From Podarcis vaucheri (lineage: Eukaryota): DNA of 64,000 nucleotides. This document shows, piece by piece, positions 1-64,000 of this stretch. The notes below the pieces were generated by a model. It had not been told where the DNA came from. It was given only the letters and a program-made list of their open reading frames with translations, and ran no database searches. A program made the translations under genes and the position numbers. Location of the stretch: NCBI GenBank assembly GCA_965113315.1, contig OZ220369.1. One strand, given 5' to 3'. Within the stretch, counting starts at the first letter, position 1. Every line of letters begins with the position of its first letter.

Positions 1-286
1 CCTGTCTTTGTTGAAAATCTTTTTAAGCCAAGGGGGGATTTCTCCATCAGCAGCCCAACAGAGCAAAATGGTGGCAGAGCCATTTTGTGATTGCCACAAC
101 CCCTGCTCTTTGCCCTGGGGTGGCCCTTTTGCCAATTCCTCTCTCCCCACCCCCTTGCCCAGTCCCTCTCCATCCAGTCTCATCTCCCATTCTGCCCTAT
201 TCCATACCCACCTGACTTTGCACTGCTGTGCCCGATGTTGGGGCCCCAGCTGTGCCGTCCTACCCATCTCCTCTTGGATTTTGCAG

Positions 287-2711
287 GATTGGTCCAAGGC
301 TAGCCTCTATGAACAGCCGGTGGCAAGCACACTGCAGCGAAGGAAGGACCGTGTAGAGCATCTCCGTGAAGCTGAGCTGGGCTCCACCAGCCTGGTATAC
401 CCAGGAATCAGCTTGGAGGAAGGCTCCAGGCCCCGCATGTCCCCGGCCTCCATTGCTGCCAAGGTATAGCCAGCTTCAGTGTCAAAATGGGAGACCGGGG
501 GGACAGGAACTTGGAATAGGTTTGGTACCCTGGTGATGGAGCACTTACTTGTCCCAAACCTTAGCTAGGAGAGAGGCAACTCCCTGGAGGAGAAGACCCG
601 GGCCTCCTCTGCATGTCTTGTTCCAGAAGGAGATTTACCCAAATAGCAACTGGCATTCTTGAGCTGAGCGCAGAAGGGAATTTCAGGGCAGCAGAGGAAG
701 TTCTCTCAGAGAAGTGTTTTGCAGTTGATGGGTTTTGCTCTCATGAATTGTGAAAAATTGCCACGCCCAGCATGCCAGCAGCTTCCTGTGTAGCCCTTTG
801 CCCTGATGTGGCTTTGGAGCCCTGGAGGAATTGAATGATGCATGTCTGTTGCTTATACGTCATATGTTTGGTGAGGGACCTGCTTGAGTGACCCTGGCAG
901 ACATGATGCCTACTCTCACCAGCTGCTGTATGTGAGTCACTGGGGAATAGCCATGGGAGGGCTGGCCACTGCCTTTAGGTGCCACTTTCCTCCTCCCACT
1001 TCCACCTTGCCTCTGCCCCACAAAGCCCCCTCACTTTCAGCCCCCCTCCAGTACACACAAAAGAAATGGGAATTCTGTGCACATCCTGTCTTGAGCAGAG
1101 CTGCAAATGATGAGGGGCTTATGGGGTGCATGTGGAATTGGGGCACGCACGTTAGCCTTGGAGAGATCCAGGCTAACCACCCACATGGCACCAGCTGCTT
1201 CCTCACTGCAGGTGTTGTGTTCATGGCCAACATAGTTTTGGGGAGTGAGATAACTTGATCATTCTCCTATCTTCCCATCTCCACTTGCTTTCCATTAATG
1301 TTTTCTGACCTTTGGGTGCAGGTGGCCTGGCCCAGGCACACACATGGTGTCATCTCCTGCAGCTCAGGGTGCCATTTGCTTTGAGACCAGCTCATCACAC
1401 CTCACCCTCCCTACCCCACCCCATTTTGTTTCTCCATCAGCATGGGGAGGAAGTGTCCCCAGCCGCAAGTGACCTGGCCATGGTGCTGACCCGAGGCCTG
1501 AGTCTTGAGCACCAGAAGAGTAGCCGGGACTCCCTGCAGTACTCCAGTGGCTACAGCACACAAACCACCACTCCTTCCTGCTCTGAGGACACCATCCCCT
1601 CGCAAGGTATCTCTGCCAATGGGCTTCTTGGCACCCAGGGAAGGAGTGGGGTGGCGTTTTACTTAATGTGGTTGCCCAGTTTAACAATTGATATTTTTAG
1701 GGTGGCATACATGGTTATTAGATTTATCTATATCTTGCCTCCCCTCCCCCCCGGCATGGGATTCAAGGCAGCTTACAACTAAAATAGACACAGGTTATAT
1801 ATATTAACAAAATCAAAATATATACGTATGAAAGATCTCATATAGTGGAGAGTGTTGCGCATGGGGTGCAGCAGTGGCTGCTTGGCTGTGCTGCACCTGC
1901 CAGCTGAGAATGCTGACACCCACCCTGTCATTCTGTCGCCTCCACAGGATCAGATTACGACTGCTATTCTGTGAACGGTGACATGGAAGGGGAGAGCCAG
2001 AGCGAATTCGACAAATCCTCAACTATCCCTCGCAACAGCAACATCGCCCAGAATTACCGGCGCATGATCCAGACCAAGCGGCCTGCTTCTACTGCTGGCC
2101 TGCCCACCGGCACTGCCCTGCCCACCGGCGCTACGCCAGGGGTGGCCACCATCCGCCGCACACCTTCCACCAAGCCCACGGTACGCCGAACCCTCTCCAA
2201 CGCCGGCCCCATTCCCATCAGACCCCCCATCGTCCCTGTCAAGACGCCAACAGTGCCTGACTCCCCTGGGTACACCGGCCCCACCCGGGTGGGCAGCGAG
2301 GAATGTGTGTTCTACACTGACGATGCCTCACCAAGCGCCATGGACTTTGCCAAAGCCTCGCCCAAGAGGCTGAGCCTGCCAAACACCGCCTGGGGCAGCA
2401 ACGTGATGGAGATCTCTGTGTACGCCGGGAAGCACCTCTCCACCGAGGAGGAGGAGCAGCAGCTGGCCGCCAACCGGCACAGCCTGGTGGAGAAGATTGG
2501 GGAGCTGGTAGCCAGTGCCCATGCCCTTGGCGAGGGCCAGTTTCCCTTCCCCACGGGGGTCTCTGCCCTCGGTCCCGGGGAAGAGACACCCACTCCTCCC
2601 CCGGCGGCCTCCAGCGACCCTCCGGCAGAAGACATGCTGGTGGCCATCCGGCGTGGGGTGCGCCTTCGCAGGACCATCACCAATGACAGGTCGGCGCCCC
2701 GGTTTTTGTGA
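287..2711 (+). CDS. MTSS2: MTSS I-BAR domain-containing protein 2 (MTSS1L/ABBA), last three coding exons: 287-463, 1441-1606, 1948-2711 (stop TGA 2709-2711); 5' part lies upstream of the window
   Basis: Spliced translation DWSKASLYEQP...ASIAAK | HGEEVSPAASDLAMVLTRGLSLEHQKSSRDSLQYSSGYSTQTTTPSCSEDTIPSQG | SDYDCYSVNGD...EDMLVAIRRGVRLRRTITNDRSAPRFL* matches the MTSS2 C-terminus including the WH2 motif; AG/GT boundaries with compatible phases; synteny with SF3B3. Confidence 0.95.
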
Positions 2712-4004
2712 TGGACTCTTCCCCAGCGCCTGCTCAGTGCCCACCCGGTGGCTGGAGAGCAACCAGAGTCAGGACTAAACCAGGGGAAATGGAAGAGAAG
2801 TAAACGAACCACAAAAGGCAAAGCCACTTTATGGAGATCGTGTCAGAGTCTAGATATAAAGGAGACTAATCTATATGCCTTTGCTAACAAACCTGCACAG
2901 GCACAGCCTGGCACTGAACTGGTTTTGGAGCCTCTTTTATACACATTGTTTTTCCATCTGCTGCCCTGCCCAGGTTTCCTTTCCCCTCCTGCACCTTCCT
3001 TCATCCTGGCCTGCAGAGAGACCGGTTGCTGCTGCTGCCGCCACAAGGAGGGAGGCCATTCCCTTGCTCCATGATTGTCAGGGAGGAGTGAAAACCTGAA
3101 CTGGATCTAGCAACTACAGTGTTCTTAGTATAAACTACACACACACCCCGACACACTTGCACATGGCAAAGAAATGGAGGCTGCCGTTCCTAGAGAGCAC
3201 CCACCTCCTCCGGACAAAAAAATGCACTGTTAGTCCTGTGCTGAATCCTTCCTTCACAGCTCTCTGTCTGTCTGTCTGTTTGTCTTTCCAGTTATTTTCT
3301 GTTTGCTATCTGTTTGTATCAGCTACTTCAAGAAAGACTTTACAAGCAGCAGTTAACACCCCCGTGAACAATCCCGGAAGCCTCTCGTGTTCCCAGGTGG
3401 ATCCCAAATGCGCAGCTGGAGGAGAGGGTGCAAGGGGCAGGGAGCGGACAACCTGCAGGCATGTCACCAGGCAGGAGGGCCCAATCCCCCCCCAAAAAGA
3501 GGCTGAGTCACAGCCACAGACTTATCGGCCTCTCTTTCCTCCATGGCTCTACTGGGAGAGGAATGGGCAGGTTGGTTATATTCAGGAAGAGGATTGCACT
3601 CTCGTCCGAAGTGGGCTAGGAGCTCTGTAATCTGAGAGGCCGAGGGTTGGGCTGCTGTTGACCGGCCCTCAGTGCCACTTCAGGACCGGGCTTGAACCTT
3701 TTGGTAAGAGCAGTGGCCATGGTTCTCCCTTGAAGGTGGGTGGGTGGGAGCAGAATTGGCAGTGATGGAAAGGTGAAGGTGGGCAGCTGTTGCTCTGGAA
3801 TAGCTGTAGCTAAGTGGATATAGGGGCAAAAGAAGCCTTTTTGTGGATGGTAGTGGAGGACTTTGGTAATTGAGGGCCTTAGAGGGTTTTGAAAGCAGGG
3901 TGTGTGCAAAGACCAAGGGTGTCTGCTCTTGAATTCTCCTACAACCATCTGGCAAGGCCAAAGGTTGTCAAACTGATGCTCACAGGTTCTGGTGTCGCTA
4001 AAAA

Positions 4005-4148
4005 GGCTGTAGCGGAGTGGTAGAGCACTTGCTTGGCATGCAGAAGGTCCCAGGTTCAACTGTTGGCATCTCCAGATAAGAATAGGAAAGATCTTTGTTG
4101 TGGGAGGCTGCTGCCAAGCAGTGTTAGGCAAGGCTGAGTTAGGTGGAG
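4005..4148 (+). mobile_element. Degenerate tRNA-derived SINE (Squam3-like) in the MTSS2 3' UTR
   Basis: tRNA-like head ggctgtagcggagtggtagagcacttgcttggcatgcagaaggtcccaggttcaa followed by ggcatctccag and a SINE body; a similar copy lies at 48612-48801. Confidence 0.7.
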
Positions 4149-6509
4149 TGCTGGGTCTGGGGCAGTGTCCTCTGCCTTTTCCAATGGAAGCCGGTTTTGG
4201 CCAGGTATGGGTATGGTTATGACTAAACCTGTGAGTGTGTGGCAGGGTGCCTCTTCTAACAGCATCAAAAGGGCCCCCATTTTGTCAATATTGGGTGGAT
4301 ACTTTGAAAGGGGTAAAAAGTATCTGCAGAGAGGGAAATAGCTGAACCAACCCTCTTGGTTGGTTCGTTTACCTTTGGCGATGTTGCTGCTGCTTAGCCA
4401 GATCTGATGTACAGTCAACCACATCCCATTCATGGTACAATTCCCCGATTCACCCTGACCTGCTCATGAAATTAAGAGTCCACTGCTGTAATTTAATATA
4501 TATAAAAAAGTGCCCCAGCAGAAAGTGAGGAAAGATTGCCACAAGCAGGCTTTAAAAATGGGGGCAGAGGGGATTTACAGAAACAGGCCGGCTCCCTTGT
4601 TCTGGTTTTGGCCTCCAGATTTATAACCAGATGAATATTCAGCACGGCTTCTTCCTCTGTGCTTGGAGCTGAAGGAGCATGAGTTGGACTGCAGCTCCCA
4701 GCCAGAAGCTCCAGCTTGGGCCATGCAGCTGCTGTAAGAATGTCCACATTTCTCACTGTTTTAGGCTAGGAATGGAGAGCTTTTCACCTTCCAGTGTTAT
4801 TAAGACTCCCATCAATGCTGACCATGGGCTAGGCCGGTTTCTGGGCCTGATGGGAGTTAAGAGTTCAGCAGGCCTGGAGTTTAGGGCATGCAAGCCAGGT
4901 AGTCAGAAGGAATATAAATACAAATTGTGCCTATCACCTTTTTAAGCTGTTTTGCTTGCTTCCACCTGCCCCCCAAATTTGGAACATACCTGCCTATTCT
5001 GCCCCACAGAAACAACTTAAGGTTTTGGATAAATTCATTGAGCTTATTTATATTAGTTATGTAATGCAACTGTTTTAACAACTACTTATACCCAGATCTG
5101 GAGAGTGCAAGAGACTTTGATCTACCTTGTGCTCACCCTGATACTGTCCCAGATAGTCTAGAAATCGGCTGTGTTGGCAAATGGAAAGTGATGTTGGGAA
5201 AGGGGACAGTCTTGAAAGAAAGAGAAAGTGATGGGGAAAGTCAGTGGCTGGGAATTAAGGTGGTCTAAGGTGAGGGGGAAAGAGGGAGAGGCCTTTCCCT
5301 GTGCTTGACTAGGAAGGAATCAGAGAAATGTAGAGTTGAAAGGAACCATGAGAGTCATCTAGTCCAACCCTTTGCAATGCATAAATCTTTTGCCCAAATC
5401 TTTTGGCCCTGGGTTAAGAGTCTCATGCTTTACAGATCAAGCTTCCTCAACGAATGAGGGTCCATTAAACGGCCCCTGCTGCATTACCTCCACCTTTTGT
5501 GTTTGTTGGGCTCAAGAATGAGCATGTCTTGCTTTTCTGTCCTGGGACTGTCGAGTATCCAAGGATCACTGAACAGCACAGATGTAGCACAGATGGGGTG
5601 GTTAAAGTGGGGGAGGCAGAGCCCATGCTAGACATTAGGGGGCTTCCTTTGTCTTTGGATTGGCCAGGCATTCGAGTACAGAGCTTACCCATGCAAAGAA
5701 AAAAATAAAAGATGGGCTTGTGACAATTATTCCAAGAGAGATGCCACCACGTTTCTCATAGCAGCAGCATAGTGGTCAACAACCCTTTCTAAAGTAGAGA
5801 GAGAGCACAGCTGTGGACAGCGTTGAGTGTTGTGTGGTGAGGCACGAGCAAAGCACAGCGGTGGTGAAAACACGAGGTGGCCAAAGCAGCCAACTCAAGG
5901 CCCCTTGCAAGGACTGGGGAGCCTAGAAGCCTCTGAGAAAGCACAACTGCACCTGCTCCCTCTTGCTGGATCTTCCCCATCTCCCCATCCTTAGCCCCTG
6001 CAAGGCACAGCAGGGCCTGGTGTTGTCGTTGTTGTACATAGAGCCACAGCAGTCCCCTCCACCCTCCCCACAGCCCAGACGTCTTATGTGCGCTTGCGTG
6101 GGTGTCACGTTGTAGCCTCCTTAACTCTTATACTGTCGTAGTAATAACAGTTTAGTTTCTAACCAACCAACCTTCCTGTGGGTGCCCCCCTCCTCCCTGT
6201 CATGGCCAGAAATGACAACAGTGACAATGCGTGAGAAATGTTTGCATTTTGCTTTTTATTTTATTTTTATTTTTTTGTACAGAGGAAAAAACCCTTTAAA
6301 ATGTCTCTCTCAACTGATGTTAACTATTCTGGTGCTGTTAACTTGTTCTTTTTTCTAATTTATTTTCCCTACCCCCCCCTTTTGCTAGCAGCCCTGGCCT
6401 TACCCACCCACCCTCTTTCATTCTTAAAGTTAATTATCCTCTCCCTTCTCCCTTCATTTAAAATAGTCACTGCTACAAGTAACGAATGCACTGTGAAGAT
6501 TCCAGTATT

Positions 6510-6515
6510 AATAAA
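6510..6515 (+). terminator. Probable MTSS2 polyadenylation signal (3' UTR ~3.8 kb)
   Basis: AATAAA at the end of an AT-rich block (cactgtgaagattccagtattAATAAAagttgtactgtaattaac) that resembles the conserved MTSS2 mRNA end as I recall it. Confidence 0.7.
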
Positions 6516-8878
6516 AGTTGTACTGTAATTAACGCAAATTGGTTCCTCCCACCCCATCCCACCCATTCTTACTCTCCTACGCATAAGAGGAACAAAGCAG
6601 TTGTTTCTTCAGGCCAGGCACACAACATCCACAGGTGGTTTTCCTACCTGTAACCCTCCTGGAATCACAACACAAATGCTAACACACATTTGTCCCAGTC
6701 ATTCCAATTCTGAATTTATGGTTACAGATATGGAAAGGTAAGTGTATTTTTAAAAAACAAAGCACCAGCTTCTATAGTTCTGACCTAGTAGGGGTTCTTG
6801 GGTCTTAAGGTGTATTTATTTCAGACGAGCATAAGAGCCTGCTGGATTGTAGCAAAGGCCCATCCCGCTCTGGCAGAGACAAACCAGATGCCTGTCGGAA
6901 ACTCAAAAGCAGAGCACAATAGAAACAACTCATGTGAGTCCCAGCAACTGGTATTCAGAAGCACACTGCCTACAACAGTGGAGGTAGCAATCAATTGCTG
7001 CGTCTCTCTGTATATTCTCAAATGGAAAGCAATAAGCATGTGGTGTTTTTTTAGCCTTCTGGGGCCTTTCTTTTTCTAATGCTGTTGCTCTAAAGCCCCA
7101 GCCCCTGGACTAGGAGAAAGGAGCTGGGCGTTGCTGATTTCAGTGCCAGCCAGTGCATCAATCCCCAGCCCTCTTCTCACAGCCATTTGCATAATACCAA
7201 CACCTTGTAGCAAGAAACTAGCATTTCCATGCCCATAGAATCTAAAGAGCTGCGTAGTATCCAAGTGTGCCTGCTTGTGTATGTGGAGAAGTAACAGGGG
7301 TGAAGTCTGAGGGGTATTATTTCTATAGCTTCCACTATAGCAGCATAGAAGATAGTTCTTCCCCACAGCAAGCTTTACCACAGTCTTTGTCACTGACAGC
7401 TGCCCTTCACATCAATCCCCACCCCTAATCACTGAACCATTTCAAGGCTGGGCTGTGTTAGGCCTCTCCACCAGCCCCAACCTTAGTGAGGCAGCAGGGC
7501 AGCAGCACTCCTCCCAAGGCTACACACTGCTCCACTCTGTCTAAGAGGGCAAGACTCTTCCCAACCAGACACAGATTGCTCCCTTTTCCGCAATCCCTCA
7601 CTGGCTACTGGCTCCCTTCTGATGGGCTCTCCTTTTCTTGGAGACAGAGAAGGTCCAGTGTGGCAGTTTGACACAGCATGTCAGAGCCTACTCAAAGCTG
7701 AAAGATAGAGATTTTCAGCTGACAAGAGAATTTGCTTAGTTCTACTTCTGAAATGGATGATATCCAATCCAGAACTCCCACATCCATAATAGCACTTTAA
7801 AGTAATTGTTCAGCGAAGACATTTGAAACAAAAGCAACCTGAAGCACCAGGAAACTCTTGAAAGAAGCCCAGAAAGGCTGGCCCAACTTCTAGATCTGAA
7901 ATCACCTGGCTTTGGGCTTAAATAAAATACTGCTCATAAGTTCTCTGTAGCCTGATCAGGCAAGTGCCCATTCCAGCAAGGGACAGTGCTGCCAGTTCCA
8001 CTGTATTTCTAGCTGGACCTCAACTAAAGGGACCCAAAGTACACTTTGCCAATACAGAATATTAGGTAAGGATTCCCTGCAAAGTCACCAGCAGCTCCCA
8101 GAACCCAGTTATTTTGAGGGAAAACAGACTCCATCTCTGAGCTCATGATTATTAAAACCAGACACTGATCTCTCAGCAGCCAGCACATTTTGAACTAAAC
8201 ATCTGGTCCCCGTAATATCTGAAGGGCATTTGTATCTCTTCAAGCAAGTATCTGCGTTTAGGAGCTGCAGCCAGTCACAAGTTCTACAGACACCTGCACT
8301 CTGTCCTCCAGAGGTCAGGAACCTGTGCCCTTCCAAGTATTTGCTACAGCTCCCATTATCCCTGACTATTGGGCCAGGCTGACTTGGATGAATCAAACCC
8401 CTGTATTACATTTAAAACAAGTAGTCAGCCCACCATACAAACAGAGAGATCTGTCATTCATATGTAATGCAGCCCCAAGAGCAGCTCACAGGGAGGACAT
8501 GCAAAAGGTTTGCTTTTGAGGAAAGTAAACATAACAGCAACATTATCTTCTCTGAAGGGCTAGAGTAGGTTGGGAGACAATTCCAGAACTTGAGCATAAA
8601 CCTCCTTAGGACAGCTGAGAGGGCTGGTCTTCCACAGCAGAGTAAACGGAGAGTAAGATCTCTAGAGAAATACAGAGCCTAATAGGAAACGTGGCTTTCT
8701 GCAGCCCAAAGGGTAAGAAGTGCATCATTTTAAAATGAATGATAAGATTGATCTTCCCATGAATTTAATGTGCCATTGGCAGAGCTCCTCCCTAGCTCAT
8801 GTCCCCAGGAGCAGGTAAAATTCATGAGAGAAGTCACCAAACAGGTTTGTCAGCCAACCTTTAATCCAGATGCTGGGT

Positions 8879-8884
8879 TTTATT
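8879..8884 (-). terminator. Probable SF3B3 polyadenylation signal
   Basis: tttatt on + (AATAAA on -) ~535 nt past the SF3B3 stop, with ATTAAA (tttaat 8860-8865) just beyond. Confidence 0.6.
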
Positions 8885-9418
8885 AAAGAAAAATCTATGG
8901 CCAGATTCACACAGGCCATCTCTTCAGCAGACAAAAGGCTAACTTGGTACAAGACTCTATTTACAAACACAGAGATAAAAACTGCAGGATGGAAAAATTA
9001 CACCAGCCATGCCCACAAGGCTTCCCAGACACTGGCCAATGGAAGAGGAGGAGCCTTAACGTCCCTGTGCTCATATCTTACCAACTCAGAAAAGGGGACT
9101 TCATCTAGCTAGGTCACTTGACAAGGAAAGGGCACCAGGGCCTTGTCCAAGGGCAGGTCGGTAGTGGGTGCAGCACCCAAACTGTCTGTAAAAAGGGTGG
9201 AGCCAGAAACACACCTGAAAGGGGAGGCCTCGCCACTTGGGAGAACCTGACTGACTCCTGGAACAGCATGGACAGAACAGGTTGATGACATGGTTGGACT
9301 TTCAAGTCGCTGGAAGAAAACAAGAATACCAAAGTGGGAGCAACTGGCCAAAAAAGCTCATACCCTTCAAAACATCTTTGGAACAGGAATCCCAGCCACG
9401 TCCTTGAAAAGGCGCCTC

Positions 9419-12400
9419 TCAGAAAGCATAGCGGGTGCGGATGTCCTCTAGCTTCTTGGACACCTCTGGTGGGGTCCTGTCCAGCTCTTCAGACACGTTC
9501 TTCTGCTTGTTGGGCTCCATGGAGTTGAACTGCTCACACAGATCCCCATCAATGACATTCTAGCAAGAGAAAGAAAGAGCGGGGGGCTATTTTAGAAGCT
9601 GCAGCCCATGGAACAAAGGAGGGAATGGGCTCAAGCACAGAAAGCAGACCCAAAGCACACAGAACAAGAGGCCTTGTCTAAGAGGCCCAAAGGTTCTCCA
9701 CAAAAGTCACAATGAATAAAAGCAAATTCTCTCTTTAAAAAAGTACAGGTGTTCAGCAGACATTTGCCTAAAAGTGAAAAATGAAGGTGTCCACAAGTTC
9801 ATGGAATGGGGGGGGGGCGGGACAAAAAACTAGCAAACTCCAGCAAAAAACCTTGAACTGTCTTGCTCAAGATCACCCCAGGGCTTGGCATGTGGTGAAC
9901 TTGCAGGTTTAGAGCTACACTGATAATGTTGCAGTCTAGAAATGAAGACTTAACAGTGCTAATGCAAAAATAACCTGCTACATGACTCCTCATTGTCAGA
10001 GAAGCATTTCCGGAAATGCAGATTCATATGGGGGGCCAGAAACCAAATTCTGACACCATGGACAGTGCTGCCCTACCCATGATGTACAGGTGACCCAAGA
10101 GAAACACATGGTTTCCCAAGAAAAAAGAAAACCCACCTTGATACCTAGGTTAGTTCTAACGGGATGCTACCATCACCAGGGAGAACTGCAATAGGGAATC
10201 GCGGGGAGGGGGCTTGAAATCTATACTTATCACTTAGAAAAGATAAATATCTATTCAGACAAACCACCAAGATGGTGAAAAAGAAAAAGTCAGAGAATCA
10301 TGTAGACATATAGGCCCCACTGCTGATTACCCTTCTTAGCAAGCAGAATCCTGTCCTGGAAAGCCATTCCAGCAACCTCAGCAGATGCTCTGACCAAAGC
10401 ATAAAATGCAGGGGGAAATTTGGCCTTCACATTGGCAACTTTTACCCATGAACAGAGCTCAAGTGCTTACTAGCATATGATGGACACGTAGCAGAGACCC
10501 ACAAACTCAGCCTACCTTCACTGGGAAGTAATAGGAGCGGAAGCTGAGGTGGTCTCGTCCACAGAGAGGAGGGTGTTCAGACCTCAGATGCATCTCAACG
10601 TGCTGGAAGAAGTCATGATCCTGAAAAGAGCAGAGAGCACCATCAAAGGTAAAGGAAAACAGCTGGAAGCAGCAGTGTCACGCCACACCCGGGGCGAGCA
10701 TTGAAAAGAGGAGTGGCTGTGATTGGTACACTGGTTGACAACACGCCACCTGAACAAACCTCTTAGAGCAGGGGTAGGCAACCTAAGGCCCAGGGGCAGG
10801 ATGCGGACCAATCGTCTTCTCAATCTGGCCCACAGACAGTCCGGGAATTAGCGTGTTTTTATATGAGTAGAATGTGTGCTTTTATTTAAAATGCATCTCT
10901 GGGTTATTTGTGGGGCATAGGAATTGGTTCAGGTTTTTTTTCTTCAAAATATCGTCCAGCCCACCACATGGTCGGAGGGACAGTGGACCGGCCCAGGGCT
11001 GGAAAAGGTTGCTAACCCCTGTCCTAGAGAGAGTGAGCCCTCTGCAGGCTGGCATTCATCATTTTGGGGAAGGATGTATTTACATAGCAGGAAGTTCATC
11101 ACAAAGCACTGGTCCAATGTGGATTTCCCTCTTTGGAAACCTGCCTGGACTTCAGATATCACCTTATTTGTATCTGCCCATTCTTCCAGTCTCCCAAGAA
11201 GGAGCCTGACATATAGTTTAGAGGGTACAGGTAACAAACTAATGGGTCTATAACTGGCAGGATTTTTCTAATCACCCTTTTTGTATATTGGGGCAATTAT
11301 ACTCAGCTTCCACCCTTCCGGTATGCGACCTGAGCTGTTAATATATGAAAACTGTTTTGCAAAAATGGGTGACCAGAAATCCGGTCTTATCTTATAAATC
11401 TCCATTGGGATCATGTCTTCTCCTGGAGCTTTACTGGCTAGTTGGCTTACAATTAGCCTTTTAATCTGATTGGGCGTGATGTCTGGCCAGTCTGGCAGTT
11501 ATAATAACTGAGTATAGTAAACTTGTGAGGGTGGGTCAGAGTGGGGGCCATATATTCTTGTAAAATATGCCACCCAATCCTTTCCTTGGACAGATGCTTC
11601 TAACGAGTAGCCCAGCCCATTTGTACCGTGGGCAACCAAATGCCCAAATTTCCATGAGTCCTTTTTAGCTCTGCTTCATTCTGTCATGCAATAAAATTTT
11701 GGTCATGCCTCATGGCCAGAGCCAACTGGCAAATGTGGGTGTCACCTGTGTCAGCAACGGTTTTCAGGGTACATTATATTGCCAGGTATCAGTGTATGCA
11801 TTGGGGAGGGGGGAGACATACAGAGAGCAAAGAGAGCCATAGGCAGCTCAGGAGGTCCAACAGCAGCCAAGCTCAGTACGTGCATTAAAGCAGATCCATT
11901 TCTGATCCACACAAGGAAGAGCCAAGAGGCCAACTGTGGGCAGGGAGTGGCATAGCCTCCCCACCCTTTCAGCTTTCTCTTCCATCCTCCCATAACTCAC
12001 TGTCGCTACTGCAGGGCATTAAGTGCTCCTGCTGCACTATGTAGATGAACAACTCTTAATATTTCCATCATACGAGAACTTCCTACCTCATGTGATGTAA
12101 ACGGGACCAGAATGCCAATGCCCCCAGATAAGGTCGTGTAGACAAGAGATTCAGAGCCTCCGGGGATTAGAGTCGTCTTCTGCAGGGACAGGACTGTTTC
12201 CCCTACATGGTAGTTCATAATCACCTCTGCCTGAAAGTAAGACAAGCAAGACTTCAGCAGGTGACCTAAGATAATGCACTAAATCCAGACAATCTCATTT
12301 TCATTAAAGAAAACCTACATTTATCACTTCCAGTGGTTGGCGAGGACATTTCAAAACACACTTATAATGCAAACTTGCAACAGTGATTTCCTATGTGTAA

Positions 12401-15400
12401 TGCTTGGGGAGGGAGGTACTATTAGGCTACTGGAGTACATTGGACCCCTTCCATTATGAGCACAGTATTTCATTAGGACAGTATTTCACATTTCTAAAAT
12501 GAAGTGTCAATTAAATTATCCCCCCCCCTAAAACAGGAGGATTGTTGAAATATGTCTTAAAATTTACTTCCTGCTAGCTAAGTGTAAAAAATAAAATTGT
12601 GTAGGAGGGTTACCTCTCCTACAGTAACAGGGGTGCTATGAAACTCGGAAGGCATTTCAAGTATTTGCAAAAAAAAAATTAAGCAAACCTGAATCACTTC
12701 ATACTCCCTACACAGTGGTACCTTGGGCTACATACACTTCAGGTTACATACGCTTCAGGTTACAGACTCCGCTAACCCAGAAATATTACCTCGGGTTAAG
12801 AACTTTGCTTCAGGATGAGAACAGAAATCGTGGTCCGGCGGCGTAGCAGCAGCGAGAGGCCCCATTAGCTAAAGTGGTGCTTCAGGTTAAGAACAGACCT
12901 CCAGAACTAATTAAGTTCTTAACCCGAGGTACCACTGTACTGCTCAACAATTACATGGGGTCAGTTGTCCTGGGTTGTTTCTCCCCCATACTGTTTCAAG
13001 TTTCATTTAACTAACAGGGGTCCCAATGTTCCCCTATTGCAGTGTTTCCCAACCGCTGTTCCGCGGCACACTAGTGTGCCGTGGAACTTTGCCTTGTGTT
13101 CCGCGGAGGCGGGCGAGTCGGGCGGTGAGAGGCGGGGCGGCGGCGGCGAGCACACGCGGGGCGGCGAGCGAGCGAGCTCCCACATCCCATCGCCGCTCGC
13201 CACCTGGCCTGCGCATCCGCTCGTTACTGGGCCTGCCCCAGGAGGTGGGGTTGCGGGCATCACGCCCTTCCCCACGTGAGCGGGGAATCCCATCCGCCCC
13301 CACGTGAGCGGGGAATCCCATCTAATCCCATCTCAGCCCCCGCGAGAGCAGGGGAATCCCATCTGGCCATCTCAGCCCCCGCGAGAGCAGGGGGAATCCC
13401 ATCCGGCCACGCCTCCTGGCCAGCCAATCGGCTGGCTGGAGGGGGCGTGGCTTGTCCTTTTTAGGGCCGGAGCGGAGGGGGCTCGCCCTCTCTTCTCCGG
13501 CTAGCCCCATCGCTGCTCGCTACTGGGCCTGCGCATGCTCGACGGCACCAAGCAGGGGCCCTTGGCCGTGCCGGTGCCCACCGTGCCAGCCTCCGCCCAG
13601 GAGGGCGGCAAGCAGCCACCGCCACCACCACCCCCGCCGCTGCCCGGCAACCGCGCCGCCGCCCCCGGCTCCCCGCAGCGGGTGATCGTGCAGGCTTCGA
13701 CGGGCGAGCTGCTCCGCTGCCTGGGGGACTTCGTGTGCCGCCGCTGCTACCACTTCCCATTGCCGCTCAGCCTGCGCGTGCGCGATCGCGCCTTCGGGAT
13801 TCCCTTCAGCAGGCATCAAGCAGCCTGCCTCCCTGCTTTTTCCAATTAAGGGAACCTCCACTCTCCTGCCCCTCCGTGTTTCTCACCCCAAAGCCTTGTG
13901 GGCAGCAGGAAGTGGGGCCGCCCCGCCTCTACCCCACGCCGGGTGGCTGCTGACACGTCCCTTGGGCAGGAGAGGCATCCGGCTGGATGAAGGCAGCGAC
14001 GCCAGGGGAACGAAACAGCACGGCAGGTCTGAGTTGGTGCCTGGAAGGACACAGACTGCACTGCATTCCACAGCTCCGAGGCTGGCAGGTGAGTGCGTGC
14101 ACTCCTCTCTCTCATTTTATTTAATGTGCATTTTAGAAGCATGTGGAAATATCCTGCGTCATCAACCACTTTGGGGAAAGTGTGCGTGTGTGTGTTTGGG
14201 GCTAGATTTCATGCATGCCTTTTTTTAAAAAAGTTCTCTTCCTGCTTCATCCACATTCACCCCCCAAAAGGCCATTTTCTGTGTGCTGAATAAATTCTGC
14301 AACTCAAATGGCACGAGGTGCCAATGCATCGGGGCTGTGGAATTTATTCTGCTTGCAGAATTCTGCAACTCAACCGCATTTTGATGTTTAAATGTTGTAT
14401 TTTAATCTTGTTTTTAAGTTATATTTCAATCAACTTGTTTTATTATTGGTTTTTTTTTATTTCAATCAACTTGTTTTTTATTATTGTTTTTATTTCAATC
14501 GACTTATTTTTTATTATTTACTATATTTCTAATGGTGGTGTGCCGCGAGATTTTTTTCATGAAACAAGTGTGCCTTCGCCCAAAAAAGGTTGGGAAACAC
14601 TGCCCTATTGGAAAGGGAAACTGTCCCTCCTATCCCCAGGAACTTCTCAAAACAGAGTAGCGGGGAAATCACAAAGGTTTTGCCTGTATCATGTTACAGC
14701 ATTTCATGAACACAGAAGAGATTTTTCTGTGAACTTTAAAAAAATCCCCATTCCTTTGTGCATGAAAAACAACTATAAGCAACCCTAATTACAAAGCTCC
14801 AAAGGCATCTGCTTGACCACAGGAGTACAATTTCACTCTATGCAGGTGTTTAACTCTGCTCCACACTGCATTTATGTAGATACAGAAGCCCTTTCAGGCT
14901 CCAACCGGCGGACAGTCTTGTTATTAATTCCATACGGATACTGGCTTCTAAAACCAATTCACCATGACATGTTTTTTATCAGTAGACTTATGCATAGATT
15001 TATATATTTTTAAAAAGGAAGTTGCTGGTTCCAGAAAAAGGCAGGTAATGAAGTTAATAAATAACCAAAGAACAAGAAAGAGCCTCCAGTTTCTCATCTG
15101 AGGAAGCACCCCCTTCCCTACACCAAAGTTACCTTTTGAGAAGCCCCATTAAGAAGGCCTCTATCCCATAACGCCTTGTTTCCAGTTGGGTCCTCGTCTA
15201 CCTCATCATTTGTGTTGGGTGGTAGCCGCACCTACAGGAGGAGGCATCAAGAGTGTCAAACTCACGTGTGGTCTTAATGGCAAACGGGAATAACTGGAAG
15301 GTGTTGTAAGCATGAATTCAGAAAAGCCCAAACCAGCAAACACTCTGCATGTCACTTCAAACCACAATGAGTGCCCCAACCTGGGTTCACAGCATTTTTC

Positions 15401-18400
15401 TCCCCCAACAAACCATGAGAGTTAGCCAAGGTTTGTTCTTAACTCATTGCCTGTGCTTGCTGGAAGCAAACAAACCAACAGGCTGATGTCTGAAAGTCAC
15501 AACAAGCCGTTGCAGCCGCAGCAGAAGAGGAGCAGACCAAGAACTCTTCAGGAGCATGCACCAACACAACCACATAAATCCGCAAGCTGTTTATAGCTGT
15601 GGGGTGACTATGGTGTGTAATCCAAGCCACAAAAGGAGAGCAACCAAGCATGTGTCTCCATTAACAGAAACGTCACAAGGTGTGCACTTTGGCAGAAGAG
15701 TGTCCAGAGGAAGTTGCCACCCCCCATGACAGCAGCATGTGAGTGTGGGAGAAAGGTCTCACAGGCCACTGGCTAAATGGTGCTTAGCAAAAGCAAAAGG
15801 CTGGGGTTTCACTGGCATCTCCCACATCAGGGAATCAAAACGACAGCAGGACAGTTCTCAAATGAGCCCCAGGAGTTTCCTGGCTGCCTTCAGGCTGACT
15901 CACCACACAGATGTTGCCAAACTTGTCAGCCCCAGCCACAGTGTCATAGTCGAGGAGGCAGGCAGTGGTGACCCAGCGGGGGTGGGTGTCATCTGCAAAA
16001 ATGACCAGCTGGTTCTCGTTCCTCTTGTAGCGCACCCAGATGAAGCTCTCCTGGACATCCGAGACGATCACTCGGTGCCCAATGGTCTGGATCCCACAGA
16101 TGTAGTTGGCAATGTGCTGGGAAGTGACAGCAATTCAGAAAAGCAGTTCAAAAAGCAGAAAAGGGAGGCTGTTCAAGGCAAGCCCCAAAATCCCTTCCTG
16201 AGCCACTACGCAAATGAATTCTGAACATCACTGGCATCTCTCTGCAAGGCTATGATCATTTATAGTGCAACAGCTGTAGCTTTCTAAGAGAGAAAAGGAG
16301 AGTTGGGACATTGCTTATCTGTGATCACTTTCTGTATCTGAATGTGCACTGAGAACCAGTGCTAACATCATTCTAGGTAGTTCTCCTGATTCTAGAAATA
16401 CTCAGAAGGCCAAACAAACAAGGGAAAAGCAAATCTGTGAAATATGAAAATGTTCCTATTTCTACTTTCTATAACCCAGAACCCGCCAGAACTACAAATC
16501 CCATCATCCTTGACCATTGGCCACGCTGACAATAGCTGATGAGAGTTGTAGTCCAAAACATTTGGAGGGTCCAGGCTGCTCTGTGCCCTTTTGTGCAGAC
16601 GGTTCACTACACCATTATAAAGTTGGTGTCAGGAACGACTAAAAAAAAATCCAAAACTTTCAACTATCACCTTGTGTGAATCACAGGCCATGGCTTCATA
16701 AACACAAGACCACACCTTTGAGCCTCAGAGTCTCAATTCTATTCCCAAGGGAAAGAAAGGTACAGAGAGGGTAGAAACAGCCCTGAAGACTTGCCCCTTA
16801 AGCAATCTAAAGGAAGCCAAAGCTCTGGGCAAGAGAATGTTTCCCTGGAACTTGAAAAAAGTTCAAAGGTTTCAACCAAATTTGTTAAAAGTGATAGGGT
16901 ATATCTGCATTAGGAAATGCAGCTTCCAGGAGATCTACACACACAAACACACACACAACATTCTAAATACCTTATTCTCACACTTCCGGAGCAGCTTCTT
17001 CTTGCCCAAGTCATATACCCGCAAGAGTTTCCCCACACCAATGAGCACTCTGCCTTGGAAGGGGGCAATAGCAGCTGGTACCTCCTCTACTGGGGTCTGA
17101 ACAGAAAGGAAATGAAAGAGAAGAAGCCTTTGTCAAGCAGACTAAACAAAGATCATTAATATTACCCTCACTGCATAAATGACGTCCCGCCACTGCAGGG
17201 ATAGGCAAGTTTCAGCCCTGGCAAAGGATGCAGATCCACCACCACTGACTTTGGGGGCCCACTTGAATCAAGTACCCATTGCATCCACTGGGGAAGAGAT
17301 GGACTTTGCAAGCCCACAAGGACAAACTGCCTCTAGGAAGGGGCCTCCTAGTCCGGTTCCTGCCCAACAAAAGAACCTGCCTCCACACAGGTCCAGGCTG
17401 CTAGGTATCAACAAGGAGGAAGAATTCAACTTTTGCAGTGCTCTGTACATTGTTGGCTTTCTCCATGTCAACTGAAGCCAAAGTATTCAGCAACCACCAT
17501 CAGGTGCTGCAAAAGCTCAAGTCAGATCACCTATAAATGACCCATTCACAGGTCTATGCTTGTTTTGCTTCAAATGTCCATTAGATAACTGCAACTGTCA
17601 CACCATTACTATAATTGCTCAAATTTCCCTGGCAGCAAGCAATGTGCATACATTTTGCATGGCAAACACAGGCAAAATCCAATGTGATTTTTGATATGGC
17701 TGCTGTTTTGTGCACAGAAGGAAAACCATTTGTGGAGTACTTACTAACAGTGATGGTCCTCTGTTCTCAACCAAGAGATTTCCGTCCCAAAAAGTCGGGT
17801 CTCATCAGTACATTTTAGCAACCTCTTGGCAAGCCCCATCCATGTTCATCTTCCCAGATTCCTTCCCCTCCAACCCACTAGTGGAGGAAATTCTCACCTT
17901 GTGCAGGAACTCAAGCTTCTCCCCACTGTTTATCAACTTATAGGTGTAGACAAAGCCTCCAGCCACAGAGCGTGGGTTCAGGATGAGGTCCTTGGCTACG
18001 CCCACTAGAACATGCCAGTCGTCACCACCATTGGCAAATCGGCACACTGCCACACTGTAGAGAGCCAGAACGATAATGTTACTTGACAAGACGAAGGGAA
18101 GACTGGGAAGGCAAAAGAAGTAGTTGCTTCACAGCAATGAAGAGCAAGAGAGAACACTTTGGGGAAAGGCAGCAGCGAAGGGTATGTTGTACCATTTGCT
18201 TGTGGTAAGGCAGTATAGAAATGCAATACGCAAACTGAATGAGATTTAATTAGGGCTGTTGTCAACTGAGAAGATCATGGTAAATGACTGCTATCGGCCC
18301 CAAGACCCCAAACAACTTCAGGTAGACTGCATTTTTGCTTTATTTAATTAGATTCTAGAGTCATCTGGCAACAATAGTATAAGTAAATATTTGGTTTGAC

Positions 18401-21400
18401 TGGTGTACTTCAAGTATGACCAAAGTATGACCCGGTATAAAGAGTAATTTTCATTATTTAGCAGAAAGGACAGCATTCAAAATGGTAACTTGCTTCAGAG
18501 GTGCAGACACTGTTCCTTACCTGAAGGCAGCTTCATTTTGCTCCAGCTGGACTAGATCTAATGTGTTTCCTTGGATGGGGTTCATCACCCGGACAACAGA
18601 CGCCCATTGTCCATTTCCTGCTTTTGGGGCACCAAAGATGGACTCAGGAAGGTTCTCGTTCAGAAACGCAGCCGCCATCTCTGCAGCTAGTTCCCTCTCA
18701 TCTTCCCCTGCAGCTTCCACCATTTCCTGCAATGCACAAGGGGGCAAAAAAAGGACTGTAAGAGCTGCCTGCTGGTTCAGGCCAAAGACCTATCTCTACT
18801 GCAGCATCCTGTTCTCACAGTGGCCAAAGCAGATGCCTCTTGGAAGCCCAAGCAGGACCTAAATCATTCCCAACAACTGGCATTTAGAGGCATGCTGCTT
18901 TTGGCAATGGAGACAGAATATAGTCATCATGGTTAGTAGGCAACTGATAATCTACTGCTCCATGAATTTGTTTAATGCTTTTAAAGCCATCCAAGTTGGT
19001 GGCCATCACTGCTTCTTGTGATTTTGATGGTTAGGCATTCCTAACTGAGGTGCAGAAAGTAAGTGAGCTTTTCCATGGGTTACAAAGGAGGATTAGCCTC
19101 CTCTCTGGAAAGGAAAGTGGTCACTGCTCTGCACTGTGTTGCGACAACTTCCCCACCAAGTACAGCAGCAGCAAAAGAAGCTCCAGCTCACAGAATCCTG
19201 TCCCTGCCCTTCTTTGGTGAGAGCTGGGCCCCAGGCAGAAGCCAGGCATGTTACCTCTGCCATCTGCTGCTTCCTTTGGGCTTTAGTGGCCTCAGTATAA
19301 GCATTGTGGTCCGTCTCAATGATGATTAGGTTGTTGCTCTCAGGGTGGATGACGAACTTCCTAGGAGTGTACTGCAATGGGAAGGCAACCTGGTTGAAGA
19401 CAGCTCCAAGCTTCTCCAGGGCCAAAATCCTGTGGGAGCCAAAAAGTTGCAGACATTAAGCTTATCCCAGTGAGCCACCTTAAAGGAACTAAAAGGACAT
19501 CCAAGCCAAACAATGGAGCCTCCCTGCTGGGCAAGCACCTGTGGCATGAACAGGCAACCCCCTTTAGTATTCAAGATCATGAGAAACAGCTGCCTCCTGC
19601 CCCTGAAGAGAGATCAAGCAGACCTTCAACAAAACCAACATGGCTGCTATTTCAGAACCACCTGATGCTTTGTGAAAATGTAGCGAAGCCTTTGAAGTGA
19701 ACACTCCACAGACTGGCTACCACCAAGGAATAATCTCCTCCCAACAACCAGTCATGTTTCAGGTGGGTTGCCGTGGGTGGGTGGCTGCCATGTACAGCTC
19801 TCCTTCCCATCTTGAGCAACTGGGAAGGAGGCCAGTTCAAGCCACTCAACGCAGAGTGGGTAAGCCACCTTACCCATGAAAGGTCATGTAGAAAGGAGGC
19901 GTTCAGGGCAACCCTTTTGGGCACCAGCTGCCCCTGCTTTGCACAGGAAGGAGCTTGGGACAGACAAGCAAGACAGACAGATAGTCCTGTGTGCCAAGAG
20001 AGAAGGCAAACAGGTTTCATTATTTGTTTCCTTTCCCACTGCTGGCATTTTGATACGAACCTCAGTGTGTTTGTTGAGATGGCTACTATGCCCTCTGGAC
20101 ACTGCTCTGAAGCAAAGCCAGAGGCAAACTCCAACGTTTCATATGAGAGGGGTGTTAAGTGGAAGCGGGATTGATAGGAGTAACTCAGCCAAGAACGGCT
20201 TGACATGGCCAGCACCTGGAGCAGGAGGAAAAGAAGAGAGAGAGAACTCAGGGAGAGAACAGCAAATGGGACAGAGCAGTTCACACCTCTGGGAACCAAG
20301 CTGGCTGCCTTCTCCTCCTAGCAGCCCACAGTCAAAGGTTCTGTTGGCAGGGCAGAACTAATTACAGGCTCTAGGAGTCCCCAAGCCAGCAGCATAAGAG
20401 AAGTTGTGAGGGGGCCAAATTGAGATTCCTGCATTGTATGGTGTTGGTCTAGATGACCCCCAGGGTCCCTTCCAGCTCTACAATAATATGATTCTGAAGG
20501 CCACAAGCCTGGCTACTTTATCACCAACTTTCAAAAACACCTTGCACTCTGTAAATCAGGTGCAATGACTACAGCAGCAAGAGCCAGGCAAACAAAGGAC
20601 ATTGAGTACTTCCTCCTTCTTTAATGGCCCCCTCCCTTTCCCACAAGCAGCTAAAATAAGCAGGACCCAGAAGCAGGCCAAGATATTTCCTTTCCCCTGG
20701 CCTCATCAACACTCTTGTTTGCTCCCTCACTCACACCCCCATCCAATAGCATGTATTTTCCCTCTGTACCAGACGGTAAACAAGGAATTTAGTTGTGAAC
20801 TCATCCCACCCCAAATTTCTAAAAGATCTTAGTCACCAGATTCACAGTCCTCCTGAAATTTTTGCTCCTCCCCCTCCAGCTTTTCATGAGTGCACTCCTC
20901 TGATTCCCCGCTCACTCACCGCTTCTTGGCCTTGCATCCGGACTCGGAAGAGCTTCACAGGGCGCGAGCCCAGATACCTGGTCCTTGTGTCAGAGAGGTC
21001 ACCAGTAACTGGATCAAGGACAGTTCGGAGAAGCACACCGTTCTGGGTTACAAGGGCAGATGAGCAAAGCAAGGTGTGGGGAGAGGGACAAGGGCAGGCA
21101 GAGAGAAAAAGAGGCACCAGATTAACTCGGAATACCAATGTATCTTTAGCTCCTGACTTCGGAAGTCTTACTATTTCCAGGTTCTCTCTGGCATGTACAA
21201 AATTAAGCACAACACTGCTACAAAGCTGCTGTTTCCTCCTTTAACAAACTAAGAAAAGGCTTTTTTGTGAAACAGCTTAAAGTGTAGGCTACTCCCACTT
21301 CCCACCTAAATACAAAGACCCCTGACCCGCTGGAAGATGAGCTCTAACACTTCCACCCTACTTCCTGGCAGACAGAAGGTATCCTTCACAATGGGATCAG

Positions 21401-24400
21401 AGTCTGCCTTAATCAAGCAGGAGAGGGCTCCGTTCCTCGGGAGCTCTGGGAGAGTGAAGAAGGTGGCAGGAGGGACGCAATGTTCCATTCTGGCAGGCCT
21501 TCTGAGAGGGTATGTGGAATGGGTCTCTATAGGGTTGTACAAACTCAAGATTATGGCTTCCTACACAGTCCAGTCAAATGCAGCAAGACCTGGTCCAATC
21601 CCATATATCGAGGATCTAGCAAAGGTTCTTGGCAGTAACTGCTTACCTGCAAGCCAATGTTCAGGTACAAGAAGCCAATCGAGCCCCGCTCTCCCAGTTC
21701 ATCCTGCTTCTCAGCTCCACCCATTTCCACAATGCACAGTGATTCTGGCTGGGCAGGGAGAGCTTGCATACTCAGCGGCTGAAGACAGTCCTAAGGGATG
21801 GAGAAGGAAGACACCATTACTAAAGCAGAGAGAAAGAGCAAAGCATAACACATAAGGTCTTTGTTGCTACCCTGAACCAATTCAGACATCAGGTGAGGAA
21901 CTGTAAATGGCCAGATTCTCCTTTGTACAAAAATGCCTGGCACATTTGAAGGAGAAGACTAGGCTGACCTGCCAATTTTCTATGTAGGAGGGCATTCAAC
22001 CACATCCCCCAGCAGTCTAAAGAGATAGACTGAAGAAGCACATGGCAATGTTGATTATGCCAACCAGCTCAAAATGTTTCTCCATTTGGGGCAATCTGTG
22101 GGAAGATTCATTTCATCTGAGGAAGTCTTTAAAGAATATTTTTTAGCTCTGGCCTTCTTTCAGGCAACCCAGTATCTTCCAAAAGTTTGGAATACAACTC
22201 CCATAATCCTCAGCCAAACTGACTAAGGCTGGGGTGAGTTGTAGTTTAAACCATCTGAAAGTCACCAGGTTGGAGAAAGCTCGTGTACAACATACACCTT
22301 GATTATTGTGAACTGACCTATTATATGGTCACCGAAGCATGACCAGAGGTTTGATGCTCCTTACTGGCATCAAGTCCTTTGGAATGCCTGAACCTTCAAA
22401 TTAAGAGGCAGGGGTATCAAAAAAAGAAGGGGAGGGGAGAGAAAGCAACTGCAGTTTGGGAAAAGAGCATGCTAGAGTTCAACTGGAGTCAGCTAAAACT
22501 GGAAGACATATTGGGGTACTGGAGGAGTAAGCCCTGCCTTTGGGGTTTCTGACGAAGCACCAACAGTTGTATTGCCCACTTTATGAGTCTGCTTGCTTCC
22601 AATATGCTCTCCTTCCATATTAGATAGCAAACCCAAGTAAGTCTAGTGCATTCTCACATCCAAAGAAAGGAAAGCCCTGCTAACTACCCCTGGAATTTCC
22701 TCTCACTCAGGTTTTTTTTGGGGGGGGGGTTAGTTTTGGTTAAAATACTTTAATTCGGGTCAGCAAAGGCTTAGCTACAGGCAAGCGACTCTCAGGAAGC
22801 ACTTACAGAGGGGTCGAGGGAAATGATGCGCACAGTGTTGTCTACCAGCCCAACAGCAAGGAACCGGGAGCGCTGCTCTCCTGGGGGAACATTGGCCAAG
22901 CTCATGCACACCACGTCAGCAGACATCTCCTTCCGCTCTGTGTATTCATTCAGCTGTCCTGACTGGTGTGGAAAAAAGGCACAATGGAGGAAGGAAGTCA
23001 CACCTGGATTAGCAGAACCAGACTCGTTTCAGATCAAGAGCTGTGCAGTAAATTCTTTGAACCATGTATGATGACAGGTGACCTTGCTTGTTTGAAGCCT
23101 GGAGCACTTTGAAGAACACCAAGTTTATCAGAGATAAGCTGGTCTTTAAAAATATGCCAGACTCTGTAATGGCCCACCAAAGCAACCCTCGAACACCCAC
23201 CCCACCCAAATGGCACAAATCACCTGAATGTTATCCTGCACAAGAACCCCTGAAATGAAGGAAAGCGACATAAGGAGCCCAATAATGCTGTGATGCAGTT
23301 CTCATTTGTTTCCACTGCAAGCCTAGTCTGCAAACCCTCATGAAAGTCACATCTCCCTCCAGCTAAGCTCACGTACCGGGTCCATCTCAAAGTAGACCAG
23401 CTCTCCCCCTGTCAGTGCGATCACCACTTGTCTCTGATTCACAGCACATTTGACGATGGTTTTCTTCCCTGGTGTTTTCCACTCATTAACTCTTTTATCT
23501 GCTCTGATGTGCCGGATGCCATCAGGATAAACCTAAACAAATACAGAAATAAGATGCTGAGTCAGTCCACCTGACAGGAAGTGCCTTTGCTGTTCTTTCC
23601 ATTATTAGGCTAGCCTTGCAAGTCAGCTCACAGAAGTTATCAGCCTAGCCTTTTAAAAAATTTTCCTAAACTGCTTGCTCACATACAGTTTTTTACTGTC
23701 ATTTGGACACACCAGAGGTCAACAAGGGAAGCAGAAGAACCAGCACCTCTTACCTGGTTTACAAAAGCTTACTCAGCCTGCTCATCTGTAACCCATTTGC
23801 CACAAGTACGTGGCAAGATTTCCATGCCTACCTATACAGCTTTTTAGTTTGCAAAGTGATCTATAATCTTTATCTCATTCACACAACTAATTTCTGCTGT
23901 TCACCATCAAGTGCTCTCATTATATCTAGCTGAGAGAGGGCAAAGTCAACAAACAGCAACTTGAAAAGTGCCACCAAGGTAAATGATCAAGATTCCACAA
24001 GCTCCTATCTACCTTTAAAAACAAAACAAAAATCACAGGGAATATTAGTCTATGCAACCAGTTAAAATAATGCAGTAGAAGACTAAACTTTTTTTAGTAA
24101 GAGCGGAACACCAAGGGAATCTTACTTTGAAAGGCTCTTGAAACAACCCTTTCCCAACCTTAAAGGTGACCTTATCCTCTAGCCAGTTTGCAGTCACAAC
24201 TATTAAATTAGCTACCACCACCCCATCCATGCCAGGAGAGCACCACAACCTAACCCCCTCTCCTTGCATCTCTTGAGAAGGCCAACGGGCCTGGCTGCAA
24301 AAGGCAAGCAGAACACAAAGAGGTAAAAGGCCCCTTACCTGCACCAAAGCATCATCTCCCAACAATGAGCAAGACAAGGTGGGCGTAGTACCAAGGAATC

Positions 24401-27400
24401 CTGAGTCTGTAACCTCCTCTACAGTTTCTCCGATAGACAGTACCAGGGTGGCATTGACGAAGGACACAATGATATAGGCATCAAATTCATCTAATTACAG
24501 AAAAAAAGAAGACAGGTGCCAATATTTAGAAGGTCAAGAAAGAGGTTTGTAGAACAACTATGGACAACAGAAACTCTTCACAAAGGCTACTACAGTTATT
24601 TCCATCATCACCATCACACACAAGTTCATGACAGGGGGCAGCATGGCCTTCAGACACTTGGACCATGGTAAAAGGAGAAGAACACTCAAGGCACAAGGAA
24701 GCTACAGCTGTGTGAGAAGTGTGGACCTTCTTTGAGAGCCTCCCCCCCCCCATTTATAATCATAATCACATCTGGGTCAGAGTAGAACTGGAGTAAAAGC
24801 AGTTACTTTCTCTCCTCCTAACCACAAGAAAATGATCAGACGTTTGTGCCTGCAGCCAACAGAACAGTTTGTTCTCATTTGCTCTCTCTAAATTACACAC
24901 ACGAACACAGCGTATCTGTAAAACAAAAATTGTGATGCAGATCAAAATAAATCCCACAGGTTAATAAAATACACCAACCCAGACAATGTAACTTAACTAA
25001 AACATGAGATGCAGCTAATTTAGTTCTTTTATAAAAAAAAGATGGAGTTGGCAGGAGGGATAACAAAAGAGTATTATGAAAAAAATGAACTAATGAAGCA
25101 GATGGAAGCTCAGAGAACAAATGGTTAGCAACCTCTCACAGCTTTTAGATCTTTCCACCAGAAGTTAATAGTAAGAAGCCACACACCTTCTTTCCACATT
25201 CCAGAAAGAAAAAAACCCAGAATGCCACTGAACTATTAAGCGCCAGATTGAGGAATCTGAGTCAGAGCAGGCTTTTGCAGAGCTAGAGAAACTTCTATGG
25301 CTTCACAGGTATAAATTGCATTGAACCATCAAAATGCAAGATTAGAAGCCACTAGAAAGAGATATGCCCATGGTGGCAAGATGCCCACCACTGGATCAAG
25401 ATGCTCTTCTCTTTGCATCTTCCCTCAATGGAGCCCTACAGGAGCTCCAGGTCAAGCAGTTGTCCTCCCTAGAGTTCAGGCTTCCACAATAGATGCTAAG
25501 TAGCAAGTCCGGTTTAGTTACCAGCAAAAAGACCAAGGGGATTTCTTGTTCAAGGGGCAGAAGGGAAAGAATTTGGCTGCAGTTTTATGGAAATGAATGG
25601 GGGCAAAAGGGAAGAATTAAACAGCAATACTGCCAAGGATGGAGATACCAGGGGGGCAACATGGATTCAAATGAAGAGAAAAGAAAAAAAAAGTGGGGCT
25701 GAAGAAGAGACTGTAATGTTAACTAACATAGTGTCCACTCAGCTTGGAAATGGGTACATGAACACTTTCCAGTTGTCTTCTATCCATAGAAACAAAATAG
25801 CTTATTCACAGGTTTTAAATATAGTGCCAGAGATTACACAGGATTTAGACAATGCATAGATATGTTAACATGAATTGTAATTGGCTGTAAGTCGCTTTGG
25901 GTTGCCTTGGGAAATATAAAGTGACCAACAAATTTAATAATAAACAAATAAATATGAAACATTTTAACAGACACTTCACTGTTTAGTTTCCTCACATTCA
26001 CTCTGCCAATGAAACCATTTAGAAATTACCACTATAGCAGAAAACATTTCCCCTGCTGGTGCAATCCCCAGTAGCGATGCAAATACCCCCCCAAAAGAAA
26101 GCCCTGCAGGGACACGGCCAATTAGGGTAGAGAATACTGTGCCAATGGCCCAATGGTCTGAATGGATACAAAGCTGCTTCCGTGTTCCTGTCACCTATGC
26201 TTGTGTAGCTGCATTCCACGTTAAGCACTCTCCAGCTTGGCCTTTTACAGAGGCAGCACACAAATCAGGATCTTAGGCTGTATATTTCTTTTCATCTGTA
26301 GACCACCAGCTTCAAAGAACTCCGATATGGAAAACAGCCATTCTAAAGAGTTAAATACCAACAGTGAACGGGCCCACCAAGCTCACAGCCAATCTTGTGG
26401 AGGCAGCAGGCAAAGGAACAAGCAACTGAGCAACTAATATAGGAGGGCTCTAATTAGTTCAGCTTCAATGTCAGAAACTAGATACAGTAAACTTGTAACT
26501 TACATATATTTAATTCGTGCAAATTCAGCTTTATGTGCTTGGCAAATAAATTAAAAGGGGGGCAACATGTTTTGACTATATGTGATTTTGACTTTCGGTG
26601 CTATCCCCAGAATGTAAACACACACACCCCGCATAAATTTCAGGCTTACTGTATAGCCTTCACCAAACTGGTGTCTATCCAGCTGTTTTGGGTTGCAGCT
26701 CCCATCAGCTGTGCTGGGGAAAGCTGATAGTTCAAAACAGATGAGAGGGCCCTAAGGCTGGCAAAAGCAAAGCCATTCACACTTTTACTTGCTGACCTGA
26801 GTGGAACTCACTCCCACCTCAGTGCATAAGTCCATGACATGTGCTCCACTCTGTCACAATAAAACCTAAAACCGCCACCCAAGTCCTCCACAGACTCCTA
26901 ACACAGTTCCAGATCGAGACACTCAGGTGTTCAGATTCACCCACGTCATAAGCTGGATTTGACTGTAATGGATGCACAGGGTTCAGCAACACAAGCAGCA
27001 AGGCTTCCTTATTCACAAAGCACCCCCACTGTCCTCAGTCTGCTGGCACCCAACAGCTGCCAGAACTAGCTTTTGGGGGCGGGGGCACTCCTGGACAACT
27101 ATCAGGGTTCCCATGAAGCTTCATCCCTCATGTGCTTCCCCCACTCTTTTTATCTACACAATTCAATTTACCCCTTTTAAACACAAGAAACAAATCAATT
27201 ATATGGAAAATCATAGTGTCCGAATAGTCAGAAGTTCATCATGGACTAGATTGTTAACAGTATCATTAGCACTGGGAGTTTATTCACATACATTATTTTT
27301 TGTTGAGATTCCTTTCTTGTTGTTGCAGAAGTAACGTGTTAGATCTAATAAAGTGCATACATGGCTTTCCTAGCCCAAACTGTCTTGGAAAAATTCAATG

Positions 27401-30400
27401 AAACTTATGCCCAGTGTCTGGATGCTCCATAAAAGACAGCATCAGCAAAGTTTTGAGTGAGGGAGGGAGTGATCACAGCAGCACTTGAAGATCACTGTTT
27501 AAAAGTTGCAGATATGCCCGTGATCTCATGCCTCTTTGCAAGCAGATTTTAACTGCTGCATAAGCTATGCTGTATTTAAATTGTTGTGTAAGTCATTTTG
27601 TGAGCAGCAGTGAAATGGTAACACCACACCAACTTCCTGTGAAAGGCAGGGGAAAGAAGTCAAGCCAGAGAGGAATCAAGAAAGGCAAGCAGCACCTTGT
27701 TTTCTCCTTCTCAGCACAGAGCAAGGTGAGGCCAACAGGGTGAGTGAGCAGAGACAAGGTCCATCATATGTCAACAGCGCATCAGAGACAGCTGCCTGTA
27801 TTGTTCATTTTGTAGCCAGAGTGGGAACTCCGGTAAGGAACCATAGTTACTAAACCCAGAACTCTGAGGTGTAGAAGGATATGGTATAATGAATATCTAG
27901 ACTTTAACATCTCTAAACATGAACTGGGTCTCCCCCCCCCCATTAACATACTGGAATGCCCAGGACCAGTGGACAAGAACAGATGGCAGTTCCTTACAGT
28001 TACAGGCATGTGAAGCTTAACTTTATCTTGCGAAAGGCCCCAAGGATGTGGAAAGCAATTGGACAGTAAAAGCCAGTTCTTATCCCAGGAGCTCAGGAGA
28101 GGGCTGAGGACTCAGGTGGTACTTGAATACTGACTTCTTACATAGTTTGTTGACAGAGGTGTTTGCAAGAAAAGTAATTTAAAAAGAGCCTCAAAGTTGT
28201 GCCTCTTCCTCCCCCCCTCCAGTTACAGCCCTTGGCTGTAGGTACACACCTGTGGGAGGGGATCAGCACCTCCACCACCAGCCACCTGTGGAAGAAAAAA
28301 GAAGGCTTGGTATTGGTAGTAGCAGGGACCACATACCAGCCAAGGTTAGTTTTTGCTTGGAAGGGGTTCATATGGTACACATGTAACATGAGAGAACGCA
28401 GAACTTCAGAAGCACAAGCCAGACACAGGCAGGATTACCACATTATGACCAAGTCAGTTTTGTACTACTGGCCTGGTTTGCACACAAAGTGAAGTCATTG
28501 TTTGTTTGACCATGTATATGGCACAAGTTGTACCACAGATAATAAAACAAACCATGGCTTTCTTTTCCGAAGTTTGGTTTCTTTTCAAGCTGATCTTGCC
28601 ACATGTCTTTGTAGCTTGGTAGCTTTGTAGCTTAGTAAGGAGGTGGTGAGATGGCCAAAGAAATAGTGATTGAGGAAATGTGGTGGATTCATACATAATA
28701 GCAAGCCGTAATTAAAAGCTAAACAAGGTTCCAAAGCCAACAAGAACCCACGGCTTCAAATTGTGGTTTGTTGGCAGTAAACAAACCATAGTTAAGCCAC
28801 TGGGCAGGGTACAACCCAACCATGGTTTAAGAAACCATGGCTTAGCATTTTTTAGACACCAAGCCATCGCATTAACACATTACATGGTGAAAACTGGCAC
28901 ACACCTGGTTAGAGGAAGCCATTAGTAAATACTAAGTGTATCAAACAACCTTGTGCATGATGCAAAACTGAACCAGTAAAGCTCTCCTCCTGACCAATGT
29001 ATTCTACTCAATCACACTGTAACGTGAGAGCTGGGACTCACTTGGGTCACCCAAACATTTATGAGGCACTGAAGTCCACATATAATAAATTTATTTTCAC
29101 ACATGGAACAAGTTGGATGGCCATCTGTCATGGATGCTTTAGCTGAGATTCCTACATTGCAGGGGGTTAGACTAGATGGCCCTTGGGTCCCTTCCAACTC
29201 TAAGATTCTAAACTCCACTCCATGAAAAACCAGCTGCTGTCTGGGAAAAGTCTCACAGGGGCATTTTTTTTCCTGACCACCAGCCATGTGAATGACAAGC
29301 AACCCTTGCAGGTCAGGAAAGCATTTTCAGAGCAAATCTTGAACTGCTGAAAATACAGAAAGGCTGATCAAAACAGGTCCTGGCTTTCCAAAGTTCTGTG
29401 CTAGCTAGACAGCTGAGAACAGCACGGATGTCCTGTCTGAAGACCATACACACTTTTGACTCCATCACAGAGGACAGATTAATATATGAATAAAAACAAC
29501 CACACACACACACACACAAATGAGGAGCAAGGGCCTTCAGCAAATGGCAAATGCAAGTCAGGGGGGGTACCGGGTTACTTCTCAGACATGCCTTCAGGGA
29601 AGGGCATTACAACTTCCCCTAATTCCAAAAAAGCACAATACTCTTTCATGATTAAGCAAATGACGTAGTATGAAGAGTCATAATTGTGCTGTCCATGGAG
29701 CTTTTGAGCGAAACAATCATGTTACCACCATAAGCCTAGGATTGTGCATTAAGGCCTCTTCTTCTTCCACAGACAGGTCAGGTTCTATTGCAATAATACA
29801 CCCCAAGACAGAATGTCCCAGGACAGCCGCCCAGGTTCATTGCCCCAGCAGAGATTCCAGGAACACACAGAAGGTGTAGTAGCACATAAGATACCAAAGG
29901 CTGTATGGCAAAGACAATTCCAGTGAAAGGCAGGGGTGGGGGCTAAAGGAACACCATGAGTGGTAATGATCATGATAATATAGTACGAGACACCAAGAAA
30001 GGCCACAACAGTGAGCTTCAAAGACAACACTGCCAAGAGAGCACTGAACAGAATGCACTACATCCATAGCAAGAGGGGCAACAGCACTGTCAGCGCTCCT
30101 GTTCTCAGCAGGGAGGGGCTCCTAAAAACCTACAAACAGGCAGACTTTCTCTCCGAGTTGGTATGTGCAATTTTCACACAACATTTGTGCTTACTCCAGT
30201 TTAAGAATGAAAGTCATAATCCTGAGGCGGGTAGATGCTCTCCAGGCAAAGACAGCTGAACCAAGAAAGGTGACTTGTAGATGAACAATGAAATTCAATG
30301 TGCCATTTACTGCTGCATTTGCATCACAGAAGACTTCCTACCTTCAACATGCCTCCTCACTGTCCATACAGCATTGGGGTTACCAGGCAACTCTGAGACG

Positions 30401-33400
30401 GCCATTTCAGATACCTAGAGAAAGACGTATTTTATTAATGCTAAAAAGCTTAAAACAGAGCTTTTATCCACCAAATAAAAATGACCTAATTATTACTATT
30501 ACACAGGAGAAAACAAAAGAATTATTCTGTCCTTCAACCACTATAAAAATGCTTTACACTGAACCCAACCACTGGAAAATCTAGCTCAGTATATTTCTCC
30601 AAAATCCTTTTTAAGCAGGAGATTCCAGTGATTGAACCTAATACCTTCTTCACCCAATGCACATGCTATTTATGACTTCTTATCACATTCTCACACAGTG
30701 CAGCAAAGGTGATTCACCTACTTGGCTCTAAAATCCAAACAAACTGTGAGATCAGTTAGGCTGACATTCTAGCTCAGGCAGAGGCAAACTTGGCCCTCCA
30801 GATGTTTTGGGATTACAACTCCCATCATCCCTAGCTAACAGGACCAGCGGTCAGGGATGATGGGAACTGTAGTCTCAAAACATCTGGAGGGCCAAGTTTG
30901 CCTATGCCTGTTCTAGCTCTATTCAGGCATTACAATTTTCAATCCAAGCACACGGATCAGCTTTCCCCGTACATGAAACGGCCTTGCACATTATTATTAA
31001 CATTTATATACCGCTCTATACCCACAGGTCTCAGGGCCCTCCATGTTCAGTAACATTGCTTTACCAGGGCTGACAATTGCAAGGAGGCTTACAACTACCC
31101 TTGAAACCTTCCCACTCAATGTAGGGTCAGCATGTTAGGAGTTGACAGGAGACAGGGATGGTGAGCATGGCCCCACACACTCCTCACATTCTGATTTTTG
31201 TTTAGGCATAATGCAGTGCCTAGCCCCGTGTGAGCCCATGAGATTCACAGCTGAGTGTTCCCAGCCCTCACCTGAACCACTCCACCACACTGGCTCTCCA
31301 TCCTCCATCTTGACTACATTCAGACTGCATCAGCTTTCCATGGTTTCAAAAAGAGGCCTATCCCAGCCCTGCCATCCAAATCCTTTAACAGGAGACACTA
31401 GGGGCTGAACCCAGGAACTTTTGCAGAGCATGCAGTCGATCAGGACATATCCAGGGCAGCCCTACACCACCCATCACAAGGTCCCTCAGCTTCAGAATAC
31501 ACCAGTGAATCCATTCCCATCTAACAAAAAAGGTTTCACCTAAGAGGAAGATCCAGAATGGCTTTGCTCTTCATGTCCTGCCCTTCTTACCTCAAGTCCA
31601 TGTCTAAGGACCCTCAGTGACGACCGAGGCCCCCTCCCACAGGCCACATATAACTGAGGGGTGTCTTCATTAGCCAGATCAGCTATCTGCACAGAAAGCA
31701 GCCAAGATGCAGGGAAAAGAGAGGAAAAGTGACAGGTTGTTCAGTTATCACTTTCAAAGCATCATAAATAGAGCTACAACATTTTATTCCTATTTGCATA
31801 TGTGATTGTGGCAAAGGTTCCCACATTTGCCACTTGATAAACTGGTAATCTGCGTTAATAACTAATGGCAAATGACATCAAGTGGGGAAGATATTCCCCT
31901 GAATTAGTCTCACGGTTGGAGCAAACCTTTATGGAAGAGCTCATCTTCCAACCTTTTACTCCATGTTTTTCAGATTTCAACTTTTCAGATTTCCCTTCAA
32001 AATTATAGTTAGGCTTTTTTAATATATATATTCATTAAATTTTCAACAAAAATAACAAACAACAACACAATAACAACCACAAAGAAAATATATAAACAAT
32101 ATCAAATCCATAAATTGGGATTCTCTGAACCCATGACTCTCCCACCCCGTTCCTTTAGTTTTCTTTTCAGCTGCATTATCATTTCTACTCCAAATTATTA
32201 TTATTTACCTCAGATTTCCTGTACTATTTCTTTAATTTCAAATATTTTTAAAATCCTGCCAATGTATTAACCTGTTTACAATACTTTTGCAAATACATAA
32301 TAAACATTTCCCATTCTTTTTTAAATTTCTTGTTGTCTTGATTTCTGAGCTTCCCAGTTAGTTTTACATTTCAGCATAGTCCATTAACTTTGGTTAATTT
32401 TTTGAAAGGCTTGCAGTTTTGTGAGGTATTTTAAAGTATTAATTTACATTTTGGTGTTTTGTATAAAATTACCTTTTTATAAATCAGGTGCCGCAAGTGG
32501 CTCCCCCAAAGGGTTTTTGTTTCCACTCAAGACCTCCAATATTTTAGGCCTTTTTTAAAAAAAACCTACTGCTTCCATAGACCCCCCACTGTCATGCAGG
32601 ATTGGCAAAAAAAATGTGGCCTTCAAGCCATCCCTCTCCCAAATTTCACCTTTAAAAAAAAATTAAAATTCTGACTGCTCCCACTGGGAGTGGGCTCTCT
32701 CCTGACAAAATTCCCTCCCTTCAGATAGTCACTTGTGTAAAAATGCTGCAAAATGACCTACAGCTGGCACAATTTAAGAAAATATTATGCTAGCCCACTT
32801 TGCAAACTATTGGGGCGCATAAAGTGTTAAGTCCTGGGCCCCTAACAAATCCTGTGCAAAATTAAAAGTGGCAAAATTCAGAAGAGTGCAGTGCACTGGA
32901 TACAACTCCCACCAAGTCAGACACTCTCTCATAAGGGTATCACCTCCTAACTTACAACCCAAAGTAGCAGCTGTGAAAATAAATGGTGGGAAGAGGAGGG
33001 ACAGGCATGTTGCGCTAAGCAACTCTGAGGAAAAGTGAAATACAAACATGACAAAGAACTAACTCACCTGCTTTGCGTTTCTGATCTAAAGGAGTTTTGG
33101 AGACTTATACCATTTTTGGAATTATTCTCAAGGTCTAGTGGGCTATGCAATGTCCAGCATCAGAGGTCAGCACAGAACCCAGCAGCTTGTCACAAGCTAT
33201 GGGACAAAGCACACAGCGTACCTGACAACACAAGATGGGAGACAGGCTGTCCAGTTCATCCACCAGCACCAAGTTCTTGAGAGGCCGAGGCTGGAAAAAG
33301 AATGTGTCTCCTTCCTCCAACGGCATGGCAGAGGAGAACTCTGGCTCCTCATCATCATCCCCCAGATGAGCAATCTGATAGAGGTAGCTGCAAAGAGAAG

Positions 33401-34379
33401 AAGGCCACTTCTGATGAAACTGGACCGTTTCCTCCCCACCCCAAGCTTTGCTTTTTCAATTATGTCCAAGATGTAGGGCTGCTTGCTGAAGAAAACACTT
33501 TGAGGACAAAGGAGAGTAGCTGCGGGGCCAAGTTTAAGACACATCTTCACTTCCTTATTTGTCTATCTCAGGAGTTGTCAACCTGGTCCCTGCCGCCCAC
33601 TAGTGGGCGTTTCAGGATTCTAGGTGGGCAATAGGGGGTTCTACGGCACAAACTGAATCCTCCCTCCATCAAGCACTGGTGGGCGGTGAGGAAATTTTAC
33701 CATCAAGAAAGATGCATTAGTGGGCGGTAGGTATAAAAAAGTTGACTACCCCTGGTCTATCTGTAGAAAGGGCAAACAATACAATATGCTCTCTGCCCCA
33801 GATCCTTTCTCTCTTTCTGTGAATAAAATATCACACCATGAGCTATATGTGTATAGACGTGTTTGGGCCTCACTGGCTAAACAAATCCAAAATTTTATCG
33901 CAACATAATAACCCACAACATCCATGCTTGCTGTAAGATTCTGAAAGCAGGACATTGACACACTCCTTGATGAAATTAGCAAGATGAAACCAACCAGGCA
34001 GGCCATACCTGTGGTTGGTCGCAAGGGTCTGAGATTCGGCCACAACTTGAACAATTTCCAGATTTAGAGAAGGAAAGGCAGTCAGAACTGCATGCGTGCT
34101 TTGCAGAACATCAACAGCAGTACCAAGCATAAAAATTCAGCAACCCTTCAGAAAGAAGTCAGAGATTTCACTTACTGGTTTCCAAACTCAGAAGCCACAA
34201 AAAGGAACCCAGTTTTCAGAACACACATGGCAGCAGCAACAGGAACTGTATCAAAGTACTTGAGTCGAATTTCTGTTACCTGAAACCACCACAAATGAGT
34301 TACTGCTTGAGCTGGATGTGAAAGTTCACACATCACCCATTCTCCCTCCATCCCTCCCCCTCACACACAAGCAAACATT

Positions 34380-34426
<47 letters not shown>

Positions 34427-37400
34427 TACACACACACAAACAAGCAAACATTCATGAACACAGCGGGAGACGTACCATGTCCTCATCAGTCTCCAAGGTG
34501 ATTTTGAAGATGTCACCCTGCTCAGTCTGAGCCAAGAAGAAGAACATGGACTTGGTCTTGTGTGTAGCAGAGCAGACAAAAATCATGCCTCTTTCAGGGT
34601 CATCCAAGTCATTCTGCCAGAAAGAACAGCAAGTCAGACTCAAAGGCAGAAGCTGCCCTAATGGAATCATAGCTAGAAATCACCTTTGTTAATGGCTTCC
34701 CCCCTACTGCAAATATCACCCCTCTTTATAGCAGCTTTCCCTCACTGCTTCCTTCTATTCTGGGGAAGTTCTTCTCTTGCTAATCCTCCTTCCTGGGCCC
34801 TTCTGGGATGCTGCTCCCGACCCCTCCATCAAGCCACTTCCCTCGCTTCTTTTGCTGGCCTTGCAGGAGCTATAAAACTCACGATCCCTGGGTCCAGCTC
34901 TCCCTCCCCCCCACCCTCACATATCAATTTCCAACATGATCTATTTATTAAATTAATTATATCTCCCAACTCTTGTCAAAGCACCTCAAGAGACCTTACA
35001 AGTAAACATTAAAACATAAAATTAAACTACCAACAAAAAGAACAGACAAAGCAATGGTTTGCAGTGGAACAAAAACATGAACCTTAAAACTGCAGCTCAA
35101 GGGTCTCAAACACCCTCTGAAAGAGGACCATTTTTAGTTGCTGCCTGAAGGCTAAAGCAACAAAGGAGACTGTACCCCAACTCCACCAGACGGGAGGTAC
35201 AGCCCTCTCTCAGTAACGTCTCTGACTGTCTAATACAGATTTGCAATTTAAAAACCTCTAGACAGTGTCTTCTGTGTCCTGCACAGCACCAAGTACGTAA
35301 TCACCAACAATGCTTGATCAGAAAGAAATGCCATCTCCATAATAAGCATCAGAGAAGAGACATCAACTCATCACATCAAGCCACAACAGCATTTTCACTT
35401 TCAGTTTACAATTAGCAGTACTTCCATACTTAAGTAATAATTTCTATCATAATAGTTTCAGCTACTAGGAAATTAATCTTTTTGTGGCTGGTCCTATAAT
35501 GAGCCACTCTACACCCGGGTTCGCGTCTCTGCTCCTCCACATGCAGCTGCTGGGTGACCTTGGGCCAGTCACACTTCTCTGAAGTCTCTCAGCCCCACTC
35601 ACCTCACAGAGAGTGTGTTGTGGGGGAGGAAGGGAAAGGAGAATGTTAGCCGCTTTGAGACTCCTTAAAGGGAGTGAAAGGCGGGATATCAAATCCAAAC
35701 TCTTCTACTCTTCTTCTTCACATAGCTCAGGCTGAAGACTAGGCACTCCTACCCCCAAATGACCTGCCTCCATCACCAGCTGCTACTACTGCTAGCCATC
35801 CAACTGGGTCCTTCCTCCCATAAAGCAAGGATAACCGAAATGCTCTCCTTGGTGCCTTTCTCACACCTTGCTCTGAATAAGGCACAGTGGGCAAGATCAC
35901 CCTGCAAAGTGCATGCGTTGCTGCCATTTTGCTGTGATGAAAGTAAATACTGTTTAAGAGTATTTTCCACAGTTATGACAAAGTGGTGATGGAGTATGAA
36001 CTTTCTAGAGCAACCTCATCCACAATTATTGCAAAGTCTACCAGTACAGCTGCTGGAGGTGGCAATGGTGGCCTGCCTGCCTGCCTGGCTCAGGCAACAC
36101 AGTCCCTTGTGGACTCTTCAGATATATTGTTACATAGATTCAAATTCCTAATGGTCTCTAAAAGTCTTAGCAAGATAATGAGCATTGAGAGAATTTTGCA
36201 ACCTTTTGCTGCCAGCTCTTACTAGCTGATATGGAAAAGGAGTTAACAAGTAAGGTGTGGCATGGGAAGACCCACTCCCCACTCCATGGAAGCCCAAGTT
36301 CACTAAGAACCTCAATGAAGTCTACATAGCTTTGTTAATAATGCATTCATCTTCATACAAATGCTGCGTTTTCTGGCCAAACCTGAAAGGTGAACCTTTT
36401 TTTCAGCTGCCCAGAGAATGCTACTCCTTTAGGGTGAAAAAAGCTACAAGATCCTTACCCTTCTTCTGGGAATGGGACATCGGATATCTGGTTGGTCACC
36501 AAAGTTTTTGTAGGTGATGTAGTTTTCAGAACAAATCAGCACTCCACTGGGACCATCAGAACCTCCAGGGACTGACAAATAAAAGAAACATGTTGTAAGA
36601 AGCTGAAGAAGAGCAGCTGCAGCTATAGTTTCGTCTGGTTCTTGCGGAACTGATTTACCCAAGGTACACTTTAGAAAAAACTGCACGTTTGCCACCATTT
36701 TCAGGCTGAAGAGAAGTCTGTGTTCAAGCAGAGGAAGTGAAAGCAAGAAGGGACTTGCAAATATCCAGTGTTTCTTTCAACAGCATAACCCAACTGGGTG
36801 ACAAGCCAGCTCTCCTACTCTGGCTGCCCCTCTGCCAATCCTGCCCTGTCCAGTATTGGCCTGGCTCCCAGACTACTTGGTAGTAATGTATTCGTGTTTG
36901 AATGTCTGCTGCAATAAGACAATGTCAAGGTTTGAGCTAAGGTGCAGACAATCACCATGGTAGCAAAGAAAAGCACAGGAGTGAGACGGTTACATATGGT
37001 GAGCTTTCATGAATCTGATGGTTTCTGAGGTCTCCACTTTTTAACCTGCTTTAGGTTTCCAATGTAGAGCATAGAGTGGAAATACTTGTTGCACTTTTGT
37101 AAAGCATGGCACAAAAGCAACTATCAAGGATATGTACTTTTCATTCATCAAGTATGGCTTGAGCCTACAGAAAATGTGCATTTGTCTCAAGCAGTTCTCT
37201 TTCTGACATCTTAGGATAATGCCTTTTCCCTAAAAGGACTGGAAATGGTAGCAGTACCTGTAATGAGGAAGTTGCCATGTTCTTCCAAGGGTTCACTGTA
37301 TTTCCTGACAACATGGTTCAAACCCAGATCTAACTCATAAAATGTCAAGGTTTGCTGGGTGTTGGCTGCCGCTTCTCCTGTGGGGTCATTGTCAGCTTCC

Positions 37401-40400
37401 TGTGGAAAACAATACATGTACCAACAATAAATTAGTGTCATACTCTGCCTCGTAAGAGAACATACTTTTAGATGCATTTTTTACGTAAGCTGTCCTGGAA
37501 ATTTCAACTGAAGAATACTATATAAATGTTCATAATAAAATGAAAAAATTAAGAGTAATAAAGCAGACTGAAAAGGTTTGCCTGCACTGTAAGTGAAGGT
37601 CCCAAAAGAAAAACTGCCATGAATAAAAAATTTAAATATCCAATAGTTCAGAAACTGATTATTCAGTCTGCCACCTGCCTGTTTATCTGGTGCAGCAACT
37701 GACCCTATTGCCACAAAATCAATGGAACGCAATATATAAGAATTACTTATAAAAATTAAAATTATGTTTTGTTTTTTGTAAACCACCCTGTGACCATTTT
37801 GCTGAAGGGAGGTACAGAGACCTCTAATATAAACTTATAATCAAACTAACCAATAAAAATACCTCAAAGCACTTCAAGAGACATCCATACAACTCCTGTC
37901 TTACAGTGCCTGTCCCACATGTATCCAGAGCTGACATAACTTAAATAACAAACACACATTCTCCACCTGCCTCCCCAATTCCTCTACTGTTTCCCTGTGT
38001 CTGTTTTAGAATGGAAATCTCTTCGGTTACAGGAATATATCATACCGGTGCATAAATGACACTATATGCACAACAAATAGTAATACTGTTGTTGTTATTA
38101 ATATGCCACTAAGAACAAGGGATGCGGGTGGCGCTGTGGGTTAAGCCACAGAGCCTAGGACTTGCCGATCAGAAGGTTGCGGTCCCTGCTCCTGCCAACC
38201 TAGCAGTTCAAAAGCACATCAAAGTGCAAGTAGATAAATAGGTACTGCTCCGGCGGGAAGGTAAACGGTGTTTCCGTGCGCTGCTCTGGTTCGCCAGAAG
38301 TGGCTTAGTCATGCTGGCCACATGACCCGGAAGTTGTACGCCGGCTCCCTCGGCCAATAAAGCGAAATGAGCACTGCAACCCCAGAGTCGGACATGACTG
38401 GACCTAATGGTCAGGGGTCCCTTTACCTTAAGAACAAACTACTAGTACAAATTCAGGTGAGGTGCCCTCTGATCTTAGGCTGTGTTCTCTCTAAGCCCAA
38501 AGTCAAGGACTTGGGCACCTTTGGAGAGCACTTGCTCTCCGCAATTGCTTGCTTGCCCACCAAGGCCTGTTTCCCTCCTTGCCCTTCTGATTTGTTTATG
38601 TACTCAGTCATGTGACTTGCCTAACTCTGATAGTGGGGACCTAACCCATGGTTGCACTGGAGGCCTCCTCCACGCCATCCAGAGAAATCTTGTATTATGA
38701 ATACAATGAAAGACAGCTTATTTATAAGAAGGGCATACTAAGCATATTGGAGAACTTGAAGATGGACAGTTGACTTTGTTGACAAAGGAGTCAACAAGGT
38801 GTTAGTTGCATTTTTTTTAAGAGACACACAAACAGTTGAGCAGGGAAGAGTCACCAGAGAGACGAATTCCTCAATACCTCATAATCCATTTCCAGACAGG
38901 CAAACATGGGATTTTCAAACCCCACATCTACTCCAACTACATGGTAAACCAAGGTGTTGGCTTTATGCGCTTCTAATGGGGAAGAAATTGTGAGTCGGGC
39001 TGCGGCATCCCTGTTCAGAATGTACACTAGCTTCTGCTTCTCAATGGCACCTATGAAGCGATAGACAGAGAGAACATTAGGAATACAGAAGCAGAAGATG
39101 TCTGCACTTTAATGCTTAAGGTGCCCAATCCCTACCCTTGCATAAGCAGCCCTTGCAGCCCTCTCAAGGCACAGCAGTTTTCCCCTGCTACTTTCCTGTT
39201 GGAAGAACCAGTAGTTGAATTCAGATGTAACACTAAACCAGTTTAACATTAGAAGTTGAACAACAGCAGGACTTGGGTTTCGCACACCCATCCTTTTCTG
39301 GACTACAAGAGCCATAACTGCCATTGTCATAGTGCAGCCCCATATAAAGGAAAGGTGGCATTAAGGTAGCTGCATACACTCTTAGAACCATGGCAGTGGA
39401 GGCTCACCTGAAGACACCTTTTTTCTCATCACAGGATGGTAAACAATTAGAAAACCATGTTCAACATTCAATGTTTTTACAGATCCACTTCAGCTACTAA
39501 GATTTGTATCAAACCCCAAAATTACATTTCAGCTTTAAAAAAAATGGCATGATGCATGCAAAAGAAAATGGGCATTTATGATGAGAACCTGATCAGAATT
39601 GGATCCAAATGTCTCCATGTCTTATGTCAGAGAAGAGACATGAATTCCTAATCATCACTTCAGGGAAGAGAAAACTGTTGCACCAGATATATAGGGCTCA
39701 AGTGCTTTTCTTCAAACTGACACCCACAAGGCTCCACTTACACCCCATTAAGCAAACTTAGCTAGTTCAGTTTTCTAATTCAGTTTCTAGTTCAGTTTTC
39801 TGCAGTCATACACATAACCACATCAAGTACCAAATGGGTAGCAGGAAAGTATTTTGAATTATACTACATTCCAACAAATTCTTCGTAACATGGAATCACC
39901 CTGATTGGCTGAGTAAATCTAGATGGAGTGGCTAAGAGTATAAACTGGGAATCCCTGGTCTAAATATCAATTCAACCACAAACTCACTTAGATAGCCTAA
40001 GGAAACTCACAACTTCTCAGTTCCCAATTGCAACACAGATCTAGTTGCACTGGGATCGCCAATAAAAGCACTTTTGATTGAAGCAGTTTCAAAACCTAAA
40101 CCAAGGATAGAAAAACCAACCAATGTTTCTTATCCAAATCATTTCTCCCATTCAGTTATTCAACGTTATTATACAGCTACCACTGAAAACAACCATCCCA
40201 ACTTACTAATCATGACAGCTCGCCCCTTAGGATCCACAGCCAAATACTGTCCAGGAACAATTCTGCGACAGCCACTCTTGCCAAAGGTTTCCTGGTGAAT
40301 CTTCTCAAATACATTTTTTGAGGGCTGATATTCCAAGATAACAATGCGACCTGAATCACTGCCCACCACAATGTAGTCTTTGGTTCCACCAGTTAATCTG

Positions 40401-41170
40401 AAGGCCATGAGAGAACGAATGATTCCAAAGACTTCCACTGTCAGCAAAGTATGAACTTTTCCTGTGTTTGGATCAGGACGAAGCAACTCCAAGATTTTGC
40501 CTCGAGAAACAACAATTTCTTGTTGTTTGGTACCTAAAAAGAAAAGAAAAACCTGATCAGTCGAAGAGGAAGATGGCCAAAGCATCAGCACTTCTCTATC
40601 AAACCTCCCATTGCTGCTTACAAATTCAAAAGTGCCTTGTAGGTTTGTTTTCCCTACCTGAGTTGTGACCACTTTTTACAGAGAGAACACATAAGTAGTC
40701 ATTCTGAAATTGTGATGCAGACCAGAAATCAGAATGCCAAATCTTGAATCAGAATTAGAGGTCAACAGACAAGTTGCTTACTTTTCAAAAGCATATTGCT
40801 CTGCTATGATGTGTGGCCACTTAACCTTGCCCTTCCTTGCCTTTTGATAAGCCAAGGAAAAAAGTGAATGTTGCAAGCCTAACCACTGCCTGATGTCTGA
40901 AGAGGTTCAGAAAACTTAGTTTATTTGGCCCAGAAAAATATGACAAAGTTGAGATCCCATATTCTACAGGAGTCCTGAAATAGTATCGCTGCCATTCTAA
41001 ACAAAATTGCAGGTATACAACTTCAGCAGAAATACATGCTATGTCTAATATCAGACTTTGCTTTCACCTTTCATCTAAGCTTTCAGTCATAACGGAGTAC
41101 CTGAAAAGTTGCCATGGATGGCATAACTGATCCCGGTGGCTCGCTGCAGAGTTAGGTTATAAAGGAACAT
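9419..41170 (-). CDS. SF3B3: Splicing factor 3B subunit 3 (SAP130), complete CDS 3654 nt / 1217 aa. Coding exons: 41170-41101, 40533-40207, 39050-38878, 37399-37258, 36571-36459, 34613-34476, 34279-34176, 33387-33222, 31686-31591, 30414-30342, 24490-24339, 23532-23377, 22962-22807, 21790-21647, 21042-20920, 20215-20061, 19429-19255, 18726-18521, 18054-17898, 17096-16971, 16116-15904, 15231-15133, 12230-12087, 10620-10516, 9559-9419
   Basis: Translation runs [41 protein letters not shown]...[13 protein letters not shown], nearly identical to vertebrate SF3B3; all 24 introns GT-AG; exon lengths sum to 1218 codons. Confidence 0.98.
10769..11021. mobile_element. Non-autonomous hAT MITE
   Basis: TIRs caggggtaggcaacct / aggttgctaacccctg; 8-bp TSD tcttagag / tcctagag (1 mismatch). 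Confidence 0.85.
11062..11460 (-). mobile_element. Decayed non-LTR retrotransposon (LINE) reverse-transcriptase fragment
   Basis: Minus-strand translation [12 protein letters not shown]...[37 protein letters not shown]...[17 protein letters not shown] shows classic LINE RT N-terminal motifs (KAPG.D, W, PIxKKG, YRPISL, QxGF) with a stop and a frameshift; clade not assigned. Confidence 0.85.
12713..12937. mobile_element. Tc1/mariner (Tigger-like) MITE
   Basis: TIRs cagtggtacct / aggtaccactg; TA at the right end (12938-12939), CA at the left (mutated TA). Confidence 0.8.
13271..13451 (+). promoter_or_regulatory. Tandem repeat array of promoter-like motifs inside the hAT element
   Basis: GGGGAATCCC (NF-kB consensus) x4 at 13282, 13310, 13351, 13391; CACGTG E-boxes at 13273 and 13301; CCAAT at 13424; GGGGCGTGG GC/KLF box at 13442; function unproven. 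Confidence 0.5.
13541..13750 (+). pseudogene. CDK5R2: Captured internal fragment of CDK5 activator 2 (p39), embedded in chimeric ORF 13535-13849 (104 aa)
   Basis: [17 protein letters not shown]...PPPPPPPP...[28 protein letters not shown] matches p39 ([11 protein letters not shown]; [28 protein letters not shown]); STGE/LGDFV distinguishes it from p35 (STSE/LGEFL); homology ends abruptly at 13750. Confidence 0.9.
30775..30910. mobile_element. Palindromic hAT-type MITE (136 bp)
   Basis: Near-complete inverted repeat (caggcagaggcaaacttggccctccagatgtttt...aaaacatctggagggccaagtttgcctatgcctg) with perfect 8-bp TSD ttctagct. Confidence 0.9.
32015..32390 (-). mobile_element. 5'-truncated L1-like LINE 3' end
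   Basis: Minus strand encodes KLMDYAEM / [28 protein letters not shown], resembling squamate L1 ORF2 C-termini, followed by an AT-rich 3' UTR and A-rich tail. Confidence 0.6.
33569..33754. mobile_element. Non-autonomous hAT MITE
   Basis: Imperfect TIRs caggagttgtcaac / gttgactacccctg; perfect 8-bp TSD gtctatct (33561-33568, 33755-33762). Confidence 0.85.
34381..34438. repeat. Compound (CT)n(CA)n microsatellite in SF3B3 intron 7
   Basis: Directly visible. Confidence 0.95.
35312..35381 (-). ncRNA. SNORD111: Box C/D snoRNA, SNORD111 family (SF3B3 intron 6)
   Basis: Minus strand gcttgat-GTGATGA-gttgATGTCTCTTCT-CTGA-...-CTGA-tcaagc: terminal stem, C, D' and D boxes, and the SNORD111 guide complementary to 28S rRNA GAAGAGACAU; SF3B3 is the known host gene. 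Confidence 0.85.
35513..35719 (+). mobile_element. 5'-truncated squamate SINE (Squam2-like) with (CTT)n tail
   Basis: B-box-like cgggttcg, core gggtgaccttgggccagtcac, 3' end gccgctttgagactcc...ggcgggatatcaaatccaaactcttct. Confidence 0.65.
38119..38428 (+). mobile_element. Sauria SINE (Squam1), lacertid-type, with internal deletion
   Basis: Head gggatgcgggtggcgctgtgggttaa, body aaagtgcaagtagataaataggtac, tail ggggtccctttacct; 9-bp TSD taagaacaa (38110-38118, 38429-38437). Confidence 0.9.
39588..39664 (-). ncRNA. SNORD111B: Box C/D snoRNA, SNORD111 family (SF3B3 intron 3; probable SNORD111B orthologue)
   Basis: Minus strand cctgaa-GTGATGA-ttaggaaTTCATGTCTCTTCT-CTGA-...-CTGA-tcagg: terminal stem, C/D'/D boxes, full SNORD111 guide. 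Confidence 0.88.
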
Positions 41171-42029
41171 GGTGCCGATTGATATCACTTCACCTCAGTT
41201 CACCTGCTGAGAAAAGGAAACCAGTTAATACACTATGCATGCTTTTTTAAACTTGTTCAATTCTGACCACACATTTACATAAATGCCAATTGGTGGAGAA
41301 AACTTGAACATTAAACCCATTTGAGAGATGCTTCATATGAACACTTTACAGACTGAAAAACCTCAACGAGGTGGTTTTTCCTTCCTAACTTTCCACAAAG
41401 CAAAATGTTCTTATGAAGGAAGCAAGTGTTAAAACTGAAAGTAACGGGCACCCTGAAAATATTTGTTTCCTAATTTTAATGATGAATCAACATCAACTTG
41501 CAGTTTCACTGGAGGGGATACAGACACTTTTTACAATTTGTTACTTAATAAATTCACATATTACAATGGAGCAGACATTCCCAGAGTAGCAGCCATTAAA
41601 TCTGCTGCAGCTAAAACAACTAAATATCTTGTGGCATGTTAAAAACTTAAACATTTTTATGATATAAGATTTTATAGACTAAAGTCCAGCTCACCAAAGT
41701 TATTTTAAAAAGTATTAGACAACTTAAAAGATGTATGGCATGGTCAGGGAGAACAATTTTAGCAGGCCTTATTTCTGAGTAGACATGCACAGGACTGCAC
41801 GGCTGCATGAATCCTGACCACATTCACTTTCGAGTACACATGCAGTAGGGATGGGCGGAGAGAAATACGTCTCTTACAAATAAAGAGCAGCACCGTCCTC
41901 TCCACGTTGACTCAAACGTAAGTGCCACCCCGCTCAATGCGGCTTCCACCTCCACAATAAACCTGCCTTGGTATTCCAAGTTATGTGGGTTAAAACAATG
42001 GAGGGACGAGCTTAAACCCTGCACGAAAA

Positions 42030-43608
42030 ACTCCCTCGTGGTTTGCGAAAAAGCAGCGCGCGCCCTACCGCTGCTGCTAGGCGCCCCCTCCCATCAGTGG
42101 GCAAAGTGAAAATGCGGCCAAGATTGTCCAGAGAAGGGTGAAAAAGCGCGGCGCCCTCACCGCCTGCTTGTACAGAGCTCTTTCCCGCCCGCACCGGCGT
42201 CGCCCAGCAACGGCCCACTCAAGGGCCTCGGTAACACCGCGCGTGTGGCAGCCTACAAATACGCCATGGCCTCCTCCCGCCGGGGATTAGAGAAGTTGCA
42301 GCCTAATTCTGAAAGGGATCTGGCAGCGTTTACCGCAGGAGAAGCGCGGATGACGGCGGATCCTGCCGCTGCTTCACTTCCTCCACAGCCCGCAGTCAAG
42401 CACCGCCATTGCCTCAGCGGCCTTCCGCGCTCCTTGGGTCCTTCCACGTAAGTAGCGCGGAACTGAGCGATTGGGCTGGCCACGGCGTGCCAGAAGCAAC
42501 CCCCGCGCGGCTTGGACTGTTCCACTTTACCCGTTTTAGCCTGGAGTTGTTGTTGTTTTGCTCTGGAAATAATCTCACTATTTTATTTTGCAATAGAAAC
42601 GCCGCTGTTGGTGGTTGTTTCCCCCACCCCGAGACACAGGCAATAGCTTAGGCACCTATATTAATGTTCCCGGATGTGACGATTTGTCTGCTATAGTCTA
42701 TTTTGCATAGACGTATACACGGACGCCGGAAACCGAATTCACTTTTGGACGCTATGCTTTCCCCACTTTCTAGGAGCTTCACTGTCTTTTCTGTCCATTC
42801 TCCTGCTAGCCTTTGTCTGCCTGTGCTCCGTTGCCTCGCGGGTTTTATTCTCCGCTTGTATTCTTTAGAAGACATTTGAAGGCAGCCCTGTATCGGGAAG
42901 TTTTTAACGCTTGGTGTTTGACGATGTGTGTATATATATGCTGTAAGCCGCTCAGAGTGGCTGGGGAAACCCAGCCAGATGGGCAGGGTATAAATAATAA
43001 AATTGTTGTTGTTATGTTGAAACGCTTGGGCTGAAATGCACTGAGCCGGTGCGGGGTCCTGGTGACCGTGTTAGATCAGGACTTGGGAGGTCTCGGGCAT
43101 GTCCCCGTCTCTCTCGCAGGGGTTTTGTGAGGATAAAGCAGCCCCCGTGGAGCATGGAGATTGCGTCCAGCGCTTTGAGCCCCATGGAGGAAAGGCAATG
43201 AGAGACAAAGTGAAATGAAGTAAAACAGGCGTTGCAGCCATCAAGAGCCAGGGGAGACGCGGGAGACACGGCTTCAACGCTCCCGCTCAGCCTTAGAAGT
43301 CAGAGGCTGCCCTTAGGCTAATCGCTACCTCTCGGCTTGTAGGGCTACCTCGCAGGGTGGTTGTGAGAATAAAATGTGGGAGGAGAGCCGTGAGCTTCCT
43401 GGGCGAAAGAGGGCGCAGAAATCTAATTACAGATCAGTAACAAAAGCCCCCATCCCGCGGCTTCTGTGGTCAGTTTACGCTTAGGGCCCGGGCGGGAGGT
43501 GGGGTACCATTAAAAAAAAAGCGTCCTCAGGAGCCCTGAAGCGCCATTTCCTGGCTAATCGAGCGCGACTCTTCAATTTTCTTATCTCTAGAACGACGTG
43601 GGGCCAAA

Positions 43609-43620
<12 letters not shown>
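42030..43620. promoter_or_regulatory. Divergent CpG-rich promoter region for SF3B3 (-) and COG4 (+); probable SF3B3 non-coding exon 1 around 42334-42450
   Basis: CpG-rich blocks; ETS-like cacttcc/ccggaa motifs; reverse CCAAT (gattgg ~42469); YY1-like aaaatggcgg over the COG4 ATG; candidate minus-strand donor GCG|gtaaac at 42334. Confidence 0.7.
42860..43012 (+). mobile_element. LINE (L2-like) 3' end fragment inside the promoter interval
   Basis: ctgtaagccgctcagagtggctggggaaacccagccagatgggcagggtataaataataaaatt(gtt)n resembles lizard L2 3' termini. Confidence 0.6.
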
Positions 43621-59744
<16,124 letters not shown>

Positions 59745-60349
59745 CTGTCTTTGCAACAACCTACTCCTGCTAGTGGAGATCACTGGTGCCCTCTTCTAAG
59801 AAGGCCTTGCTATGTTCTTAAGACTGGAGGGAAATGCAAGTCCCTTTCCCAGTGGGATCTCTGAAGCTGAAAGAACAACCACCTCAGTATACGTTGGGTA
59901 AACTTCAGAACCTTCGTTCCTCCTTCAGAGATTTCTCTCTTGTTTTTCTGCAAGTTGGTACAGCTCGCCTGTTTCTACATCTTTATCATAATGCACAAAC
60001 ATTTCTACACAAATTCAAGTTAAATAACAACTGAAATTGCCAAGCAATTATTGTAAATTTTAGTTAGCAAGTGGGGCTAAGACCACAGATCAACTAAGTC
60101 ACAGGAACAAGATGGTGCTTTGGGGGATGTAGACATGTCTTCTATGCTGGTAGATTCTGCATTCTGTCCTTGGTGTCTCCAGTGAAAAGGCTCTTTAGAA
60201 ACAGAGACAGTTAAGGTGCCTGATTATGACCCTGGATAGCTGCCTCCAGTTAGAGTCAACAATGCTGAGCTCCACCAATCAATGGTCTGAATTCATTTAA
60301 GATCCCTTAATGTGTTCATCATATGCTGTGCGGAGGGTGGGTCGATTTA

Positions 60350-60382
60350 AATAAAGGAGATTTACATCAGCAAGGAAATAAA
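60350..60382 (+). terminator. Probable COG4 polyadenylation signals
   Basis: AATAAA at 60350-60355 and 60377-60382, ~610-640 nt after the stop. Confidence 0.6.
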
Positions 60383-60627
60383 AAGTTTTTCATTGATTAC
60401 TTCATGTAATTTCCTGAAGAATGCTGCAGATCTGACTGCCAGGCCCTACTAATTCACAACTAAGTATTGTTTTTCACTTGGGTGAGGCAGCTGCTGTTTT
60501 CACCCCATCTGCAGTGAAGGAGTGCATGAATCTTCCAAAGAAAAATACTAAACCAAATTCAGCCACTGAGTCATTCGTCCATAGATCTTGCACAGCTGTA
60601 GGATGTGGGCAGGAAACCCTGCAGTGC

Positions 60628-63318
60628 CTATGGTTCCCAATCCTCCTCCAGAAGCTGTATTTGGAACCCAGCTGTGTCCACCTCCACAGTGTGGATGCTG
60701 AAATTCCCCAGGCCCTGAAAGGAAAGCATGCAGGGTGAGTGAAATATTCACTACAAAATATTTAAGTCAGAATATTTTGTTCTGAAGCCTGATGGAACTT
60801 CAACACTACAAGGGGGTCGACTGTCACTCCTGACCTGACATCAGGGCTACATGCCCTGGAAGGTCACAGGCCAGTGCAGAGGCCACTCTTCTCTTTGGCC
60901 AGGGGGCTACATTCTAGCTCTGCACATGTCTCCATCTGGCCCAAGCAAAGAGGCATCATCACAACTGAAGAGCCCAGCCAAAGCGCTCAAAGATTATGCC
61001 AAGCAGTGTTGGTGAGAAGTGCAGCCTGGGCAAGGGGTGTGGCCTAACCCTGGCCAGAATCTCAAGGGCCTGTTAGAGAGGCCTGGAGGGCCAAACTCAG
61101 CTCCCAAGTGTGAGGCTCCCCCTTCCTGCAACTACATGGTACCCGCCCATCACTGAATTTCCCCTCTCCGAATTTGCTTGGGAGAGGGTGTGCATTAACC
61201 TGCTCCTGAACCCCAAACCTGCAAAATGTGCCCTGCTGAAATTTCTGCAGGGAGACACTGATTAACAGGGACTTGGGAGCTGGCTCCACTCACCTCTGTT
61301 TCCGTCAAGATCCTTTGCAAGGCCTCTTGGTTCCTGGGCTCTTTAGTTAAGACATAGAGAAAGCCACCTCCTCCAGCGCCAGCCATGCTCTGCCCATAGA
61401 CATGAGGCTGGAGCACCTCCATCATGCGCCGGACAGCCAAAGGCTCACACCCAGGGGCCATATTCTTCTTCTGCAGCCAGTAATGATTCATACACTTGCC
61501 CAGGAGAGCCAGGTTGCCTGGGGTGAGGAGGAGGAGTTGCAGGACACTCTGGCATTGAACGATTTGCCCTTCTTAAAGCAAAGTTGCTAGGTCTCCTTTC
61601 CCTGTCAGATACAGCCATGACAGTGCTCTTGGCTCTAATCACATGGTGTGCATGTCAGCCTTCTTCCTTCTGGGAAAATCTGACACCTGGGCTGGGCTGC
61701 CCACCACAGAAGTGGGAAGATAGTAGCTCTGGCTGCTCTTCCCTGCTGCTTCTCTGTTGCTTTCAATCTAGCAAGAGGAGCGCTACAAGATCCAGCTAGA
61801 TAGAATTGCTTTCCCCAAACCAGTGAGTGCTGGCTGGGGCTGATGGGGCTTGCCCTCCAGATGTTTTGGACTGCAGCAATTTGGGGAAGGCTAAAGCCCA
61901 TGATGACATCTTAAAAGATGCCCCGCTCCCACTCCCATTGGCTGTTGCCTGGAGTAATTGCTCTGAAGCACACAAACACAACTACCCTGGTAGCTCCTGC
62001 AAAATGAGAGCCTGTTCAACATAGGAGGTGGTTTCTGTGCAAGGTGTTTTGTTTGGAGGTTCTAGCAGGGGAGCGCAGCTATCGTATACCCTTGACCGAA
62101 GAACGGTACACTCCTTCTATCTGGGATNNNNNNNNNNNNNNNNNNNNNNNNNNNNNNNNNNNNNNNNNNNNNNNNNNNNNNNNNNNNNNNNNNNNNNNNN
62201 NNNNNNNNNNNNNNNNNNNNNNNNNNNNNNNNNNNNNNNNNNNNNNNNNNNNNNNNNNNNNNNNNNNNNNNNNNNNNNNNNNNNNNNNNNNNNNNTTTGA
62301 GCAGAGGCACTGTAGCCTCTGCCCTGGGTAACGAACTGTACAAGATGCCCAAGGAACAAACTGCAGTACCTTGCCGAAGGGCCTGGGCACACTCCTCTGC
62401 GTTGTTCACCAGTGCGCTGGCATTCTGCACAATGGTGGGTAGCCGGGCATACCAGTTCCTTAGAACATCCTGAAAGAAAAGGAAGCAATTAAAGGTTGTC
62501 TGCGTTTCTGGTGCTCAAGAGTGCTTAGAGGAAGAAAGGCTTAGCAAATTCCAACTCCACAACCACCCTCCTGCACCTTGGGGAAAGTGCCAGTGTAAGA
62601 ATACTCTTTTTAACATTGTGTTTTAAATGAGAGCCATCCTGGTGTCATTGGTTAGAACGCTGGACTAGAACCTGGGAGACCAGGGTTCAAATCCCCACAT
62701 GACCATGAGATTCATGGAGTGACCTTGGGGGCCAGTCAGTGCCTCTCAGTCTAACCGATGTCACAGGGTTGTTAATGGAGATTAAATTGAGGAGGGAGAG
62801 AACCATGTTGGCCACCTCGAGCTCCTTGGAGGAAAAGGTGGGATATAATTGAAATAAATAATGAAATAAATTGCGTTTTACGTGACCCTAGGACCTTAGG
62901 TTGAAGGGAGGGTAATAAAACAATAAGAAAAGTATTAATAAGAATACATGCAACTCTACCAGGTGAGTCATCCTACCTGTGTAGACCAAAACACAAGGAT
63001 GAAGTGCATCATGCCAACAGCACAGGGAGAAAGGTACACCCGTTGTAGGACAGGTACAACTCTCTGCTCTAAGCTACGTCAGAGCTGTGGACCTCAGGCC
63101 ACAACTGGCACCTCCAAGCACCTTCTGTACCTGGAGCAGGTTGCGGGCCAGGCGGGTCTTGCCCGTGTACAGCAGGAGCAGGTGCTCATTCAGGGTGTAT
63201 ATGAAGCCCTCCGGGACGGTGATCTGCTCCACTTCTACTTTTAGTGGCAGCTGAGGCTTTGAACGCCCAATCTTGAGGCCTGGCACCAGCCCACCCACTT
63301 GATCCTGCCACCCTCCAC
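60628..63318 (-). CDS. FCSK: L-fucose kinase, last four coding exons: 63318-63131, 62469-62370, 61517-61294, 60714-60628 (stop TAG); rest of the gene lies beyond the window
   Basis: [19 protein letters not shown]...[15 protein letters not shown] | [11 protein letters not shown]... | ...[11 protein letters not shown]...[20 protein letters not shown] (GHMP kinase motif) | [13 protein letters not shown]...*; GT-AG boundaries and phases compatible; synteny with COG4. Confidence 0.95.
62049..62127 (-). pseudogene. 7SK snRNA-derived fragment (probable 3'-truncated retrocopy) in an FCSK intron; 5' part presumably hidden in the adjacent N run
   Basis: Reverse complement atcccagatagaaggagtgtaccgttcttcggtcaagggtatacgatagctgcgctcccctgctagaacctccaaacaa matches the central part of vertebrate 7SK (about nt 155-232). 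Confidence 0.88.
62128..62295. other. Run of 168 N (assembly gap or masked sequence)
   Basis: Directly visible. Confidence 1.
62632..62860 (+). mobile_element. Old tRNA-derived CORE/MIR-like SINE
   Basis: tggtgtcattggttagaacgctggactagaacctgggagaccagggttcaaatcccc head, gtgaccttggg core, cacagggttgtt, A-rich tail. Confidence 0.65.
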
Positions 63319-64000
63319 CTGCAAGGAACAAGAACAAGTGTTGAGGAAGAGATCCTGCTTTTTACCAGTTGCCAGGTGAATCCCTTGTGGGAGGCAGGAG
63401 GGGTCTCTGATCCAATGGAGACAAGACTTATCTATAGTTGGGAGGCCTCTTCCTTTCTGAAGCAGTAAAATTGCTGATGTGGGAAAGGACAGAAGGACCC
63501 TGCTTTGGTTTAATCTGGTTTCAATTATTACACCATGTTTTTATAGTTTAAAAATGTATAATCAGACATGATAAAGCATGGGATAGAATTCACATTATTA
63601 ACATCACTTGAAGTCCTTTTATTTGTCCAGGCCTGCAGAATGATGATGGCCTTTTAATTATTGTATTTTGCTTATGGTTTTATCCTGTTCTATGTTGTAA
63701 GCTATCCTGGGCACCCTTTGAGTAGGAACCGTGCCATGGACAGGGGTTATTCAAAAGTGACTTTCCCGTCAGATTGAGCACCTTTCCATGATGTCTCATC
63801 CTCGGCAATATTAGGAAGTAGGTGTGAGAAGCAGAATACCAAACATAGATCCTTGCTTCAGCCAATATAGATAACACCCACATTGGTTTATCTGAATGTG
63901 AATGCTCTGCCCCAGTGGCAAAGCAGCACTGAATGTAATTATCAAAAGAATAAGGTAAAGACCCTTCTCCTATGCATCCCATTGCATATCTAAGAGATGC

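What the first reader, a model, noticed from the sequence alone, without database searches (positions are those of the whole stretch)
13535..13849. Chimeric 104-aa ORF retaining the p39 N-terminal activator helix: possible CDK5/CDK2-binding decoy or antisense source
Seen: the ATG comes from element sequence (gcctgcgcATG) and is in frame with the CDK5R2 fragment, which has no stops or frameshifts. A 32-residue novel tail and TAA follow, and an AATAAA lies inside the element at 14289-14294. Established (from memory, verify): QAST(S/G)ELLRCLG(E/D)F(L/V)CRRCY is the N-terminal helix of the p35/p39 activation domain, and peptides from this region of p35 have been described as CDK inhibitors. The cyclin-box core and the myristoylated N-terminus are missing. 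Inference: if expressed, it could not activate CDK5 but might act as a dominant-negative. Transcription through SF3B3 intron 23 also yields RNA antisense to CDK5R2 wherever SF3B3 is expressed.
Basis: partly seen in the sequence, partly recalled or inferred. Interest (0 to 1): 0.7.

Follow-up and report, generated by a model that had tools for sequence, protein, structure and literature searches.

The report
Lizard transposon carrying CDK5R2 gene piece
A young cut-and-paste transposon in a wall lizard carries a piece of the kinase-activator gene CDK5R2 at 38 places, eight of them inside a larger version that also carries a transposase gene, and the short reading frame flagged here is most likely an accidental by-product, not a working kinase inhibitor.

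Summary
The ORF is real: element ATG + CDK5R2 codons 93-162 + 32-residue tail. It is cargo in a 1,563-bp hAT/Buster-type element (15-bp TIRs, 8-bp TSD) in an SF3B3 intron. The genome holds 38 element copies with the fragment. Eight are 4.2-4.3-kb composites that also carry a 626-aa transposase (5 of 8 intact) and moved as units; the window copy is a deletion derivative of one. Cargo traces to three host loci, including the composite's empty birth site. Another same-label sample shows the SF3B3 site empty, so the insertion is recent. The decoy idea is unsupported: the in-frame ATG exists in only 10 of 38 copies and arose by a late 43-bp deletion; 25 copies stop before most of the helix; substitutions fit neutrality (5 of 10 synonymous, 4.0 expected; low power). 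No RNA of this organism was available; in a relative the fragment has few reads and none with this subfamily's allele. Multicopy Pack-TIRs and cargo-carrying autonomous lizard hATs are published, and this scan noted similar non-autonomous Pack-hATs on other DNA. New here: coding cargo on an intact-transposase composite with a traceable assembly history.

The parts
13032..13039 (+). left target-site duplication CCCTATTG (nnnTAnnn type)
   Evidence: sequence; identical 8-mer at 14603-14610
13040..13054 (+). 5' terminal inverted repeat, 15 bp
   Evidence: same end in all family members with ends
13055..13534 (+). GC-rich left arm (GC 0.70, CpG o/e 0.82) with internal repeats and CACGTG, CCAAT and GC-box-like words; origin not found, part matches a high-copy repeat
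   Evidence: motif names are from recall
13535..13849 (+). 104-aa chimeric ORF (ML + CDK5R2 D93-Y162 + 32-aa tail)
13540..13751 (+). captured CDK5R2 coding fragment, parent at G000:C1:88226370-88226584
13700..13747 (+). codons 56-71, the only sizeable predicted helix (first helix of the p39 activation domain)
   Evidence: (low confidence, mean pLDDT 50.8)
13752..13806 (+). element-internal repeat sequence that supplies the first part of the tail
   Evidence: (D2/D7 families)
13807..14529 (+). second cargo, from a non-TIR locus at G000:C37:1962430-1963247 (about 95% identical); supplies the end of the tail, the stop, the donor site and the AATAAA
14086..14094 (+). consensus-like 5' splice site CAG/GTGAGT (donor locus and older copies read GTGAAT)
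   Evidence: use not shown
14289..14294 (+). AATAAA, inside one arm of an imperfect inverted repeat (14277-14360)
   Evidence: use not shown
14526..14529 (+). deletion joint (4-bp overlap TTTC) where about 2.7 kb of the 4.27-kb composite, including the transposase gene, were lost
   Evidence: composite 1-1478 and 4193-4269 match window element 1-1490 and 1487-1563
14588..14602 (+). 3' terminal inverted repeat, 15 bp
14603..14610 (+). right target-site duplication CCCTATTG
   Evidence: single copy at the empty site in run X6 (record 13)
12231..15132 (-). host intron of SF3B3 (third from last), between exons beginning VRLPP (15231) and AEVIM (12230)
   Evidence: (CPSF_A matches); gene name from recall of the SF3B3 sequence

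Best explanation
The ORF is passenger DNA inside a young hAT/Buster-type transposon, and it most likely has no selected function. Shown: a 2.49-kb transposase element became joined to 1.07 kb of its left host flank (G000:C19) and to a second left end, and this composite moved as a unit with its own 8-bp duplications. Its cargo was later exchanged for a stretch from C37 and 212 bp of CDK5R2 from C1. A 43-bp deletion between short direct repeats then put an element ATG in frame with the fragment in one sub-lineage (7 composites), and a further deletion removed the transposase to give three 1.55-kb copies, one of which is in SF3B3. Inferred: the captures happened by template switching during repair of broken or excised elements; the intact composites supply the transposase that moved the window copy; the ORF is open in 9 of 10 copies because they are too young (mean 1% apart) to have decayed.
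For: 38 element copies plus the parent; 37 of 38 have identical 8-bp TSDs, 34 different 8-mers, TA at positions 4-5 in 36 of 37. Eight composites with TSDs, 5 with an intact 626-aa ORF and all six motifs checked. Donor loci without TIRs on three contigs. Pre-capture elements exist (L013, L079) and the capture is flanked by a short duplication of element sequence. ATG out of frame by 49 nt in the three older long copies, in frame only in 10; trees place these 10 in the youngest clade (CDK5R2-composite clade 100/99 on the transposase tree, cargo tree weakly supported). Neutral tests: 5 of 10 substitutions synonymous vs 4.0 expected, P=0.36; chance of no stop 0.93; 10 substitutions in 315 bp vs 44 in 1175 bp, P=0.39; 1 of 9 indel events in the ORF. 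Empty SF3B3 site in run X6.
Against: The neutral tests have little power (10 events). The ATG is the first on the element's + strand and 9 of 10 copies keep the frame. The sub-lineage with the ATG is the one that spread most recently, which selection at the level of the element could also give. The splice donor changed from GTGAAT to GTGAGT inside the element lineage. No RNA of this organism was laid, so silence is not shown. Transposase activity is inferred from sequence only. The empty site rests on one contig of one run that differs about 1% in the flanks.
Confidence: 0.76

Rival explanations
1. The ORF matters to the transposon, not to CDK5: in the composite the GC-rich arm would act as promoter, the donor at 14089 would splice to the acceptor in front of the transposase gene, and the 104-aa ORF would be an upstream ORF that dampens transposase output (stop 240 nt before the junction, so a likely nonsense-mediated-decay target).
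For: The acceptor before the transposase ORF is used in the related organism B: sense coverage starts there and most upstream letters belong to a host exon ending CAG/GT. Three reads of run X21 join left-arm sequence (L071:1758) to the acceptor (2991), letters between not known. 14 of 15 transposase-bearing copies inspected carry upstream cargo. Donor site moved towards consensus.
Against: No read joined the 14089-type donor to the acceptor in four runs (those runs are of organism B, whose expressed alleles match the older L179/L180 type at 23 of 26 sites). The TATA-like word of related copies is changed in CDK5R2 copies. The window copy has lost the acceptor.
Confidence: 0.1
2. The copies act as RNA: intronic copies read antisense by host genes (here SF3B3), or transposon-directed small RNAs, would pair with CDK5R2 mRNA and lower it in trans.
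For: Orientation is antisense to SF3B3 transcription; 38 copies are 94-100% like the parent over 170-212 bp. In organism B three stranded reads across the ancestral junction came from the antisense strand (X23 2, X24 1). Tan et al. raise this possibility for Pack-TIRs (PMC8277862, discussion passage).
Against: Read depth over the fragment in organism B is 0-3.7 on either strand against 25-80 over the transposase (human-like reads are filtered, so the level is uncertain). Excised introns are short-lived (general knowledge). Eight A(A/T)TAAA words on the SF3B3 strand lie upstream of the fragment and could end transcripts first (untested). The insertion is absent in another sample.
Confidence: 0.08
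3. One reading: the ORF is translated and its helix binds CDK5 or CDK2 without activating them, acting as a dominant-negative decoy.
For: The helix sequence is unchanged from the parent in the window copy and aligns to the first 20 residues of crystallised p25 constructs. A p35-derived CDK-inhibitory peptide exists (Chin et al. 1999, title only; that it is the 29-mer starting at this QAST is my recall).
Against: Only 10 of 38 copies have the ATG; 25 stop at QASTGEL; one ATG copy is frameshifted before the helix and one has R159C in it. Weak start context. The product is predicted mostly disordered. Documented p25-CDK5 contacts are the alpha1-alpha2 and alpha3-alpha4 loops (PMC6170502 passage) and P5 comes from alpha5 (PMC4381256 passage); none is in the fragment. 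At the site that marks the ATG sub-lineage, 7 of 7 organism-B reads had the parent base.
Confidence: 0.05
4. Assembly artefact or segmental duplication.
For: Two copies share the same TSD 8-mer (L002, L076).
Against: Their flanks differ; 34 different TSDs among 37 copies; a contig of run X1 spans the 3' end into the flank and X6 shows the empty site.
Confidence: 0.01

Closest known systems
Multicopy Pack-TIRs of animals, e.g. Pack-hAT-N8_XT with the CAPSL 5' UTR (Tan et al. 2021, PMC8277862; read: abstract, parts 1-2 of 10 and keyword passages)
   Same: Host fragment of about 200 bp with an identifiable parent away from any TIR, inside a TIR element, re-transposed with distinct TSDs, GC-rich cargo, microhomology at joints.
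   Different: That survey found 4 multicopy cases among 281 unique Pack-TIRs, the figured one with 3 copies; here 38. Here the cargo is coding sequence and 8 copies also carry the transposase gene; the passages read mention no such case.
hobo_AC of Anolis carolinensis (Novick et al. 2011, PMC3014272; read: keyword passages)
   Same: Young lizard hAT family whose autonomous copies took up extraneous genomic DNA, exchanged parts between elements and gave many non-autonomous families.
   Different: Cargo described there is genomic DNA with TE fragments; the words exon, host gene and cellular gene do not occur in that paper. Here a named gene's coding fragment is carried and donor loci and the birth site are found.
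Buster family of hAT transposons (TcBuster, AnBuster; PMC12637253 and PMC3517528, keyword passages)
   Same: 8-bp nnnTAnnn TSD, 14-16-bp TIRs, one ORF of 597-677 aa, core element about 2.5 kb.
   Different: The working unit here is 3.9-4.3 kb with two left ends; closest named proteins are ZBED5-like/SCAND3-like hits in lizards, frogs and fish at 77-98%; no tree against reference Buster transposases was made.
Ssk-FB4 of Drosophila (PMC8277862)
   Same: Young, polymorphic, multicopy Pack-TIR with coding cargo.
   Different: Ssk-FB4 holds nearly the whole gene with peptide and selection evidence; here 70 of 312 codons and no such evidence.
p35-derived CDK5 inhibitors CIP and P5 (PMC4381256, PMC5170856 passages) and the Chin et al. 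1999 peptide (title only)
   Same: A fragment of a CDK5 activator that cannot activate.
   Different: CIP has 125-126 residues and P5 comes from helix alpha5; neither is contained here. Only the recalled Chin peptide overlaps (20 of 29 residues).

Membership tests
hAT/Buster DNA transposons | 8-bp target-site duplication with nnnTAnnn consensus | tested here: met
   37 of 38 CDK5R2 copies have identical 8-mers; TA at 4-5 in 36 of 37; consensus from PMC3517528
hAT/Buster DNA transposons | short TIRs (14-16 bp) | tested here: met
   15-bp perfect TIRs; range from PMC12637253
hAT/Buster DNA transposons | single 600-680-aa transposase ORF with BED finger and DDE-type motifs | tested here: met
   626 aa in 5 of 8 CDK5R2 composites; CxxC..H..H, D212, D278, CxxH, W368, E578 present (role of the residues from recall); hits named ZBED5-like/SCAND3-like. 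Absent from the window copy.
hAT/Buster DNA transposons | groups with reference Buster transposases in a tree | not tested
   no reference Buster protein was fetched; the PDB sequence search found nothing at E<=0.01
hAT/Buster DNA transposons | transposase excises and inserts these ends | not testable with these tools
   indirect only: young copies, intact TSDs, one empty site
Pack-TIR, multicopy class | internal non-TE sequence with an identifiable parent not linked to a TIR | tested here: met
   parent CDK5R2, no TIR within the 10 kb fetched; C37 and C19 donors without TIRs in the stretches fetched
Pack-TIR, multicopy class | several copies with distinct TSDs, away from the parent | tested here: met
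   38 copies on many contigs, 34 distinct TSDs
Pack-TIR, multicopy class | microhomology at capture breakpoints | tested here: met
   CC at the left joint, C at the right, with a short duplication of element sequence; length not tested against chance
CDK5 activators (p35/p39) | complete cyclin-box-like activation domain | tested here: not met
   1 of 7 predicted helices present; PF03261 positions 178-206 of 336
CDK5 activators (p35/p39) | N-terminal Met-Gly myristoylation segment | tested here: not met
   ORF begins MLDG; parent begins MGTV
p35-derived CDK inhibitory peptides | contains CIP or the P5 (alpha5) segment | tested here: not met
   fragment ends at parent Y162, before the second helix
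p35-derived CDK inhibitory peptides | binds and inhibits CDK5 or CDK2 | not tested
functional chimeric new gene (Ssk-FB4 type) | transcription and translation of the chimeric ORF | tested here: inconclusive
   RNA only from organism B; no ATG-lineage allele in 7 reads; human-like reads filtered
functional chimeric new gene (Ssk-FB4 type) | signature of selection on the ORF | tested here: inconclusive
   no departure from neutral, low power

The most novel reading that the evidence does not exclude
A still-mobile vertebrate cut-and-paste transposon has built a new transcription unit out of host parts: a GC-rich arm, an ATG fused to the p39 helix, and a sharpened splice donor leading to its own transposase exon. 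The 104-aa ORF is translated and is kept because it either throttles the transposase as an upstream ORF or delivers a CDK-damping peptide in germ cells.
Probability: 0.1. Interest if true: 0.8.

Novelty: new variant of a known kind. Interest (0 to 1): 0.5.

Why it matters
Gene capture by cut-and-paste transposons is known in animals mostly from old, single copies, so its steps are inferred. Here the steps are all still in one genome: the empty birth site, three donor loci, elements before and after each capture, intact transposase copies and a site that is empty in another sample. That makes the template-switching models for multicopy Pack-TIRs testable in a vertebrate, and shows how an in-frame chimeric ORF can arise by one small deletion. 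It also warns that 38 near-identical CDK5R2 fragments will confuse read mapping and annotation in wall lizards. The decoy protein itself is a long shot.

Tried and rejected
Exact look-up of the 104-aa product, the transposase and the three activator paralogs in the protein collection: 0 of 5 found; uninformative, since the host's own genes were also absent. Sequencing-run search: no RNA holder listed on record; RNA runs laid were of organism B only. PDB sequence search with the transposase: no match. Donor of the GC-rich left arm not found: the 30 loci fetched of 40 scored were all element copies, so I do not call it a captured host promoter. Donor of the 1.43-kb nested family not found (40 scored of 1044 candidates). 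No complex with CDK5 was folded: no CDK5 sequence was held, and a pass by likeness to p25-CDK5 would not address expression. Chin et al. 1999 and PMC2962518 were not held; a search for the peptide's residue range gave nothing useful. Segmental duplication rejected. CDK5R1 or the third paralog as parent rejected: 79% against 99%. In the substitution test L018 and L145 were dropped for large internal deletions. Literature searches for this family (CDK5R2 + transposon + lizard: 0 papers; Podarcis + hAT terms, listings only; autonomous cargo in vertebrates: 1 review, PMC6431247 passages) found no description; subscription papers and repeat libraries such as Repbase and Dfam were not searched, and the supplements of PMC8277862 were not opened, so its case list may hold closer examples.

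Full report
OBSERVATION. Window 13535-13849 (+) reads 104 codons without stop. Residues 45-73 match Pfam PF03261 at 34.2 bits, positions 178-206 of 336, and residues 53-72 match the start of crystallised p25 chains. The genome has three full-length CDK5 activator genes; the fragment is 212 of 215 bases identical to the one on C1 and 79% to the other two. That gene is 99% identical to Podarcis muralis CDK5 activator 2, so the source is CDK5R2 and the host is most likely a wall lizard. The ORF is ML + D93-Y162 + 32 residues. The ATG is the first on the element's + strand, in a weak context.

THE ELEMENT. The ORF lies in a 1,563-bp element (13040-14602) with perfect 15-bp TIRs and an 8-bp duplication CCCTATTG, inside the third-from-last intron of SF3B3 on the opposite strand (gene name and intron number from recall). 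A 27-base pattern from the fragment has 39 matches in the genome, control 0: the parent and 38 element copies. All 38 were fetched. 37 have identical 8-bp duplications, 34 of them different, 36 with TA in the middle, the Buster consensus given in PMC3517528 (passages).

FOUR CLASSES OF COPY. (a) 25 short copies of about 900-970 bp that stop at QASTGEL and have no in-frame ATG; the 24 with both ends are 2.3% apart on average. (b) Two copies of 1,369 and 1,493 bp with the ancestral junction. (c) Eight composites of 4.2-4.3 kb (one lengthened by a nested insertion), bounded by their own duplications, in which about 1.79 kb of cargo is followed by a second left end and a 2.48-kb transposase unit. 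Five of the eight keep a 626-aa ORF with all six motifs checked; seven compared are 0.8% apart. The protein's named relatives are ZBED5-like and SCAND3-like proteins of lizards, snakes, frogs and fish. (d) Three copies of 1,552-1,563 bp, among them the window's, 0.3% apart, which equal composite positions 1-1478 joined to the last 77 bases over a 4-base overlap.

HOW IT WAS BUILT. A search with the transposase unit (40 of 317 candidates scored) gave 15 copies with most of the ORF; 14 carry upstream cargo ending in the same 8 bases before the inner left end (13 with duplications checked). Those 8 bases and 1.07 kb before them occur at G000:C19:44904849-44905914 with no element and no TIR in the 4 kb fetched: the birth site, empty in this assembly. 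The oldest composites (L179-L181) carry the whole 1.07 kb. Later ones keep its last 109 bases and carry 818 bp from a TIR-free locus on C37. Elements with this cargo but without CDK5R2 exist (L013, L014, L079-L081). The CDK5R2 piece sits at a site in an element repeat, flanked by a short duplication of that repeat. On the transposase tree the eight CDK5R2 composites form one clade (100/99) nested among those without it (14 rows, L182 left out, midpoint root only); the cargo tree agrees but has no strongly supported branch. Template switching during repair is my inference from these joints and from the models in PMC8277862.

ORIGIN OF THE ORF. In the three long copies with the ancestral junction (L012, L018, L078) the same ATG lies 49 bases before the first CDK5R2 codon, out of frame. 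In ten copies (seven composites and the three 1.55-kb copies) 43 bases are missing and the ATG is in frame; L078, their nearest relative, has a 5-base direct repeat at the two ends of the missing piece. Nine of the ten keep 104 codons; L072 has a one-base deletion before the helix and L077 has R159C in it. The tail, stop, splice donor and AATAAA come from element repeat and the C37 piece.

SELECTION. Among the ten copies, 5 of 10 private substitutions in the ORF are synonymous against 4.0 expected when the same changes are placed at random in the same context (P=0.36), and the chance of no stop was 0.93. In the fragment alone: 3 of 7 synonymous (2.5 expected); the short copies, which cannot make the protein, give 14 of 42 (15.2 expected; L145 dropped). 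Substitution density is 10 in 315 bases against 44 in 1,175 (P=0.39), and 1 of 9 indel events falls in the ORF. Nothing departs from neutral, but the numbers are small.

AGE. A 2,030-base contig of run X6 (same organism label as the best holder, another study) joins 13031 to 14603 with 113 and 798 bases on the two sides: the empty site with one copy of the target. A contig of X1 runs from inside the right end into the flank. Run X9 of organism B holds the ancestral junction, so the capture is older than the split of A and B, while the SF3B3 insertion is not fixed.

EXPRESSION. No RNA of organism A was listed. Four organism-B runs were laid on a composite and one of them also on the window, 6-12% of each raw run read. 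The transposase exon is covered at depth about 25-80 in the sense direction from the acceptor onward; its alleles match the older L179/L180 type at 23 of 26 sites, and most upstream letters belong to a host exon found twice on C26 and ending in CAG/GT. Three reads join left-arm sequence to the acceptor. Over the CDK5R2 fragment depth is 0-3.7 on either strand; three stranded reads cross the ancestral junction from the antisense strand; 7 of 7 reads at the ATG-lineage marker carry the parent base. Human-like reads are filtered, so these levels are lower bounds, and organism B may lack the ATG lineage altogether.

THE DECOY IDEA. A single-sequence model of the product is low in confidence (pLDDT 50.8) with one helix at 56-71; the parent model has seven helices from 146 to 293, of which the fragment holds the first. 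Reviews name the alpha1-alpha2 and alpha3-alpha4 loops as main p25 contacts (PMC6170502, passages) and place P5 in alpha5 (PMC4381256, passages). That the Chin et al. 1999 peptide covers this helix is my recall; only the title was seen. Binding in vitro is therefore possible, but nothing points to a protein being made or kept.

COMPARISON. Multicopy Pack-TIRs were 4 of 281 in 100 animal genomes (PMC8277862). Autonomous hAT copies with extraneous DNA are described for Anolis hobo_AC (PMC3014272). Earlier notes of this scan list several non-autonomous Pack-hATs in sharks, a skate and a lizard (unchecked). I found no description of this family (limits given under Tried and rejected). The case is a new variant: coding cargo riding on a composite with an intact transposase gene, with donors and birth site in view.

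VERDICT. Observation confirmed; decoy reading unlikely (0.05); best explanation is neutral cargo in a young Buster-type composite family (0.76). Interest 0.5, for the element and its traceable history more than for the ORF.

Noticed in passing
window 12712-12939: A short, very high-copy element with inverted ends, TA-flanked, 100 bases left of the hAT insertion; looks like a Tc1/mariner-type MITE (class from recall).
   Followed up: no
L076 (G000:C38:39285.2-39286.6 kb), nested near the composite's 3' end: A 1,428-bp element with the same TIRs carrying what looks like a promoter and first coding exon with splice donor; at least 40 copies at 93-97%. Donor gene not found.
   Followed up: partly
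L222 (G000:C19:44904849-44905970): Empty birth site of the composite; the captured flank begins at a donor-like CTGGCAG/GTATTG that is kept in many derived elements.
   Followed up: yes
L187, L188 (G000:C26:27548792 and 27551100, - strand): A tandemly duplicated host exon that in organism B is spliced to the transposase exon; no transposase copy was listed near it in this genome. Possible gene-trap insertion private to B.
   Followed up: partly
L062 (G000:C33:61976748-61977365): A third intact CDK5 activator gene (317 aa) besides CDK5R1-like and CDK5R2.
   Followed up: no
window 14125-14515, - strand: Eight AATAAA/ATTAAA words on the SF3B3 sense strand inside the element; possible premature polyadenylation of an essential splicing gene.
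   Followed up: no
L190-L218: A 681-bp family of at least 28 fetched copies with the same ends and a duplicated GC-rich arm, 0.8% apart.
   Followed up: partly
L080/L148 (G000:C41:8.61-8.62 Mb): A composite whose transposase is interrupted by two large insertions, one with a 994-aa ORF.
   Followed up: no
P0002 (L071:3160-5040): The transposase is 85-93% identical to proteins of Xenopus, Rana, Pleurodeles and Thamnophis and about 80% to fish and a tunicate, a pattern that suggests horizontal transfer.
   Followed up: no
window 62128-62295: The only run of N in the window, far from the finding.
   Followed up: no

Follow-up and report, generated by a model that had tools for sequence, protein, structure and literature searches.

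That cut-and-paste transposons can pick up fragments of genes is well established for plants. Plant Pack-MULEs and Pack-TYPE elements work on the principle that we describe here, in which an element with terminal inverted repeats (TIRs) but no transposase shuffles and amplifies fragments of host genes, GC-rich fragments being preferred. Pack-MULEs, however, belong to another superfamily (Mutator), have 9-bp target-site duplications (TSDs) and long TIRs, and reach thousands of copies per genome. For animals, the survey by Tan et al. (2021, PMC8277862) reports 370 Pack-TIR cases in 100 genomes, only 4 of them multicopy, in frog and alligator, and a tendency of multicopy Pack-hATs to capture GC-rich DNA. 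Pack-hAT-N8_XT of Xenopus tropicalis resembles the element described below in being a non-autonomous hAT whose TIRs are intact and whose TSD is 8 bp long. According to the same survey, elements of its type hold a few hundred bp taken from GC-rich host genes, with cargo common to several copies, and vertebrate multicopy Pack-TIRs are often transcribed as chimeras. The cargo of Pack-hAT-N8_XT is 5'UTR, whereas ours is internal coding sequence, codons 93-166 of CDK5R2; our host is a lacertid lizard, and the passages of PMC8277862 drawn on here name no lizard Pack-TIR.

Among squamate systems, the closest known by their termini are hAT-N3_AC of Anolis carolinensis and the SPIN-type non-autonomous hATs of Anolis (Novick et al. 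2011, PMC3014272), which share with our element an 8-bp TSD and a squamate host. The hAT-N3_AC TIR, CAGTGGTTCCCAACCT, agrees with CAGTGTTTCCCAACCG here at 14/16 nt, in a comparison that covers the TIR; hAT-N3_AC is 600 bp long with gene cargo unreported, in contrast to the CDK5R2 piece here. The TSD fits only part of the patterns of related Anolis families: set against the preferences NYYTARRN, NYYYRRRN and nTnnnnAn, CCCTATTG agrees at N-Y-Y-T-A and then shows T,T in place of R,R, a comparison made at a single site. Among insects, the MITE hAT2_NA (Bombyx, Rhodnius, Heliconius and Manduca; TIR C(G/A)GTGTTTCCCAAC; Zhang et al. 2013, PMC3845634) has an 8-bp TSD and, in its Manduca sexta copy, a TIR identical at 14/14 nt to our first 14 nt. 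Three JGI metagenome contigs (L001-L003), AT-rich and eukaryote-like, carry the same 15-nt TIR together with GTTCCGCGG. What hAT2_NA and these contigs have in common with our element is limited to the terminal ~27 nt; their interiors are unrelated, AT-rich and without the CDK5R2 piece. The short ORFs of L001-L003 gave no Pfam match and hence no direct link to a transposase, and the TIR with GTTCCGCGG had 0 matches in viral contigs. Neither a cargo-free backbone element nor an autonomous partner was found in the viral and metagenome contig collections scanned.

The element and its place in SF3B3

We analysed a 64-kb stretch of DNA (the window), of which positions 62128-62295 are a run of N. The host gene, whose exons were searched individually by reference, is SF3B3, and the element, at 13040-14602, lies within a 2.9-kb intron between the two exons listed in Table 1, of which the upstream one ends in ...NGASQK and the downstream one begins with AEVIMNY... 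Since SF3B3 is on the minus strand, both the cargo and the exon-like part of the element are antisense to the host gene; the exon-like stretch is most likely neutral at this locus.

Table 1. Features of the element and of the SF3B3 intron that holds it (window positions)
Feature	Position	Strand	Evidence or remark
SF3B3 exon downstream of the occupied intron, human residues 1088-1137	12087..12230	-	exon search
Left TSD, CCCTATTG	13032..13039	none	8/8 identical to 14603-14610
Left TIR, CAGTGTTTCCCAACC	13040..13054	+	perfect 15-bp reverse complement of 14588-14602
Left subterminal region	13055..13110	+	inverted repeat I10, motif positions
GC/CpG-rich core, CpG-island-like	13090..14100	+	GC 0.70, CpG o/e 0.75
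Segment A, frame 3	13146..13186	+	15/17 identical to P0001 residues 47-63
Repeat unit U1 (CCCATCGCCGCTCGCC..GCCTGCGCAT)	13186..13222	+	direct-repeat family D2; alignment
Tandem repeats, 28 bp x 2.2 and 40 bp x 3	13253..13403	+	TRF
Promoter-like cluster (predicted)	13424..13465	+	motif scan
Exon-like stretch read through by P. muralis gene models	13465..14088	+	tblastn of P0001, P0032, P0033 against the window
Repeat unit U2, immediately upstream of cargo	13506..13540	+	direct repeats; alignment
ATG-started ORF, 104 codons, containing cargo	13535..13849	+	Pfam CDK5_activator
Captured CDK5R2 (p39) coding fragment, 70 codons	13541..13750	+	residues 93-166 of P. muralis CDK5R2
Repeat unit U3, immediately downstream of cargo	13757..13790	+	direct repeats; alignment
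Splice-donor consensus CAG|GTGAGT, exon end 14088	14086..14094	+	motif scan
AT-rich 3' part	14101..14587	+	composition, TRF, motif scan
Right TIR	14588..14602	-	exact reverse complement of 13040-13054
Right TSD, CCCTATTG	14603..14610	none	exact copy of 13032-13039
SF3B3 exon upstream of the occupied intron, 33 residues	15133..15231	-	AG acceptor and GT donor read directly

The element is 1,563 bp long and is bounded by perfect TIRs and a perfect TSD, all of them where an earlier note on this DNA had placed them. In a scan of the window for perfect TIRs (10 bp or longer, 100-5000 bp apart) flanked by a perfect 8-bp TSD, this element is the only one in the 64 kb to show that pairing; the configuration appeared in 0 of 30 first-order Markov simulations. 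Neither a TIR search allowing up to 3 mismatches nor self-BLAST detected a second copy in the window. Just inside the left TIR we find a palindrome, GTTCCGCGGCACACT / AGTGTGCCGTGGAAC, at 13058-13087, and two occurrences of TTCCGCGG, at 13059 and 13099; extension of the TIR at this end is imperfect and aligns with the right end, whose subterminal region has GTGTGCC motifs at 14538 and 14568. The left subterminal repeats are probably bound by the transposase.

These ends also bear on whether the locus is an assembly artefact, in which a GC-rich contig piece was misjoined into the SF3B3 intron. GC-rich islands are indeed hard to assemble. An exact TIR pair with an exact 8-bp duplication of intron sequence is, however, a signature of integration that is not expected of a misjoin, and the same composite interior occurs in independent gene models of Podarcis muralis. 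We give this explanation almost no credence.

Returning to a genuine insertion, the 8-bp TSD and the short TIR, which starts with CAG, falls in the range of about 10-25 bp and resembles described hAT families, are those of a hAT element, and an intact TIR pair around a host-gene fragment whose parent copy is located elsewhere is the mark of a Pack-TIR. No transposase domain was found by Pfam in 14 open frames of the element, the sole match being CDK5_activator; the last ten of these frames to be scanned gave zero Pfam matches. The earlier note had read the element as a non-autonomous hAT without a transposase, and both parts of that reading are borne out by the Pfam scan, the ends and the published TIR matches. 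We conclude that the element is very probably a non-autonomous transposon of the hAT superfamily, of the SPIN / hAT-N3_AC-like TIR type, and a Pack-TIR ('Pack-hAT') carrying a transduplicated fragment of CDK5R2. As such it adds to a kind that is already known, rare and with precedent in vertebrates.

The CDK5R2 cargo and its surroundings

Across the whole window, P. muralis CDK5R2 (P0034) aligns to 13541-13750 alone, with 69/70 aligned residues identical and one 4-residue gap. The 104-codon ORF around this piece matches the Pfam profile CDK5_activator (PF03261) with 34.2 bits and E 2.7e-8 (cut-off 25), and also matches PDB p25 chains, but it covers only positions 178-206 of the 336 in the profile. 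By alignment, CDK5R2 residues 1-92 and 167-316 are absent, making the cargo a fragment of the CDK5R2 / p39 gene rather than a copy of it. A functional CDK5 activator has a complete cyclin-box-fold domain and the N-terminal myristoylation motif MGTVLS, and both are missing here. Because the N-terminal myristoylation region and nearly all of the cyclin-box fold are lacking, the cargo cannot be a CDK5 activator; the 104-codon ORF is probably fortuitous.

In the cargo we find GNRA, which is of the Podarcis type, and, in DGT, a Thr specific to P. muralis; this Thr, however, stems from a CpG-site change that could have occurred in parallel. We also weighed whether the 4-codon gap relative to P. muralis CDK5R2 might mark shared descent, and downgraded it on finding that the length of this stretch varies among lacertids, Zootoca having the short form.

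The core of the element, 1,011 bp long, is a CpG island under the definition that we used (at least 200 bp, GC > 0.5, CpG o/e > 0.6), its CpG o/e of 0.75 standing against 0.24 for the whole window and 0.28 and 0.20 for the flanks. In this core the cargo sits between two of the repeat units (Table 1), and the tandem repeats further upstream contain two CACGTG E-boxes by motif scan, at 13273 and 13301. Segment A, which the window copy holds further upstream, immediately precedes the CDK5R2 piece in the copies of P. muralis. The AT-rich 3' part contains a 33-bp tandem repeat (x 3.3) at 14419-14529 and AATAAA at 14289.

Copies in Podarcis muralis

Three protein models of P. muralis have the same interior: XP_077787046 / LOC144328279, XP_077788640 / LOC114591266 and A0A670J3W2. 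All three (P0001, P0032 and P0033) have in common with the window copy both CDK5R2 junctions, the left (D) and the right (CRRCY-H), as well as U3 and about 100 more interior residues up to the donor. They are identical to the window copy at 66/69 residues in the CDK5R2 part and at 93/107 in the downstream part. Among 1.84 billion representatives the top match was a P. muralis 'uncharacterized protein', with 93% identity, and not a CDK5R2; a homologue search that started from the 104-aa ORF and from the exon-like frame of 109 aa returned nothing in the 57-190 aa range (small ORFs, short assemblies). Two of the models come from NCBI loci and one from a UniProt entry. P0033 could be an allele of one of the other two in another assembly, and we count as firm two extra loci, by NCBI gene IDs, the copies being read here at protein level. 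The true CDK5R2 of P. muralis lies on a chromosome of 137.3 Mb, and the LOC copies on a different one of 92.0 Mb. A literature search for CDK5R2 with transposon, and for the LOC and accession numbers, gave nothing relevant.

Since both junctions and the donor end are shared by three models, the capture appears to predate the copies and the family to be multi-copy, for which the annotation of at least two further P. muralis loci with the same junctions is independent support. Of the earlier note's claims about the cargo and its spread, the ~70 codons of CDK5R2 at 13541-13750 are exactly so bounded, and the GC/CpG-rich island does stand out from CpG-poor surroundings; a recent origin agrees with the Podarcis-type and P. 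muralis-specific residues of the cargo, and the proposed multi-copy family is supported at protein level by three models that share the interior and both junctions and differ in sequence from the window copy.

There are two ways in which a family of this appearance might be deceptive. The first is that an old hAT relic in the intron was broken and gap-filled with CDK5R2 at this locus, with no transposition and no mobile family. In favour of such a history, Tan et al. (PMC8277862) found 98.6% of Pack-TIRs in animals to be present as one copy and most to have formed in this way, and the window holds no second copy. It is nonetheless highly improbable in our judgement, given that three P. muralis models, one with a different upstream exon, show the same cargo and the same two junctions with different sequence, and that perfect TIRs and a perfect TSD speak against an old relic. 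The second is that a single Pack element was multiplied together with the region around it, through segmental or tandem duplication, rather than by repeated transposition. P0001 and P0032 are 100% identical over their common 232 residues and are on the same 92-Mb chromosome, which fits a recent local duplication of these two. The window copy, however, is ~3% different (inferred from the 66/69 and 93/107 residues above) and has its own clean TSD, and P0032 has an extra N-terminal exon without a match anywhere in the window, so that the flanks differ at least at the P0032 locus. We regard duplication as very unlikely to account for the family as a whole.

Origin, movement and possible products

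If the family did spread by transposition, 210 bp of coding sequence from the central part of CDK5R2 would have been gained by an ancestor within the Podarcis lineage, probably that of P. muralis, prior to the most recent transposition events. The likely route of capture would be template switching during gap repair or replication, which would leave cargo with a ~35-bp internal repeat on either side, as U2 and U3 are placed here. The 15-bp TIRs and the subterminal GTGTGCCGCG / TTCCGCGG repeats would be the recognition sites of a transposase whose gene lies elsewhere; this hAT partner would cut the element out and insert it again at a target opened by a staggered 8-bp cut, which in the SF3B3 intron would have given the duplication of CCCTATTG. 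The chimeric element would then have spread to at least 2 further P. muralis loci. We infer that there is a hAT transposase partner, as we do the way in which the cargo was captured, its transcription and the age of the element. This history accounts for the P. muralis 'uncharacterized proteins' with a CDK5_activator Pfam match as transposon copies, not CDK5R2 paralogues.

The family probably seeds chimeric or spurious transcripts, because its interior has a CpG island, a promoter-like cluster and an exon-like stretch that ends in a consensus donor and is annotated as coding exons in P. muralis, where the models end ...RGWQ at the donor (14088/14089) and continue with one residue of another exon. 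Could such transcripts amount to a young gene with a function, or to a regulatory unit, with the CpG-island promoter driving a p39-derived peptide, or an antisense or small RNA that affects CDK5R2 or SF3B3? Consistent with this, CpG o/e is retained at 0.75-0.82 against 0.24 in the window, the element has a consensus donor as well as a cluster of promoter-like motifs, ORFs through the interior are annotated as predicted gene models by NCBI and by Ensembl/UniProt, and many animal Pack-TIRs are transcribed as chimeras, according to PMC8277862. The reading frame, on the other hand, is not conserved between copies: the P. muralis ORF runs through three frames of the window copy (in the order 1, 3, 2 and 3 over 13465-14088), because the copies differ by 43 nt upstream of the cargo (as deduced from the protein alignment), by an indel of 2 codons and by a shift of frame near 14050. 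The small part of the CDK5 activator domain represented, profile positions 178-206 of 336, also tells against it. We therefore think a functional role very unlikely.

A bolder version, which we likewise hold to be improbable, is that a Pack-hAT family of the P. muralis lineage is still transposing, and that its copies, with a CpG-island promoter, a long exon and a donor, are founding chimeric genes (LOC114591266, LOC144328279) whose products are a p39-derived peptide, or else antisense or small RNAs against CDK5R2. If true, this would be a vertebrate counterpart of the young Ssk-FB4 gene family of Drosophila. A young multicopy Pack-hAT of wall lizards with coding sequence, CpG island and donor would in itself add a squamate example, and would offer a tractable system for the formation of chimeric elements and for template switching between internal repeats; it could also reveal whether hATs remain active in lacertids and how elements make spurious or new gene models.

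The predicted promoter-like cluster itself consists of CCAAT at 13424, a GC box, GGGGCGTGGC, at 13442-13451, and a T-rich TTTTTAGG at 13458-13465. The last of these, TTTTTAG|G, reads like either a degenerate TATA box or a splice acceptor, and it is from 13465 onwards that the P. muralis models match the window. At the same site P0001 apparently has TATAAAACA (YKT), as judged from its protein sequence.

Boundaries and architecture of the element

The earlier note held that the element is delimited by TIRs and an 8-bp TSD, and both pairs are exact at their positions (see the table), with 1,563 bp between the TSDs. A window-wide scan for perfect inverted repeats (minimum 10 bp, spacing 100-5000 bp) with a perfect 8-bp direct repeat outside them returned the element as the sole case, and this configuration appeared in none of 30 simulated windows generated with a first-order Markov model. 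Our conclusion is that the element is real and well defined. Past the 15 perfect bases both ends align imperfectly for ~25 more bases. The motifs GTGTGCC(G)CG and TTCCGCGG recur in them; these have the typical look of subterminal repeats and are putative transposase-binding sites.

Features of the element, its host gene and related termini
Feature	Position	Strand	Detail
SF3B3 exon	12230-12087	minus	human residues 1088-1137
Left TSD CCCTATTG	13032-13039		read in sequence
Left TIR CAGTGTTTCCCAACC	13040-13054		exact reverse complement at 14588-14602
Subterminal palindrome	13058-13087		15+15 nt
Segment A	13146-13186		in front of U1 in window copy
U1	13186-13222
Interior segment	13465-13521		17/19 identical to P0001
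U2	13506-13540
CDK5R2 cargo			66/69 identical to P0001, plus 2-codon proline indel
U3	13757-13790
Interior segment	13764-14090		93/107 identical to P0001
Splice-donor consensus CAG|GTGAGT	14086-14094		window copy
Right TIR	14588-14602		exact reverse complement of 13040-13054
Right TSD CCCTATTG	14603-14610		same 8 bp as left copy
SF3B3 exon	15231-15133	minus	99 nt, 33 residues
SF3B3 exon	inside ORF 15838-16134	minus	human residues 983-1063
Small elements, same 15-nt TIR + GTTCCGCGG	L001:1066-1092, L002:1523-1549, L003:793-819		metagenome contigs

The claim of a GC- and CpG-rich interior in a CpG-poor intron also stands: the core (13090-14100) has a GC content of 0.70 and a CpG observed/expected ratio of 0.75, a ratio that is 0.28 and 0.20 in the flanking intron and 0.24 in the whole window. 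AT-rich sequence with a 33-bp tandem repeat makes up the final 490 bp of the element. A ~35-bp unit, CCCATYGCYGCTCRC...GCCTGCGCRT, is present three times (U1, U2 and U3), and U2 and U3 directly bracket the CDK5R2 cargo. From U1 to U2 there follow tandem repeats of 28 bp and 40 bp with a pair of E-boxes, a CCAAT box, a GC box and a T-rich stretch, in that order; among the open frames of the GC-rich interior besides the cargo, there was no Pfam match. This remainder may be family backbone or else a second captured 5' gene end. Since direct repeats of element sequence lie on either side of the cargo, capture may have proceeded by template switching, either in gap repair or in replication, both of which are discussed as models for animal Pack-TIRs (PMC8277862). 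The repeats would fit this mechanism without proving it.

The CDK5R2 cargo and its copies in Podarcis muralis

The ORF at 13535-13849 (+) matches Pfam CDK5_activator (34.2 bits, E 2.7e-8, cut-off 25), limited to profile positions 178-206 of 336, and also matches PDB p25 chains. The genuine P. muralis CDK5R2 protein, P0034 (XP_028597672), aligns in the window at 13541-13750 only, its residues 93-166 being identical to the cargo at 69 of 70 aligned residues with one 4-residue gap, as expected from the ~70 CDK5R2 codons claimed there. This gap is a weak marker, because it falls within a stretch of variable length among lacertids. Aligned with CDK5R2 from squamates, five lacertids among them, the cargo reads GNRA, as in the three Podarcis species, where Lacerta and Zootoca have SNR. 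It also has the Thr of DGTKQG, otherwise seen in P. muralis only, all other aligned squamate sequences having Ala or Gly; a parallel Thr change is conceivable, because the codons place the change at a CpG. The P0034 identity and the squamate alignment mark the cargo as p39-specific, of Podarcis type and minimally diverged from its parent. Lacking the N-terminus and almost all of the cyclin-box fold, it is far too short for a CDK5 activator. The perfect TIRs and TSD, the near-identity of the cargo to its parent and its residues of Podarcis and muralis type lead us to regard the element as probably young, in keeping with the recent insertion proposed earlier.

HMMER, run exhaustively against 1.84 billion representatives, gave 31 matches, and those looked up by name are all CDK5 activators except the top match, P0001 (XP_077787046), 'uncharacterized protein LOC144328279 [Podarcis muralis]', which is 93% identical over the cargo and is not CDK5R2. 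Its 90% cluster also contains P0032 (XP_077788640, LOC114591266) and P0033 (UniProt A0A670J3W2). By tblastn against the window, all three proteins read through the element interior (~13465-14088), switching among three frames of the window copy; a frameshift makes the last ten residues of the 13764-14090 segment differ from P0001. All three share the same Asp at the left cargo junction and the same CRRCY at the right, followed by His and U3, and all stop at ...RGWQ exactly at the window's donor consensus, plus one residue of another exon. The P0001 N-terminus aligns in part to sequence immediately upstream of 13465; for the first 27 residues of P0032, the 64-kb window contains no match.

The other copies are known from protein sequences alone and, read in this way, other annotated loci hold the same chimeric interior and both capture junctions, so the capture would be older than the copies. 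The earlier note had proposed looking for multiple copies with shared junctions, and three P. muralis protein models have them. From residue differences we estimate that the copies are ~3% diverged from the window copy. Over the region they share, P0001 and P0032 are identical, and one 92-Mb chromosome carries both; P0033 may be an allele of either. Searching with P0001 (136-434 aa range) found no further relatives of its non-CDK5R2 part. The three proteins carry a precomputed CDK5_activator Pfam match but are best read as translations through copies of the element; rather than CDK5R2 paralogues, the models are likely to be artefacts of annotation or transcripts derived from TEs. P. muralis 'uncharacterized proteins' with this match are best taken as transposon copies.

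Between U2 and the cargo the P. muralis copies have 14 extra codons, for which the matching window stretch is segment A, and relative to them the window copy appears to carry a deletion of about 43 nt. This shortfall (13535-13546) brings the ATG at 13535 into frame with the CDK5R2 piece.

hAT affiliation and comparison with animal Pack-TIRs

The 8-bp TSD, the 15-bp TIR starting with CAG and the absence of a transposase fit a non-autonomous hAT element. Published families offer direct matches: the TIR is CAGTGGTTCCCAACCT in Anolis hAT-N3_AC and CAGYGGTTCTCAACCT in the SPIN families, with 8-bp TSD patterns NYYYRRRN / NYYTARRN (PMC3014272). An 8-bp TSD is also found in the insect MITE family hAT2_NA, whose TIR is C(G/A)GTGTTTCCCAAC; in Manduca this TIR is identical to the element's first 14 nt (PMC3845634). 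JGI metagenome contigs scanned with the TIR plus GTTCCGCGG yielded three AT-rich, eukaryote-like contigs (L001-L003), each with a small element that has the terminus (~27 nt) in common with the window element and nothing else. This terminus matches hAT2_NA, described in Bombyx, Rhodnius and Manduca. A terminus common to insects and a lizard, of only ~27 nt, is a hint that this hAT lineage is widespread and may spread by horizontal transfer.

Tan et al. 2021 (PMC8277862) list 370 Pack-TIRs from 100 animal genomes, 208 of them on hAT elements; only four are multicopy, three from Xenopus tropicalis and one from alligator. The multicopy Pack-TIRs favoured GC-rich cargo, many being transcribed as chimeras. 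The element is of this kind, in a lacertid lizard; it carries CDK5R2 coding sequence as cargo, and at least two further copies are annotated. It extends the known animal Pack-TIR kind to a lacertid and is not a new kind.

The host gene and its surroundings

The element is hosted by SF3B3, a minus-strand gene whose exons were each searched singly by reference, with no joined model. The element lies within the 2,902-nt intron between exons 15231-15133 and 12230-12087, with 530 nt separating it from the donor and 809 nt from the acceptor; the CDK5R2 piece reads antisense to SF3B3.

Immediately left of the insertion site, 12870-12939 holds an inverted repeat of 25 nt with 84% complementarity and a 20-nt spacer, and a 20-nt direct repeat lies nearby; this may be another small repeat element. 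A reverse-transcriptase fragment, probably a decayed LINE, lies farther along in the SF3B3 direction, downstream of exon 12230-12087 (10947-11498, minus strand; Pfam RVT_1, 27.2 bits, slightly below the 29.6 cut-off). A run of 168 Ns (62128-62295) falls in a GC-rich stretch (~62.0-62.5 kb) with many overlapping open frames. The C/D-box snoRNA SNORD111 was found at 39585-39667 (minus strand; Rfam RF00611, 46.8 bits, gathering score 46), on the strand of SF3B3; this fits intron hosting in SF3B3, its arrangement in human and other mammals.
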